From: Treponemataceae bacterium
GTDB taxonomy: Bacteria > Spirochaetota > Spirochaetia > Treponematales > Rectinemataceae
DNA length: 64,000 nt
Assembly (NCBI GenBank): GCA_963678065.2
Contig: CAXXVZ010000003.1
Coordinates: 864,001 to 928,000 of the forward strand
Direction of reading: 5' to 3'
The notes under the pieces are model-generated. The model saw nothing but the letters and a program-made list of their open reading frames with translations, was not told the origin of the DNA and searched no databases. Position numbers and translations under genes: made by a program. Shown piece by piece: positions 1 through 64,000 of the stretch. The first letter of the stretch is position 1. Every line of letters begins with the position of its first letter.

Positions 1-217
1 TACTTTCTTGATATGAGGAGTCCAGCTTGGAAAGTGTTACCAGTATGCAATACCGAACTATAATAAGTCCAGAGACTACTATTCCAATATAACATAGAGG
101 GATAACAAGAAACTGAAAATAAGATAGAACAGCGATCGCAACGATCATTAATCCAGGCCCTGTGATTATTGCAATTGTTCTAACCCTAAGGCGTTTATGA
201 TTTTCATCTACTTCCAT
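1..217 (-). CDS. AT-rich small membrane protein, partial (runs off window); possible gene-cassette ORF
   Basis: ATG at 217 with GAGG RBS; hand translation MEVDENHKRLRVRTIAIITGPGLMIVAIAVLSYFQFLVIPLCYIGIVVSGLIIVRYC... is open to the window edge with two hydrophobic segments; lies downstream of GTTAGGC (322-316) on the - strand. Confidence 0.55.
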   Translation of the reverse strand, partial: MEVDENHKRLRVRTIAIITGPGLMIVAIAVLSYFQFLVIPLCYIGIVVSGLIIVRYCILVTLSKLDSSYQES

Positions 218-315
218 ATAAACCTTACCTCTTACATATATTAATTGTGTCTAATTTTTAATCTAATAATACATTGACTTATAGTATTATGGGACTTAAT
301 AAGCGCGAAGCGTCC

Positions 316-417
316 GCCTAACATTAGCATTCTATCCTGCGGAATCGCGCAACACACGATTCTCGATGCACTACAGGAGGGTGGCACACCGAGAATTCGA
401 TTCTGCAGGATAGAACG
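316..417 (-). other. attC-like recombination site, main part (remainder at 2930-2939)
   Basis: GCCTAAC (316-322; GTTAGGC on - strand) followed by imperfect palindrome CATTCTATCCTGCGGAATCG (328-347) / CGATTCTGCAGGATAGAACG (398-417); the complementary TTAGGC appears only after the inserted element (2934-2939). Confidence 0.6.
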
Positions 418-717
418 TGTTGCACTGAACCGTCGTCCCCTATGGGTACTGTATCAAGTCTTCACATCAAATTGAAGAACAATCCGGGGTTTCTCGGTAC
501 TACAAGGCGGGAAATGAGAGGAGACGCGCGTAACGGGACGATTTTTTTTATTAACGGGCATGTACACGGCAGTACGATTTTTATCCGTAAGCGTGATCAT
601 GGGCAATGCCTTATTCAGAGCAGTTTTTACCTGCCGGGAATTGTGAGGGGATGAAGGGAATACAGGCACAATGGGCGGATGTTCGGTGAAATTCGGACTC
701 AGGAGTCACACCCTCGT

Positions 718-1926
718 TCAGGCAAACACCGCCCTGTTCGGTTCCGGTCCATGGATTTCCCGCAGGAACGCAAGCCGCGATGTGAGCCAATGCGGCCCCG
801 ATGACGACACCCCGATCGGATGGTGAATGCTCAGAGGCAGTCCGCATCGCGGGCAGCGGGAAACGGCGCACGGTTCGACGCGGGGAGCCTCCATCGCGCT
901 CCCGTGTGCCGGGAATTCGTCGGTTTCAGGCCGGTTCGGGAGTGAATCGGACGAGGATGCGATGAGCGCACGCACGCGGACAAGGGAAGCGGTCCGGTCC
1001 CGGTTCCCCATGAAGCCGAAATAGCGGATCTTCCGCAGTCCTTTGGGCAGGATGTGCAGGGTGAACTTTCGGATGAACTCGTCACAGGACAGGCTCATCA
1101 CTCTTCTCGCATGCCCCGCGGCGCGGTCGATCCACGAAAAACTCACTCTCTCCTGAGTGGCACAGACGATGCGGGGTTCGCTGATGCCGACGCGATGCGT
1201 GTAGCGGCCCAAGTATTTGACCACCTGGCCGGGACCACCGAAGGGTGGCTTGGCATAGACGACGAAGTCCTTGCGAGCGGCAGCGCACACCGCATCGCGG
1301 AGCACCGATTCGTCGCCGCACAGGTCATGTCTGCCGATGGACTGCTCAAGACGGCTCAGGAGTTTGCCGCGAAACACCGCTGACAGGCGCTTGACCGAAA
1401 CGAGGTAGGTGGGGTTCCCCGCTATCCAGCGCGAGAAGTCGGACGAAATACCTCCTGTGGGTACGATACAATGGATGTGCGGGTGGAAAGCGAGCTTCTG
1501 GTTCCAGGTGTGGAGGATGGACATGCCGCCCACGCGGGCACCGAGGTTGGCGGGATTGGCGCAGACATCCTTAAGGGTTTCGTGGACCGAGAGGAAGAGC
1601 GCCCGGTAGAATGCGTGGCGGTTGGAAAGGGCAAGGTAGTGCAGTTCGTGGGGGACCGTGAAGACCACATGGAAGTACCCGCAGGGTAAGAGTTCGCCAA
1701 GGCGCGCGCGCACCCAGCGCGCACACGCGGCACCTTGGCAGAGCGGGCAATGCCGGTCACGACAGGAATTGTAGTGAACCTCGCGGTGCCCGCACTCGCA
1801 CGAAAGAACATTCCCTCCGAGTCGCTCCGTCTTGCAGTCGGCTATGTGAGAGAGGACGCTCCGTTCCTGACCGGTGAGCCAGGAGAGCGCCATCCCCCGC
1901 CGCGCTATGTCGCCTAGTGCGCTCAT
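718..1926 (-). CDS. IS91-family (Y2/HUH) transposase with N-terminal Zn-binding domain
   Basis: CECGH...NSCRDRHCPLCQ, YFHVVFTVP, HTW...HPHIHC (HUH), YLGRY (Y2); likely start MSALGD at 1926 overlaps the integrase stop (ATGA). Confidence 0.9.
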   Translation of the reverse strand: MSALGDIARRGMALSWLTGQERSVLSHIADCKTERLGGNVLSCECGHREVHYNSCRDRHCPLCQGAACARWVRARLGELLPCGYFHVVFTVPHELHYLALSNRHAFYRALFLSVHETLKDVCANPANLGARVGGMSILHTWNQKLAFHPHIHCIVPTGGISSDFSRWIAGNPTYLVSVKRLSAVFRGKLLSRLEQSIGRHDLCGDESVLRDAVCAAARKDFVVYAKPPFGGPGQVVKYLGRYTHRVGISEPRIVCATQERVSFSWIDRAAGHARRVMSLSCDEFIRKFTLHILPKGLRKIRYFGFMGNRDRTASLVRVRALIASSSDSLPNRPETDEFPAHGSAMEAPRVEPCAVSRCPRCGLPLSIHHPIGVSSSGPHWLTSRLAFLREIHGPEPNRAVFA

Positions 1927-2810
1927 CGGGGCTTTCCCGCGGAGTGCACACCTGGTGCCGGGAGATGGTCGAGGGGGTTGCGGACACTCTGGAGATGATG
2001 CGTCGCCACGTGCAGGTACACTTCCGTCGTCTGGATGGAGCTGTGACCGAGCATGGACTGGATGGTGCGCAGGTCGGTGTGGTCTTCGAGTAGGTGGGTT
2101 GCGAAGCAATGCCGGAGCGTGTGCGGCGAGATATGCTTCTCGATTCCGGCTTTTCGTGCGATAGCGGGGACCATCCTCTGGATACCACTCGGATCCAGCG
2201 GGCCATCGTTCTTGGCACCCGGGAAGAGCCAGGTTTTCGGCTTGACGAGGCACGAGCGATAATAGGCTCGCAATATCCCGAGGAGGTGGGAACTGAGCTG
2301 GACATGCCGATCCTTGCCACCTTTGCCTTGCCGGACGTGCACGAGCATCATCGTACTGTCGATGTCGGGTATCTGGAGCTTGACCAATTCGCCAAGGCGC
2401 AGGCCGGTGGAGTACAGCGTGGCGATGATCGCATAGTACTTGGGATTCAGCCGCGCGGTTTCCAGAAGAGCTGCTACCTCTTCTTTGGACAGTATGGACG
2501 GAAATCGCCTTCGTCTGCGCTGGAACGGAATGTGTTTGACCGTGAAATCGCAGGTGCGCACGTTCTTGAAATAGAACCTGAGGGCGCAGACCATCTGGTT
2601 GAAGAGAGACCAAGATACTTTTTCTTCATTGACGAGATGATACTGCCACTCCTGGATGTCGGCCGATGTGACACAGGCGATCGGCTTGTCAAGCTGTTCA
2701 AGGTACCGCTTGAGGACGGAGACATAGGTGCTGATGGTCTTGGTGGCGTAGTTGCGGATGACCAGCGCTTTGCGCATGGCTTCGAGTTCGAGTGCGAGTT
2801 CGTAGTGCAT
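1923..2810 (-). CDS. Tyrosine recombinase / phage integrase family
   Basis: N-terminal SAM-like region (RNYATKTISTY), YSTGLR, KGGKDR, HTLRHCFATHLLE, LGHSSIQTTEVY catalytic residues; GGAGGT RBS before ATG at 2810. Confidence 0.92.
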   Translation of the reverse strand: MHYELALELEAMRKALVIRNYATKTISTYVSVLKRYLEQLDKPIACVTSADIQEWQYHLVNEEKVSWSLFNQMVCALRFYFKNVRTCDFTVKHIPFQRRRRRFPSILSKEEVAALLETARLNPKYYAIIATLYSTGLRLGELVKLQIPDIDSTMMLVHVRQGKGGKDRHVQLSSHLLGILRAYYRSCLVKPKTWLFPGAKNDGPLDPSGIQRMVPAIARKAGIEKHISPHTLRHCFATHLLEDHTDLRTIQSMLGHSSIQTTEVYLHVATHHLQSVRNPLDHLPAPGVHSAGKPR

Positions 2811-3475
2811 TGGATACCTCCGGCGTGATGATGCCAGAAGTATCCGTGGTCTATGAATGTGCCCGAACCTCGCAAAAGGTAGGAATGAAAGCGAATCCTC
2901 CACCGCTGGTACAGCGGTTTAGTGCAACAATAATTAGGCTGATCCCTGTAAGTTTCGGTACACAGCTTTCCAGTCCCTATAAAATTCCCTGTTACTACTC
3001 ACTGCACTCTCACAACCTTTTTCTCGTCAATACTTTATAGCTCAGGCGTTATTGGTATGCGGTATTTTATGCGAATCCGCATAAGTCCCCTAATCCTCAA
3101 AAGGGATCCAGACACTATAGCTTCTCCTGTAGGACATCGCTAATGAACACTAGAGCTTCACCCAAGCCATACACATGTCTTTCCTAGCAGTAGCCTGATC
3201 ACTGGTCGATCGCTCCCTGACCGCGGCCGAAACACGCTGATCACCGTAAAGACAATCTGTAGGCTAGTATAACTTCTTTTTTCTTGAATGCAACCGAACT
3301 TGGTTATTTCTTTTGTTGGAACCTATTTGCAGTTGTGAAATACCGTTCCCCAGAGCCTGCTTTTCCCATGAAGATTATTTTGCGCAATCGATCACAACCC
3401 TCTGAGTCGGGAAAACAATGCATATTTCAGAGGTAGCCTCTTGTATACTTAATGTTTGTATAGTATGTATCGATT

Positions 3476-4279
3476 ATGGACGATCATGAGGAATCAGCCT
3501 GCGACATCCGCGTCGGGACGTCGGGGTACGACTATCTCGAGTGGCGAGGGGGCTTTTATCCGGAAGAGCTACCGCGAAAGGAATTCCTTCGCTTCTACAG
3601 CGGGATTTTCCGCACGGTGGAACTCAACTACACCTACTATCGGCAACCGAACGCCGAGAGTATGGCCACGTTGGCGAGGCAGACTCCGGCGACTCTGGAC
3701 TTCTCCGTCAAGGCGAACCAGAGCTTGACGCATGAGGTCAACGAAGGCTCGGTCGGCGAGGATATCAAGGCATTCCGGCAGGGCATCGAGCCATTGCACA
3801 AAGCGGGGAGGCTCTGCGCTGTGCTGATGAGTTTTCCCTTTTCGTTTCATTATCGCCCTCCGGAACGGACGTATCTTTCATGGCTACTCGGGGAACTTGA
3901 GGATCTCCCTCTGGTCGTCGAATTCCGCAGCATCGACTGGTATACGGCGCGGGTGATCGATGGGCTCAAAGAGCGACGGGTGGGAATCTGTACGGTGGAT
4001 GAGCCTCTCCTCCCCGGACTGCCGCCCGTGTCCGACCTCGTGACTTCCGACCTCGCCTATATCCGGTTTCACGGACGGAATGTGGAGACCTGGTGGTCGG
4101 GAGATTCCGCCACCCGGTATGACTATCTCTACTCCGAGTCCGAGCTGAAAGGCTGGAAACCGCGGATCGGCGCGATGATGGAACAGGCGAAAAAACTCCG
4201 TGTATTCTTCAACAACCATCGCTCTGGTCAAGCCACGACGAATGCACGCGACCTGCAGAGGCTCCTTACCGAGGTCTGA
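3476..4279 (+). CDS. DUF72 (YecE-like) protein
   Basis: IRVGTSGYDY.EW...FYP, TVELNYTYY, FSVKA, VVEFR..DW, YIRFHGRN, RYDYLYS, FFNNH motifs. Confidence 0.9.
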   Translation: MDDHEESACDIRVGTSGYDYLEWRGGFYPEELPRKEFLRFYSGIFRTVELNYTYYRQPNAESMATLARQTPATLDFSVKANQSLTHEVNEGSVGEDIKAFRQGIEPLHKAGRLCAVLMSFPFSFHYRPPERTYLSWLLGELEDLPLVVEFRSIDWYTARVIDGLKERRVGICTVDEPLLPGLPPVSDLVTSDLAYIRFHGRNVETWWSGDSATRYDYLYSESELKGWKPRIGAMMEQAKKLRVFFNNHRSGQATTNARDLQRLLTEV

Positions 4280-4280
4280 G

Positions 4281-5477
4281 ATGGCGTACGGAACGATTTT
4301 GCACGTCAACATGGTAGGCATCCTCGCGGCAGTAGAGGAAGGGCTCGACCGAGATCTCAAGGGAAGGCCCTTTGTCGTCGCCATGGCACAAGCGGCCCGA
4401 TCCTGCGTGCTCGACCTCTCGCCCTGTGCCTACCGCGAGGGGCTGCGGGCGGGAATGCCCCTCACACTTGCGCGGAACCTCGTTCCGGGCCTCTCTGTCC
4501 GCGCCCCTAACCTCAAGCTCTGTCAGATGGCCGATGAAATTCTGTTACGTGAAGCCCTCAGCTGTACTCCTCTCGTGGAGCGGGCTGGTGTCGGACACCT
4601 TTTTTTGGACCTTGCGGGCACAACCCGACTTTTGGGTCCCCCTGAGGATGCAGCCCAGCGGATTCGCACGCGCATTCTGAACAAAACCGGATTGCATCCG
4701 ACGCTGGCGCTCGCTTCGACGAAGACGGCGAGCAAGGTCGCCACCCGCGTGTTCCGTCCGGGCGGCTTTGTTGCACTCTCGTCGACGGATGAAAGCGCTC
4801 TTGTCCGAGGTCAACCGGTGAACCTCCTGCCAGGTGTCGGCCCAGTCCTTACTGCCCGACTGTGCACGCTCGATATCAACGATATCGGTGGGCTGGCCGA
4901 TCTTACTACGGAGGAAGCAGTCGCGATCGGCCCACGCGGGCCATTTCTTGTCTGTCGTGCACGCGGGAATGACAATTCGCCAGTGAATCCTGACCCGCCC
5001 GAACGGCGAGCGTTCCATGGGGTGGCACTCTACGAGCCGGACACAACCGACCCTGAGACCCTTCGCGTACGGCTCGCGGAAACTCTGTCGGAGCTCGCGT
5101 TTGCGCTTCGGAGATCCGGTAGTGGCACGCACCGGGTATGCATACAGGTTTACTACACCGACGGCTCCACGAGCGAGGCTTCAGGAAAATCAGGGCGCCT
5201 TTTGTCCCGCGACGACGAGCTTTACCGTCTCGCCCTAGAGACTCTTGTGCGAGCGAAAACGCGGCGTGTGAGGATCCGCCGTATCGGTATTGAACTCTCC
5301 CTTCTGGATTCGGCCGGCCCCGAACTTGATCTCTTTACGCCGATCGAAGGCAAGCGGACGCGCCTCCAGACGGCGGTAGACCGGGTACGGAGCCGGTATG
5401 GCCCCGGAGCCCTTGTTCCAGGCGCCCTGTACGCGCTCACGGGCCGCCAGCTCTCCGGGGCCGAGGCGCTGGCATGA
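4281..5477 (+). CDS. Y-family polymerase-like protein, catalytically degenerate (ImuB-like)
   Basis: DinB-like layout (LKGRPFVV, GLRAGMPL, LPGVGP) but HVNMVG replaces HxDMD and GVGHLFLD replaces SxDEAFLD; ELDLF clamp-binding-like motif. Confidence 0.8.
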   Translation: MAYGTILHVNMVGILAAVEEGLDRDLKGRPFVVAMAQAARSCVLDLSPCAYREGLRAGMPLTLARNLVPGLSVRAPNLKLCQMADEILLREALSCTPLVERAGVGHLFLDLAGTTRLLGPPEDAAQRIRTRILNKTGLHPTLALASTKTASKVATRVFRPGGFVALSSTDESALVRGQPVNLLPGVGPVLTARLCTLDINDIGGLADLTTEEAVAIGPRGPFLVCRARGNDNSPVNPDPPERRAFHGVALYEPDTTDPETLRVRLAETLSELAFALRRSGSGTHRVCIQVYYTDGSTSEASGKSGRLLSRDDELYRLALETLVRAKTRRVRIRRIGIELSLLDSAGPELDLFTPIEGKRTRLQTAVDRVRSRYGPGALVPGALYALTGRQLSGAEALA

Positions 5478-8398
5478 TCGCGCCGCTCTTTGTGCGCTCG
5501 GCGTACTCCTTTCACTGGGGGACGGCCATGCCCGCAGTACTCGCGAAGGCTGCCAAGAAAATGGGCTACGAATCGCTCGCCTTGACCGACCGGAACAGTG
5601 TCCATGGGATTCCTGTCTTTGAAGAAGCCTGCGGAAAAGAAGGGATCAAGCCCATTTTCGGCGCTGAACTACGGTATGAGGGGGGACGAAGCCTCCTCCT
5701 TGCTAGGACTCGGGCGGGGTTTTCGGCGATCTGCCGAATCCTGAGCCTGCGCTCGGAAGGAAGGCTCGATGCACGGGCGATACTATTGGGAAGGCAGGAA
5801 GGGCTTTCGGTCCTCACGGATGATGTAGAGTTTTTAGCGACGACATCGAGAAATCCGGAGCTCTACGCGCTGTTGACGCTAGGGAACCGGCGATACTGGA
5901 AAGCCTTGATCGCGACGGGGCAGGCTCCGATCGCGGCCCCAGAGGTTGTCTTTTTTTCACCTGAAGATCGGAAGATTCAGCGCCTTCTCGTCGCGATCGG
6001 GAGTAACCGATGCGTCGATGAGGTTCGGGAGGAGGAACTAGCCGGCCCTGAAGCTGTCGTGGTGGACCCAGAAGCGATGTGTCGGGAATTCGCCGGCGTG
6101 CCAGAAGCCCTGACAAACAACGAAAAGCTCTGTGAATCCGTAGAGATGCATACGCTCTTTGGCGGATGGGTCTTTCCTCATTATCCGACGGGGAACGGGG
6201 AGCGCGCGGCGGATCTGCTTCGGAAACGGGTGCTGATCGGCGCCTCGAAGCGGTATGGAAGTATCAAGCCGAAGATCCGGGAGCGGATCGACTACGAACT
6301 CAGGGTAATCGAAGAAAAGGGATTCTCTGATTATTTCTTGGTTGTGAAAGATATCGTGTCGGGTGCAAGCCGAAGCTGCGGGCGGGGAAGTGCGGCGGCG
6401 AGTGTTGTGTCCTACGCTCTAGGCATAACGGACGTGGATCCGATCCGCCACGGATTGTATTTTGAACGCTTTTTGAATCCGGGGCGAACGGATCCGCCTG
6501 ATATCGATGTGGACTTTGCCTGGGATGAGCGGGATGATCTCCTCGCGGGAGTAATCGCCGGCTTCGGCGAGGCCCATGCGGCACGCGTGGCAAACCATGT
6601 GTGTTTTCAACCCCGCTCGGCGTTGCGCGAGACGGCCCGCGCTTTGGGGCTGCCGGATGGGGAAATTTCAGCCTTTGAGCAAGCGCTGACCGCGGACCCT
6701 TTGAGGACCTGCGAGGATACCGACGCAACCTGGAAGGGAATCCTTCTGCTTTCGGAGTCACTTATCGGATTACCGCGTCACCTTGGCGTGCATTCCGGGG
6801 GGCTGATTGTGGTGCCGGATGCGCTGTGTGACCATGTGCCTCTCGAACGCACTGGCACCGGAATCCGGGTGACAGCCTGGGATAAAGAGGGGGTCGAGGC
6901 ATCTGGACTCATCAAAATTGATCTTTTGGGGAATCGGTCGTTGGCGGTGGTGCGGGATGCCTTGGCGAATCTAGAAGGCAATGGGAACGGGATCGATGAG
7001 GATTTGTGGAAGCCGATCGACGATGCGGCCACCGTGGAACTGCTGGCGCGCGGCGATTCGATGGGCGTTTTTTATGTTGAGTCCCCCGCCATGCGGATGT
7101 TACAGAAAAAGACGGGGAAAGGGGATTTTGAGCACCTTGTCATCCACTCATCAATAATCAGACCCGCTGCCAACAGGTTTATAAACGAGTATATCGACCG
7201 TCTGAAAGGGAAACCGTATATGCCCCTCCACCCGCGACTTTCGGGACAGCTTGCTGAGACCTATGGGATCATGTGCTACCAGGAGGATGTCTGCAAGGCG
7301 GCAATCGCGCTCGCGGATTTTTCTGCCATGGAGGCTGATAAACTCCGCAAGATTCTCTCCAAAAAGGATGTCGGGACCCGAATTGAGGCGTATCGATCGA
7401 AATTCTTCGAGGGCGCACGGGGGAATAACGTCGCGGAACGGACAATCGCGGAGGTATGGGCGATGATCGTGTCGTTTTCGGGGTACTCGTTTGTAAAGGC
7501 GCATAGTGCGAGCTACGCTATGCTCTCGTTCCGCTCGGCCTACCTTCGACGCCATCACCCAGCGGAATTTATGGCCTCAGTGCTGAGCAATCATGGGGGC
7601 TATTACTCTACCTTGGCCTATGTAAGCGAGAGTCGAAGGATGGGGTTGACCGTACGGCCTCCCGACGTAAACGCAAGCGAAACGCGCTGCATAGGCAGGG
7701 GGAATGAGATCCGGTTCGGGCTTTCGATGATCACATCGTTCGGGGAGGCAGCAGTCGTCGACATCCTTGAGGAACGGGCTGCCCGTGGGCCGTTTTCAAG
7801 CGTGGAGGATTTCTCCCGACGGGTCTCGCTCGATAGGACTGCGGCCGAAGCCCTCGTCGGATCCGGGGCTCTGGATTCACTGACGGGCGGTCCGTACCAT
7901 GCGGAAACGCTCATGCGCCTTCTGTGCGTTTACACGTCGGGCGAGAGTGACGGGCAACGGAGTGCAGAGTTGGCCTTCGACGAGGCACCTGTGGTGCGAG
8001 CGAAACAGAGAAGACCGGATTCTGTGAGAAAAATTCTTGAAGCCGAGATGCGTTATCTAGGGACAACGCTTGGAGCACACCCTCTCGAACTTTGGCCGCA
8101 GGCTCTATCCCGACCTCGGAGTCTCGCACGGGATCTTTCCAGGCTAAGGGGGAGAATCGTAGATCTAGTCGGCTGGCCGATCACTTCGAAACCGGTTTTA
8201 ACTGCTACCGAGGATGTAATGGAGTTTATCTCCTTCGAGGATGAGACCGCTCTGTACGAGACGGTTTTGTTTCCTGATGCGCTCCGGAGGTTCCGCCACC
8301 TGCTGTTCAGCGATGGGCCGTTGCTTGTACGAGGTCGCGTCGAGGAGGACCGGGGAGCGATTTCTGTAACCGTGATGGCTTTGGAACGTGTGCGGTGA
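5474..8398 (+). CDS. dnaE2: DNA polymerase III alpha subunit, accessory/error-prone type (DnaE2/ImuC-like)
   Basis: PHP domain (RSAYSF, LALTDRN), GRGSAAAS, FERFLN, PDIDVDF, KIDLLG, YSFVKAH, C-terminal OB fold (FISFEDETA); ATGA-coupled to the upstream gene. Confidence 0.85.
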   Translation: MIAPLFVRSAYSFHWGTAMPAVLAKAAKKMGYESLALTDRNSVHGIPVFEEACGKEGIKPIFGAELRYEGGRSLLLARTRAGFSAICRILSLRSEGRLDARAILLGRQEGLSVLTDDVEFLATTSRNPELYALLTLGNRRYWKALIATGQAPIAAPEVVFFSPEDRKIQRLLVAIGSNRCVDEVREEELAGPEAVVVDPEAMCREFAGVPEALTNNEKLCESVEMHTLFGGWVFPHYPTGNGERAADLLRKRVLIGASKRYGSIKPKIRERIDYELRVIEEKGFSDYFLVVKDIVSGASRSCGRGSAAASVVSYALGITDVDPIRHGLYFERFLNPGRTDPPDIDVDFAWDERDDLLAGVIAGFGEAHAARVANHVCFQPRSALRETARALGLPDGEISAFEQALTADPLRTCEDTDATWKGILLLSESLIGLPRHLGVHSGGLIVVPDALCDHVPLERTGTGIRVTAWDKEGVEASGLIKIDLLGNRSLAVVRDALANLEGNGNGIDEDLWKPIDDAATVELLARGDSMGVFYVESPAMRMLQKKTGKGDFEHLVIHSSIIRPAANRFINEYIDRLKGKPYMPLHPRLSGQLAETYGIMCYQEDVCKAAIALADFSAMEADKLRKILSKKDVGTRIEAYRSKFFEGARGNNVAERTIAEVWAMIVSFSGYSFVKAHSASYAMLSFRSAYLRRHHPAEFMASVLSNHGGYYSTLAYVSESRRMGLTVRPPDVNASETRCIGRGNEIRFGLSMITSFGEAAVVDILEERAARGPFSSVEDFSRRVSLDRTAAEALVGSGALDSLTGGPYHAETLMRLLCVYTSGESDGQRSAELAFDEAPVVRAKQRRPDSVRKILEAEMRYLGTTLGAHPLELWPQALSRPRSLARDLSRLRGRIVDLVGWPITSKPVLTATEDVMEFISFEDETALYETVLFPDALRRFRHLLFSDGPLLVRGRVEEDRGAISVTVMALERVR

Positions 8399-8734
8399 GG
8401 CTTTGTACGGTTGAGGCTCATGATCATTCTCTATCAGGCTATATCAGTATTACAAACACGATGCAGGAAATGTATAATTAATAATTTTTATATCATTTTT
8501 TGAAGCAAACGTGGACTTTCCGCACGATAGTATGTCGGAGGTACACGATGACCATCATCATTGTCTTCTTGCACACGAGATGCAGTCCGATTGTTTTTTC
8601 GGCGACCCGATCCTGTGCCGAGCGACGGCCGCCCTCCCCTTCCGAGTTCTTCTTTCACCCCGCTTTCCAGCCAAAGATTCTATCCGCTGCTGCTTGTATG
8701 AAAGCCCTCCCCTCTGTCGCCAGGCGGCGCGCAG

Positions 8735-8953
8735 GTGAGGGCTGAAACCCTGGAACGATACGCACAGAAGACTCGGTGTTTCCTGGCCAGCGAGCGCGGG
8801 CGGCGCGAGTATCGCTACGCCCGTTTCGTTGGCGGGATGTCCCATCTGCCGGCCCTGACGATGTGCGTCAGGATCGCAACCGGGATCGAAAGCTACGAAC
8901 GATTGTGCGCAATCGCCTATTATATGGATAAAACCAGAGACAAGGCGGCCTGA
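8735..8953 (+). CDS. Small hypothetical protein (phage/satellite-like)
   Basis: 72-aa ORF co-oriented upstream of the xis-like gene; weak RBS. Confidence 0.35.
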   Translation: MRAETLERYAQKTRCFLASERGRREYRYARFVGGMSHLPALTMCVRIATGIESYERLCAIAYYMDKTRDKAA

Positions 8954-9154
8954 ACCGAAAACCGCTTTTCCACACAATGCCGGGAACTCACAGCATACGG
9001 AAGGGATACCACGGATGACGCACGCGAATGCATTCACTTCACTTGCTCACTATCTGGATAAAAGATCTTATCACACAGCTTCATACTTCGTAACAATCGC
9101 TCTGGTCGTCGAAGCCAGCCGCATTGACCTTGTTTTTTCACGAAGCGAGGCGGC

Positions 9155-9346
9155 ATGAACGGCGTGGAAAAACAGTATTACTCAATCGAAGAGACCGCAC
9201 GGTATTTTGGTTGTTCCTCTCTGACCGTTCGCCGGTGGGTGAAAAAGAATCTCTTGCCATCGTTGAAATTGGGAGGGCGCCGTTTGATTCCGATTACGGC
9301 GCTATTACGGCTGCACGACCAGTTGTATGACAAAGAGGTCGCTTGA
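9155..9346 (+). CDS. Excisionase-family HTH DNA-binding protein
   Basis: YYSIEETARYFGCSSLTVRRWVKKNLLPSLKLGGRRLIP fits the xis/HTH_17 pattern; GAGG RBS. Confidence 0.85.
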   Translation: MNGVEKQYYSIEETARYFGCSSLTVRRWVKKNLLPSLKLGGRRLIPITALLRLHDQLYDKEVA

Positions 9347-9372
9347 CCCGTTCGACGATCACCGGAGACTGC

Positions 9373-9618
9373 ATGACACTCGATGAATTTCTCGCCCGCC
9401 ACCAGCGACAGGTTCGGCGGGCGAAACCAAAATTGCATATTCACGCTATCGATACGGATGAGGTTTTCAGGCCCGCGACGCTCGGGCGCGCGAGCGCGCG
9501 GCTCGAGGTGCTGCTTTTTAATACGACACTGCACTTTGGGATCCACAGGTACTCGGGGAAGCTCCTTCCGGGGCTTGTGGTGCACCGGCTGGGCGTGTAC
9601 TCGGGAGGCCGAATTTGA
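9373..9618 (+). CDS. Hypothetical phage-like protein
   Basis: GGAG RBS before ATG 9373; sits in the tightly packed xis-rep run. Confidence 0.5.
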   Translation: MTLDEFLARHQRQVRRAKPKLHIHAIDTDEVFRPATLGRASARLEVLLFNTTLHFGIHRYSGKLLPGLVVHRLGVYSGGRI

Positions 9619-9995
9619 GGACGTTCCGGGATGAGGGCAGCCGCGTTGGCGCGGATGGACAGATGGAATTGTTCCCGTTCCAGCCGGTGACGCGCCGGCG
9701 GGAGGCGTCGATCGATGAGAGATTTTTGGCTTTCCACTACGCGAACCCGCATGTGTACCGCAACCTTTTAGTTCTGGCCCATCAGCTGAAGAGGGCCGGA
9801 AGGGAGCGGATCGGGATCAAACTGCTCTTCGAGAAGCTTCGATGGGAGTACCTGACGCGGACAGATCAGGCTATGGATGCATACGCGATCAACAACGATT
9901 TTACGTCGCGATACTCGCGGCTGTTGATGCAGGATCCGGGGCTTGCGGGGATGTTCAAGACGCGGGCGCTCCGGGATACGAGGAAGAGCGCATAG
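9615..9995 (+). CDS. Phage-like hypothetical protein (possible winged helix)
   Basis: F.AFH.ANPHVY...GRERIGIKLLFEKLRWE...INNDFTSRYSRLLM pattern recalled from prophage proteins; GGAGG RBS. Confidence 0.6.
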   Translation: MRTFRDEGSRVGADGQMELFPFQPVTRRREASIDERFLAFHYANPHVYRNLLVLAHQLKRAGRERIGIKLLFEKLRWEYLTRTDQAMDAYAINNDFTSRYSRLLMQDPGLAGMFKTRALRDTRKSA

Positions 9996-10046
9996 GGTGG
10001 AGATGGCGGGGACCGGGAGTTCGGCCCCCGCACTGCAAGGACTGGA

Positions 10047-10925
10047 ATGCACGTGTGGCTGAGACTCTATGTGGAGGTCCTGAACGATCCGAAAGTGCAA
10101 AAGCTTGAGGGAAAAACCTTTAGGACCTGGGTGAACTTGCTGTGTGTCGCGAAACAGGCTGACAAGGCAGGTGCACTGCCAGGGCGAGAGGATATCGCCT
10201 TTCTTTTACGTATGGAGGCGGGAGAGCTCGAGACGCAGCTCGACACGTTACGGGCCGCGGGGCTTGTCGAGGGGGAGAGGGATCTCGCGATGCACGGGTG
10301 GAGGGGGCGGCAGTATGACTCGGACGCGGACAGGACGGCGCTGGAACGAAAGCGCCGGCAACGGAAGAGGGAGAGCGAGCGCGCCGGGAAGGATGGTGGG
10401 GGGGGGCCTACTCTCAGGGATGTTGTCGCCGGACTAGTCACGAGTTCCGTTACAAATTCTGTCACGCGTGACGGATTCCAAGATGTCACGCGTACAGAGC
10501 AGAGCAGAAGCAGAGAGAGAGTCAGAGCAGATACAGAAGAGGGAGGGGAACTGGTCCGGCTTCCTCCTGCTGATCTGCTTCTTTCGGAGTGGGTGAGCCG
10601 ACGGAATTCGGCTGTCGGGTTTCTGGTCGGGTTTGATGAGCGGGACCGGGGGTATTCGGATCAGGCGCTCGCGAAGCTTGGGGGGGATCTGGAGCTCGCG
10701 CTCTCCTGTGTGGATTGGTATTTCTCACACTGGCAGGACTTCTGGTTCGCCTGCAAGCAGGGGGACGGGTATAGGGGGCCGAGTTTGCGGAGGCCGGAGT
10801 TTTGTTTTCGATCGTTTGCCGATCATATCGAGGCATGTATTCCGCCTGTACGCGCGGGGGGGCGTGATGTTTTGGAGGCGGACAGAGCTGTCGGGATGGG
10901 GGATCCAGACGATGAGCCGTTTTAG
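10047..10925 (+). CDS. Phage replication initiator (replisome-organizer-like N-terminus)
   Basis: WLRLYVEVLNDPKVQKL, WVNLLC, ERKRRQRKRE basic stretch, VT-repeat linker. Confidence 0.75.
   Translation: MHVWLRLYVEVLNDPKVQKLEGKTFRTWVNLLCVAKQADKAGALPGREDIAFLLRMEAGELETQLDTLRAAGLVEGERDLAMHGWRGRQYDSDADRTALERKRRQRKRESERAGKDGGGGPTLRDVVAGLVTSSVTNSVTRDGFQDVTRTEQSRSRERVRADTEEGGELVRLPPADLLLSEWVSRRNSAVGFLVGFDERDRGYSDQALAKLGGDLELALSCVDWYFSHWQDFWFACKQGDGYRGPSLRRPEFCFRSFADHIEACIPPVRAGGRDVLEADRAVGMGDPDDEPF
10425..10550 (+). repeat. Iteron-like GTCACG repeats followed by a CAGAG purine tract inside the rep gene
   Basis: GTCGCC 10425, GTCACG 10437, GTTACA 10449, GTCACGCGTGAC 10461, GTCACGCGT 10485 (12-bp phasing), then CAGAG/CAGAAG repeats. 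Confidence 0.5.
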
Positions 10926-11400
10926 CGGCTGGAGGATGTGGGTGGGCGATTTGCGAGAAACGTTCATGAAGTCGATTGAACGGGATTATGGGGTGTATCC
11001 GGGGCGCTCGTGCGAACAGGGAAATGGTCATTTCGAGTCAGAGCGGGACAGGATCCGGCGCTGGCTTTTTTTGCGGTTTGATCAGAATCGGGAGGTGTTT
11101 GTGATGATTTTTGATGCGATTAGGGAGAATATCCCTCCTCGATATGGGGCCCCGGATCTTGCGACGATAAAACGAGCGGTAGAGCGGTATCAGGAGGAGT
11201 ACGGGGTCAGGTTGTACGCGAAGCCGGAGGCCCGGGATTTCGTGCCTATCGTGCGAACGGAGGAAGATATATGGGAAGCTGAGAAGGTGCAGCGCCTTGC
11301 TGAGGAAGCCGGTATCAATACACAGAGGGAGGGGTGGTTTACAGAGTATCTTTTGCGCGAGACTGGGAGAAATCGGGAAGGGATGGAGAGGTCGGCTTGA
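10912..11400 (+). CDS. Hypothetical protein downstream of rep (possible helicase loader/accessory)
   Basis: Overlaps the rep stop; start codon uncertain (10912-10966). Confidence 0.5.
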   Translation: MSRFSGWRMWVGDLRETFMKSIERDYGVYPGRSCEQGNGHFESERDRIRRWLFLRFDQNREVFVMIFDAIRENIPPRYGAPDLATIKRAVERYQEEYGVRLYAKPEARDFVPIVRTEEDIWEAEKVQRLAEEAGINTQREGWFTEYLLRETGRNREGMERSA

Positions 11401-11663
11401 TACTGGGCGGGCCGGATTTCCTTTTCACAGTGTGGATTTCATGAAGGTTGAACTATCAAATCTGACACATAATAGAGGGGTGTGGACTGGTATTCCTGGA
11501 CGCCAGGCATCATAGAGTCGGGGGACTTCCTGTTCCTTATCAATAGCAGCTGTTTATTAGTGTCTATTTTATATGAATGACTTCAAAATCTATTGTATTT
11601 TACTTAAGCTGATTTATATTTACTAGAAGAAGAGAAAATAAATTTTCTCTTCTTGGAGAATTT

Positions 11664-12410
11664 ATGCAGAAAAGATTTCTCCCAGTTTTGCCATTAGCCG
11701 TTGTTTTATTAACATCGTGTGCAAGTGTCACTGCAACCAAAACATCCCGTGATGATTTTACTATTTCTGGCATACGTTATTATCTTCCACGTCCGTATAT
11801 ACTTGTCACCTCATCAACAACCATGGTTGAAAAAGCAGCTACCTCAGTTGTGAGATATGAAATAATATGGTTACCTGATTATAGCCAACAATATGCTATT
11901 TCAGTTAACTCGGGGCTTGGGAAAACAACAACAAATCTAACTTTTGAAAATGGATGGCAGTTTAATAAACTTGACTCAACTACTGACACAACAACTGTCA
12001 CAGATTCAATTAAAGCTCTCATTACTGAAGTGTCAAATCTTTTGACAACTAATAAGGGATTAAGCAATTCTAACGTTCTAGATGGATTATATAGGATAAA
12101 CTTCAATGAAAATGGAGAAATGAAAGGATTATCTTTAATTTCCAATTTCAGATATGCATCCATACCTGTAGAGCGGTTAAATGTAAAAGAAATAAAACAG
12201 ATCAAGATACAAGAGACGATTGACCTAATTACTTCAAAATATCCAGAGAATGGAAATGATGAATATTGGTGTTGCGATAGTCCAAACATCCTGTATATTG
12301 ATGCTATATCTGGTTCAATGACCGGACTCGCTATAGGGTCTACAGCAGTCAAAGCAATCTCCAGCTCTGGAAATACTCTTGCCACTTTTACTATTGAAGT
12401 AGTCCAATAG
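11664..12410 (+). CDS. AT-rich lipoprotein with C-terminal Ig-like (Big_2-like) domain
   Basis: Lipobox LLTSC; C-terminus YW...PNILYIDAISGSMTGLAIGSTAVKA...ATFTIEV; GGAG RBS. Confidence 0.7.
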   Translation: MQKRFLPVLPLAVVLLTSCASVTATKTSRDDFTISGIRYYLPRPYILVTSSTTMVEKAATSVVRYEIIWLPDYSQQYAISVNSGLGKTTTNLTFENGWQFNKLDSTTDTTTVTDSIKALITEVSNLLTTNKGLSNSNVLDGLYRINFNENGEMKGLSLISNFRYASIPVERLNVKEIKQIKIQETIDLITSKYPENGNDEYWCCDSPNILYIDAISGSMTGLAIGSTAVKAISSSGNTLATFTIEVVQ

Positions 12411-12574
12411 ATTCGATTCTTAAGTTGTATTCATCATCTTCACTATATGTATGATCCTTTTATAGTGGAGGTTTGAGAGGACCTCCTCTGTGGTTTCTTT
12501 GTTTGCTGAGGAATGTGAGTTTATCCACAGTCACTGTACTAGATGCGACATGTCCACGAAAATCAGGTTAGGCC

Positions 12575-12810
12575 AGCTTGATTGTTGTATTGGGACAAGT
12601 TAAAAGAAACGAGTGAGACTTTCATCATAATGGTATTCTTGGTGATGAACCTCATGGCGTTGACAGGTGTTGGCGAGGAGAAAGGCGAAAGTCTTTTTTG
12701 TGTCGCTTATTGATACCATTGTTGAGATGGCTAGAAAGCAAGTTTTTATGCAAGAGTGGTGGCAAAGAACTGCCTGAAAGATAGGAAAGTGGGTTCTTCA
12801 GGAGCCCCTA
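12575..12810 (+). pseudogene. IS5-family transposase 3' remnant with right end
   Basis: Hand translation DKLKETSETFIIMVFLVMNL (from 12594) resembles the IS5 C-terminus; TTCAGGAGCCCC-TA end at 12797-12810. Confidence 0.5.
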
Positions 12811-12817
12811 TATAGAC

Positions 12818-12942
12818 ACGCATGGTTCTCTCCATGAGACGCCAAAGCTACGGGCTATGATGAGCACCATGCCCAGAGCGTCGATACGTGACGGAGTCTT
12901 GAGAAAGAGGTCGTTGTCCATGAGCCGATCCTTGAGGAAGGC
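12818..12942 (-). pseudogene. IS1634-family transposase fragment (frameshifted)
   Basis: Hand translation AFLKDRLMDNDLFLKTPSRIDALGMVLIIA / LWRLMERTMR. Confidence 0.6.
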
Positions 12943-12993
12943 AAGGTCGCGGTAGGGACGCTGGAATGAGTAAACCACCACCTGCAAAGCAGG

Positions 12994-13234
12994 TGAGTAC
13001 TATGACTCGACAACCGACGTCTTGTTCGACCTGTCGGCTCAGGACGAAAGCCAGGGCACAGGCTTCCATAGCCACTGTGTCAGTTGCATGAAGGCTTGCG
13101 CAAAGTTGTGTTCGACCATGTATGTCCGTTTTGTAGCTTGACCGGATTGCGGGCTTCCCATCGCAAAGAATGCACACTTCCATGCTCTTTTTTGCCAGAT
13201 CGATACCGACAAACCTGCTCTTTCTCTGTTCCAT
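12994..13234 (-). pseudogene. IS110-family recombinase, N-terminal RuvC-like fragment
   Basis: FVGIDLAKKSMEVCIL...VAMEAC...VIVL; similarity ends at the CACCTGC-AAA-GCAGGTG hairpin near 12979-12995; GGGAGG RBS. Confidence 0.8.
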
Positions 13235-13490
13235 TCGATCCCTCCCGGATATAAAATGAGGGATGGGAGTCCTGCACTCTTCGCGGGGTACGCCGAGCTC
13301 CTATTCGCGGTGGTGCTGCCACAGCGGCACCCCGCACTTTTTTGTTCGGCGGCCGGTTTTGGTTTCTCATGCTGCCGAGGTCTTCTCGTTTGAGACGTTG
13401 CCTCTCAGCTGCGGGCCAACCGGCCACTGGCTCCCAAATCCCGTCGGATTTAGGATACTCCGCTTCAATGCGCATGCAATAATCATAAAG
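13235..13490 (-). ncRNA. Candidate IS110 bridge/seek RNA region (long structured left end)
   Basis: ~255-nt non-coding leader with several hairpins and a TATGAT -10-like box at 13487-13482. Confidence 0.4.
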
Positions 13491-13506
13491 ACTCGCTGCG
13501 GGGTAG

Positions 13507-13945
13507 TTGATCGAGCTGCGCAATCGCGGTGTCCAAGACATACTCATCGCCGCCGTAGACGGCCTGACAGGATTTTCGGAAGCCATCAACGCGGTGTTTC
13601 CGAATACTGACGTTCAGCTATGCATCGTCCATATGGTCCGCAGTTCGCTCAAGTATGTCCCGTACAAAGACCGGAAAGCGATTGCCGCCGGCCACAAGAC
13701 AATCTATCTATCGCCATCCGAGGAAACAGCTGCAGCCGCCCTTGATGCCTTCGCGGAAGCGCGGGATAGAAGCTATCCCATGATCGCGCGTTCCTGGCGA
13801 ACCCGGTGGCCTGAGGTATTTCCTTTCCTCACGTTTCCGGACGTTATTCGGAAGGTCGTATATACGACGAATGCGATCGAGTCGGTGAACTACACGATTC
13901 GATCGGTCACCCGAAACCGGTAGTCCTTCCCAACGACTAATGCCA
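13507..13945 (+). pseudogene. IS256-family transposase internal fragment
   Basis: ELRNRGVQDILIAAVDGLTGF, VQLCIVHMVR, VYTTNAIES; no N-terminus; in-frame TAG at 13921 followed by SFPT. Confidence 0.85.
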
Positions 13946-14063
13946 CTGGAACCGCATAGTCGATCCCAAGTCACAGCTACCCGCCGTCGCTTCCATGATC
14001 AATGACCTCTCAAGCCGTGACTCTCGGGTCTTTCTGAACATCAATAATCAGCCTGCACGTCGG

Positions 14064-14267
14064 TTACGCGGCTTCCCCTGCTCGAATGGATTTCGTCCGT
14101 GACTGCTTGATTCCAACAACATGACCATCGTGCATCGTGACTTCAAATCCAGCCGACCCGTAGTCTGGCAGAGAGTCAAGGAGTCGCTCCACCTCCATCA
14201 TAATAACTGTGCGGACGGTGACCGAAATTAACCGTGCCGCTGCTTTGCTTTCGTGACTCTCGTTCAT
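14064..14267 (-). CDS. Small phage/ICE-like protein (DUF2292-like)
   Basis: AAGGAG RBS; YGSAGFEVTMHDGHVVGI pattern. Confidence 0.55.
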   Translation of the reverse strand: MNESHESKAAARLISVTVRTVIMMEVERLLDSLPDYGSAGFEVTMHDGHVVGIKQSRTKSIRAGEAA

Positions 14268-15121
14268 GGGTGCTCCTTAGGGAAAACCAGTATGGATTTT
14301 TCCTATGCGACCCGAATACAATGTGCACCAGAAATATCGACAGGGCAATCCCCCCAATTCCAGCCCACATTAGTGATATTTTGTATCGATCCTCGACAGC
14401 CACAATCAGCCTAAATCAGACAATACCTGTTCCGGAGACTGGAATCATGAAAATAAATAGAAATTAATGGTTTTTCAAGGCAATCATTGGCCAAGTTCCG
14501 AATGGCTCACTTTCATTGCGGAGAATGCAGGTAGTCGAGCGGGCCCTTTTCTTGTACCTGTCTGGCTCTCCGGGTGTTGATTCGCTTCGTGTCAGTGATT
14601 ACATGCATCGGCTTCTTATCAGTTTTTCTGCTGTCATGACTTGAGTAAATCTATGATAGTAAATAAATACTAATGAATATGTCATACTCAAATATTAGCT
14701 TGATGCAAATTTCCTTACAGAAAATATATTTGTCAACAATGTATGTATTGAATGTAATATATATAGAATATAATGTAAGAAATCTATATATCAATAAAGT
14801 GAAATTTTACGCTTGATACAACACTTCTCTTTTTCGGATCGGATGAACAATACTAGATGCACCCGAAATAGGAATACAAATTTGCATTATTGTTTGTAAT
14901 ACAATAATGTCTATATGAGATCGCATAACCATTGAGTAAGGTTACTCGAAAAGTTACTTTTTGACGTGGAAAATTACATCTTTCATCTTGATTTCCCTGA
15001 TATTCAATGATAGTATTTGTGATGTTAAGATATAGGTATGTCTTAACTACGTAATTATTTAAGCCGGATTAATGCTAACGTGTGATAGTGTTTGATTGTT
15101 ATTGATATATTGCTTGAGAGG

Positions 15122-15164
15122 GCCTTCCAAGCTGGAGACGTGGGTTCGACTCCCATCGGTCGCT
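15122..15164 (+). tRNA. 3' half of tRNA-Gly(TCC), att site (not a complete tRNA)
   Basis: GCCT-TCC-AAGCTGGAGAC-GTGGG-TTCGACT-CCCAT-CGGTCGCT: anticodon loop, T-arm and acceptor 3' strand; no D-arm or 5' acceptor strand upstream. Confidence 0.85.
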
Positions 15165-15565
15165 TAAAAAAAATTAATATTCCTGCATAATCCATCGAAA
15201 TGGTCAATTTCAATCAGGATAATCATCCCATCTTGACAGAAACAATCACATGATCGAAAGTTATCGAGAGTCGTGCATGACAACGTGACCCTGTCGTGCC
15301 TTGAGCCAGAAGGAATTGGCAGGATCGCGGGCTGACTGGAAATTCCGACCTTTTCTCCACAGGAGCGTGGAATGGAAACGGTCCCCAGATCAAAGAGATA
15401 GAAATCTACGAGAACCCGTGAAAACTGGGAAGCAATTTGCTTCACCTGGCATGATTCGATCAGAGTATCTCTCCAGTTGCCGACCATGACCTGTGCTGTC
15501 AACCATGGGCCAGTCCGTGTTACGCGGATCTCCTCGGATAGTGGCAGGATTTAAGGAGAAGCTCG

Positions 15566-17041
15566 ATGAAACTGACCAGCCTCGCGATCTTCATGGTGAT
15601 TCTGTTGACTGGGCGCGTAGCCGCAGCCGATTTCGTGCCAGTGCCAGTCGGGACAGGCTTTCCTGCGTTTCGTCTGCCGGCGGCAGCCCCCGGCGGCCAT
15701 ATCGTCTACAGCAGAATACTTCCGGGCAAGGCGGTAGCCGCCGGATTGCAGGCGGATTTATTGATCTCCAAGCTTTTCGTCATGAATCCGGACGGCACCG
15801 GTGCGCAGCCCTTCCTCGCGACCCCGGATCTTTCACAGTTCAAGGAAGCCAGATGGTCGCCCGCGTACGATCGGCTCGCTTTCACCTCGGACTTCCTGAA
15901 CTCGCGCTCCGCATGCATGACCGACATCTTCGAGGCGCGCGCCGACGGGCTCGTACGCCGCGTGACCGGCCAGGATATTGTCGGCCCCGCTCCAGCGGGG
16001 TATGGGTCGGTCCACGGGCGTGTCGATCCCAATTCCTCCGATGGCTCCATCGCCGGCCGGTATGGCTCGGAAATCAACATCACGGCGCAGGGCGCCAATG
16101 GTGCCATCGTCCATCCGGGACTGCAGAACAATGACTTCATCATCCCACAGGTTGCGGCAGGAGATGCAGTCTGGATCAAAGTCTGGGCTTCCTCCCAGAT
16201 TGGGACGTTGAAGTTGGTGACGGTCCGCCCCGGCGAGACCACTGATGCGGGAGTAATCAAACTGAACGAGGGCGTGTTCACGGCGAGCAAAGGCAGTCTG
16301 TCGACTGATGGAAGATTCCTGGTGGGAATGGGAGGGATTTCCCAGATAACGATGACACAGGGAGGCCTCAACACCGCCATTGGCCAGACAGCAGAGGCTT
16401 TTCAGCCAGGACTGCAAAAGACACAAGAGGGATCTGAATCGATCTGCATCTACGACAGGCTGACCGGGGCATTGGTAGGGAGCGTAGACAACGGCAAGCT
16501 GGCCTATGAGACGGCCAGAGACCCGGCCCTGTCGCCTGACGGAACGTGGATCGCGTGCGCGTGGGGGAAGGCGACCCAGGAGAACCTGTCGCTCTTGTCG
16601 CTGGAGAGTGTCATGGCTGGGCGCCCCTCTCCTCAGGTTCTGGTTCCGGGGCAGATGCTGATGTTCCAGCCGGGAGCGCCGATGGTGGGCTGCGGAACTC
16701 CCGCCTGGTCTCCCGACGGGCGCTGGATCGTCTTCACCCGGACGGTCGTGCTGAGTGGAGGTATCTGCAGTGGAGGGATCTGGGTAGTCTCGCCCAGTGG
16801 TTCGGGTCTGAGAGAGATTGCCTCGCTGGGGATCGGGCGTATCTGCTGTCAGCCCTGCTTTTCTCCCGATGGGAAAAAGGTAGCATTCACTGCTCTGACC
16901 GGAAAGTTTGGTCCGATCAAGATTGAGCAACTCATCGGACAGCAGTTCAGCCTGGACCTGTTCACGGTGGATCTGCAGACCGGGAGGATCGAGCAGATCA
17001 CGCGGGACGGCGCGTCCTGTGAGCCCGCTTGGGGCCGTTAA
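15566..17041 (+). CDS. Secreted TolB-like beta-propeller (PD40 repeats)
   Basis: Signal peptide; ARWSP, PALSPDG, PAWSPDG, PCFSPDG, PAWG repeats; AAGGAG RBS. Confidence 0.8.
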   Translation: MKLTSLAIFMVILLTGRVAAADFVPVPVGTGFPAFRLPAAAPGGHIVYSRILPGKAVAAGLQADLLISKLFVMNPDGTGAQPFLATPDLSQFKEARWSPAYDRLAFTSDFLNSRSACMTDIFEARADGLVRRVTGQDIVGPAPAGYGSVHGRVDPNSSDGSIAGRYGSEINITAQGANGAIVHPGLQNNDFIIPQVAAGDAVWIKVWASSQIGTLKLVTVRPGETTDAGVIKLNEGVFTASKGSLSTDGRFLVGMGGISQITMTQGGLNTAIGQTAEAFQPGLQKTQEGSESICIYDRLTGALVGSVDNGKLAYETARDPALSPDGTWIACAWGKATQENLSLLSLESVMAGRPSPQVLVPGQMLMFQPGAPMVGCGTPAWSPDGRWIVFTRTVVLSGGICSGGIWVVSPSGSGLREIASLGIGRICCQPCFSPDGKKVAFTALTGKFGPIKIEQLIGQQFSLDLFTVDLQTGRIEQITRDGASCEPAWGR

Positions 17042-17139
17042 GGCGCTTTCTCCGTGCTCGGGAGAGGATCTCTTTCGCCCTTTCGTGGTATGGAGAGCAT
17101 CCAGAGAGCAGTCCGAGAAGAAGTCTTGCGCAGTCACTC

Positions 17140-18237
17140 TCAGGTCGACGAGTCTCCCCCGAGCAGCTCGATCCTCGTGAACACGCTGTCGAGGCTGTCC
17201 GATCGGAGAACGAAGCGCTTGCACTCTCCCCTTCCCAGCACTTCAACGCCGAGAGCTTCGCGTTCGAGGTATTCGCTCGGGTCCTCGCCGCAGCGGAAGT
17301 GGACAAGTGAAATCTGCTTGCCCGCGATTTCGATGCCGGTGAACCCGTGTCGACCTGTGGCGCAGCCGGAGTTGAACATGCAGGGAATCAGGAGGGCCTT
17401 ATCCTCGTACAGACTCGTGGAAAGATCGTGGCGCATCTCGTGACGCCGCATTCCCTCGATCGCGGTCCGGAAAATGCCGATGAGTCGGGCTATCTCTCTC
17501 CGCCTCTCGGTGTCGGCGCCGGGATACTCGCCGAGGAGAATCTCGATGGACCATCGCAGGCTGTCGTATTTCGAGAAGGACTCGAAGAGTGGCCTGTGGG
17601 TGTGTCCCGTAATCGTCACGATGCCCGCCTGCCGCGTCGCGCGGTATATCTTGCGCTCGGCGCGGTAGCGGTGCAGTGATTCGGGAGAAACGCTGGAATT
17701 ACGTATGTGGAAAGGTTTTGCGAGATAGCGCAGGAAGAAGTCGGAGACCTCGTTCATCTTCGCATAGACATGGTTGGCCTGGTGGCCGTGGAAAACCAGG
17801 ATTTTCTTCCCGCCCATGTCCAGCACAAGGCTCTCGATGAGCCGATAGGGATAGGAATCGAGCGAGAGCAGGCCGAGATCGTGGTTGCCCACTATCTTTC
17901 TCAACCTGTTCTCCGCGGCGAAAGCATCAAAGACAGCGAAAAGTTCTGCCCATGCCCTCTTTATGGCGTCGTACCGGAATTTCCCAAGGTCTTCAATGTC
18001 TCCGTTGAGGACAAGGGTGTAGCCCTGCGGAAGGTAATAACCACCCAGAACGAAGAGAATCTGGCTCCTGTTCCTCCTGAGATCGTCGGCCGAGGAGCCA
18101 TTCCCCATGTGAAAGTCGCTCAGGAAGACAAGCTTGGACTCATCGCTGAGCTTTTCAGTCGGGCCTTCCTTGAGCATATGGTCGAAGCGGGCCATGAACT
18201 CGTCGAACCTCAATTCGCATGCCCCCTTCAGGAACAT
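17140..18237 (-). CDS. Calcineurin-like metallophosphoesterase
   Basis: SDFHMG, NGDIED, GNHD, FHGH, GHTH, NSG motifs. Confidence 0.85.
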   Translation of the reverse strand: MFLKGACELRFDEFMARFDHMLKEGPTEKLSDESKLVFLSDFHMGNGSSADDLRRNRSQILFVLGGYYLPQGYTLVLNGDIEDLGKFRYDAIKRAWAELFAVFDAFAAENRLRKIVGNHDLGLLSLDSYPYRLIESLVLDMGGKKILVFHGHQANHVYAKMNEVSDFFLRYLAKPFHIRNSSVSPESLHRYRAERKIYRATRQAGIVTITGHTHRPLFESFSKYDSLRWSIEILLGEYPGADTERRREIARLIGIFRTAIEGMRRHEMRHDLSTSLYEDKALLIPCMFNSGCATGRHGFTGIEIAGKQISLVHFRCGEDPSEYLEREALGVEVLGRGECKRFVLRSDSLDSVFTRIELLGGDSST

Positions 18238-18302
18238 ACTTCGGCGCCAACCCAACCGGCATCATCCCGATACGGATTTTCCCTGTCTGAAACTCTGCCC
18301 GC

Positions 18303-19652
18303 TCAGCGTTCGGGAATGGAGAGATCGTACTCGTGGATCTTGTTGAGCAAGGTCCGCCTGGTTATGCCGAGCTCCTCGGCCGTCCGCTCTCTGTGATATG
18401 TGTTCCGCAACAGAGCCTTCTCGATAGCCTCTCGCTCGAGTTCGGCGAGGCTTCTGACCTTCTCCCTGTTTCCGTTCTCTCCCCTCCCGGATGAAGCGCG
18501 CGACCCGCCGCTAAAGAATACAAAATCGCGAAGCTGCAGGACGGGTCCGTCCGAAAGGATCACTGCCCGTTCGATGGCATTCTCGAGCTCCCGCACATTT
18601 CCGGGAAAATCATAACTCTGCAGCTGCGAGAGAGCCTCGGGGGAGATGCCTTGGATCTTTCTGCCGAGCTCCGCGGCGAAGCGGCCGAGAAAGTGCCCCG
18701 CGAGCAGGGGTATGTCGCCCCTGCGCTCGCGCAAGGGGGGCAGAGAGAGACGGATGACATTGATCCGGTAATAGAGATCCTCTCGGAACCGTCCCTCGCG
18801 GACTTCCGCCTCGAGGTTCTTGTTTGTGGCGGCCACGATGCGCGCGTCGAAGGGTATGCCTTTGAGGGCGCCGAGTCTCTGCACCTTTCTGTCCTGGATG
18901 GCCCTGAGGAGCTTGACCTGGAGATGGAGGGGAATTTCGCCGATCTCATCGAGAAAAAGGGTGCCGCCATGGGCGGTCTCGAAAAGTCCGGCCTTGCGCG
19001 CATCTGCGCCGGTGAAGGCCCCCTTCTCGTAGCCAAAAAGCTCGCTCTCCATGAGTTGTTCGGGAAGGGCTCCCATGTTGACGGGAACAAAGGCTCCTTG
19101 TCTGCCGGAGAGCGTGTGTATCATCCTCGCCACGACTTCCTTGCCCGTTCCGCTCTCGCCCGTCACGAGGATGGTGGCCTGCGAAGGGGCGGCACGGTTC
19201 ACGAGCCTCAGGACTTCCCGCATGCCGTGGCTATCCCCTATGAGGTCAGGTCCCCCCTCCTTCCTGCGCCCCGCATCGAGCGATGACTGGGCGTTCCGGC
19301 CGGCGACAGCCTTCTGGAGGCGCATGAGGAGCTCGTCCGGATCGAAGGGTTTGACGAGGTAGTCGTAGGCGCCGAGTTTCATGGCGAGCACCGCGTCCCT
19401 GACCTCGCCGTGGGCCGAAATGACGATAACAGGCACCGAGGGGCCCGATTCGCGTATCCACCGGAGCAAGTCGAGTCCATCCAGACCTGGCATGCGCAGG
19501 TCAGTCACGACGGCGTCGAAGGGTTCTTCCTCGAGAAGCTTCTTGCCCGAGAGTCCGTCGTGGGCGAGGCTCACTTCCACCGCCTCGGGTTCGAGAAAAT
19601 CGGCGAGCGAACGGGCGAGCCGTTTTTCATCGTCGACGATAAGAACCTTCAT
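18303..19652 (-). CDS. Sigma-54-dependent response regulator (NtrC/AtoC family)
   Basis: Receiver (VDDE, DLRMPG), GESGTGKE, GAFTGA, FPGNVREL, C-terminal Fis HTH. Confidence 0.95.
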   Translation of the reverse strand: MKVLIVDDEKRLARSLADFLEPEAVEVSLAHDGLSGKKLLEEEPFDAVVTDLRMPGLDGLDLLRWIRESGPSVPVIVISAHGEVRDAVLAMKLGAYDYLVKPFDPDELLMRLQKAVAGRNAQSSLDAGRRKEGGPDLIGDSHGMREVLRLVNRAAPSQATILVTGESGTGKEVVARMIHTLSGRQGAFVPVNMGALPEQLMESELFGYEKGAFTGADARKAGLFETAHGGTLFLDEIGEIPLHLQVKLLRAIQDRKVQRLGALKGIPFDARIVAATNKNLEAEVREGRFREDLYYRINVIRLSLPPLRERRGDIPLLAGHFLGRFAAELGRKIQGISPEALSQLQSYDFPGNVRELENAIERAVILSDGPVLQLRDFVFFSGGSRASSGRGENGNREKVRSLAELEREAIEKALLRNTYHRERTAEELGITRRTLLNKIHEYDLSIPER

Positions 19653-19721
19653 GCGCCTCTCCTTGCCTGCAAAAAACCGCTCCGTCTTGAAACTATCGGG
19701 CGGATGCCTATACTTTACACC

Positions 19722-20558
19722 ATGAGAGAATCGGTAAGAAGCAGAAAAATCAGGGAGCCCGCGGTTTCCGGACTATTCTATCCGGGGAGCGCCCCGCTTC
19801 TCAAGGAACAGGTGCGAGGCCTGCTCGACACGAGCTTTCCCTGCCTCGACACTGCGCGCGCCATCACCTCTCCGCATGGCTGCTTTGATTTTTCAGGCTC
19901 CATCGCGGCGATGGCCTGGAAGGCCGCCTCTGGCCGCCAGGAAGTGCAGACCGTCGTGATTCTTTCGCCCTATCACAGGGCGACGGACGACTCTGTCTAC
20001 TTCACGGAATCAGAAGTATTCGGGACGCCATCGGGAAAGATCGATGTCGATCTCGAACTCGTTTCCGAATTGCAGGACTGCGCCACGGGATTCACCGTGG
20101 ACGACATCCCCCATCTCGTGGAACACGGTATCGAAGTCCAGCTCCCGTTCATGAGGGCCATCTTCCCGGAGGCCAAACTCGTTCCGATACTCATGGGCCG
20201 ACCCTCACTCCGCTCCACTATATCCCTCGCAAAAGCTCTCGGCCTCGTCTTCGCAAACTGCATGGACCACTGTCTCTTCGTCATCTCTTCCAACATCACG
20301 GCAGACAGAGACAGGGCGAAGGCGGGGGAAAAAGCGGGGCTGCTGCTGTCGCGCGCCCTGTCGGGTGACTGGAAAGCCATCCTCGACACGTCGGTCGCCG
20401 AGGAATATCCCTGCGGTTCATCCTGTCTCGCCGCCTTCATGGCCTCTTCCCTGGCTGCTGACCTCTCGCCCCAGGTGCTGGCCACCGGCGACTCGGCCGG
20501 ATTCGGCACCTGCGAGGAAGCCTACGTCGTGGAATACGCAGCCCTCGCCTTCGCCTGA
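19722..20558 (+). CDS. MEMO1-family protein (AmmeMemoRadiSam protein B-like)
   Basis: REPAVSGLFYP, EHGIEVQLPF, VPILMG, PCG, VVEYAA. Confidence 0.85.
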   Translation: MRESVRSRKIREPAVSGLFYPGSAPLLKEQVRGLLDTSFPCLDTARAITSPHGCFDFSGSIAAMAWKAASGRQEVQTVVILSPYHRATDDSVYFTESEVFGTPSGKIDVDLELVSELQDCATGFTVDDIPHLVEHGIEVQLPFMRAIFPEAKLVPILMGRPSLRSTISLAKALGLVFANCMDHCLFVISSNITADRDRAKAGEKAGLLLSRALSGDWKAILDTSVAEEYPCGSSCLAAFMASSLAADLSPQVLATGDSAGFGTCEEAYVVEYAALAFA

Positions 20559-20578
20559 ACTGCTGCCAGGCCGTTCTT

Positions 20579-21766
20579 TCAGTTCGAGGCTTCTGCCCGG
20601 CTTTCCGGCTTGTCACTCCGCTTCAGTTTCTTCATGACTTTTTTGTACCAGAACACCCGTCCGAGTTCGGCGAAGCGAAATAGCGTGTAGGCGAGCTTGC
20701 GGCAGGGATAGTCCCAGGAACCGGCCTTGTGGAGGATGGAGCCTCCAAAGCCTGTCTTGAAGCGGTAGAGTCCCGCCATGGGATGACCGGGATCGTCTGT
20801 GGGCGGGATGCCATAAAAATCGTAGTCGATGCAGCCAAAGGCATGCGCGGCGCGTATGGCGGCCCACTGCAGGGCATAGGCGGGCATGAGGTTGCGTTGC
20901 TGGTCTGATGAAGCGCCGTAGAGATAGACGGCGCGGCCGTTCATGAAGAGAGTTATGATGGCGGCGAGATCCTCTCCGGCATGGCGGGCAATCCAGATCC
21001 TGAGATCGGCGCCCGAACCGGCCTCGGTCGCCAGCGCCGCAAGTCGTTCATAGTAGGCCCGTGGGTGCAGGGCTATCCTGTCCCTGCGTGCGGTGAGCTC
21101 GTAGAGGCGATAGAACCGTCCGACGGCCTCAAGACCCTTGTCAGCCTTCTCCCCCACGCACGCTTCTTCTATTTCGACACCTTTTTTTTCGGCGAGCCTG
21201 ATGTTGTAGCGCCACTTCGGTTTCATGGCGGCGAGAAGCTCTTCCACGCCGAGTCCGAGATCGAGAAGGACTGTGTCGGGCGGCTGGACGTCGGAGGCTG
21301 CACGCACGAGCGGTTTCCCGACAGAAGGCCGCGCGAGCCCTGGCACGGCTCCGGGTTCCTCCGCCCCAAGCTCTTCCCTCAGCGCCCAGGGAGGATCGAA
21401 GCGGATGAACAGACAGCGGGACGAGAGCTCGGCGCGCAACGCGCGCGACAGCTCTGCGAGAAAGCCAGCCCTCTCCCCTTCGGGCAGGCCGAAAGCTGGA
21501 CCGTCGGGAACATACGCAAAGGTAAAGATACCCGCGACTTTCCGCTCGAGCACGAGGAGGGTCGACTGCTCTCCCCGCCACTCGATGCTGAACAGCCTGT
21601 CCTTCCACCCGAAAGCGCGTTTGAACTCACCCCAAAAGGGAGTCTGAAGGAAACTCGCCCGCGGGAATCCGTCCGCTCCGGCCAGCGCACGCAGTCCACC
21701 ATACTCCGCTTTGTCCAGGGTGTCATCGCGGGCGTCCTGGCGCGCGGGGACGACGCGGATGGTCAA
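20579..21766 (-). CDS. FemABX-family peptidoglycan bridge peptidyltransferase
   Basis: FLQTPFWGEFK, KWRYNIRLAEKKGV, YLYGAS, YDFYGI, GLYRFKTGFGG. Confidence 0.9.
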   Translation of the reverse strand: MTIRVVPARQDARDDTLDKAEYGGLRALAGADGFPRASFLQTPFWGEFKRAFGWKDRLFSIEWRGEQSTLLVLERKVAGIFTFAYVPDGPAFGLPEGERAGFLAELSRALRAELSSRCLFIRFDPPWALREELGAEEPGAVPGLARPSVGKPLVRAASDVQPPDTVLLDLGLGVEELLAAMKPKWRYNIRLAEKKGVEIEEACVGEKADKGLEAVGRFYRLYELTARRDRIALHPRAYYERLAALATEAGSGADLRIWIARHAGEDLAAIITLFMNGRAVYLYGASSDQQRNLMPAYALQWAAIRAAHAFGCIDYDFYGIPPTDDPGHPMAGLYRFKTGFGGSILHKAGSWDYPCRKLAYTLFRFAELGRVFWYKKVMKKLKRSDKPESRAEASN

Positions 21767-24087
21767 CCGACCTCGCCCTCGGGAACCAGTCCCAGAACGA
21801 AGGCGTTTTCATCGGCCTGCAGTTTCTTTGTGCCGCAGAAAACCGAGCCCCCTTCGGCGCGCAAGGGGATGGAGAAGAATGTGTCGACGTCGATCTCTGG
21901 CGGGACATGGCTCTCGCCGGATTGTCCCTCAAGCCTGACGCTGGCGCCCGGCGAGGCCCAGGGAGCACAGAGGACTTCGACGGCTTCCTTGCCGCCCTCC
22001 CCTTTCCGGGAGGCCGCGAGGAGCATGCCCCGGCTCTCGGTGCCGCGGAGTTTTGCAGGCTTCAGGTTGTTCACAAGGACGATGTTCTTGCCGAGGAGTT
22101 CCTCTTCTCTGTAGTAGGGCACGAGGCCCGATACGATCACGCGCTCCGCGCCGGAACCGTCGTCCAGTGTCTCGATGTAGAGCTTGTCCGCCTTGGGATG
22201 GCGCTCGATCTTCACGATCTTCGCGACGCGCAGGTCGACGAGCTTCGCAAAGCGCTCCTCGACGGGAAGATCGGCGAAAGGCAGCGGGGCCACAGCTTTG
22301 GCCGGAGTCAGGGCAGGTTTTCCTTCTTTCTTCGGTTCGGCGGCGGCTGGTCCCGGCGCTGAGGCGCCCGATACGGCATCGGCGGAAACAGTCGCGGCGC
22401 TCCCTCGCTCAGCCCTCTCCTTCTGGCTTCCGGAATATCGGGCGCGGTACTCGGCAATCTTCTCGTCCTCGAGCTTCGCGAAGAGGACTTCGCTTCGCAG
22501 TACCCTGTCGAGGCCCTCGGTCTTTCCGATATCGGACCAAGCGAGACCCTCGCCGCCGATAGTCTTTCCAAAGAAGGATGCGAGCTTGTCGGCGACAGCG
22601 GGCATGTAGGGATGCGCGATGATGGCGAGATCCTTGACTATGTACGTGAGGTCGCGGATGAGGGCAGCAGCCTTCGCGGGCTCGCTCGTCCGGGTCTTCC
22701 AGGGTTCGCCGTCCTGGAAGTGCTTGTTGGCGAGATTGGCGAGCTGGAAGGCGCTCCGGAAGGCGTCGCGCAGCTCGGCGCGCTCGAATCTGGCCGTGAC
22801 CTCGTCTTCGAGTTCCTGCACCTTCGCGCGGAAGATGGGATCGGGCTCTCCTTCGGGAATGACTCCGCCGTAGTAGCGGGACACGAAGGTCAGGGTGCGG
22901 TTCACGAGGTTGCCGAGGTTGCCGATGAGTTCGGCGTTCACCTTCTCCTGAAAATCGGTCCAGGTGAAGGTGAAGTCGCTCTTTTCCGGGCGGTTGTAGA
23001 AGATGTAGAAACGCCAGACATCGGCGGGTATGCCGGACTCGACCGCGTCGTTGCCGAATACGCCGACGCCGGCCGACTTGGAGAACTTGCCCGCCTCGTA
23101 GTTGAGGTATTCGGTGGAGGACATGTGGTGGAGCATGGTCCACTTCCTGCCCGAGCCGAGGAGACTCGAGGGGAAGATGACCGTGTGGAAGGGGATATTG
23201 TCCTTGCCGATAAACTGGAAGAGTTCGGTGTTTTCGGGATCGCGCCACCAGGATTCCCAGGAGAATCCCTTCTCGTCACCGGCGCAGGCGGTTATGGAGA
23301 TGTAGCCGATGGGAGCGTCGAACCAGACATAGAAGACCTTGTCCTCGAAGCCTTTCTTGGGAACGGGGATGCCCCACTTGAGGTCGCGGGTGATCGCGCG
23401 CTCCTTGAGGCCGTCGCGGATCCAGGCCTGGGTCATCTGGATGGCGTTGTTCGCCCAGAAGCCCTTCACGGAAGCTTCCTTCATCCAGGCTTCGAGCTTC
23501 GGGCGGACGGCGGGAAGATCGATGTAGAGATGAGTCGTCGACTTGAGGTGGGGAGTGCCACCGCATACGGAACATTTCGGTTCCTTCAGTTCGGTCGGAT
23601 CGAGGAGTTTCCCGCAGGACTCGCACTGGTCGCCTCTGGCTCCCGGATAGCCGCATGCGGGGCAGGTCCCCCTCACATAGCGGTCGGCGAGGAAACGCGC
23701 GCAGCTGTCGCAGTAGAGCTGCTCTATCGTCTGCTGTTTGATGAAGCCGTTTTTGTCCAGGTCGAGGAAGATCGACTGGGTGATCTCGGTCTGGCGCTGG
23801 GTCGAGGTGCGGCCGAACTTGTCGAAATCAATTCCGAACCATGAATAGATATCGCGGTGCAGGGCGTGGAAGCGGTCGCAGAGTTCGCGCGGCGTGATGC
23901 CTTCCTCGAGGGCCTTGGTCTCTGTGGCAGTGCCGTACTCGTCCGTACCGCAGACATAGAGGGTCTCGTAGCCGCGAAGGCGGCAGAAGCGGGCGAAGAC
24001 GTCCGCCGAAAGGACCTGTATGAGATTTCCCAGGTGGGGAACATTGTTGACATAGGGAAGTGCGGAGGTGATGAGGCGTCGTTTCAT
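21763..24087 (-). CDS. metG: Methionyl-tRNA synthetase
   Basis: ITSALPYVNNVPHLGN, Zn knuckles, YVWFDAPIGY, KFSKS, C-terminal tRNA-binding OB fold. Confidence 0.97.
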   Translation of the reverse strand: MKRRLITSALPYVNNVPHLGNLIQVLSADVFARFCRLRGYETLYVCGTDEYGTATETKALEEGITPRELCDRFHALHRDIYSWFGIDFDKFGRTSTQRQTEITQSIFLDLDKNGFIKQQTIEQLYCDSCARFLADRYVRGTCPACGYPGARGDQCESCGKLLDPTELKEPKCSVCGGTPHLKSTTHLYIDLPAVRPKLEAWMKEASVKGFWANNAIQMTQAWIRDGLKERAITRDLKWGIPVPKKGFEDKVFYVWFDAPIGYISITACAGDEKGFSWESWWRDPENTELFQFIGKDNIPFHTVIFPSSLLGSGRKWTMLHHMSSTEYLNYEAGKFSKSAGVGVFGNDAVESGIPADVWRFYIFYNRPEKSDFTFTWTDFQEKVNAELIGNLGNLVNRTLTFVSRYYGGVIPEGEPDPIFRAKVQELEDEVTARFERAELRDAFRSAFQLANLANKHFQDGEPWKTRTSEPAKAAALIRDLTYIVKDLAIIAHPYMPAVADKLASFFGKTIGGEGLAWSDIGKTEGLDRVLRSEVLFAKLEDEKIAEYRARYSGSQKERAERGSAATVSADAVSGASAPGPAAAEPKKEGKPALTPAKAVAPLPFADLPVEERFAKLVDLRVAKIVKIERHPKADKLYIETLDDGSGAERVIVSGLVPYYREEELLGKNIVLVNNLKPAKLRGTESRGMLLAASRKGEGGKEAVEVLCAPWASPGASVRLEGQSGESHVPPEIDVDTFFSIPLRAEGGSVFCGTKKLQADENAFVLGLVPEGEVG

Positions 24088-24162
24088 GGTTAAGGACAAT
24101 AATCGTCCGGTCGAGGGGCTGTCAAGTTCGGCGACCTCATGATACTATTCCGACCCGAAGAA

Positions 24163-24453
24163 ATGGTAGTATCGATGATCCAGGTCGTCTTCGAATTGCC
24201 CGAATCGACGTCCCTCAAAGACAAACGCCGCGTTGTCTCCGCGGTCAAGGAAAGGACCAGGCGCAAATTCCGCGTCTCCTGCGCTGAGGTGGATCTCCAC
24301 GATTCCCTCCGCTTCGCGCAGGTCGGGGCCGCCCTCGTGTCCAATTCCCGGGAATTCGGGGAGAAGGTGATGGAGTCCGTCCTCTCTTTCATGGAGGATT
24401 CCTTCGACATCAAGATCCACGATTCGCAGATCCATTCCGAGATATTCGACTGA
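24163..24453 (+). CDS. DUF503 protein
   Basis: SLKDKRRVV...KFRVSCAEVD.HD. Confidence 0.85.
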   Translation: MVVSMIQVVFELPESTSLKDKRRVVSAVKERTRRKFRVSCAEVDLHDSLRFAQVGAALVSNSREFGEKVMESVLSFMEDSFDIKIHDSQIHSEIFD

Positions 24454-24491
24454 AAACCGCGCCGCGCCGGCGCTCATCCGGAGGTTTTCCC

Positions 24492-25136
24492 GTGAAATCA
24501 AGGCCCCGATACGCTTTCCCCGCCCTCCTTCTTGCCGCCCTCGCGATGATCCTGATCCTGTCCTCCTGCGTCGACACCGACGCGCGGATCAGCATCGACA
24601 AAAAAGGCTCCGGAAACATCGTTCTCGGCTACACCGTCGCAGAAGGGCTCCTCAAGACCGGAGAGCTCGAGGCGAATGCCCGCCTCATCCCCTTCCCCGT
24701 CTCCCGCGAGGATTTCGAGCGGGGCATCGCGGGCACAAAAGGTCTCAGGCTCGTCTCGTATTCGCGCAGGGACAGCAAGGATGGAGCCATCATCTCCGCG
24801 AATATCGGCTTCGACACGCCCGCGGCCCTCGCGGCCTTCCTCGATCCCCGCGGCGAACGGGCGGCCTGGAAATCCGATGGCGGCAAGAACACCCTCACGC
24901 TGACCCTCGCTGGCGGCAATCCTTCACTCGACCCGGATATCGCCGCGCTTCTCAGGGAAGCCGCTGGTCAGGCCTCATTCAAAATTTCATTCAAGCTCCC
25001 CGCACCGGCCAGCTCCTCCACCCTCTCCGGCCAGACCGGAAAGCTTACGACCTCGGGAGACAAGACATCCTACGCGGTTCCCTTGGCGGAAATCGCGACA
25101 TCGGGATCTCCGATCGTCTGGGAAATCGTCTGGTAA
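24492..25136 (+). CDS. Lipoprotein
   Basis: Spirochaetal lipobox ILSSC; GGAGG RBS. Confidence 0.7.
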   Translation: MKSRPRYAFPALLLAALAMILILSSCVDTDARISIDKKGSGNIVLGYTVAEGLLKTGELEANARLIPFPVSREDFERGIAGTKGLRLVSYSRRDSKDGAIISANIGFDTPAALAAFLDPRGERAAWKSDGGKNTLTLTLAGGNPSLDPDIAALLREAAGQASFKISFKLPAPASSSTLSGQTGKLTTSGDKTSYAVPLAEIATSGSPIVWEIVW

Positions 25137-25249
25137 CCCGGCAGCCCCGAGCCCGAATGCGGCGGCCAAGGCGGTGCACTCGATTACTCGATTCGGCCGG
25201 AGGGCCAGACAGCGCAGCCTCCGGCGATGCAGCGTCGGCGAGCTCTCCA

Positions 25250-26446
25250 TCAGCGCGGGTCGCCCGTGCGCCTGCCACGCGATTGGGCGCCGAGTTGCAC
25301 GGCCCGCACTATTTTCCCGAGCCCCTTTTTCTCGATTGAAAATACTGCCTCTTCCGCCGCGCGCGATTTATCCTTCGTCGTGCCGAACAGATCGCCTTGA
25401 CTCTCCTGTTCCCTTTTTTCGATATCGGCATAGCCGAGCCCGATGAGGCGAATCGCCATGCCCCGATTCCACGCTTTTTCCAGGAGGGCGAGCGCATCGG
25501 AATAGGTCTCATCCGCGGTGTCGTAAGGGGCGATCCGGGAGAGTCGCCGCGATATCGTCGAGAAATCGCTGTAGCGCAGTTTGAGCACCACAGTGCGAGA
25601 GCTGAAACCCTCATCCCACATCCTGTAGGCGAGTTCATCCGAAAGCTGGCGCAGCAGCAGCGATACCTCGACGGAATCGGCGCAGTCGAGGTCGAAGGTC
25701 CGCTCCGTGCTCATCGATTTCGATCTGCTCTCCCCCGACATCATTCCCGGGTCCATACCGCGGCTCGCCCTGTACAGAAAACCGCCGCAACCCGCGCCGA
25801 AGCGGGACAGGAGTCTGGATTCGGTCCAGGTCGCGAGTTCCGCGACCGAGCCGATGCCCGCCTCGAGAATGCGCTCGCGCGTCTTGCCTCCCGCACCCCA
25901 CAATTTTTCCAGGGGAAGTCGCCGCATGAAATCGGCCTCGGCGCCCTCGGACACCTCGACGAGACCGCGCGGTTTTTCGAGCCCCGACGCGATCTTCGCG
26001 ACATAATGATTCGAGGCGATTCCGATGGACACGGTCATCCCTGTCCAGTCCTCGACCTCGCTGCGAAGTCGTTCGGCTGCGGCGCGTGGCAGACCCCACA
26101 ATCGCTGTGTTCCCGTCATGTCGAGAAAAGCCTCATCCACGGACACACGCCTGAAATCGGGACTGTAAGATTTGAGAATCTCCATGACCCTGGCTGACAC
26201 CTCGCAGTAGCGCGACATGCGAACGGGCAGGAATATTCCCTGCGGACAGAGTCTGTACGCCTCCGACACCGGCATCGCCGAATGAACGCCGAATGCGCGC
26301 GCTTCGTAAGAGCATGTGGAAACCACTCCGCGATGCCCCGGCGCGGCCCCTACCATCACGGGCTTTCCCACGAGTCCGGGATTATCCCGCTGCTCCACCG
26401 AAGCGAAAAATGCGTCGATGTCGATGTGGAAAATAACCTTGCCCAT
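25250..26446 (-). CDS. dinB: DNA polymerase IV
   Basis: HIDIDAFFASVE, SYEARAFGV, SVDEAFLD, KPRG, QGDLF clamp motif. Confidence 0.95.
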   Translation of the reverse strand: MGKVIFHIDIDAFFASVEQRDNPGLVGKPVMVGAAPGHRGVVSTCSYEARAFGVHSAMPVSEAYRLCPQGIFLPVRMSRYCEVSARVMEILKSYSPDFRRVSVDEAFLDMTGTQRLWGLPRAAAERLRSEVEDWTGMTVSIGIASNHYVAKIASGLEKPRGLVEVSEGAEADFMRRLPLEKLWGAGGKTRERILEAGIGSVAELATWTESRLLSRFGAGCGGFLYRASRGMDPGMMSGESRSKSMSTERTFDLDCADSVEVSLLLRQLSDELAYRMWDEGFSSRTVVLKLRYSDFSTISRRLSRIAPYDTADETYSDALALLEKAWNRGMAIRLIGLGYADIEKREQESQGDLFGTTKDKSRAAEEAVFSIEKKGLGKIVRAVQLGAQSRGRRTGDPR

Positions 26447-26536
26447 TATGCGCACAGCATATGGATGAGGGCTCCGCTCAGTCAACGCACTGAGGCCGCG
26501 CGACGACCGGAGGGAAGGTGCATTTTCATGCAATCC

Positions 26537-26565
26537 TTGACAGCAAATGATAATTCATGTAATTT
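26537..26565 (+). promoter_or_regulatory. Sigma70-like promoter for ppdK
   Basis: TTGACA-N17-TAATTT. Confidence 0.6.
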
Positions 26566-26611
26566 TAGATGATTAATTCACAATTTCTACCTATTTCGGA
26601 GGAAAATCCCG

Positions 26612-29600
26612 ATGGCAAAAACCAAATACGTCTTTGCGTTCGGCGGCGGCACCGCTGAAGGCGCCGGCATGAGCAAAGACATTCTCGGAGGCAAGGGATC
26701 AGGTCTCATGGACATGACCTCTATCGGTCTCCCCGTTCCCGCAGGATTCACGGTCGGCATCCCCGCCTGTGAAGAATATTACAAGGCAGGACGCAAGCTC
26801 CCCAAGAGCGTCGTCGACGAAGTCAAGGCCGCCGTCGTCAAGCTTGAGAAGACCGTCGGGAAGAAACTGGGCGACAACAAGGATCCTCTCCTCGTCTCCG
26901 TCCGCTCCGGCGCGGCGCGCTCTATGCCCGGCATGCTCGAGACCATCCTCAATCTCGGACTCAACGACATGTCCGTCGAGGGTCTCGCCATCAAGACGAA
27001 CAACGCCCGCTTCGCCTACGACAGCTACCGCCGCTTCATCCAGATGTACTCCACCACGGCGATGGGCCTCTCCAAGGAGCCCATGGAGGAGATGCTCTCC
27101 GAGATGAAGAAAAAAGTCGGCGTCAAGAGCGACACCGATCTCTCCGCCGAGAATCTCAAGGAACTCTGCGAGGAATTCAAGGCTTTCTACAAGGCGAACA
27201 AGGGCGACGATTTCCCCCAGGATCCCATGGAGCAGCTCTGGGGCGCCATCGACGCCGTCTTCAATTCCTGGGAAGCCGAGAAATCGGTGACCTATCGCCG
27301 CGTCGAGAAGATCACCGATCTCAAAGGCACCGCAGTCAACGTCGTGCAGATGGTCTTCGGAAATAAAGGCGACACTTCCGGCACCGGCGTCTGCTTCACC
27401 CGCGACCCGAACTCCGGCGCGAACGAATTCTACGGCGACTGCCTCATCAATGCCCAGGGCGAAGATGTCGTGGCCGGCATCCGCACCCCGATGAAGCTCG
27501 TCGAGCTCGAGACCCGCCTTCCCAAGGCCTACAAACAGCTCTGTCAGGTCCGCAAGATCCTCGAGAAGAACTTCAAGGAGATGCAGGACCTCGAGTTCAC
27601 GATCGAGGACGAGAAGCTCTACATGCTTCAGTGCCGCACCGGCAAGCGCCTTCCCTCCGCGGCTTTCAAGATCGCCGTCGACATGGTGAACGAGAAACTC
27701 ATCACCAAAGCCGAGGCCATCTCCCGCATCACCCCCGAGCAGATCGAGGGTGTCTTCTACCCTGTCATCGACATCGCCAAGGTCGGGCCCGCCAAGCTCA
27801 AGGAGCTGAAGATCGCCACAGGCATCGACGCCGTCCCCGGTGCCGCGACCGGCAAACTCGTCTTCACCGCCGCCGAGGCGGAAGCCCGCGCAGCCGCAGG
27901 CGAGAGCGTCATCCTCCTCCGCAAAGAGACCTCCCCTGAAGACGTCGGCGGCATGCACGCCGCACAGGGCATCCTCACCGCCACCGGCGGCAAGACCTCC
28001 CACGCGGCCGTCGTGGCCCGCGGCTGGGGCAAGTGCTGCATCGTCGGCTGCGAAGCCCTCGACATCGACGAGAAGGCGAAGACGCTCAAGGTCGGCGGCA
28101 AAATTCTCGTGGAAGGCGACGAAGTCACCCTCAACGGAACCACCGGCGAGGTATTCCTCACCGCGCTGCCCCTCAAGAAACCCGAGCAGACCAAGGAGTT
28201 CAAAACCCTTCTCTCCTGGTGCGACGAGATCCGCACCCTCAAGGTCCGCACAAACGCCGACACCCCCTACGACTCGGTCAAGGCCGTCGAACTCGGCGCG
28301 GAAGGCATCGGCCTCTGCCGTACGGAGCACATGTTCTTCGACACCGAAGAGCGCCGCCTCGCCATCCAGGAGATGATCGTCGCCGACAACCTCGAGGCCC
28401 GCAAACTCGCCCTCGCCAAGCTCCTTCCCTTCCAGCGCGAGGATTTCATCGGAATCTTCAAGGCCATGAACGGCAAGCCCGTCACCATCCGCCTCATCGA
28501 CCCCCCTTTGCACGAGTTCACACCGAAGGATGAGGCCGGCGTCAAGAGACTCAGCGAGGCGACCGGTCTCTCCCCCGAGAAGATCCAGCTCCGCTGCGAT
28601 CAGCTCCACGAGTCCAACCCCATGCTCGGACACCGTGGCTGCCGCCTCACCATCACCTATCCCGAGATCCTCGAGATGCAGGTCACGGCCATCATCGAGG
28701 CCGCCGTCGAGTGCGCCAAGAAGAAGGTCGTCGTCTCCCCCGAGATCATGATCCCCCTCGTCATCGACCGCAAGGAACTCAAGATCCTCGTCGACCAGAC
28801 CAGGGTCGTAGCCGACGCCATCATCGCCAAGGCCAAATCCAAGATCACCTACCTGGTCGGCACCATGATCGAGATTCCGCGCGCCGCCCTCCTCGCCAAC
28901 GAGATCGCCGAAGTCGCCGAGTTCTTCTCCTGCGGGACCAACGACCTCACCCAGATGACCCTCGGCCTCTCGCGCGACGACGCGGGCCGCTTCCTGCCCG
29001 ACTATGTCCGGACTGAAAAAGAAGGCGGCAAGGAAATCTTCGCCCAGGACCCCTTCGTCAGCCTCGACCAGTCCGGCGTCGGCCAGCTCGTCAAAATGGC
29101 CATCGAGAAGGGCCGCTCCACCCGCAAGAACCTCAAGGTCGGAATCTGCGGCGAGCACGGCGGCGAAGCCCGCTCCGTCAAGTTCTGCCACGCAGTGGGC
29201 ATGAACTACGTCTCCTGCTCTCCCTACCGCGTCCCCATCGCCCGCCTCGCCGCCGCCCAGGCCGCCATTGAAGAGAAGAAAGTCATCGCCGTGGCCAAGG
29301 CTGAAGCGAAGGCCCTCAAGGAAGCTGCCGCGGCCAAGGCCGCCGCAAAAGTTGCACCCCGCGCCAAAAAGGCCGTCAAGGTTGTCGCTGAGGTGAAGAA
29401 GCCCGGCCGCGGCCGGCCCGCCGCCGCGAAGCCCGAAGTTGCGGTCAAGGTAGCCAAGCTCTCCGCCAAGACCACCCCCAAGGCTGCGACAAAAGCCGCC
29501 GCCAAGATTGTCACCGTCAAGGAAGAGCCCAAGAAGGCTGGCCGCAAGCCCACCGGAGCCGTCAAGGCGGCTGACAAAGCCGCTCCCGTGAAGGCTGTCA

Positions 29601-29770
29601 AGGCGGCTGACAAAGCCACTCCCGTGAAGGCTGTCAAGGCAGTCAAGGAGACCGCAAAGAAAGCTGTCGCCGAGAAGCCCGCGAGGGGCAGAAAGGCCGC
29701 CGTGGCCGAGGTTCCGGCGACCAAGAGGTCCGTCGGAAGGCCGAAGGGCACCGGCAAGAAAGCCAAGTAA
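26612..29770 (+). CDS. ppdK: Pyruvate phosphate dikinase with Lys/Ala-rich C-terminal extension
   Basis: LGGKG, VSVRSGA, GGKTSHAAVVAR, GIGLCRTEHMF, GTNDLTQ, GICGEHGG; ~166-aa basic tail. Confidence 0.97.
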   Translation: MAKTKYVFAFGGGTAEGAGMSKDILGGKGSGLMDMTSIGLPVPAGFTVGIPACEEYYKAGRKLPKSVVDEVKAAVVKLEKTVGKKLGDNKDPLLVSVRSGAARSMPGMLETILNLGLNDMSVEGLAIKTNNARFAYDSYRRFIQMYSTTAMGLSKEPMEEMLSEMKKKVGVKSDTDLSAENLKELCEEFKAFYKANKGDDFPQDPMEQLWGAIDAVFNSWEAEKSVTYRRVEKITDLKGTAVNVVQMVFGNKGDTSGTGVCFTRDPNSGANEFYGDCLINAQGEDVVAGIRTPMKLVELETRLPKAYKQLCQVRKILEKNFKEMQDLEFTIEDEKLYMLQCRTGKRLPSAAFKIAVDMVNEKLITKAEAISRITPEQIEGVFYPVIDIAKVGPAKLKELKIATGIDAVPGAATGKLVFTAAEAEARAAAGESVILLRKETSPEDVGGMHAAQGILTATGGKTSHAAVVARGWGKCCIVGCEALDIDEKAKTLKVGGKILVEGDEVTLNGTTGEVFLTALPLKKPEQTKEFKTLLSWCDEIRTLKVRTNADTPYDSVKAVELGAEGIGLCRTEHMFFDTEERRLAIQEMIVADNLEARKLALAKLLPFQREDFIGIFKAMNGKPVTIRLIDPPLHEFTPKDEAGVKRLSEATGLSPEKIQLRCDQLHESNPMLGHRGCRLTITYPEILEMQVTAIIEAAVECAKKKVVVSPEIMIPLVIDRKELKILVDQTRVVADAIIAKAKSKITYLVGTMIEIPRAALLANEIAEVAEFFSCGTNDLTQMTLGLSRDDAGRFLPDYVRTEKEGGKEIFAQDPFVSLDQSGVGQLVKMAIEKGRSTRKNLKVGICGEHGGEARSVKFCHAVGMNYVSCSPYRVPIARLAAAQAAIEEKKVIAVAKAEAKALKEAAAAKAAAKVAPRAKKAVKVVAEVKKPGRGRPAAAKPEVAVKVAKLSAKTTPKAATKAAAKIVTVKEEPKKAGRKPTGAVKAADKAAPVKAVKAADKATPVKAVKAVKETAKKAVAEKPARGRKAAVAEVPATKRSVGRPKGTGKKAK
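29561..29640 (+). repeat. 36-bp tandem repeat (about 2.2 copies) in the ppdK tail
   Basis: GTCAAGGCGGCTGACAAAGCC(G/A)CTCCCGTGAAGGCT at 29561 and 29597. Confidence 0.85.
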
Positions 29771-29790
29771 ACCACGCTTATTCGCCTGAG

Positions 29791-29852
29791 TTATGCGCCT
29801 TCTTCACGGTAGGCGCATAAAGAGGCCCCCGGAAAAATCCGGGGGCCTCTTT
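29791..29852. terminator. Double hairpin / bidirectional intrinsic terminator between ppdK and dtd
   Basis: TTATGCGCCT..AGGCGCATAA and AAAGAGGCCCCCGGA-AAAA-TCCGGGGGCCTCTTT. Confidence 0.8.
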
Positions 29853-29867
29853 ATTGACAGGTCAATC

Positions 29868-30317
29868 CTAGAAAATCTTTTTCGAATCGAGGAGGATGGT
29901 GACCGGCCCCTCGTTCGTGTAGCTCACCCTCATCACGGCCTGGAATTCCCCCGTCTCAACCGGAAGGCCGTAGATTTTCAGTTCCTCGACAAAGGCCGTG
30001 TACAGGCCCCGCGCCATTTCGGGCGCCGCGGCGTCGGAATAGCCGGGTCGCCTGCCCTTGCGCGCGTCGGCGAAGAGCGTGAACTGGGAGACCGCGAGGA
30101 TGCCTCCTCCTCTATCGAGGATGGAGAGATTCATCTTTTCATCCGCATCCATGAAGATACGCAGGTTGACGATTTTTTCCGCGAGCCAGCGCGCATCTTC
30201 CCTGCTGTCATCCTTCCCGACCCCAATATAGACGAGGAGTCCGTCGCCGATAGCTCCCTTCGTCACTCCCTGCACCGTCACGCGCGCGTCGCTCACCCTC
30301 TGCAGCACAACCCTCAT
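29868..30317 (-). CDS. dtd: D-aminoacyl-tRNA deacylase
   Basis: MRVVLQRV, SQFTL, KGRRP, NEGPVT. Confidence 0.95.
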   Translation of the reverse strand: MRVVLQRVSDARVTVQGVTKGAIGDGLLVYIGVGKDDSREDARWLAEKIVNLRIFMDADEKMNLSILDRGGGILAVSQFTLFADARKGRRPGYSDAAAPEMARGLYTAFVEELKIYGLPVETGEFQAVMRVSYTNEGPVTILLDSKKIF

Positions 30318-31192
30318 CTGCCTTCTCCCGTAATCAAAACAACGCGTTCCGCCTCAAGCGTGAAACGCGTACCTTTCGTCACGATTCGTCCCTCGACCTC
30401 GACGGCAGAGCCGGCCGCAGGAGGCTTTTCTGCACACACCACCTTCACGAGAGCTTCAACCAGTTTCAGGTCGACGCTCCCTGCCACGAGGAGGAAACTG
30501 CCGCCTGTCGCGAGGCTTTCAGTGTTCGAGGCTACGCCTCTCCATCTCACCTTCGCGTTTGCGAATTTCTCAGGATCGGCCAGGACATCGCCTGGCGCGG
30601 GGCCGAAGACGACCGCGGCTCCAGATACGATCCGGCCTTCAGGGCCGGACTGTCCGGGCTCTTCCGGGCCTTTCCCCATGAAAACAAGGACACCCGCCAC
30701 GGCCAGCACGAGAAAGACGACTTCCACGATCCATACGAAAATCCTGCGCCTGTGCGGGTCCGACAGCCCACGGTCAGGAAGGATGCCATCGATGCGGGGA
30801 ATCACCACATTCGCGCCGTTCCTCCCGGAATTCTGTCTCGACCTGATGATGTCCATGGCTCTGCGGGCATACGGATCATCCGGACTTCCTTCGAGGATGC
30901 CGAGGCAGAGCCCGGCGGCCGCAGCGTCGTCGCCTCTGGCCACAAGGGCCGCGACGAGGCAGAGGCAGATATCTCTGTCCGAAGGCGCGAGCTGCTGCGC
31001 GCGATTCAGGTAGGTCACGGCGGCGAGGTAATCTTCCAGGCGAAGGAAGGATGAGCCGAGGAGACGGTAGAATTCTGCCGAGTTCCGGTACAGGGGAATC
31101 ATGGGCTCCAGGAGCAGTGTCAACTTCTTCCAGCGCCCGAAGGCGTGCAGCCTCCTGGCCTTCGCGAGAGGATCATCCTTCATGCGGCTCAT
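30314..31192 (-). CDS. TPR + transmembrane + OB-fold-like protein
   Basis: N-terminal TPR-like helices, TM segment IFVWIVEVVFLVLAVAGVLVFM, KVRWRGV..VEVEGRI; ATGA overlaps at both ends. Confidence 0.65.
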   Translation of the reverse strand: MSRMKDDPLAKARRLHAFGRWKKLTLLLEPMIPLYRNSAEFYRLLGSSFLRLEDYLAAVTYLNRAQQLAPSDRDICLCLVAALVARGDDAAAAGLCLGILEGSPDDPYARRAMDIIRSRQNSGRNGANVVIPRIDGILPDRGLSDPHRRRIFVWIVEVVFLVLAVAGVLVFMGKGPEEPGQSGPEGRIVSGAAVVFGPAPGDVLADPEKFANAKVRWRGVASNTESLATGGSFLLVAGSVDLKLVEALVKVVCAEKPPAAGSAVEVEGRIVTKGTRFTLEAERVVLITGEGR

Positions 31193-32565
31193 TTCCCGTT
31201 GTATTTCCCCTGCAAAGCGGTGATCCTCCGCTTCCACTCCGCCAGCTGCGAGTCCGAAACGCTGCCTGGATTGGCGATGCCTGCGTTTATCTTGCCGAGC
31301 AAATCCCACAATTCAGCGATATCGGCTTCCATGGCAGTTCGCCGTGCCACGGGCGCAGCGGATGCCGCCGGCGCAGGCGCGGAAGCGGCCGGCGTACTCG
31401 CAGCCGGAGCTGCGACAGATGCAGTGGAAGCTGCAAGGATCGCCGCTGCGGTGGATGGCACGACCGATGCCGCCGCGGCTGGGGTCGCGACGGGGGCCGG
31501 AAGGACGGCGGGCGCCGATGATGTAGCGGGAGTCGGCGTCGGCGATACGATCGTTGGTCCGGAAGGAAGGACCACAGGTCCGGCAGGGGCCGCGGCGGAA
31601 ACAGTGGTGACTGGCGACGAGGCCGGCGTCTCCCCTGTCACAACAGTCGGCGGCGGTGCGGTGGCCTGGCTACCCTGCGATGTCGCGGCGGGCTGAGCGG
31701 TTATCAAGGGGACCGAAGAAGCCTTTGTCACATCGGAGGAGGATTTGGCGACCAGGGCTTTTCCGGGCAGGGACACCATGTTGAAGCTGAGCTTCCACAC
31801 CGCGTTCCGCGCAAGGTTTTCGGGGAGCCAGTACAGTGCCATGGCCGAATCGTTGATCGAGAAAGGAGCGAAGGAGAATCCCCGAAGACCGCTCGCCTCG
31901 AAAGACCAGTTGGAATCGGAGAGACGCTTCCAGTTGGCAAGCACGATTTCGTCAGGTGGCGTGATGCCCTCGCCCGCGAGATCGACCCGGAGTGTCGCGT
32001 ACTCTCCTGGGCTCGTGATGGAGCGCTCGGCCACATCCTTCGTGATGCGCGTTTCCTCGGTGACCTTGGATTGGCTCCCTGTCGAGAAGTGCTGTCCATC
32101 TTTTTCGCCGAGCCAGGTATCGAGGAGCATGCGAAAACCCACCCTGATGTCCTGGCTTCCCGTATTCTCGATATCGAATGACATCTTGAAGGAGTCGGCA
32201 ACGGAAGAGCCTTCGGACTTCACAAGCTCGATGCGTTGGCGCACAACGCAGGAGGAGGATTTGAAGAATATCACGACCCCGTGCTCTATTCTGGCGAGGG
32301 AAAACCTGAACTCCGCAGCCTCGCCGAGTCGGTAGTAGCGTGAGTCGAGCGCGAGTGTCGGGAAAGTCGTCCGCGAATCCTGGTCGAAGAGGAGGGGCTC
32401 GTAGCGGTTCCGCCCAACCTCGGCGAGGCGGTAGAACGCGACACGACCCGTAATATCGTTGACAACGAGCTTGACGACTCCCTCGCCGAGCTCCAAGGAG
32501 GACAGGGGCAGGATAAGGACGGCGGCAAAGAGCAGCGCGAAAGACAGCGCACAGGGCCTTCTCAT
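31189..32565 (-). CDS. Exported hypothetical protein with Pro/Ala/Thr-rich linker
   Basis: Signal peptide MRRPCALSFALL; beta-rich domain (RMLLDTWLGE, LANWKRL); low-complexity linker; short C-terminal helical domain. Confidence 0.7.
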   Translation of the reverse strand: MRRPCALSFALLFAAVLILPLSSLELGEGVVKLVVNDITGRVAFYRLAEVGRNRYEPLLFDQDSRTTFPTLALDSRYYRLGEAAEFRFSLARIEHGVVIFFKSSSCVVRQRIELVKSEGSSVADSFKMSFDIENTGSQDIRVGFRMLLDTWLGEKDGQHFSTGSQSKVTEETRITKDVAERSITSPGEYATLRVDLAGEGITPPDEIVLANWKRLSDSNWSFEASGLRGFSFAPFSINDSAMALYWLPENLARNAVWKLSFNMVSLPGKALVAKSSSDVTKASSVPLITAQPAATSQGSQATAPPPTVVTGETPASSPVTTVSAAAPAGPVVLPSGPTIVSPTPTPATSSAPAVLPAPVATPAAAASVVPSTAAAILAASTASVAAPAASTPAASAPAPAASAAPVARRTAMEADIAELWDLLGKINAGIANPGSVSDSQLAEWKRRITALQGKYNGK

Positions 32566-33434
32566 TTGCCCCCCTCCGAATTCATCCTGCGTATGTACTT
32601 CTCCAGAAGATCGAGCGTTTCCGCCTTGGCGGCAAGCAGCGCAGCGAGTTTTTCCTGTCCGGCCGCGTTTTCCGCACCCACGCCGGAGGCCGCGGGCTTT
32701 CCCTGAAGCGCCGCGAGCCTCGCATTGAGATCTGAGACCTGAGCGCGCAGACCCGCGATCGTGGCCTCCAGATCTCCGATCTTCCGGTTGTATTCGACCT
32801 TTACGGCGGAAGCGGAGATGCGCGCGCGCTCCAGTTCGTCCAGAAGTGCCCTTTCCCTGTCCTTCTGAGCCAGACTTTCGAGCCGATACCGCGCCGCTTC
32901 GTATTTGACGCTTGTCGGATAGTCTCTGACGATGGCCTGGAAAACGGTCCGCGCAAGCTCGGGCTTGTCCATCGCGTACAGGCACTCGCCCATCCAGTAG
33001 ATGGCTGAGGGCCTCAAGGGGTGAGTCCACAGCGGCTCGTTGACGAACCACTTAAAAGTCTCATAGGCCGCCATGAGATCGCCGGCGACGAACTGGATGC
33101 GTCCTCTCTGATAGAGAAGATCGAGGAGGTGGCGGCTGTCGCGGTAGCTCGTGCGGAAGGTCTCGATGTCGGGCAGGACGGAGACGGTCTCGCCGAGGGC
33201 GATCCTGGACATGATCGTCCAGTACTGCGCGTCGGAGCGCGGCGTATACCGCTCATCGGCGCCGGCGGCCTGACGGAACAGGGGCAGCGCCTCGGCGTAG
33301 CGTCCCTGGGAGAAGAGGAGGAGTCCCTGGTCGACTCCGGAACGCGGATCGAGTCCCTGCGCATGCGCAGCCTGGGCAGTTGCCAGGACGGCAATGACGA
33401 GAAGGGCTGATCTGATTCCCCGTTTTCTTTCCAT
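32562..33434 (-). CDS. Exported TPR protein (BamD/CpoB-like) with coiled coil
   Basis: Signal peptide, AQYW and AIYWMGECLY TPRs, IVRDYPTS, C-terminal coiled coil. Confidence 0.75.
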   Translation of the reverse strand: MERKRGIRSALLVIAVLATAQAAHAQGLDPRSGVDQGLLLFSQGRYAEALPLFRQAAGADERYTPRSDAQYWTIMSRIALGETVSVLPDIETFRTSYRDSRHLLDLLYQRGRIQFVAGDLMAAYETFKWFVNEPLWTHPLRPSAIYWMGECLYAMDKPELARTVFQAIVRDYPTSVKYEAARYRLESLAQKDRERALLDELERARISASAVKVEYNRKIGDLEATIAGLRAQVSDLNARLAALQGKPAASGVGAENAAGQEKLAALLAAKAETLDLLEKYIRRMNSEGGK

Positions 33435-33580
33435 GCGGCTCGAACTCCCCCGGAACGGAATTACATTCCCACTCTTTGCATATCGGCATGAGGGATGCAC
33501 GCATTGACCACAATCCTCTGAAGCGACGGGGCTCGCCTTGCCCCGCCCGCCGCCCCTACTCCTTCTGCCGGGGCGGTTCG

Positions 33581-34246
33581 TCAGAGCGCGGAATAGGCCT
33601 GCCTGGCCGCCTCAACTTCGGATCCAGGATCGGCTGATGCAAAAAATGCGCTTCCCATCACGAGAACGTCCGGAGCCGCTCCGACGATGCGCCCGAGCGT
33701 CGAGGAATTGACTCCGCCGTCGATCGAAATGAGGAAAGACAGGCCGCGCTCATGGCGAATTTCGGAGAGTCTTTTGACTTTTTCGAGGCAGGAGGGAATC
33801 ATGGACTGCCCGCCCGCTCCGGGATTCACGGTCATGACGAGGACGAGATCCACCGACTCGAGGAGCTCCGTTATCTGGCTGACAGGCGTCGCCGGCACGA
33901 TTGAAATGCCAGCCTTTTTTCCGGCCGCCTTGATTTTCTGGACGAGAAGGTGGGAGTGCACGCAAGCCTCGGTGTGGAAGGTGATGTAGTCGGCGCCAGC
34001 CTCGACGAAGGACTGGACCTGGCGCTCGGGCTCCACCGTCATGAGGTGGGCGTCCAGCACGAGCTTTGTCCTCGGCCGCAAATCGGCAACCATCTTCGCG
34101 CCGAACGTGATGGAGGGAACGAAACGGCCGTCCATCACGTCGAGATGTATCCATTCGGCTGTAGACTCTTCGATACGCGCAATGCCGGATTTCATGTCGT
34201 AAAAATCGGCGGAGAGAACGGAAGCTGCGATGATGGGACGTTTCAT
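33581..34246 (-). CDS. rpe: Ribulose-phosphate 3-epimerase
   Basis: IHLDVMDGRFVP, DAHLM, VMTVNPG, IDGGV. Confidence 0.95.
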   Translation of the reverse strand: MKRPIIAASVLSADFYDMKSGIARIEESTAEWIHLDVMDGRFVPSITFGAKMVADLRPRTKLVLDAHLMTVEPERQVQSFVEAGADYITFHTEACVHSHLLVQKIKAAGKKAGISIVPATPVSQITELLESVDLVLVMTVNPGAGGQSMIPSCLEKVKRLSEIRHERGLSFLISIDGGVNSSTLGRIVGAAPDVLVMGSAFFASADPGSEVEAARQAYSAL

Positions 34247-34473
34247 AGAGTTTTCATAACATGAAGGGGCTTGCGTTTTCTACCGTCCCGTCCGCGTGGC
34301 CCTTCCCCGGCTTGATCGGACTCGCTTCCCCGCCTTACGGCCGCAACTGGCCGAAGTCTGGAACAGGGAGCTCCGATAGTGCCCTGTTTTTCGGCATCGA
34401 TTGACTACGGAAGGCGCGATGGGATAATATCGTATGGTTGGTATCTACGTCGTACACGAACCACCGGAAGAAC

Positions 34474-35412
34474 ATGAGCGAGCAGGAAAGCGTTTCCGCA
34501 CTCTTGATAAATGCATACGAGAGCCTCAGAAGCGTCGACCTCGACTCCGCGGTCGGGTTTTTCGACAAGGCCCTCGTGCTGGATTTCGAGTATCCGGAAA
34601 CCCTTTTTGCGCTGAAATGCGCCAACTTCTGGACGGACAGGATGGACAGGATCACGGCCCTCCCGGCGCCCTTCGAGCGGGGAGAATACATACTCTCCCA
34701 GTGGAAGGGATTCACGTCCTTTCTGGCCAAACTTTCCGGAGATTTCGAGCCCGCCCGCTACGCCTTCCGGCGCTTTGTCTTCGGTCTGGCCCTCAGAGAA
34801 TACCTAGCCGTCCCGGAGGAAGACCGGGCGAGCTGCGAGGCCGACCTCGAGTTCAGGCTTGGACGCTGCCGGAAGTGCTGTGGAGATTACGACGCCGCCA
34901 TCAGGCATCTCGAGACGGCAGCGAGGGCGCGCCGGGAAGACTCGGGCACCCTGGCGGAGCTGGCGGACGCCTACGCGCTTTCTGGCGAGATGCGGTCGTC
35001 CAAGGCGCTGTTCCGCGAGGCCTTCTACCTCGACCCTTCCGGCATCGACCTCGCCTTCCTCGAGTCGGAAATGATAACGCGACTCGCCGCGCGGGTCGCC
35101 GCCATACCCTACGAGGGAGCGGAGATCGCACAGTGGATACCGGTGTACGGGACTCTGTACGGAGTTTTCACGGTCAGGCGGGAGCTGCGTCAAGTCGAGG
35201 TCGGCAAGCTCAAACAGTCGATTTCGGAACTCGAGAGGGACATCAAGGACAACCCTAAAGAGGCTCCCCTTCTGAAGCCCCGTCTGATCAACCGGTACTT
35301 CTGGCTCGTGGACCATTACGAAGCGATCGGGGAAGCGCATTCCAGGATCGATGAAATCCTGCTGAAGGTGCGGCTTCTCGATCAGTCAGTATATACATTG
35401 TACATAGCCTAG
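34474..35412 (+). CDS. TPR protein upstream of greA
   Basis: TPR helices; LFREAF..DP and RLINRYFWL. Confidence 0.75.
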   Translation: MSEQESVSALLINAYESLRSVDLDSAVGFFDKALVLDFEYPETLFALKCANFWTDRMDRITALPAPFERGEYILSQWKGFTSFLAKLSGDFEPARYAFRRFVFGLALREYLAVPEEDRASCEADLEFRLGRCRKCCGDYDAAIRHLETAARARREDSGTLAELADAYALSGEMRSSKALFREAFYLDPSGIDLAFLESEMITRLAARVAAIPYEGAEIAQWIPVYGTLYGVFTVRRELRQVEVGKLKQSISELERDIKDNPKEAPLLKPRLINRYFWLVDHYEAIGEAHSRIDEILLKVRLLDQSVYTLYIA

Positions 35413-35424
35413 AGAGGAGAATAT

Positions 35425-38109
35425 ATGTCCGATTCGCAGCTTGTCCCCAGGGTCCAGGAACTTCTCAATGAGGAAAAGTGGACCAGGGCCACACTAGCCA
35501 ACTATTCCATCGCCAACCTGAAGGAACTGGATGCGCTCGTCGAAGAAGCCAAGCTGGAAAAATCCGACGACGAGATCAAGGCGATCTGCGACGAGCATCT
35601 CACCCATACCAAGAACAGCATAATCGCCCTCTACGTCTCGGGCATCATCACCCTCCTGCACCAGCAGATCGACGATTCCGCCATGGTGCAGCTCCTCGAC
35701 ATCTTCGCCGACTCGAAGCGCTGGAACGTCGTCGAGTTCATCTGCAACCGCGTCCTCGATTTCGGCGACAACAGGATGGCCCTGCGCCGTCTCTCCGAGG
35801 TCTACGAGAACGAAAACGAGACCGAGAAGAAGTACAGCACCTGGGAAAAACTCATCCGCGTGGATTTCGAGGAAGCGGATATCGTCAAAGCCCTGGCCGA
35901 ATACAAGGAAAAGAACGGCAACCGCGAGGAGTCCATCGACTTCTACAAGAAGGCCCTGCACCGGTACATCAACAAGGGCCTCTCGTCCAATGTCAAGGAG
36001 ATATGGGCCAAGCTCGTCGAGTCCTGTCCCCAGGACATCGACTTCTTCTTCCACGTCCAGCGCAAGATCGCCAAGCAGTTTTCGGTCGAGAAGGCGGCGT
36101 TCCTCCTCTCCGACCTGTTCCGCCATTACAAGGCCGCCGAGGACTGGAACACCGCCCTCGACATCCTCAAGCTCATCATATCGTACGACGACAAGGGCCC
36201 CGGCCTGCGCAAGGACGTGATAGACTGCTACCGGGGCAAATACGCGGGACACTCCCACCTCGACGACTACATCAGGATGTCCAATCTCTCGCAGTCATAC
36301 CGCAGTCTCAACGAGGCCATGGCCGACTTCGAGAAGCACATCGCCTTTGACGCCGGCAACTTCGTCTTCCACCGCACCTGGAATGTCGGAAGGATAGCCG
36401 TGATCAAGGGCGACGAGATCGTGATCGACTTCGCGAAGAGCAGGGGCCACAAGATGAGTCTCAAGATGGCTATCGACAGCCTGACCTCCCTCTCCAAAGA
36501 TCACATTTGGGTTCTCAAGGCGGTCTGGTCCAAGGAAAAGCTCCGCGACAAGGTCAAGAACGACCCGGTGTGGACCCTCAAAACCATCATCAAGAGTTTC
36601 GACAACAGAGCCGACCTCAAAAAGATCAAGGCCGAGCTTGTTCCCTCCGTCCTCACCGCGAGCGAATGGAATTCCTGGAGCTCCAAGGCCCGCGAAAACA
36701 TCAAGTCTGACCCCCTCTTCGGGAACGCCCAGGATGACATCGACACATTCATCGTCAGGGACCGCCCTCTCTCCCGCGAGGAGAAGATATACAACCAGTT
36801 CAAGGCCGAGAAGAACTTCTTCGAACGCGTGCAGTATGTCCGTGATTTCCTCGAATTCGGCGAGCCCGATTCCGAGTTCTTCGCCGAAATGCTCGCCCTG
36901 TTCACCGGTTTCGTTCGCAGCTACCAGAATGTGAACGAATATGTCGTGTCATCATATCTCTTTCTCAAGGAAATCGCGGGCGCCCATCCCCACCTCAACA
37001 GCACGGCCGGGTCCAGTTTCGCGGAGATGTTCGCCGAAATCGAGGATCCCTACGCGATCTATGAGTCGATCAAGGACGCGGGCCTCAAGAAGGACTATCT
37101 CTCCAACATCAAAAACTTCGTCCCGGAATGGACCGACGTCTACGTCCGGCTCTTCCCCTCCTGCCGTTCTCCCGAAATCCTCGCCCAGCTCGAAGCTACC
37201 GGCCACACCGACAAGCTCAAGAGCATGGTCATGAACATCATCGAAAACTACAAGGATTACCGGGAAGCCTTCATCTGGGTCGTAAAGAACCTCAAAGCCC
37301 AGCCCTGGTTCACCGAGATCGGGCTGCCCCAGGACAAAATCCTCATCACCCTCGTCCACATCCTCGACCTCACCTTCAAAGAGATGGAAAGCCACAGGGA
37401 CACGACGGAAAACCGCAAGATCAACAAGCAGGTCCAGACTATCCTCTTCAAGGAAGGCGAGCTCAAGACTTTCCTCGGCCAGGCATCGGCCGAAACCATC
37501 GAAAGGATTTTCGTTCTCGTCGGCGAGGTGAAGGATCTCGACCCCGCCATCAAACTCGATCTTCGGCGCGAGATCTCGCGCCGCTATCCTGACTTCAAGT
37601 TCGGCAACGAGGAAGAGAAGACCATCGTCTCCCGGGGACTCATCGTCACGCCCGCGAAGTACGAGGAGAAGAACCGACTCCTGCAGCAGATCCTGGAAGT
37701 GGAAGTTCCGACCAACCAGAAGGAAATTGCCTACGCCCTTTCCCTCGGCGACTTGCGCGAAAATGCCGAGTACAAGGCCGCAAAGGAAAAGCAGGACGAG
37801 CTCAACTCCAAGGTTGCCAAACTCAAGAACGAGATCGAGCGCGCCCAGCTCTTCGACAAGACGAGCATCAACACGGCGAAAGTATCCTTCGGAACTGTCG
37901 TGAGGCTCCACAACGACCTCACGCAGCAGACGGAAACCTACACCATCCTCGGCCCCTGGGAGTCCGATCCCGACTCCAACGTCATCTCCTACCTCTCGCC
38001 CCTCGGGAAGAAACTCTTCAACCACAAGGTCGGCGACAAGCTCTCCTTCCTCATCCATGAGAGATCCTTCCAGTACCTCGTGGAGGAAATCACCGCCATA
38101 AAGATCTGA
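35425..38109 (+). CDS. greA: Transcription elongation factor GreA, long spirochaetal form
   Basis: C-terminal GDLRENAEYKAAKE, ILGPWESD, ISYLSPLG; ~730-aa helical N-terminal extension. Confidence 0.93.
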   Translation: MSDSQLVPRVQELLNEEKWTRATLANYSIANLKELDALVEEAKLEKSDDEIKAICDEHLTHTKNSIIALYVSGIITLLHQQIDDSAMVQLLDIFADSKRWNVVEFICNRVLDFGDNRMALRRLSEVYENENETEKKYSTWEKLIRVDFEEADIVKALAEYKEKNGNREESIDFYKKALHRYINKGLSSNVKEIWAKLVESCPQDIDFFFHVQRKIAKQFSVEKAAFLLSDLFRHYKAAEDWNTALDILKLIISYDDKGPGLRKDVIDCYRGKYAGHSHLDDYIRMSNLSQSYRSLNEAMADFEKHIAFDAGNFVFHRTWNVGRIAVIKGDEIVIDFAKSRGHKMSLKMAIDSLTSLSKDHIWVLKAVWSKEKLRDKVKNDPVWTLKTIIKSFDNRADLKKIKAELVPSVLTASEWNSWSSKARENIKSDPLFGNAQDDIDTFIVRDRPLSREEKIYNQFKAEKNFFERVQYVRDFLEFGEPDSEFFAEMLALFTGFVRSYQNVNEYVVSSYLFLKEIAGAHPHLNSTAGSSFAEMFAEIEDPYAIYESIKDAGLKKDYLSNIKNFVPEWTDVYVRLFPSCRSPEILAQLEATGHTDKLKSMVMNIIENYKDYREAFIWVVKNLKAQPWFTEIGLPQDKILITLVHILDLTFKEMESHRDTTENRKINKQVQTILFKEGELKTFLGQASAETIERIFVLVGEVKDLDPAIKLDLRREISRRYPDFKFGNEEEKTIVSRGLIVTPAKYEEKNRLLQQILEVEVPTNQKEIAYALSLGDLRENAEYKAAKEKQDELNSKVAKLKNEIERAQLFDKTSINTAKVSFGTVVRLHNDLTQQTETYTILGPWESDPDSNVISYLSPLGKKLFNHKVGDKLSFLIHERSFQYLVEEITAIKI

Positions 38110-38125
38110 GAATAGAGAAATCGTG

Positions 38126-38165
38126 AAAAAGGCGCAGATTCCGGGAAGGAGCTGCGCCTTTTTTC
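38126..38165. terminator. Bidirectional intrinsic terminator
   Basis: AAAAAGGCGCAG...CTGCGCCTTTTTT between convergent genes. Confidence 0.8.
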
Positions 38166-38228
38166 TATAAGGCGGTACCCTTTTTTATAGTGGCAGTGCC
38201 TTTTCTTATACGGCGCCTTTCTTCCCTG

Positions 38229-38870
38229 TCAGGGGCCACGTGAAGAAGCGGAAAGCCTCCTCACTCCCACGAGCCGCCTCCGCCAGTTCCCATCGTCGAG
38301 CGACGAAATGATCACACCTCTTTTTTCGCCCTCGGAAGCCGAGTGTATGAAAGTTTCCGAGGAGAGCGCTATGCCGACGTGGTAGATTTCTCCATCGCGG
38401 GCGAACAGCAGGATATCGCCGGGGGACATCTGACCGCCCACACGCTCCCCGACGATGGCGTAATCGCCTGAACTTCGGGGAAATACTCTGCCCATGCCCG
38501 TCGCCTTGGCAAGAACGGCCCCCACATACCCTGAACAGTCGGTGCCCGACATCGAAGAGCCTCCGTAGGCGTAGGGAACGCCCTTCCAGCGCAGGGCCTC
38601 CGCGACGATCGCGAGGACTGACTCATCCATCGGGTCCGGCAGGGGAGGTGGTTTGAGGGAGAAGAGGGGGTCGGGCTCAAAGGAGAGACCGCGCGCGATG
38701 GGAAGAACCAGAGCCGGGGCATGGACAGCGCTGTCCACCTCGGGAGCCTCCGAGGCGAAGGCCTGTTGCATCGCGCAGAGCATCCCGAGGCCGGCGGCGC
38801 AGGCCAGGAAGAAGCGGAGCGAACCCCTGCCCGCCTCAGCCCGCGCTGTGCGCCGCGTTTCGCGCATCAT
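38229..38870 (-). CDS. NlpC/P60 peptidoglycan peptidase
   Basis: GVPYAYGG, DCSG, PGDILLF, HVGI, FIHS. Confidence 0.9.
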   Translation of the reverse strand: MMRETRRTARAEAGRGSLRFFLACAAGLGMLCAMQQAFASEAPEVDSAVHAPALVLPIARGLSFEPDPLFSLKPPPLPDPMDESVLAIVAEALRWKGVPYAYGGSSMSGTDCSGYVGAVLAKATGMGRVFPRSSGDYAIVGERVGGQMSPGDILLFARDGEIYHVGIALSSETFIHSASEGEKRGVIISSLDDGNWRRRLVGVRRLSASSRGP

Positions 38871-40005
38871 CGGTGCTCCGGTATTCCGAGAGAAAGGCAC
38901 GCTGAAAGGTGGAGAAGTATCCACCATCGATGCTCACGCGGATTTTCCTGACAAGATCGTTGAGGAAGTACAGGTTGTGGTAGGTTCCGAGCATGGCGTA
39001 CAGAATCTCGTCGTTCTTGAACATGTGTCTGAGGTAGGCCCGGGAGTGGTTGCGGCAGACCCTGCAGGTGCAGGAAGGGTCGATCGGGCCGAAATCCCGC
39101 TCGTTGGCCGCCTTTTTGATGGAAAGCGGCCCCTTTGCCGTGAAAAGCAGGCCGTTGCGGGCCGTCCTTGTCGGGAAAACGCAGTCGAAGAGGTCGATAC
39201 CGTTGCGGACCGCCTCCAGTATGTACTCCGGCGTCCCGATCCCCATCAGGTAGCGTGGCTTGTCCTCGGGAAGCATAGCGGAGGTATAGTCCAGAAAGTC
39301 TGCAAAGACATCGAATGGTTCCCCGACGGACAGGCCACCGATGGCGATGCCGGGGAGATCGAAGGAGAGGATTTCCTCAGCGCTCTGTTTTCGCAAATCC
39401 TTGAAAAAATTCCCCTGGATGATGCCGAAGAGTTTCCCCCGATAATCCTCTTCATCATTGGCCCGCAGCCAGCGCTCCTTCGCGCGCCGCGCCCATTCCG
39501 TGGTGAGTCTCAGCGCCTTCGCGGCGCCCTTTTCTTCCTCGCCCCAGGGCGTGCAGACATCGAGCTGCATCTGGACATCGCTGTTGAAAGCAGTCTGGAT
39601 CTCCACGGCGATTTCCGGCGAGAGGAACCTGAGAGAGCCGTCGATGTGGGAGCGGAATTTGACTCCCTCATCTGTGATTTTGCGGAAAGGGGCCAGCGAG
39701 AAGACCTGGAATCCGCCGGAGTCGGTCAGGAAATTGCCCTTCCAGTTGGTGAAGCCGTGGAGGCCGCCGGCGGCCCTGATGACATCGGGGCCAGGGCGGA
39801 GAAAGAGGTGGTAGGTGTTGGCGAGAATGATCCGGAAACCGATTTCGTCGAGGGAATCGGGACCGATGGCTTTGACCGTGGCATTCGTGCCGACGGGCAT
39901 GAATGCGGGGGTAGCAACGCGGCCGTGAGGAAAGAGGACGGAGCCCGTCCTGGCCCTCGTCGAGGGGTCACGCATTCCTGGCAGAAATATTGATCCTCTG
40001 TCCAT
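38836..40005 (-). CDS. tgt: tRNA-guanine transglycosylase
   Basis: TPAFMPVGT, TDSGGFQVFSL, PRYLMGIG, DCVFPTR, CTCRVC. Confidence 0.97.
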   Translation of the reverse strand: MDRGSIFLPGMRDPSTRARTGSVLFPHGRVATPAFMPVGTNATVKAIGPDSLDEIGFRIILANTYHLFLRPGPDVIRAAGGLHGFTNWKGNFLTDSGGFQVFSLAPFRKITDEGVKFRSHIDGSLRFLSPEIAVEIQTAFNSDVQMQLDVCTPWGEEEKGAAKALRLTTEWARRAKERWLRANDEEDYRGKLFGIIQGNFFKDLRKQSAEEILSFDLPGIAIGGLSVGEPFDVFADFLDYTSAMLPEDKPRYLMGIGTPEYILEAVRNGIDLFDCVFPTRTARNGLLFTAKGPLSIKKAANERDFGPIDPSCTCRVCRNHSRAYLRHMFKNDEILYAMLGTYHNLYFLNDLVRKIRVSIDGGYFSTFQRAFLSEYRSTDDARNAAHSAG

Positions 40006-40032
40006 GTTCTATCCTTTACATGCAAAATCCCA

Positions 40033-41142
40033 TCAGGTCCGGGCTGTCGCGAAGAGTCCGAGGGAGATGAGAGCGAAGAGAGCGAGGGGGAACCAGGCAC
40101 CAAGCGCAGGGTCCAAGGCCCCTGTCTTGGCGAGCAGCATTCCTATCATCTGCGCCACATAATACACGGTGGCGCAGATGAGGCTCACAAGAAGACTGGC
40201 GAGGAGGATGTTCTTCCTGAACCTGCCTCCCGTGGCTATGGACAGCAGGGTCACGATGATGGGGGCGAAGGCGAAGGAGTGCCGGCGATCGAGCTCGGAG
40301 CGGGCCTGGGCCGAGGGCAATCCCGCTCTCTCGAGAAGCGCCGCGTAGGCAGCGAGCTCGGAGCGCTTCATCTCCCTGATGTCGCGGTTCTGGCTGCGGA
40401 AGGTTTCCGGCGGCTCGTCGAGTTCGGGCAGCCTGATTTCGACTTCGGGGCTCTCCGTCCATGAATCCCGGTTTTCCGCCCTGAAATGGCGGACAGAGCG
40501 GAGTACCCACTCGCTTTCACGCCATTGTGCGCTGCGAGCTTCGTAGACGGAGACGGGCTCTCCCTGTGCGTTCCGCTCGACGATGATGAGGTCGGAGAGA
40601 GTTCCATTGAGGTCATCGTAGTATCCTGCGTGGTAGACGTACTTTCCGCCCCGCGAGATGATGGCGATGTCGGAATTGGAGAAGGAGGCTCGCTGGTGGA
40701 GCAGTTCCCGCTGAAGTGCGTTCCTGTCCCGCGTCGCGACGACAGCCACGGCGTCGTCGAAGACAAAACTGCATCCCGCGACCAGCGCCGAGACCAGCAA
40801 CAGAGGAAGAGTCAACTCCGCGAGGCTCACTCCGGAACCGAAGATGACGGGAAGCTCGCCGGATGCGCACAGATCGGAGAGACTGTAGGAGGCGGCGAAC
40901 AGCAGGGCCACCGGAACAGCGTTCACGAGCGAATAGGGAAAGCCAAGGAGGATGTACTCCATGATCTTGAAAAGCGATGCATCGAGGGCCAGAAAGCGCC
41001 AGAGGTTGGTGAAGAGGTCTACGAGGGTGATCACGACGGAAAACAGGATCATGGACGCGACCAGTCGCGGCAGGAAGGCCTTGAGCAGATAGCCCCGCAG
41101 GATGGGAATCCGCTTCGGGGCGCGCAGGGAAAGGGCCGCCAT
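40033..41142 (-). CDS. LptF/LptG family permease
   Basis: 3 TM + periplasmic domain + 3 TM; SGELPVIFGSGVS; LGAWFP. Confidence 0.85.
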   Translation of the reverse strand: MAALSLRAPKRIPILRGYLLKAFLPRLVASMILFSVVITLVDLFTNLWRFLALDASLFKIMEYILLGFPYSLVNAVPVALLFAASYSLSDLCASGELPVIFGSGVSLAELTLPLLLVSALVAGCSFVFDDAVAVVATRDRNALQRELLHQRASFSNSDIAIISRGGKYVYHAGYYDDLNGTLSDLIIVERNAQGEPVSVYEARSAQWRESEWVLRSVRHFRAENRDSWTESPEVEIRLPELDEPPETFRSQNRDIREMKRSELAAYAALLERAGLPSAQARSELDRRHSFAFAPIIVTLLSIATGGRFRKNILLASLLVSLICATVYYVAQMIGMLLAKTGALDPALGAWFPLALFALISLGLFATART

Positions 41143-42470
41143 CAGCTTCTCCCTCCAAGGCGCCGGAGCCAGAACAGAGAGCCTGCAATGACGGCTACAG
41201 CGTTGGGCGCCCACATGGCAAGGGTAGGGTCGATATTGAAACGCGTTCCGAGAGTCTGCCCGGCGAGGAGGAGTGCCCAGTAGAACACGGAGACGAGGAT
41301 GCCGAGGCCGAAGCCGACAGAGCGGCCGGCGCGCTTCGTGCCGAGACCGAGAGGAAAGGCGAGAAACACGAAGAATAGAGCCCCGGCGGGTATGGAGAAT
41401 TTTTTCGCGTACTCCAGCAAGTAGACCTGGAGGCTGCGATCGGAGATGACGGGCTCGGAGAGGGCCTGGACGACACTCCGAGTCTGGGCTGCCCTGCCGA
41501 GTACCGTCTTCCAGTCCGCGCCTGTAGCGACGCCGGACTCGTATATTTCGCCGAGTTTTTCGCGGCTCGCCATCAGCTCGAGACTCCGGGATGAGAGTCT
41601 CTCTTCGATCGCCCGCCGCTTTTCTCCGATCGCACGGGCGAGGTCGCGCGAAGCCATCTCGCGGGGCCCGATCTGTACCAGGGCCTCTCCCCGCTCGCGC
41701 AGTTTGACCCTGTAGATCAGTGAGGCCGCCTGAGCCCATTCGAAACTGTTTTTCTTATCCTGTCTCAGAGTCTGCTGCCAGACGCCATCGAGGGAAAGAG
41801 TCGCCTCGAAGGAGCCCAAGCCCATGTCGAGCCTCGCCCTGGAGGCGCTGATGATGCGCCTCTCACCGTTTCCCGGGGAATCAAAGACAAGTATGTCGCC
41901 GATATCGCCTTCCCTGGCCGCGCCCGTGACGACGACGGCCTCACCGAAGCGCTTGACGGAAAAGGGGCCAAGCTCCACGGCCGGCGTCGCCGCGATGACC
42001 TTGCGATAGAGTTTTCCGAATTCCAAAGTGCCGAGTGGAAGGAAGACATCGTTCATCACGAAGGAGAAGGCGCTGATGGCGATGGCGAGGAGGAGGAATG
42101 GCATGAACACGGTCTTGATGCGGATGCCCGCCGCCATACAGGCGAGTATCTCTCCATCGGAAGACAGCCGGCCCGCCGCCATGAGGGCCCCGACAAGGGA
42201 GGCGAAGGGAAAGGATATGGCGAAGATAGACGGAGTCGCGTAGAGGAGGAGGAGGAGGACCTGGCCTGTCGGAGCCTTCTTGGACAATATGTCCTCGGCC
42301 ATGAGGAGAAGCTGGTTCACGAAAAAGATCGCAAAAAAGAAGAGAAAGGCGACTGTGAAGCAAAAGAGAAACTCGTAGGACACATAAGCCCACAGGGTCC
42401 GGGGAATTCCGGGACGGGAATGTCCCCTGGATCTCCGGCCATCCCCAAGGAGTGCCATCGTCTCCGGCAT
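41142..42470 (-). CDS. LptF/LptG family permease
   Basis: GRLSSDGEILACMAAGI, KKFSIP, AMWAPN. Confidence 0.88.
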   Translation of the reverse strand: MPETMALLGDGRRSRGHSRPGIPRTLWAYVSYEFLFCFTVAFLFFFAIFFVNQLLLMAEDILSKKAPTGQVLLLLLYATPSIFAISFPFASLVGALMAAGRLSSDGEILACMAAGIRIKTVFMPFLLLAIAISAFSFVMNDVFLPLGTLEFGKLYRKVIAATPAVELGPFSVKRFGEAVVVTGAAREGDIGDILVFDSPGNGERRIISASRARLDMGLGSFEATLSLDGVWQQTLRQDKKNSFEWAQAASLIYRVKLRERGEALVQIGPREMASRDLARAIGEKRRAIEERLSSRSLELMASREKLGEIYESGVATGADWKTVLGRAAQTRSVVQALSEPVISDRSLQVYLLEYAKKFSIPAGALFFVFLAFPLGLGTKRAGRSVGFGLGILVSVFYWALLLAGQTLGTRFNIDPTLAMWAPNAVAVIAGSLFWLRRLGGRS

Positions 42471-42910
42471 CAGATCCCCGTGGAACCGAAGCCCCCGGAA
42501 CCCCTTCCAGTCTCTTCGAGGGAATCGCGGAGGGAAAATGCTGCGCGGCAGCAGGGCGCGACGACCATCTGCGCAATCCTGTCACCGTGATTGATCGTGA
42601 AGGATTCACTTCCGAGATTGGCGAGGATGACTTTGATCTCTCCCCGGTAATCGGAGTCGACGGTTCCAGGGGAGTTGAGGCAGGTGATGCCTTTCCCCAG
42701 GGCGAGTCCCGAACGGGGTCGGATCTGGGCCTCGTATCCTGGAGGCAGTGCCATCCTGAGCCCGGTGGGAATCGCTGCCCGGGCTCCCGGAGCGAGGGTC
42801 ACGGGCATATCGAGGCAGGCGCGCAGATCGGCGCCCGCCGCACCCGCGGTGCGGTATTCCGGCAATGTGGCACCATGTATGGCCGTCATGAAAATTTCAG
42901 GTTCAATCAC
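42470..42910 (-). CDS. dut: dUTPase
   Basis: [36 protein letters not shown]. Confidence 0.97.
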
Positions 42911-44192
42911 GGCTACCTCCGTCGGACGTCATCGCGCGCAGGGCGCCCGAGCTGTGTTTTCCGTACGCGAACCTGGCCCGGGGAACGGAGGCAAACAGGC
43001 GCAAGGCCAGCTCCCGGATTTCATCCGCGCGGATCATGGCGTACAGGGCTCCCGTATCGTCGGCGGAAAGCGTTTCGCCATTGGTCATGTACTGACGGGC
43101 GAGACGACGCATGCGAAAATCTGGGTCGTCCAGAGCCAGCTCGTAAGAACCGCAGAGACGCGACACCGCCTCCTCGCACTCCGGCGTGGATATATCGCCG
43201 GTCGCGACCGAATCCATTACCGATTCGAACTCCCGGACCATCGCCGAGAATTTTCCGGGCTGAACCACCGCCTGCGCCATCCACAAGCATTCCATCCGGG
43301 TGATCGCAAACCCCGAGTACACGGAGTAGCACAGTCCCTTCCGCTCCCTGAGAGATTGGAAAAGCCTCGAACCTGCCGCCTCTCCTATGATGGAGTTGAG
43401 GGCGGAAAGCGTGTAATACTCTTTCCTCCCGAATGGCGGATCGAGCTGTGCGGCTTGATAATAGTATATCTGAGATGATTTTGCCACATGAAAAGAGTTG
43501 ACGGACCTGAAAGTCGGCACCTGCGTCGCGGGGAGCGTACCGGCTGCCGGCACACCGACGCGGGAGAAAGCTTCTTCGATGGCCTGTGAAAATCGTTGCA
43601 CAACAAGGGAATCAGCCAGCGGAGAAGAGACGGAGATGACGAGGTTCCCCGGCGTGAAATGCTTTCTGTAGAAGGCGTACACCTCGTCCCGGGACATGGC
43701 GAGCACTTCCTGCGCCGTTCCCGCTATCGGCAAGGAGGCCGGATCGCCGCTCCATACACGGGACATGAACTCGTCGTGGGAGCTCTCGTCGGGGTCGTCC
43801 TCGATCTGCAGGATTTCGCTGGCGACGACATCCTGTTCCCTGACGAATTCGTCCTCCGGAAAGGTCGAGGCGAAGACCATGTCGACGAGGACGTCGACGG
43901 CGACCGTCCACGCGGAAGCGGGTACGATGCAGTGGAAACAGACACAATCCCTCTCGGTATATGCGTTGGCATAGCCGCCGACGCGGTCGAACTCGCGGGC
44001 GATATCGCTCGCGCCGCGCCTGGCCGTGCCCTTGAAGAGCATGTGTTCGACAAAGTGGACGAAGCCCCGCTCGCGCGGGGCTTCGTGCCGGGAGCCGATG
44101 GGAAACCACAGGCCCGCGACGAAGGATCGTGTCCCCTCCGCCGGCTCGGTCAGGAGGACCGCGCCGCCGGAAAGAAGAACGGGATCGGGCAT
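42903..44192 (-). CDS. M16 family zinc peptidase
   Basis: [35 protein letters not shown]. Confidence 0.92.
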
Positions 44193-44195
44193 CGA

Positions 44196-46439
44196 TCAGC
44201 GTCTCGGGAAAGAGTCCCTTCGGTCTCCTCCCCTGTCGGGGCCCCTCGAGTCGGGGCGGCGGTCGTGGCCGCGATCATAGCCGCCACGGCCCTCCGAAGA
44301 GCGCCCGCCCTCGTAAGGCCTGTGCTCTTCGCGCCTCTCGGGCATCGGGCTGTTGCCATTCTCGTCGAGGGAGTCGACGTGGGCGAGATTGAGACGGCCG
44401 AGCCTGTCGATTTCGAGAAGCTTGACCCGGACCTTCTGGCCTTCCTGGACGACGTCGGAGACTTTCTCTATCCTGCCCTTTCCGAGGCGGGAAATGTGGC
44501 AGAGCCCTTCCTTGCCGGGAAGTATCTCGATGAAGGCTCCGAAATCCATGAGGCGCTTGACGACACCGTCGTAGATGCGGCCGACCTCGGGGTCCTCCAC
44601 GATGCCCTTGATCGCGTCGCGGGCCTCGTAGGCGGCTTTCTGGTTCTTTCCATAGACCGTCACAGAGCCATCGTCGTCGACATTGATCTGGACATCGTAC
44701 TTCTCGCAGAGCGCCTTGATGTTCTTTCCGCCGGGCCCGATGATGGCGCCGATCTTGTCGGCGGGGACGCTCGTGGAGACGACCTTGGGGGCGTATTCGG
44801 AGATGTCCGCGGAGGGGACCGCTATCGTCTGCTCCATGATCCCGAGGATGTGGAGCCTGCCACGCCTGGCCTGTTCGAGGGCTACACGCATGATCTCGGT
44901 CGACACGCCGTCGATCTTGATGTCCATCTGGAAGCCGGTGATACCGCTCGTCGTTCCCGCGACCTTGAAGTCCATGTCGCCGAGGTGATCCTCGTCGCCG
45001 AGGATATCGGAGAGCACGGCGTAGCGGCCGCCGTCGGTGATGAGTCCCATCGCGATGCCGGCCACGGGCTTCCTGAGGGGAACGCCCGCGTGGAGGAGGG
45101 AGAGTGTTCCGGCGCAGACCGTCGCCATCGAGGAAGAGCCGTTGGACTCGAGGACCTCGGAGACGATCCGGATGGTGTAGGGGAATTTTTCCTTGGAGGG
45201 GATGACGGCCTCGATGGCCCTGCGGGCGAGGTGGCCGTGACCGATTTCGCGCCTTCCGGTGCCGAGCCGGCCGACTTCGCCGACCGAGAAGGGGGGGAAG
45301 TTGTAGTGGAGCATGAAGCGCTCGCGGCGGTCGCCTTCGATATCGTCGAATATCTGCTCGTCGAAGACGGTGCCGAGAGTAGTCACACCGAGAGCCTGGG
45401 TCTCGCCACGGGTGAAGAGCGCGGAACCGTGGGTCCTGGGGAGGATTCCGATCTCGCAGGTGATGGGCCTGATGTCCTCGAGGCCCCGGCCGTCGACGCG
45501 GGTTCCCTTGTCCAGGATGCCGCTACGGAGGATTTCGTACTGAAGATCTTCCATGAGAGCCGCGAAGAGCTTCTTCTGGATCTCGTCCGTGAGGACCTCG
45601 GCGAACTTCTCCTCCGTGGCCTTGATGGCCACATGGATGGCCGCGTAGCGTTCCTGCTTTATCTTCGTAAAGAGGGCCGTGGAAAGAAGGCCCCGGGCAA
45701 AGGCAGCTATCTCGTCTTTGCGCGTGAGCTCGACCTTGAGGGGAGCGAGAGGAAGCTTGGGCTTGCCTGCGAGCGCCACGAGTTTGACGATAGTCGCGCA
45801 GATATCGCCGATGGGCGCGCGGGCGCGCTCGATGGCCTCGATCATCTCCTCTTCCGAACACTCGCTGGAGCCACCCTCGACCATGGTGATGCCGACAGCG
45901 GTTCCCGCGACGACGATCTCGAGACGCGATTTCTCGATCTGCTCGTAGGTGGGGTTGATGATGTATTCATCCCCGACGAGGCAGACACGGACGGCCGCGA
46001 TGGGGCCGCCGAAGGGTATGTCCGAAATGCAGACTGCGGCGCTGGCCGCGTTTACGCCGACGATGTCGGGCGGGTTGACGAGGTCGGTGGAGATGCAGGT
46101 GGGGACCACCTGGATCTCCCGTCCGAAAGCCTTGTCGAAGAGGGGCCGCATCGGGCGATCGATGATGCGGGAAACGAGGATTTCACGGTCCTTCGGGCGC
46201 GTCTCGCGCTTGATGAAGCCGCCGGGGATCTTTCCCGCCGCGTAATATTTTTCGTTGTACTCGACGGTGAGGGGAACGAAATCCAGTCCCTCCGTCACCT
46301 TGTCGGAAGCGCAGGCCGTCGCGATGATGGCGCTGTTGCCGTAGGTCGCGAACACGGCGCCGTTGGCCTGCTTGGCCATGCGCCCCGTTTCGAAAACGAG
46401 GTCCTCGTTTCCGATGCGGCATGAAATCTTATGCACCAT
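44196..46439 (-). CDS. pnp: Polyribonucleotide nucleotidyltransferase
   Basis: RNase PH domains (IPGGFIKRE, RREIGHG, DHLGDMDFK), KH, S1. Confidence 0.97.
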   Translation of the reverse strand: MVHKISCRIGNEDLVFETGRMAKQANGAVFATYGNSAIIATACASDKVTEGLDFVPLTVEYNEKYYAAGKIPGGFIKRETRPKDREILVSRIIDRPMRPLFDKAFGREIQVVPTCISTDLVNPPDIVGVNAASAAVCISDIPFGGPIAAVRVCLVGDEYIINPTYEQIEKSRLEIVVAGTAVGITMVEGGSSECSEEEMIEAIERARAPIGDICATIVKLVALAGKPKLPLAPLKVELTRKDEIAAFARGLLSTALFTKIKQERYAAIHVAIKATEEKFAEVLTDEIQKKLFAALMEDLQYEILRSGILDKGTRVDGRGLEDIRPITCEIGILPRTHGSALFTRGETQALGVTTLGTVFDEQIFDDIEGDRRERFMLHYNFPPFSVGEVGRLGTGRREIGHGHLARRAIEAVIPSKEKFPYTIRIVSEVLESNGSSSMATVCAGTLSLLHAGVPLRKPVAGIAMGLITDGGRYAVLSDILGDEDHLGDMDFKVAGTTSGITGFQMDIKIDGVSTEIMRVALEQARRGRLHILGIMEQTIAVPSADISEYAPKVVSTSVPADKIGAIIGPGGKNIKALCEKYDVQINVDDDGSVTVYGKNQKAAYEARDAIKGIVEDPEVGRIYDGVVKRLMDFGAFIEILPGKEGLCHISRLGKGRIEKVSDVVQEGQKVRVKLLEIDRLGRLNLAHVDSLDENGNSPMPERREEHRPYEGGRSSEGRGGYDRGHDRRPDSRGPDRGGDRRDSFPRR

Positions 46440-46541
46440 TTTTTCCTTCTTGTATGTTGCACAAATGCGATAAGGCCCGAACGCTTTCTGTCCGGGCCTC
46501 CCGACTGAACCGGAACGCCCCGGGTAAGGGCCGGTCCGATA

Positions 46542-46811
46542 TCACTTGCGGATCTGGAGTTTTTCCAGAATGGCGCGATACGCCGCGAGATCGGAGCGCT
46601 GGAGATATTTGAGGAGGCGGCGGCGCTGCCCGATCATCTTGAGCATTCCTCGTCTGGAATTGGTGTCTTTCTTGTTGATTTTGAAGTGCTCAGTAAGGTA
46701 GGTGATCCTTCCGGTCAGGAGCGCAATCTGGGTTTCCGTGGAACCGGTGTTCTTCTCGCCCTTGCCATAGTCAAGTATGATCTGCGCCTTGTCTTCTTTT
46801 GTCAAAGCCAT
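46542..46811 (-). CDS. rpsO: 30S ribosomal protein S15
   Basis: TGSTETQIALLT, RRRLLKYL. Confidence 0.97.
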   Translation of the reverse strand: MALTKEDKAQIILDYGKGEKNTGSTETQIALLTGRITYLTEHFKINKKDTNSRRGMLKMIGQRRRLLKYLQRSDLAAYRAILEKLQIRK

Positions 46812-46826
46812 TCTTTCTATCTCCTT

Positions 46827-47621
46827 CTACTCTCTTGATACCTTGTCGATGAAATACAGTGCCGATGGTCCCGCGTCCATGGCTGTTTCGATGACCCAGT
46901 GCCCCATCACGAGCTCGGCCGTGCCGGGATAGCGTCGATCCTGCCACTCCACATCGACGGCATACTTGCCTGGCGGGGGGACGATGGCGAGATCGGGTGC
47001 GTGCAACGAAAAGCGGCCTTCGGCAATCCTGGTGCAGGGGCTGCTGGTGCAGTCAATACCGTAGGGCCTTCCGAGCATCGAGCCCGCCTCCGTCAGCTTT
47101 CCTTCAAGAATGGCTTTCCGGATACGACTCGAGCTGATCGGTTTTCCGTTCCAGTTCACGGGACCGAGGATTTCCGACTCCACGCCGGATTCGACGCAGA
47201 GGATGGCGAGAGCCGCCGCGTCGGTGTCCAGCTTGTATCCGCAACGAAAGTCGGAACCCACAGCAATATACTGCAGACCGCCCGCATCGCGCAACGAAGA
47301 CAGAAATTCGCTCCCTGAGAGTTTACCGAAATCCGAGGAAAAGTCAATCAGTACACAGAGTTCCACGCCCGTTTCCCGGATCAGGCCGAGCTTCCCCTCG
47401 AGACTGTACAGGTCGCCGTGGAAGGTCTTGGGGTGGAGGAAGCGCTTCGGATTTTCGCGAAAAGTGAAGACCGCAGAATGCATCCCCGGCGACCTCCTGG
47501 TGACCTTGGAGATGAGGGCCCTGTGCCCGAGATGGAGACCGTCGAAGACCCCGACGGTCGCCGCGAGCGGCTGCCAGGTCGCGCCGGAGGTAAGGAATTC
47601 TTTCCAGTCGAGGATGGTCAC
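46827..47621 (-). CDS. ribF: FAD synthetase (RibF-like; kinase domain degenerate)
   Basis: GVFDGLHLGH, VGSDFRCG, ISSSRIR, LGRPY. Confidence 0.85.
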   Translation of the reverse strand: MTILDWKEFLTSGATWQPLAATVGVFDGLHLGHRALISKVTRRSPGMHSAVFTFRENPKRFLHPKTFHGDLYSLEGKLGLIRETGVELCVLIDFSSDFGKLSGSEFLSSLRDAGGLQYIAVGSDFRCGYKLDTDAAALAILCVESGVESEILGPVNWNGKPISSSRIRKAILEGKLTEAGSMLGRPYGIDCTSSPCTRIAEGRFSLHAPDLAIVPPPGKYAVDVEWQDRRYPGTAELVMGHWVIETAMDAGPSALYFIDKVSRE

Positions 47622-48544
47622 GGGTTCCTCCCCGCGACGAAACGGTAGATGGCCCGCTGTCCTGAGAGTTCAGCCATGCCGAGAAATTCTCCCTCGCGCG
47701 TGAAGACCGCCGAACACGCGGCTTCGATCACGGCTTTTGCTAATCCGATTCCCGCAGTCTTCTGCGCCTCAGTCGGGAATGCGAAGGACGAACTCGGCAG
47801 CGCCGCCCCGTTCATGAAGGCGTTGACCAGTTCCGCGTCGAGCAGACGAACCGGTATTCCGAGCGAGGCGGCCATGCCCGGAGTGAAGCAAAGAAGATCG
47901 CGGGAAGGATCAAAGCGTTCGGGCGTCACGGCCATGTCGAGGGAGAAGGGCCCGATCGACAGTCTCGTAAGCTTTTCGAGGTGTGCGCAGCTTCCGGCCG
48001 CGCGGGCGATATCCCGCGCCAAAGAGCGTATGTAGGTCCCCGAGCCGCATTCGATGAGGAAGACAGCCCTGCCCTCTGCATAGTCTTCCAGTTCGAGCCG
48101 CCGGATATCGACGGGGCGCGGTTTCATCTCGGGTGTCTCGCCGGCGAGCACCCTCTCGTAGGCCCTTTTGCCGTCAAGATGGACTGCTGAGTATGCGGGC
48201 GGCGACTGGAGTATCCGTCCCTTGAAAGAAGGGAGAACGGCTTCGATCGCTTCCCTGGTCGGTATTGACGAAGAGAATATGACATCGCCCTCGGGGTCGA
48301 GAGTGTCGGTCTCGGTGCCGAAGAGCACCGTCGCCCTGTACACCTTGTCGCAGCCCGCGAAAAAGGGAACCAGCCGCGTGTAGCTGCCGGAAAAAAGCAC
48401 CAGAAGCCCTGTGGCGAAACGGTCGAGCGTACCCGCATGACCGACCTTGCGGGTTTTCAGCGCCCTTTTGACCGGGCCGAGTGTCTGGAAAGAAGTGAGG
48501 TTCGCGGGCTTGTCCAGAAAGACAATGCCCGTGGATTCATTCAC
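47618..48544 (-). CDS. truB: tRNA pseudouridine(55) synthase
   Basis: KVGHAGTLD, PPAYSA, GTYIRSLA. Confidence 0.96.
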   Translation of the reverse strand: MNESTGIVFLDKPANLTSFQTLGPVKRALKTRKVGHAGTLDRFATGLLVLFSGSYTRLVPFFAGCDKVYRATVLFGTETDTLDPEGDVIFSSSIPTREAIEAVLPSFKGRILQSPPAYSAVHLDGKRAYERVLAGETPEMKPRPVDIRRLELEDYAEGRAVFLIECGSGTYIRSLARDIARAAGSCAHLEKLTRLSIGPFSLDMAVTPERFDPSRDLLCFTPGMAASLGIPVRLLDAELVNAFMNGAALPSSSFAFPTEAQKTAGIGLAKAVIEAACSAVFTREGEFLGMAELSGQRAIYRFVAGRNP

Positions 48545-48939
48545 GAAAAGAGACTCCTCATCCGCTCGTTGATCTCGAAGCCTTCCCGTATGCCGCGGTC
48601 GGCCACGAACTGGAGTTTCGGCGTAAGCCTGACCCGTATCCGCTTTGCAACCTGAGCCTGGATGAAGCCAGCGGCACTCTGAAGCCCTGCGACAGCGGCC
48701 GCGAGCAGCTTGTCTGCCTCCGCAGCCCCCTCCGCCTCCCCTTCCTCGCTCCGGTCCACGAGCGACTGGGCAAAAGTGCTCACGTATACCTTGGCGTGTG
48801 AGGCATCCCGGGCCGCTTCGACCCGGGTGACCGACACGAGGGGCCCCACGCGGGGATCCTTGACCTCTCCGTTCACTATGAGGGCGGCAATCTCCTCGCG
48901 GAGCTGCTCCTCAAGCATCTTATGCCTTTTTTCGTCCAT
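48541..48939 (-). CDS. rbfA: Ribosome-binding factor A
   Basis: VKDPRV, AKVYVS, TPKLQF. Confidence 0.93.
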
Positions 48940-51900
48940 CAGTTGTCACCGCCGGGCTCAGTGTCCTGGCCACCTCGATAGTCTCGTAGACCTCGAGAGT
49001 GTCTCCCGTCTGCAGATCATTGCAGTTTTCTATGCCGATACCGCACTCGTAGCCTGCGGCCACTTCTTTGGCATCGTCCTTAAATCGCTTGAGCGAGGTG
49101 ATCTTGCCCTGGAAAATCTCGATATCCTCGCGGATGACGCGGACCTGGCAATTGCGCTTGACCAGGCCCTCGAGGACGAAGCAGCCGGCGACGATGCCGA
49201 CCTTGGGAACCTTGAAGGTATCCCTGACCTCGATCTTTCCGATCTCCTGTTCCTTGAGTTCCGGCGCCAGCATCCCTTCCATCGCCTTCTGGATCTCTTC
49301 CTGGGCGCGGTAGATGATGTTGTACTTCCTGATGTCGACTTTTTCCTGGTCGGCGAGGGCTTTCGCTCTGGCACTCGGGCGGACGTTGAAGGCGATGATG
49401 ATCGCGTCTGAGGCGGAGGCGAGGTTGACGTCGTCCTCCGTGATGGCGCCGGCAGCCGCCCTGAGGACGGAGAGCCTGACTTCGGACGTGGACAACTTCT
49501 CGAGGAGTCCCTTGAGGGCTTCGACCGATCCGTGCACGTCGCCCTTGATGATAACCTTGAGTTCCTGCACGGCGCCATCGTGAATGGTGTCGTAGAGGTT
49601 GTCGAGGGTGACTTTCTTGACGTTCTTCGCTTCCTCGTACTTCTTGAGTTCCTGGCGTTTGTCGGAGATGGCGCGGGCGAACTTCTCGTCCTCCACCACC
49701 TCGAAGGGGTCGCCGGAATTGGGGATTCCCTCGAAGCCGATCACCTCGACGGGCATCGAAGGACCTGCCTCGTTGATGCGCAATCCCTTGTCAGTGAAGA
49801 GCGCCCTGACCTTGCCGGGGAAGATTCCCGCGACGAAGGGGTCGCCGATGCGGAGGGTGCCCCGCTCGATGATGACGGTGGACACGATGCCACGCCCCTG
49901 GTCGATCCTGGACTCCAGAATCTTGCCTTCGGCGAATCTGTCATAATTGGCCGTGAGCTCGAGAACCTCGGCCTGGAGGAGGATTGCGTCGAGAAGCTCG
50001 GGAATACCCTTCTTCTGCAGAGCCGAAATCTCGCAGAACATGGTCGTGCCACCCCACTGCTCGGGGATGAGGCCGATCTCGGAGAGCTGGGTCTTGACCC
50101 TGTCAGGATTGGCTTCGGGGAGGTCGATCTTGTTGATCGCGACGATTATGGGTAGGTTCGCCGCCTTCGCGTGATCGATCGCCTCGCGGGTCTGAGGCAT
50201 GACACCGTCGTTCGCCGCGACGACGAGGACGATGATGTCCGTGATCTTGGCGCCGCGCGCCCGCATCTTGGTGAAGGCCTCGTGTCCCGGAGTGTCGAGG
50301 AAAGTTATCCTGCCCTTGGGTGTCTCGACCTGGTAGGCGCCGATGTGCTGGGTTATCCCGCCGAACTCGCCGGCGACGACGTCCGTCTTGCGGATCGCGT
50401 CGAGGAGTTTTGTCTTTCCGTGGTCGACGTGGCCCATGACGGTGACAATAGGAGGCCTGTGAACCATGTCCGATGCGATGTCGACCTTTTTCTCTATGAC
50501 GGTTTCGTCGTAGAGGGAGACGATGTGAACCGAACAGCCATACTCGCTCGCGAGAATCGTCGCCGTATCGGCGTCGATCTTCTGGTTGATCGTCGCCATG
50601 ACGCCGAGTCCCATCAGCTTTCCGATGAGTTCGGCCGGCTTTATGTTCATCTTTTTGGCGAGTTCGGAGACCGAGATGGTCTCCATGATGTCGATTTCCT
50701 TGGGGATGGCCATCGCCCTGGCTTCGGCCTTCTTTTTCTGCTGGAGCGCCTTCTCGGCTTCTTCGTCCCTTTTGGTGAAGGAGGTCTTGCGCTTGGTGAT
50801 CGGCTTGCGCATGGCAGTCTTGCCGGTGAGGGGAGTCGGACCAGTGCCAGGCTTTCCGCCCGGTCCCGGCCTGCCACCACCGCCGCCATAGCCGCCAGGT
50901 CTGCCGGGACCGTAGCCACCGGGCCTCTGTCCGCCATAGCCGCCCGCGCCGGGGGCGCCGGGTCTGCCGGGGCCATAACCACCGGGCCTCTGCCCGCCGT
51001 AGCCGCCTGGAGCGCTCTGGCCGCCGTAACCGCCGGACTGTCCCTGATAGCCGCCGGGTCTCTGTCCGCCGTAGCCGCCGCCCGAAGCCCCGCCCTGGCC
51101 GCCGTAACCGCCGGACTGTCCCTGGTAGCCGCCGGGTCTCTGTCCGCCGTAGCCGCCGCCCGAAGCCCCGCCCTGGCCGCCGTAACCGCCGGACTGTCCC
51201 TGGTAGCCGCCGGGCCTCTGCCCGCCGTAGCCGCCGCCCGAAGCCCCGCCCTGGCCGCCGTAACCGCCGGACTGTCCCTGGTAGCCGCCGGGCCTCTGCC
51301 CGCCGTAGCCGCCGCTTGAAGCCCCGCCCTGGCCGCCGTAACCGCCGGATTGCCCTTGGTAGCCGCCGGACTGTCCCTGATAGCCGCCGGGCCTCTGCCC
51401 GCCGTAGCCACCCGAAGATCCGCCCTGACCCTGGTAACCAGAAGGGCGCTGTCCGCCCTGACCGTATCCTGAGGAAGATTGTCCGTAACCGCCGGATCTC
51501 TGCCCACCGTAGCCGCCAGGAGATGAAGGCGAAGAGGAACTCTGACCGCCCTGATAGCCCCCCTGCTGTCCCTGGTAGCCGCCAGATCTCTGTCCGCCAT
51601 AACCGCCCGAAGCTCCGCCCTGGCCATAACCAGGTCTCGGAGCGCCAGAGCTGACAGGTCTTTGCCCGGGAACGGCACCCTGGGAACGCGGATCAGCATG
51701 ACCAGACTGTCCGCTCATGCCGGCCTGCGCTGGCCTGGGCTGCGCACCCTGGCCCGCCTGGAAGTTCCGCTGCGCGGAAGCGCCTTCCAAAGATCTCTCC
51801 GCAGACGGGGGCTGGGCTCTATCCGCAGGAGCCGCCTGATCAGATGACCGGGAAGGTGCCGGAGTCTGTTCCTGCCGTCCCGCCGACTGGGGCTGGATCT

Positions 51901-52234
51901 GGGATGAGTCCGCGGCCGGGGACTGGGTCCGAGACTGCGCAGATGACTCCTGACCGCTCGTGGGTTGGGAAACGGCGCGAAGAGCTTCGCGCGGGGCTCC
52001 CTCCGCCTCGCCACGGTCGGTCTCGACCTGCTGGGCATCGTCGTGGTGAGCCACCACGCGCGCCTGCGGCTTCTTTACGACGACGACTTTTTTCTTTACG
52101 ACGACGACCTTGCGCTTTTCGCCTCCGGCCTCGTGTTCCTGAGCCGGAACAACTTGTTCCGGATTCTGCGGAACGGCCTTCGGCTGTTTGATGAGATTTG
52201 CTTTCTTCTGCGGATTCTCGGTGTTATCGGTCAT
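48920..52234 (-). CDS. infB: Translation initiation factor IF-2
   Basis: [35 protein letters not shown]. Confidence 0.97.
51018..51410 (-). repeat. 78-bp tandem repeat (about 5 copies) encoding [26 protein letters not shown] in infB
   Basis: CCGCCGTAAC recurs at 51021, 51099, 51177, 51255, 51333. Confidence 0.9.
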
Positions 52235-52243
52235 ACCTTCCCT

Positions 52244-53692
52244 TTACGCTTCCTGGTCGTCCTCGTACTCGAAACTGAGCTCGACGCCGCACTTCGGACA
52301 ATGCAGCATATCCGGCGACACATGCTCGCCGCAATCAGGGCACACATACTCATCATCGGAGTGGGCTTCCGCAGCCTCCCCTCCTGTCTCTTCCTCGACG
52401 ACCTCGACATTCTCGGCCACAAGCGTCTTGAGGGCCTCGATCTCTTTCAGGGAAAGTCCATCGATGTTTTCGAGCCTCTCGTCGTCCAGGTTGCAGAAGT
52501 CTTCTATGAGATCGATGCCTTCGTCGTGGAGTATCTCCACCCAGGCTGGATTGACTCCGGGAAGATCGGAAATCCGGTACATTTCCTCGGCGACCGGCTG
52601 GTTGTCGCCGAACAGTTCGGAGACGGCGCGCTTCGCCTCGCTGGAGAGATCCACTTCCTGGAACTGCTCTTCGGTCTTGACATCGATATTCCAGTCACAG
52701 AGCCGGTTGGCGAGCCTGACGTTGAGACCCTGTTTTCCGATCGCGATGGAGAGCTGGTTTTCCGCGACGACGGCGAGCGCCATGTGCTTGGCTGCGTCGA
52801 GGATGTAAACTTCCCTGATTTCAGCGGGCGACAGGGCGTTTCTGATGAATTTCTTGGGGTCGACCTCGTACTTGAGGATGTCGACTTTCTCGCCTTCCAG
52901 CTCGCGGATGATGGATTGGATGCGAATACCCTTGAGTCCGACGCAGGCGCCGACCGGGTCGACATCCTCGCGCCGGGAAAAAACGGCTATCTTGGTGCGG
53001 AATCCTGCTTCGCGGACGATCTTGAAGACTTCCACGGTCTTGTCGTAGATCTCGGGGACCTCGAGTTCGAGGATTTTTCGCACGAACTCGGTGTGAGTCC
53101 GCGAGAGGATTATCATGGGCCCCGTCCTCCCCTTCTCTACCTCGACGATCATCGCCTTGATGCGATCGTTGGGATGGTAGGTCTCGCGGGGTGACTGGTT
53201 TTTCTTGGGGAAAATTCCTTCGATCTTGCCGAGATCGACGTAGATGACGCCGTTGCGCTCGCGCTGATAGTAGCCGATTATGATCTCGCCGACCTTGGAC
53301 TTGTATTCGGCGTACTGAGTGTCCCGCGAAATCTCGCGGAGGGACTGCCGCGTAGTCTGCTTTGCAAGCATGACGGACTGGAGGTCGAATTCCTTCGGAT
53401 CGACGGGCAGCTCCAGGATGTCGCCTATCTCTGCTTCCGCACTGTACTCGCGGGCTTCTTCGATGGATATCTCGAGAACGGGGTCGTCCAGCTCTTCCAC
53501 TATGGTTTTCTTGGCGAAGATATCGACTCCCTCAAAATTATCCCTGAAGCGGACGACAGCGTTCTCGTTGGTGCCATATTTCTTCTTGTAAGCAGCGAGG
53601 AGCGCATCCTGGAGGGTCTTGATGATGAGATCCTCCGAAATGCCCTTTTCGCTGATGAGCTGCCTGACAGCCTCTGCCATTTCTGAAGCCAT
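52244..53692 (-). CDS. nusA: Transcription termination factor NusA with C-terminal CxxC...CxxC
   Basis: LEVPEI, REAGFRTKIAV, DPVGACVG, AIGKQGLNVRLA. Confidence 0.97.
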   Translation of the reverse strand: MASEMAEAVRQLISEKGISEDLIIKTLQDALLAAYKKKYGTNENAVVRFRDNFEGVDIFAKKTIVEELDDPVLEISIEEAREYSAEAEIGDILELPVDPKEFDLQSVMLAKQTTRQSLREISRDTQYAEYKSKVGEIIIGYYQRERNGVIYVDLGKIEGIFPKKNQSPRETYHPNDRIKAMIVEVEKGRTGPMIILSRTHTEFVRKILELEVPEIYDKTVEVFKIVREAGFRTKIAVFSRREDVDPVGACVGLKGIRIQSIIRELEGEKVDILKYEVDPKKFIRNALSPAEIREVYILDAAKHMALAVVAENQLSIAIGKQGLNVRLANRLCDWNIDVKTEEQFQEVDLSSEAKRAVSELFGDNQPVAEEMYRISDLPGVNPAWVEILHDEGIDLIEDFCNLDDERLENIDGLSLKEIEALKTLVAENVEVVEEETGGEAAEAHSDDEYVCPDCGEHVSPDMLHCPKCGVELSFEYEDDQEA

Positions 53693-53695
53693 GTA

Positions 53696-54157
53696 CTAGT
53701 CTCCCTCCCGGGAAGAGTCCAGACGGGCCTTCGCGATCCGGGCGAGCTCGACGACGAACTCCGAGCCGGCATTCGCGAGGGTCACCCGGTCACCCTCCAC
53801 GGATACAATTTTTCCGTGTATCCATTCGCCGCCTTCCCTGTCAAGAATGCGGACCGTCTTTCCCTTGAATATTTCCCACTCGCGTCTGGTTTTGAGAGTC
53901 CGGTCGATCCCCGGGCTCGCCACCTCGATGAAGGGTTCCTGCACTCCGAGGACGACCTGGAGCCTCGGATACATGAGGCGGTGCGCCGTCACACACTGGT
54001 CTGTGCCCGTTCCGGCCGGTGAATAGATCACAGCCCTCACGTGCGTTTCCTTTCCCCGCCGGGAAAGCGTAAGCTCCAGAAGATCGAGCCCCACGCCGGC
54101 AAGGAGCGGTTCAATTTCGGAAAACAGTTTTTCCTGTTCCTGCATACTCTCTGTCAT
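53696..54157 (-). CDS. rimP: Ribosome maturation factor RimP
   Basis: IEVASPGIDRTL, IAKARL; first gene of the nusA-infB operon. Confidence 0.9.
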   Translation of the reverse strand: MTESMQEQEKLFSEIEPLLAGVGLDLLELTLSRRGKETHVRAVIYSPAGTGTDQCVTAHRLMYPRLQVVLGVQEPFIEVASPGIDRTLKTRREWEIFKGKTVRILDREGGEWIHGKIVSVEGDRVTLANAGSEFVVELARIAKARLDSSREGD

Positions 54158-54199
54158 TCAGTCCTGTTCCTTCCGCACTCGGGCAGAAGGGCTGTAAAT

Positions 54200-54226
54200 A
54201 AAAAAAAGAGTCGACCAGCGACTCTT
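54200..54226 (-). terminator. rimP leader terminator/attenuator
   Basis: AAGAGTCG-CTGGT-CGACTCTT with a following T run on the - strand, between promoter and rimP. Confidence 0.7.
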
Positions 54227-54273
54227 CTTATCACTAAGGAGAATCCGTTTCCGTGTTTTTACATGATGGCGAT

Positions 54274-54302
54274 ATAGTAACCGTTTTGCATGATCACGTC
54301 AA
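54274..54302 (-). promoter_or_regulatory. Sigma70 promoter for the rimP-nusA-infB operon
   Basis: TTGACG-N17-TACTAT on - strand. Confidence 0.75.
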
Positions 54303-54356
54303 TACATAGTGATATCCCGAGCCTTTCGCGAGGCTCGCGTGCGCAGTCCGATACGA

Positions 54357-55148
54357 TCAATCCGCCGCCAGGACCAGGGCGTGGACGCTGATCGAGCCGG
54401 AGGCCTTGAGGAGAGCCGCGCAGGTTTCCACTGTCGCCCCCGTCGTGAACACATCATCGACGATGACAGCGGACAGGGGGACGGGATGCTGCGTTTTTAC
54501 ATGGTAGGCCAAGCGAGAATTGAGTTCGCGATCCTGCCTCCCGAGCCTTTTCTGCTGCGCGGAGGCCGTCCGGCAGAGGCAGCGGGAAACCGGAACGTCA
54601 GAACGGGAGAGTCGGGAAATGATGGCCTCCACCTGATCCCAGTCCCTTCCTCCTGCCTTTTCCGGTCTCGGAGGCACTGGAACGACTATCGCGTCCGGCC
54701 AACGCGATTTCAGCTCTCCCGCAAGGACGGCGGCGAACCAGGGAGCGAGAGATTTCCGCTTTCCTGTTTTGTAAGCCCCGACGAGGGCGGCTGCGGCTCC
54801 GGAATACCTGAAAATCGGGATGACAGAATCGACGCTGTGGGAGCGGCCCCGACAGCGCATGCAGAGGCCCTGTTCGGAAATCAGTGTCTTCCCGCACTGA
54901 GCGCAGCGAGGCTCCCCGAGAGGTCGCAGTCTGTGCAGGCAAGGTGGACAGATGGGGAAATTGCGGGGAATGATCCCCTCCCCCGTCAGTGGAACAGGCA
55001 GCGCGGCTCCCCCGACTGGTTCAGACGACCCGGACCCGCCGCTCCTGATTCCGGGCAGCCATGTCCGCATCGGAGTGCCGCAGAGCACGCAGTACTGGGG
55101 AAACACATCTTCGAGGAAACTCAGCGCGGGGCGGAAAAGGAAATCCAT
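54357..55148 (-). CDS. ComF family protein
   Basis: Double Zn ribbon, VVPVP, IVDDVFTTGAT PRTase motif. Confidence 0.9.
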   Translation of the reverse strand: MDFLFRPALSFLEDVFPQYCVLCGTPMRTWLPGIRSGGSGSSEPVGGAALPVPLTGEGIIPRNFPICPPCLHRLRPLGEPRCAQCGKTLISEQGLCMRCRGRSHSVDSVIPIFRYSGAAAALVGAYKTGKRKSLAPWFAAVLAGELKSRWPDAIVVPVPPRPEKAGGRDWDQVEAIISRLSRSDVPVSRCLCRTASAQQKRLGRQDRELNSRLAYHVKTQHPVPLSAVIVDDVFTTGATVETCAALLKASGSISVHALVLAAD

Positions 55149-55171
55149 ACCTTTTCGTCGTGCGGCGAGCC

Positions 55172-57895
55172 TCAGCGCGATTGAAGCCTTTCACGGAATT
55201 CCGAAAGTTTGACAAGGGCCTTGAGGGGTGTCATGGACTCGATATCGAGTCCCGTCAACTCGGCCAGGACAAGGTCCCCGGCAGAAAAGAGGTCGCTCTG
55301 CGCATCGTGGACCAGCCGTACGGAATGTTCTGACAGCTCATGGCGTGACTTTCCGGTCCGCGAGGGCTCGGGTACCGCAACAAAGCGCTCCGTCCCCACG
55401 AGGCGTGATTGCTTTTCCTGCACGGCTTCGCCTTCCGTTTCGCCGCGCTCCGGATGACTCGGAAGGGACTGTTCTGCCTTCTCGAGCTGCGCCTGAATTG
55501 CCTTCGCCCGCTTCACCACATCTGAGGGCATGCCCGCGAGCCGGGCGACATGGAGCCCGAAGGAGCCCGTTGCGGGTTTCGCCTCGATGCGCTTCAGAAA
55601 GACGATATCGCCTTCCTCTTCGAGGACAGAGGGGCTCAGGTTGAAGAGCCGCGGGTGGACGAGGGCGGTCAGCTCGTGGTAGTGGGTGGCGAAGAGAGTG
55701 CGGCAGCGGATGGAATCGAGGAGTCGCTCGCTCACCGCCCAGGCGATGGCGAGTCCGTCCACCGTGCTCGTCCCCCTGCCCACCTCGTCCATGATAACGA
55801 GGCTGTCCGCCGTAGCGGTGTTGAGTATGTGCGCAGTCTCGTGCATCTCGACGAGGAATGTGCTCTCGCCCCGCGCGAGGTTGTCCTGAGCTCCGACACG
55901 GCAGAATATCTTGTCCACGACGCCGATTTCCGCCTCCTCGGCGGGAACGAAGGAGCCGCACTGGGCCATGAGGACGATGAGGGCTGTCTGTCGGAGAAAG
56001 GTGGATTTTCCGGCCATGTTGGGGCCCGTTATGAGGGCGAAGGAAGCGCCGCCAGCGTCGATATCGAGCCCGTTCGGCACGAACGCGGATTCTCCGAGCC
56101 ATGCTTCCACGACGGGGTGCCGACCCTCCCGGATGTGGATGGCCTTCCCCTCTGTGAGGTGGGGCCGCGAGTAGCCTCGGGCCGTCGCCACCCAGGCGAA
56201 GGCGGCGATGCAATCCTGGACGGCCGCGAGTCGACCCATCGAGAGAAGCTCGGGGACGACAAGCTTCACCTGTTCGCGCAGCGCAAGGAAGAGGCTCTTT
56301 TCGAGTTCGGTGATGCGCTCCGTCGCTCCATTGATCTCGCTCTCGAGTTCGGAAAGGCGGGCCGTCGTGTACCGCTCTCCCGTCACGAGGGATTGCCTTC
56401 GGATGAAGTGGGAGGGAACCGATTCCAGTTTCCCCTTGGAGACTTCGAGGTAATATCCGATTATGCGGTTGTATCGCACTCTGAGATTGGGAATGCCCGA
56501 AGTCGAGCGCTCCTCTTCGAGATAGGAGTCGAGGACAGTCGCCGAATCCTGCTTGATCGCCCGCAGTTCGTCGAGCTGGGTATTGTATCCTGAGCGGATG
56601 AGGTTGCCCTCGGTGATGAGGATGGAGGGATCTTCCTTGATGGCGGAATCGATCAGCCCGGCAATTTTTGAGGCCGAACCTGAGGCCGAATCCCCGCCAT
56701 CTCCTCCCAGAATTCCGGGTGCCCCCGCGCCCGCGAGGAGGGATCTGGCCTTGAGGCAGGCGCGGACGGAATCGCGGATCGCGAGAAGGTCTCTCGCGTG
56801 CGCCTTGTCCATGGCTGTCCGCGAGGCGAGTCTCTCGATGTCGAGGACGCGGCCGAGACTCTCCCGCAAGGCGTTGAGGAGGGACTGGTCGCGGTAGAGA
56901 AACTCGACGGCATCCAGCCGCTCGCTCGCGGCCGAGCAGGAAGCCAGAGGCTGGAGGAGCCACTGTCTGAGGAGGCGGGCCCCCGGAGCAGACTTGGTCG
57001 CATCGAGGACTCCGAGGAGGCTGCGGTTTTTCCCGGAATCCGAAAGGTTGCGCAGTATCTCGAGATTTTTGCCGGAGCCCTCGTCGATGCCCACGAATTC
57101 CCCCTCGTCGTGGGGCAGGAGGGCGGAAATCTGGGGTGAGGTGGTCTTCACGGTCTCGTCGACATAGCGCAGGAGGAAGGCGGCGGCGGCGAGCTCCGGC
57201 TCCTCGCCCGAGAAGCCGAGGCCCTTGAGGGAGGCAAGCCCGAATCTCCTGCAGAGATCTTTGGCGGCCATCGAGGCGTCGAAGCTCCAGTCGGGATATT
57301 TGCCGACCATGAGCCCCTCCACCCCCGCGACGACCTGGGCCAACTCCGGCGATTCGAGGAGGGATTGCTGGATGAGGAGTTCCCGCGGCATGAGGCGCGA
57401 GAGTTCGGCCGCGAGAAATCCGGGAGCGGCGCGGGCTCCGGGATCGGGCCTTGACAGGGCCCTGAAGTCTCCCGTAGAGACATCCAGCCAGGAGATGCAG
57501 ATCTTCTCTTCCAGTCTGCAGACGGCGACGATGTAGTTGTTGGCCGCCTGGTCGAGGAAGTCTTCCTCGACGGTGGTGCCGGGGGTGACGACTTCGACGA
57601 CATCGCGCCTGACTATTCCCTTCACGCTTCCCGGCACGTCGAGCTGCTCGCAGATGGCGACCTTCTTTCCGTGCTTAAGGAGGCGGGCGATGTAGGGCTT
57701 CGCGGCGTGGTATGGAATGCCGCACATCGGTTCACCCTGTCTGTGCGTCAGGGTGAGGTCGAGAAGGGCCGAGACCTCGAGGGCATCCTCGAAGAACATT
57801 TCATAAAAATCCCCGAGCCTGAAAAAGAGGACGGCGTCCCGGTAGCGCGCCTTCACTCCCTTATACTGCTCCATCATCGGAGATTTTTCTGTCAT
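55172..57895 (-). CDS. mutS: DNA mismatch repair protein MutS
   Basis: PMMEQY, GDFYEMF, TGPNMAGKST, DEVGRGTS, ATHYHEL. Confidence 0.97.
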   Translation of the reverse strand: MTEKSPMMEQYKGVKARYRDAVLFFRLGDFYEMFFEDALEVSALLDLTLTHRQGEPMCGIPYHAAKPYIARLLKHGKKVAICEQLDVPGSVKGIVRRDVVEVVTPGTTVEEDFLDQAANNYIVAVCRLEEKICISWLDVSTGDFRALSRPDPGARAAPGFLAAELSRLMPRELLIQQSLLESPELAQVVAGVEGLMVGKYPDWSFDASMAAKDLCRRFGLASLKGLGFSGEEPELAAAAFLLRYVDETVKTTSPQISALLPHDEGEFVGIDEGSGKNLEILRNLSDSGKNRSLLGVLDATKSAPGARLLRQWLLQPLASCSAASERLDAVEFLYRDQSLLNALRESLGRVLDIERLASRTAMDKAHARDLLAIRDSVRACLKARSLLAGAGAPGILGGDGGDSASGSASKIAGLIDSAIKEDPSILITEGNLIRSGYNTQLDELRAIKQDSATVLDSYLEEERSTSGIPNLRVRYNRIIGYYLEVSKGKLESVPSHFIRRQSLVTGERYTTARLSELESEINGATERITELEKSLFLALREQVKLVVPELLSMGRLAAVQDCIAAFAWVATARGYSRPHLTEGKAIHIREGRHPVVEAWLGESAFVPNGLDIDAGGASFALITGPNMAGKSTFLRQTALIVLMAQCGSFVPAEEAEIGVVDKIFCRVGAQDNLARGESTFLVEMHETAHILNTATADSLVIMDEVGRGTSTVDGLAIAWAVSERLLDSIRCRTLFATHYHELTALVHPRLFNLSPSVLEEEGDIVFLKRIEAKPATGSFGLHVARLAGMPSDVVKRAKAIQAQLEKAEQSLPSHPERGETEGEAVQEKQSRLVGTERFVAVPEPSRTGKSRHELSEHSVRLVHDAQSDLFSAGDLVLAELTGLDIESMTPLKALVKLSEFRERLQSR

Positions 57896-58452
57896 TGAGT
57901 CTTGCCGGATAGAGATTTCAGGACCATGTCCGTGATGTCGATGGAGGGACTGTACCAAAGCACGGGGCTCGCCGAGGAGTCCCCACCCCGCAACGAGAGG
58001 ACGATCGAGTACCCATCGGCCTCCGCCGAGGCCTGTATCTGTCGGTTGACTTGCTGGACATAGATCGGAGAAGGAGGCATTTTCCGGGCGAGGTCCTCGA
58101 GTAAGGGCTGCTTCAGCTTGATGTAGTCGCGCAGCTCGTCCATTTTCGCGGCGATTTCGGCATCCATCTGAGCAGAAACGGTCTGGTTTCCCTCACGGTC
58201 CGCGTCGGCCTTCCGCGCCTGCAGACTGCGGATGACATCGCTCATCCTGTCGATCTCGGCCTGGACCTCGGATTTTTTCTGGTCGAAATCGCGGAGGGCG
58301 GCCGGGTCCCGGGGGAGTGTGGCGAGTATGCGCGACAGATCGACCACGGCGATGCGGGTCAACTGCTGAGCGAAGGCCGTGCCCGTGCCCAGGGCGAAAA
58401 GGGCAGCAAGCACGGCGACACGAAAGAGGCGATGTATCCGGTTCATCGTCAT
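57892..58452 (-). CDS. OmpH/Skp chaperone
   Basis: Signal peptide, RIAVVDL, GYSIVL, IDITDMVL; downstream of bamA. Confidence 0.85.
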   Translation of the reverse strand: MTMNRIHRLFRVAVLAALFALGTGTAFAQQLTRIAVVDLSRILATLPRDPAALRDFDQKKSEVQAEIDRMSDVIRSLQARKADADREGNQTVSAQMDAEIAAKMDELRDYIKLKQPLLEDLARKMPPSPIYVQQVNRQIQASAEADGYSIVLSLRGGDSSASPVLWYSPSIDITDMVLKSLSGKTQ

Positions 58453-58492
58453 GCGTCTCCTTCCCTGATCTCCCGGGACCATGCCCGGGAGT

Positions 58493-61009
58493 TTACAGCG
58501 GCTGTGTGATGCTCAGGACGAACTCGAGCCCAGTTCCCGAAGTCTTCCATGTGACCGCGCTGCCGTCGAAGGTGAAGCGTTTCAGGAAGTAGAAGCGGAA
58601 CGGAAACTGCGAGATCGCGAACCTGAAGCCGAATCCCGTGCTGAAGGCCATATTGTCCCAGCCGAGATCCGCGAAAGTCGGCTTCGTCGGATCGGCGGCG
58701 GGCGCAGTGCCCGTCATGTCCATGAGTCCCTTCGTGGACTGCATCGCGGCCGCATCGAGGAAGCCATCGAGCCAGAGAACCTGGTCGATGAGTGGCATGC
58801 GCAGTTCGATGGAGTTTTCCCAGAATGCCACGCCACTCTGACCGTAGAGGCTCTTCCAGCCGCGGGCGTTGAAGGTTCCGTCGAGACTGATGTAGCTGTC
58901 GACGACGCTCAAGGCCGTGCCGGGCTGGGCGAAGAGTGCCTGGAAGCCGGAGTGGACGCCGAGAACCCACTTGAAGCGCCAGGCATCGGTGATGGGGATG
59001 TTGAAGATGGTCGCGTAGGCTTCGAGCTTGGTCTCTGACTTGATGAAGTGCTGGTACTCGAAGGGGAAGAAGCCGTTCCAGGTCAGGCGCTCTCCTGCGA
59101 AGAATCCCGAGGAGGGGTTGTACCAGAGGTCGAGGTTGTTGAGGTAGACCCGGGTCGTGAACTTGTTGTCTATGAGCCACTGCCCGACGTACTGCCGCAT
59201 GGACTTGAGGTAGGGTCTGTACTTGTCGGAATCGTAGTCCCAGCGGGTCACGCCGAAGGAGAGGCCCGCGTTGAGGCCGACATCACCCGCCGGCGTGTGG
59301 AACGAGTAGCCGGAAGAGGCGCCGATGCTCGACGACCAGTCCTCGTAGGGCATGAGATACTCGTCGGGGATGGAGGAGAGGGAGCCATCCCAGGGATTCG
59401 TTCCGGTATTGATGCCGTTGAAGGGATCGGGAATGTCTTCATCGGTATAGATCGGATCGAGACTGTCCTGTCCTGTGGTCTTGGACGCGTGGGAGAAGGA
59501 AAGGTCGATGCTGTACGATATCCTCTTGCCGAAGAGCCAGTTCTCGCCGTAGCCGAAAACGAGGCTCTGTGTGTCGGGGGAGCCGGTACCTTCGATCTTG
59601 AGAGTCCTGCCCATGCCAAGGAAGTTGCGGTCGTTCCACTTCACCTGGCCCGAAATCGGGAAGGTGTTGGGGTCGCCGAACCCGCTCAGGGTCACGCCGA
59701 ACTGGATGTTGGCCGTGCTCTGCTCCTCGACGGCTATGGAGAGATCCATGAGATTCTCCGCCGAGCCCTGCTGCATGTCGGGCTGGACAGCCGAGAAGTA
59801 CTGGAGATTGTAGAGATTGCGCAGGCCCTCGACGATTTTAGCCTTGGAGAAGATGTCGCCGACCTCGAGAGGCATCTCGCGCGAAAGGACGAAATCCTTG
59901 GTCTTCGTGTTGCCCTTGAAGCTGATGGTCGCGATGTGGGCGCGGTCGCGCTCGACGATCTTGATCTCGTAGGCTATCGACACGGAGGCGGGGTCCCTCT
60001 TCTCGACCATGTCGATCGTGTTGAAGATGTAGCCCGACTCGTAGTACAGGTCGTCGATCCTCTGTTTGTCCTGGTTGAGCTTGCGCTCGCTGAGGAGGGC
60101 TCCGGTCTTCTGGTAGACTTGCGCGGAGAGCTTCGCGGTGGAGAACACCTTGTTCCCGGTGAACGTGATTCCGCCGAAGGTCCACTGCTTGCCTTCCGAC
60201 AGGGCGAAGGTGAGGACAAGCCAGGTCTTTCCGCTCTTCGCGTCCTTGTCGTAAGTCCTGATGACATCGAGTATGCGGGCGTCGATGTATCCCTTGTTCC
60301 TGTAATAGCTCAGTATGGCCTGCTTGCTCGACTCCAGCTGGGACTCCTGGAAGATACCGCTCTGGAAGAGGGCGGCCTCCTTCAGCTCCATCTGGCCTTT
60401 GAGGATATTGGCGGATACGGCCGAGTTGCCTGTAAACCTGAGTTCGCGGACGGCGACTTTGGACCCTTCGGTGATCTTGAACGAGAGGACAATCTTGCCC
60501 GCATCGTTCCCCGGGCTGGATGACCAGGACAGGGCCGCGTCGGGATAGCCTTTTTCAGCGTAGAGTTTGCGCAGGGCGGCGAGATCAGAGGCGGCCTTGT
60601 CGGCGTTGAAGATTGTCCCTTCCTTGGAAACGATGACTCCGAGGAGCTCGTTGGTCCGCAAGCCCTCGTTGCCGGCGAAGCGGACGGCCTCGACAGAAGG
60701 TTTTTCCGTCACGGTGAACTTGATGACGACGCGGGTTTTGGTCTCGTTGGCGGGGAGGGCCACCGGTTCGATAGTCTCGAACCAGTCGAGTCCGTAGACG
60801 GCAGCCTGTATCTCCAGCCAGTTCTCTTCAGTGAAAGTCTTCCCGACATAGGGTCGGGTCACCGCGTCGAGTTCCTTGCGTGGCGCCTGCTTGAGACCTT
60901 CCCACTGGACCGATTCTATGGGTTTGTTCCAGAACCAGTCGTCGGCGGTCTGCGCGCCGAGGACGGCAGCCGACAGGGCCAGGACAAGGAGGGCGATGCT
61001 GTGCTTCAT
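58493..61009 (-). CDS. bamA: Outer membrane assembly factor BamA
   Basis: POTRA repeats (GNTKTKD.VL.RE), NFLGMG, ARGW, C-terminal beta-barrel. Confidence 0.93.
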   Translation of the reverse strand: MKHSIALLVLALSAAVLGAQTADDWFWNKPIESVQWEGLKQAPRKELDAVTRPYVGKTFTEENWLEIQAAVYGLDWFETIEPVALPANETKTRVVIKFTVTEKPSVEAVRFAGNEGLRTNELLGVIVSKEGTIFNADKAASDLAALRKLYAEKGYPDAALSWSSSPGNDAGKIVLSFKITEGSKVAVRELRFTGNSAVSANILKGQMELKEAALFQSGIFQESQLESSKQAILSYYRNKGYIDARILDVIRTYDKDAKSGKTWLVLTFALSEGKQWTFGGITFTGNKVFSTAKLSAQVYQKTGALLSERKLNQDKQRIDDLYYESGYIFNTIDMVEKRDPASVSIAYEIKIVERDRAHIATISFKGNTKTKDFVLSREMPLEVGDIFSKAKIVEGLRNLYNLQYFSAVQPDMQQGSAENLMDLSIAVEEQSTANIQFGVTLSGFGDPNTFPISGQVKWNDRNFLGMGRTLKIEGTGSPDTQSLVFGYGENWLFGKRISYSIDLSFSHASKTTGQDSLDPIYTDEDIPDPFNGINTGTNPWDGSLSSIPDEYLMPYEDWSSSIGASSGYSFHTPAGDVGLNAGLSFGVTRWDYDSDKYRPYLKSMRQYVGQWLIDNKFTTRVYLNNLDLWYNPSSGFFAGERLTWNGFFPFEYQHFIKSETKLEAYATIFNIPITDAWRFKWVLGVHSGFQALFAQPGTALSVVDSYISLDGTFNARGWKSLYGQSGVAFWENSIELRMPLIDQVLWLDGFLDAAAMQSTKGLMDMTGTAPAADPTKPTFADLGWDNMAFSTGFGFRFAISQFPFRFYFLKRFTFDGSAVTWKTSGTGLEFVLSITQPL

Positions 61010-61025
61010 GGTGCTCCTCACGGAT

Positions 61026-64000
61026 TCAAAAGGAAATTTTCCAACTCAGACTGAGGCTTTGGTCGCTGATAAACAAACTATCGGAGAGACTCGGGGATAC
61101 ATTCCATCGCAACAATCCGAAAGGAGTTTCAAATTCAACGCCGAATTCGGAGTCTAGACGCAAATTGGTCGAGGTAACAAGAGGGTCCTCTTTGAGACGG
61201 AGGGCGGCGTGGAGGAAGGCGGATTTGCCGAGGAATTTGCCCGCGTAGAGGTATGTGTTGTCGAGGTAGCTGCCTAGGCTGTTCCCGCTGCTGCCCACGA
61301 CGACGGGTTGGGAGATGTCATAAAGCCAGCGTTGGAAGAAACTGCTCCGGAGGTAGAAGACGTCGAGTCCGAGCGCTTCCCTGACACGCCACTCGAAGGC
61401 TTTGACCACATTGAGCTGGGGCAGGAATTCGGAGGAGCCGATGAAAGCTTCCCTGAGCCCCACCTCGCCCGATGAACCGGTGGAGAGAACACCTCCTCCG
61501 AGCAGGGAAACGAGCTGTGCCTCCGTCATGGTGGGATCGGAGCTCAGCCTCGGATTGAGGTTGGACAGGGGGCTGCGGTCGGCGCTGAGAGTGATGGTCA
61601 CGGGGCCTTTCGTATCCACTTCACGCAGCTCGGCCGACAGGCTGATCCGAGGATCGAAATAGGCGTTGGACTCGGCGAATTCGACCTGTCCGCTCTTGAG
61701 GAAGAAATTGCGCAGATAATAGAAGGCGTAGCCGCTGCGCAGGACGAGGATCCCGTCCAATTTGAAATCGCCGGACTCCTGGTCGAATTTGAGTTTGAGG
61801 GCGCTCGATGGATCCGCGCTGCCGGTGATGAGGGGCAGATCCTTGGAAGGAAGGAATACCTGAACCCTGCGTCCGAAGCCGAATTGCGCATCCAGATAGA
61901 CCTTGATGCCATCCTGCGGAGCCTGCGCCTCGCCCTGTCCCATGAAAAGTCCGGGATTGACCACTACGTCCCCGCTCTCCAGATTCATCGTTCCAACGAG
62001 TTCGAGGAGTTCTCCCTTGAGTTCGGCGTTCAGGTTGACGTGCGCGACGCCTTTCTCGATGAGGATGCCCGCTATCTTGCCGGACACGCCGACCGTGGCG
62101 TTGCCTTTCGTGTTGAGCTTGCCCGAGAGGCTTGCGAGATTCCAGTGATCGAGGCTCACCTGAAGGGAGAGTTCGGCCGCTCCGTTGCCTATAGAGACCT
62201 TCGGCGCCGAGAAATAGAGGTTCTTTCCTTCCAGTACAAGGGGGACGGAGAAGGGACCGATGGGCTCCTCGAGGTAGCCCTGAAGGCGGACTACGACATC
62301 CTTCAGATTGAGGTTTCCGTTCAGGTCGGGGTCGTCCAGGGGGCCCGCGACGGTGAAAGATCCCGATGCCTTGCCTTTTTCGATCCGGAGGAGCCCCTCG
62401 GTCACGTCGGGACCGAGATCCGCGAAGTTGAGCTCGAACCCGGAGACGGCGGCGGCGATGACGCCTTCCCTGAATGTCCCTTTGATCTTCGCGACGACAG
62501 GAACGGGCCGAGAGAGATTCAGTTCGAAATTCCCGTCTTTTTCGTAACGGCCGGAGACTTCGTCCCCCTCGCTGTCGACGGATATCCTGCCACTCTGACT
62601 CACGACGTTGATTCGCCATTCAGAAATGTCGATCCGCCGGAAGGTCAGGGATTGGACATCAAGTTTGAGGTTGTAGGAATCGACGATGGAGGAGAATGAA
62701 GAGCCCGAAGGAGCTCCCGAGGTTCCTGACCCTTTGATCACGGTCTGCAGTCTGTCGCTGCCGAAGACCCCCGTGTACGGGATGGCGAAATCGAGCGCTC
62801 CGCTCGCGGGATCCAGGGAGACCGACGCGCCCGTTATCTCGTGGTTTATGTAAGAAGCGTCGAGCTTCGTCACATTGAAGACGCCTTTATCCAGATTCCC
62901 CGTGAAGGAAAGACTGAGGGGAACCGAGTTGTATTCGCCATTAGCCAGCTTCCCGGAAAAAACCGCGAGAGGAAGGCCCGAAAGTCCTGGCGCGGCGAGG
63001 TCGAAGGCACCATCGAAGGAAGCAGTCATGTCGAGTTCTCCGCGGATGCCCGTCCCGGGAGAATCGGGATTCTGCGCCTTCATGGTGGCGGAAAGATCAT
63101 TGATCAGATTCCCGGCCGTGGCCTGGAGAGAATTCTCGTCCGCGGCCGCGGAGAGAGCAGTTCCTGCGGCGGTCGAAACAGCCGGAGTTGCGGTATTGTC
63201 TGGAATTGTAGGACTGGCAGAAGCTCTGCTCTCGCCAGAAAGACCTCCACCGAAGAGACGCTCGATGGGGAATCCCTTGAGGTCGATGGAACCCTTGAGC
63301 GAGCCGTCACGGTATCCCGCATCCACACTCCAGCTCTCCTGCCCCCACCTCCCCCTCTCTCCTTCACCCCCTTCCCGTTCCAGCCTCCCCTTCACCTCCA
63401 CCCCACCCTTCACCTCTTCCCCATACCGGATACTCACCGGCCCTTTCAGCTTCCTTCCCCACCCCTCCACCACCACTTCCGCCAGCTCCACCTCCCCTGC
63501 CTTCCCCTTCAGACTCCCCCTTATCTTCGGTATCGGACTCTCCTTACCCCCCGCTCCCGCCACCGAAAACTCCACCCCCTCGACCCTCCACTCCTTCCCA
63601 CTACGATACTCTCCCTTCCCCCTCGCCATCACATTCACCACACCCATCCCTTTCCCCATCGGGACCGGCACACCTCCCACTCCAAACCCTACCGCGTACC
63701 CTCCCCCTGCTTCCCGCTGCACCTCCACCTCGATCCCGTAATCCCCCTTCGCCTCCACACTCCCGTCCGCCTTCGCTTTCCCCTCTATCCCGTACTCGAT
63801 CCCTTCATACTTCGCTTTCACCCGAAACCTCAGATCCCCTCCTGCCTCAAAATCTACCCGCCCCTCCCCCTCGACTTCCTTACCCCCCGCCTCGATCTTC
63901 ACGTTCTTCACTTCCGCGTAGTCCCCGTTCCCCACTCCCGCACATCCCAGACTGAACCCTTCCCCTCCACTCACCTTCATCCCCGGCGCGTTCCACGACA
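61026..64000 (-). CDS. tamB: TamB/AsmA-like translocation protein, partial (N-terminus beyond window)
   Basis: Beta-taco-like repeats; DUF490-like C-terminus (FDPRISLSAE, LSSDPTMT..Q, LSLSWKISF); directly upstream of bamA; frame open to window edge. Confidence 0.8.
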   Translation of the reverse strand, partial: SWNAPGMKVSGGEGFSLGCAGVGNGDYAEVKNVKIEAGGKEVEGEGRVDFEAGGDLRFRVKAKYEGIEYGIEGKAKADGSVEAKGDYGIEVEVQREAGGGYAVGFGVGGVPVPMGKGMGVVNVMARGKGEYRSGKEWRVEGVEFSVAGAGGKESPIPKIRGSLKGKAGEVELAEVVVEGWGRKLKGPVSIRYGEEVKGGVEVKGRLEREGGEGERGRWGQESWSVDAGYRDGSLKGSIDLKGFPIERLFGGGLSGESRASASPTIPDNTATPAVSTAAGTALSAAADENSLQATAGNLINDLSATMKAQNPDSPGTGIRGELDMTASFDGAFDLAAPGLSGLPLAVFSGKLANGEYNSVPLSLSFTGNLDKGVFNVTKLDASYINHEITGASVSLDPASGALDFAIPYTGVFGSDRLQTVIKGSGTSGAPSGSSFSSIVDSYNLKLDVQSLTFRRIDISEWRINVVSQSGRISVDSEGDEVSGRYEKDGNFELNLSRPVPVVAKIKGTFREGVIAAAVSGFELNFADLGPDVTEGLLRIEKGKASGSFTVAGPLDDPDLNGNLNLKDVVVRLQGYLEEPIGPFSVPLVLEGKNLYFSAPKVSIGNGAAELSLQVSLDHWNLASLSGKLNTKGNATVGVSGKIAGILIEKGVAHVNLNAELKGELLELVGTMNLESGDVVVNPGLFMGQGEAQAPQDGIKVYLDAQFGFGRRVQVFLPSKDLPLITGSADPSSALKLKFDQESGDFKLDGILVLRSGYAFYYLRNFFLKSGQVEFAESNAYFDPRISLSAELREVDTKGPVTITLSADRSPLSNLNPRLSSDPTMTEAQLVSLLGGGVLSTGSSGEVGLREAFIGSSEFLPQLNVVKAFEWRVREALGLDVFYLRSSFFQRWLYDISQPVVVGSSGNSLGSYLDNTYLYAGKFLGKSAFLHAALRLKEDPLVTSTNLRLDSEFGVEFETPFGLLRWNVSPSLSDSLFISDQSLSLSWKISF

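What the first reader, a model, noticed from the sequence alone, without database searches (positions are those of the whole stretch)
316..2939. Tyrosine recombinase + HUH (IS91-like) element with terminal inverted repeats, inserted inside an attC-like hairpin
Seen: 19-bp TIRs (418-436 and 2911-2929, 16/19 identical) and no obvious target duplication. Removing 418-2929 rejoins GCCTAAC-ATTAG-[20-bp arm]...[20-bp arm]-ATAA-TTAGGC into an integron attC-like palindrome. The two genes are ATGA-coupled and catalytically intact. Known: canonical IS91 elements have asymmetric oriIS/terIS ends rather than TIRs; some IS91-family entries carry an upstream tyrosine recombinase; attC sites recombine as folded ssDNA. 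Inference: a two-enzyme element in which the HUH protein produces a single-stranded or rolling-circle intermediate and the recombinase integrates it at attC sites via TIR-borne binding boxes (GTTGCAC resembles an att R box), i.e. a parasite of cassette arrays.
Basis: partly seen in the sequence, partly recalled or inferred. Interest (0 to 1): 0.8.

Follow-up and report, generated by a model that had tools for sequence, protein, structure and literature searches.

The report
Jumping gene disguised as integron cassette
A 2.6-kb jumping gene, present three times in this genome, carries its own end hairpin and sits exactly at the points where integrons take up gene cassettes, and it likely moves by making a single-stranded copy with its rolling-circle enzyme and pasting it in with its own integron-integrase-like enzyme.

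Summary
The hairpin is not a target split by the element: it travels with all three genomic copies. The element spans 322-2927 (2606 bp) between two G|TT crossover points, like an integron cassette. This copy sits in an attI core identical to the host integron's; the other two follow complete attC sites.

Across relatives in several phyla the layout recurs: a box, 1-2 nt, a stem-loop, then the crossover (42 of 51 ends). This is not canonical attC geometry (2 of 42 pass). The inverted repeats pair only in a circle. Multi-copy relatives occur where no IntI was found and land at dif-like or palindromic sites, so host IntI is probably not needed. An independent sample matched less often (13 of 32 right ends).

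Likely mechanism: the HUH enzyme supplies a single-stranded circle and the element's own IntI-related recombinase joins it. No circle was seen. The gene pair is catalogued and one cassette-like case is in print; I found no description of the site or mechanism. This scan noted the family before on other DNA (31 notes, at least 22 genomes).

The parts
322..2927 (-). Whole element, 2606 bp, between two G|TT crossover points; three copies in the genome
1923..2810 (-). Tyrosine recombinase, 295 aa (Phage_int_SAM_4 + Phage_integrase); IntI-related, lacks the I2 insertion
718..1926 (-). IS91-family Y2 HUH transposase, 402 aa, with zinc-binding domain; start overlaps the recombinase stop
2913..2927 (-).
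2899..2917 (.). Small subterminal hairpin at the left end; the CCGC..GCGG motif recurs in relatives, but it is not significant alone (z = -1.0)
419..433 (-). R''-like box plus extension (other arm of the TIR), inside the element; would pair with the left end in a circle
322..418 (-). Element's own att hairpin: 2-nt spacer, 18-bp stem (330-347 / 398-415), variable loop, 6-nt spacer, G of the crossover
440..446 (-). Conserved CCCATAG motif resembling the subterminal oriIS motif of IS91 and IS1294
2926..2945 (-). Target: attI core, identical over 20 nt to the site downstream of the host intI (C3:98296); no intI beside it here
303..321 (-). Start of the next host cassette (R' half and a leader common in host cassettes); not part of the element

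Best explanation
This is a 2.6-kb mobile element bounded like an integron cassette, which likely moves on its own: its HUH enzyme would release a single-stranded circle, and its own IntI-related recombinase would join the folded end of that circle to a target site. Shown: boundaries at N|TT crossovers, an own hairpin, intact enzymes, three copies at attI or attC R' positions. Inferred steps: (1) the Y2 enzyme binds the ori-like motif and displaces the bottom strand; where it nicks is unknown. (2) In the circle the two inverted repeats pair, and the end folds into a 14-bp box stem, a 6-by-2 internal loop and an 18-bp inner stem. (3) The recombinase exchanges one strand with a target made of two inverted boxes about 6 bp apart (attC R', attI, or dif-like), and replication resolves the junction. 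Once inserted, the outer stem is largely lost, which would favour insertion over excision.
For: Copies 1 and 2 are identical over 322-2927; copy 3 has 21 substitutions, 7 in the hairpin loop and none in its stem arms. All 23 distinct left junctions of the close clade read G|TT; 10 of 17 with enough flank are complete canonical attC (shuffles 29 of 1100). Multi-copy families pin the crossover between N and TT, with unrelated spacers at different targets, the IntI crossover position (established knowledge). A stem starts 0-3 nt after the box in 42 of 51 distinct right ends (shuffles 92 of 940). Position 4 of the repeats is complementary in 37 of 43 elements, with four pair types. The predicted circle junction folds at -37.1 against -27.1 kcal/mol for the inserted form, both 144 nt. 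A recombinase lies directly upstream of 70 of 72 Y2 genes; 56 pass a strict catalytic-motif filter. No IntI was found in 15 of 19 genomes of the host's phylum holding the Y2 gene, nor in G554 and G676 with four Y2 matches each. Two rhizobial plasmids carry 10 and 7, and alpha-Proteobacteria lack integrons (PMC4889954, passages). The ori-like motif occurs in 40 of 51 ends (shuffles 13%). The bottom-strand circle is the functional IS91 intermediate (PMC13181058, passages), and by integron convention it is also the recombining strand of att hairpins (recalled).
Against: No circle junction appeared in contigs of 8 public runs; contigs drop rare forms. No enzyme activity was tested. Junction sequence alone cannot separate recombinase joining from HUH joining. 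The recombinase lacks the I2 helix that IntI uses to read attC and avoid a second exchange (PMC7790495, passages). In the independent set the motifs were recovered less often: left 18 of 28, right 13 of 32, stem 9 of 13, recombinase 29 of 34, partly, by eye, because of a subfamily with another box sequence. The end profile was built from 43 of the same ends used. Many genomes without IntI are fragmented, and rhizobial chromosomes were not searched. By IS91 spacing the nick would fall inside the element. Kin are not independent.
Confidence: 0.58

Rival explanations
1. The HUH transposase alone cuts and joins, as in IS91. The recombinase is accessory (target guide, regulator like Orf121, or resolvase).
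For: Y2 scores as an IS91 transposase (359 bits, cut-off 125). The upstream gene overlaps its start, as orf121 does in IS91. Only about three bases are shared at the junctions, which HUH joining could also give.
Against: IS91 chooses a tetranucleotide on one side. Here the bases after the crossover vary, while a box 5-6 bp upstream is conserved, a two-box recombinase geometry. All six recombinase catalytic residues are invariant in 60 aligned homologues.
Confidence: 0.17
2. The recombinase both excises and integrates. The HUH protein acts as a rolling-circle replication initiator on the excised circle from the internal ori-like motif, as in CTXphi-type elements.
For: The ori-like motif lies inside the element (most often 37 nt before the end of the box), whereas IS91 ends 4-5 nt after its motif.
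Against: The inserted site has lost most of its outer stem, so recombinase excision looks disfavoured. No free circles were seen.
Confidence: 0.13
3. It is a passive gene cassette moved only by the host integron integrase.
For: The host has an intact IntI. Copy 1 sits in an attI core. A host cassette is duplicated on both sides of copy 3 (4 differences in 623 nt), as IntI shuffling would give. A relative is an exact cassette in a class 1 integron.
Against: Only 2 of 42 element hairpins fit canonical attC geometry. The same end layout and many copies occur where no IntI was found.
Confidence: 0.1
4. One reading: a TIR-bounded element (418-2929) inserted inside an attC hairpin.
For: The rejoined sequence folds at -28.6 kcal/mol.
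Against: The hairpin is in all three copies and in relatives at 55-76% protein identity. Copies 2 and 3 give no matching outer arm. The match arises because 316-321 and 2934-2939 are the two inverted boxes of the true attI-type target.
Confidence: 0.02

Closest known systems
IS91-family elements with an upstream tyrosine recombinase (ISShvi3, seen in PMC9229058; ISMno24, seen as an annotation; ISAzo26 and others recalled from ISfinder, not seen)
   Same: Same gene pair and order. [quoted passage not shown] IS91 recombinases are named as the closest IntI homologues lacking its insertion (bioRxiv 542381, passage).
   Different: Those passages do not describe the ends, the own hairpin, the crossover position, the target rule or a mechanism. 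ISfinder itself could not be consulted.
IS91 / IS801 / IS1294 (rolling-circle HUH insertion sequences)
   Same: Y2 transposase with zinc domain, no target duplication, ori-like motif at the 3' end, overlapping upstream gene.
   Different: Has a recombinase, inverted boxes at both ends and a terminal hairpin. The end lies about 120 nt beyond the ori-like motif. The target is a two-box site, not a CTTG/GTTC tetranucleotide. Y2 is only about 25-28% identical to IS91 and IS1294.
Integron gene cassette with attC and IntI
   Same: G|TT boundaries, complementary R boxes, imperfect palindrome after the genes, position at attI or attC R', same orientation as the array.
   Different: Box-to-stem spacer is 1-2 nt rather than 5, with no canonical L box. 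It encodes its own recombinase, which is below the IntI cut-off (205.7 vs 265 bits) and lacks I2. The family also occurs outside integrons.
IS1111-attC elements and group IIC-attC introns
   Same: Mobile elements specialised on integron sites (titles in reference lists; introns discussed in PMC9229058).
   Different: They use other enzymes and interrupt attC (recalled). This element leaves the upstream attC intact and adds itself as a new cassette.
CTXphi and other elements exploiting Xer (IMEX)
   Same: Folded single-stranded DNA integrated by a tyrosine recombinase without I2, with one strand exchange (PMC7790495, passage). Some relatives here use dif-like targets.
   Different: This element encodes its own recombinase, has no phage genes and is present in many copies.

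Membership tests
IS91 family | Y2 HUH transposase with zinc-binding domain | tested here: met
   PF04986, PF14319, NF033538 at 359 bits; HUH and two tyrosines invariant
IS91 family | No target-site duplication | tested here: met
   Only the GTT core is shared at both junctions
IS91 family | Element ends a few bases after the oriIS motif, next to a CTTG/GTTC-type tetranucleotide target | tested here: not met
   Motif present but internal; end about 120 nt further on; bases after the end vary
IS91 family | Bottom-strand single-stranded circle as intermediate | not testable with these tools
   No junction in contigs of 8 runs; no raw reads available
Integron gene cassette | Bounded by G|TT crossovers with complementary R' and R'' boxes, located at attI or attC R' | tested here: met
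   3 of 3 genomic copies; 23 of 23 close-clade left junctions
Integron gene cassette | Canonical attC: R'' + 5 nt + L'' with extra base, L' + 5-6 nt + R' | tested here: not met
   2 of 42 element hairpins reach 6 of 7 pairs under that rule; upstream host attC sites reach 7 of 7. The IntegronFinder model itself was not available.
Integron gene cassette | Depends on IntI for movement | tested here: inconclusive
   Family is multi-copy where no IntI was found, but this host has IntI
Integron integrase (IntI) | I2 insertion and TIGR02249 score above cut-off | tested here: not met
   205.7 < 265 bits; insertion absent; K-to-HxxRH distance 65-71 aa vs 107 in two IntI; separate clade
attC-interrupting elements (IS1111-attC, IIC-attC introns) | Inserts within and splits an attC site | tested here: not met
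   Upstream attC sites are complete and the hairpin belongs to the element

The most novel reading that the evidence does not exclude
These elements form an undescribed class of transposon, 'HUH copy-out, tyrosine-recombinase paste-in', that recombines a folded single-stranded site without the I2 helix. Their hairpin and IntI-sister recombinase would be a living model of the self-mobile ancestor from which attC sites, cassettes and integron integrases arose.
Probability: 0.45. Interest if true: 0.88.

Novelty: new variant of a known kind. Interest (0 to 1): 0.7.

Why it matters
How integron integrases moved from double- to single-strand recombination, and where attC sites come from, are open questions. 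Here the closest IntI relatives, without I2, travel with a conserved attC-like hairpin and an enzyme that makes single-stranded DNA, which makes those questions testable with a standard assay. The family is large: Y2 matches in 19 of 401 genomes of the host's phylum and 29 of 400 in a gammaproteobacterial sample. It takes first place in arrays at attI, and one relative already sits as a cassette in a clinical class 1 integron. Its short-spacer site would probably be missed by attC finders, so arrays may be mis-annotated.

Tried and rejected

Target preference for the GGACGC leader after all three copies: rejected, since it is common in host cassettes.

IS91-style nick at the GTTC at the base of the hairpin: rejected, since those four bases vary across the family.

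First attC scan with a fixed 6-nt spacer missed host sites and was repeated with 5 or 6.

Circle junction in Logan contigs of 8 runs: none; contigs cannot show absence. Runs with a small share of words were not used.

Complex prediction of recombinase with transposase: no verdict, score 0.00, not used as evidence.

Promoter scan of 2800-3480: nothing.

Rows dropped before counts: 20 duplicate and 9 low-scoring ends of 80; 4 false motif hits and one duplicate locus; three unpublished genomes (G713, G444, G546). Only the 29-of-400 tally includes those three.

Ten paper searches found no description of the site or mechanism. Subscription papers, ISfinder, TnCentral and all supplements were not seen and could hold one.

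Full report
OBSERVATION. The inverted repeats at 418-436 and 2911-2929 match at 16 of 19 positions. A 295-aa tyrosine recombinase (PF13495 + PF00589) and a 402-aa IS91-type Y2 transposase (PF14319 + PF04986; NF033538 at 359 bits) lie on the minus strand and overlap by ATGA. All six recombinase catalytic residues are invariant in 60 aligned homologues. The HUH motif and both tyrosines are invariant in 62 transposase homologues. The hairpin at 316-440 is far more stable than shuffles on both strands (z about -3.8).

THE BOUNDARIES ARE NOT THE TIRS. The genome holds three copies, and all share the hairpin. Read in gene orientation, each copy starts at a G|TT point and ends with a box complementary to that start, two bases, an 18-bp stem-loop, six bases and another G|TT. 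The element is 322-2927, 2606 bp. Copies 1 and 2 are identical. Copy 3 has 21 substitutions, a 1-nt insertion and a 6-nt deletion; 7 substitutions fall in the hairpin loop and none in its stem arms.

Copies 2 and 3 follow complete canonical attC sites. This copy follows a 20-nt stretch that occurs only twice in 5.27 Mb even at three mismatches: here, and 158 bp downstream of the host intI at the head of its array. I read that stretch as attI from its position. Copies 2 and 3 give no such arm. The leader after each copy is common in host cassettes.

CLOSE RELATIVES. The nearest named records are Spirochaetota assemblies. One genome has six exact left ends, five in complete attC sites of the host type and one in a variant attC. 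All 23 distinct left junctions of the close clade read G|TT. Of 17 with at least 60 nt of flank, 10 are complete forward attC (shuffles 29 of 1100). The other seven are this attI, two attI-like sites, one attC with a broken left arm, two attC-like sites that fail the rule and one unclear, the last six by eye. Contigs of public runs add further junctions at 2928-2929 whose loose ends resemble attC L' boxes.

FAMILY-WIDE ANATOMY. Of 80 downstream regions, 20 were duplicates and 9 scored low. Of the remaining 51 ends, 42 have a stem starting 0-3 nt after the box, 40 of them at 1-2 nt (shuffles 92 of 940). Only 2 of those 42 fit canonical attC geometry. The two repeats agree at 11-13 of 13 positions in 43 of 43 elements, near-identical copies included, and position 4 is complementary in 37 with four pair types. 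That fits pairing in a circle, but equally a symmetric protein-binding site. The computed circle junction folds 10 kcal/mol better than the inserted form. A CCATR motif lies upstream of the box in 40 of 51 ends (shuffles 13%), resembling the ends of IS91 and IS1294 fetched here.

An independent gammaproteobacterial set was weaker: left motif 18 of 28, right motif 13 of 32, stem 9 of 13, recombinase 29 of 34. By eye, several misses are a subfamily with another box sequence but a similar layout.

TARGETS AND HOST DEPENDENCE. In multi-copy families where the flanking bases vary, the crossover falls exactly between N and TT, and the spacers of different targets are unrelated. Distant relatives show a CATAA-like box 6 bp before the crossover and often TTATG after it, recalling dif (motif recalled), or land in palindromes. 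Two rhizobial plasmids hold 10 and 7 transposase matches; Cury et al. found no integrons in 243 alpha-proteobacterial genomes (PMC4889954, passages). Of 19 sampled genomes of the host's phylum with the transposase, 15 had no IntI hit; they are 73-98% complete and fragmented. G554 and G676 have megabase contigs, four matches each and no IntI hit. Four of five other genomes checked did have IntI, as did three of five. A relative sits as an exact cassette in a class 1 integron of E. coli plasmid NZ_AP018145.1.

THE RECOMBINASE. It lies directly upstream of 70 of 72 transposases with enough flank, and 56 pass a strict motif filter. It scores below the IntI cut-off and lacks the I2 insertion. In a 51-sequence FastTree the element enzymes form one clade (support 0.80) apart from six IntI (1.0), inside a shared group (0.95); sisterhood is not resolved. 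The model (pLDDT 87.8) matches IntI4 and XerA about equally. Smyshlyaev et al. already name IS91 recombinases as the closest IntI homologues without the insertion (bioRxiv 542381, passage).

MECHANISM. Shown: anatomy, boundaries, targets, intact enzymes, recent copying. Inferred: the transposase releases the bottom strand, the functional IS91 intermediate (PMC13181058, abstract and passages). The circle's end folds, and the element's recombinase makes one strand exchange at a two-box target, resolved by replication as for attC and CTXphi (PMC7790495, passages). The unmatched spacers would block a second exchange without I2. I give this 0.58. Host IntI may still shuffle the element inside arrays: a cassette is duplicated around copy 3. 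No circle was seen in contigs of 8 runs.

WHAT IS KNOWN. [quoted passage not shown] Ten searches of open literature found no account of the site, crossover or mechanism. I saw passages only of PMC5737581, PMC13393415, PMC3971601 and PMC9345347, which added nothing on this, and no supplements. Subscription journals and ISfinder were out of reach. The scan has noted this family on other DNA (31 notes, at least 22 genomes). Several notes place the insertion at attC R'' or inverted; I saw no such case in the close clade.

VERDICT. A real element with corrected boundaries. It has an IS91-family transposase but fails the IS91 end and target rule. It is cassette-like but has no canonical attC. New variant of a known kind, interest 0.7.

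Noticed in passing
L111 (NZ_AP018145.1, 122.2-124.8 kb): A recombinase + Y2 relative sits as an exact cassette between aac(6')-IIa and aadA4 in a class 1 integron of a clinical E. coli plasmid, with the same short-spacer hairpin; the only full-length match among plasmids.
   Followed up: partly
G000 C3:2358230-2362120 (L003): An Imm5-like cassette is duplicated on both sides of copy 3 (attI-like site, cassette, element, cassette; 4 differences in 623 nt). The array continues with an AAA ATPase gene.
   Followed up: partly
window 2926-2945 and G000 C3:854377-864321: Orphan attI with no intI beside it. Copies 1 and 2 flank one roughly 10-kb cassette (glycosyltransferase and hexapeptide-repeat genes) swollen by tandem IS200 copies and other insertion sequences.
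   Followed up: partly
L050, L057-L059, L078, L079, L128 left ends: The element's left box is replaced at one point by an inserted sequence; Rfam finds group II intron domains in L057 and L078. The element end may be an intron target.
   Followed up: partly
G000 C3:849282-849880 (L001): A site interrupted by a group II intron remnant ends in the right arm of an element-type hairpin, with no element genes found there.
   Followed up: partly
L129, L131, L134, L138, L139, L155-L157, L161: A second subfamily with a different box sequence (CCCTC-type) but, by eye, a similar box, spacer, stem and crossover layout; several copies are in a genome with no IntI hit.
   Followed up: no
L043, L051 and other rhizobial copies: Some copies land in palindromic repeats resembling rhizobial intergenic repeats (label recalled); others at dif-like sites.
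   Followed up: partly
G000 C3:97121-118000: Host chromosomal integron with intI pointing the same way as its cassettes and at least 9 similar attC sites.
   Followed up: partly
window 3476-8398: DUF72, DinB/ImuB-like and DnaE2 genes in a row, a likely mutagenesis cassette, divergent from the orphan attI.
   Followed up: no
window 9155-10925: Small helix-turn-helix-like ORF and a replication-initiator-like ORF without Pfam hit; possibly a prophage or plasmid remnant.
   Followed up: no
G000 C3:818125-818194: Near-perfect 70-bp palindrome with AAC/GTT ends, without an extra base.
   Followed up: no
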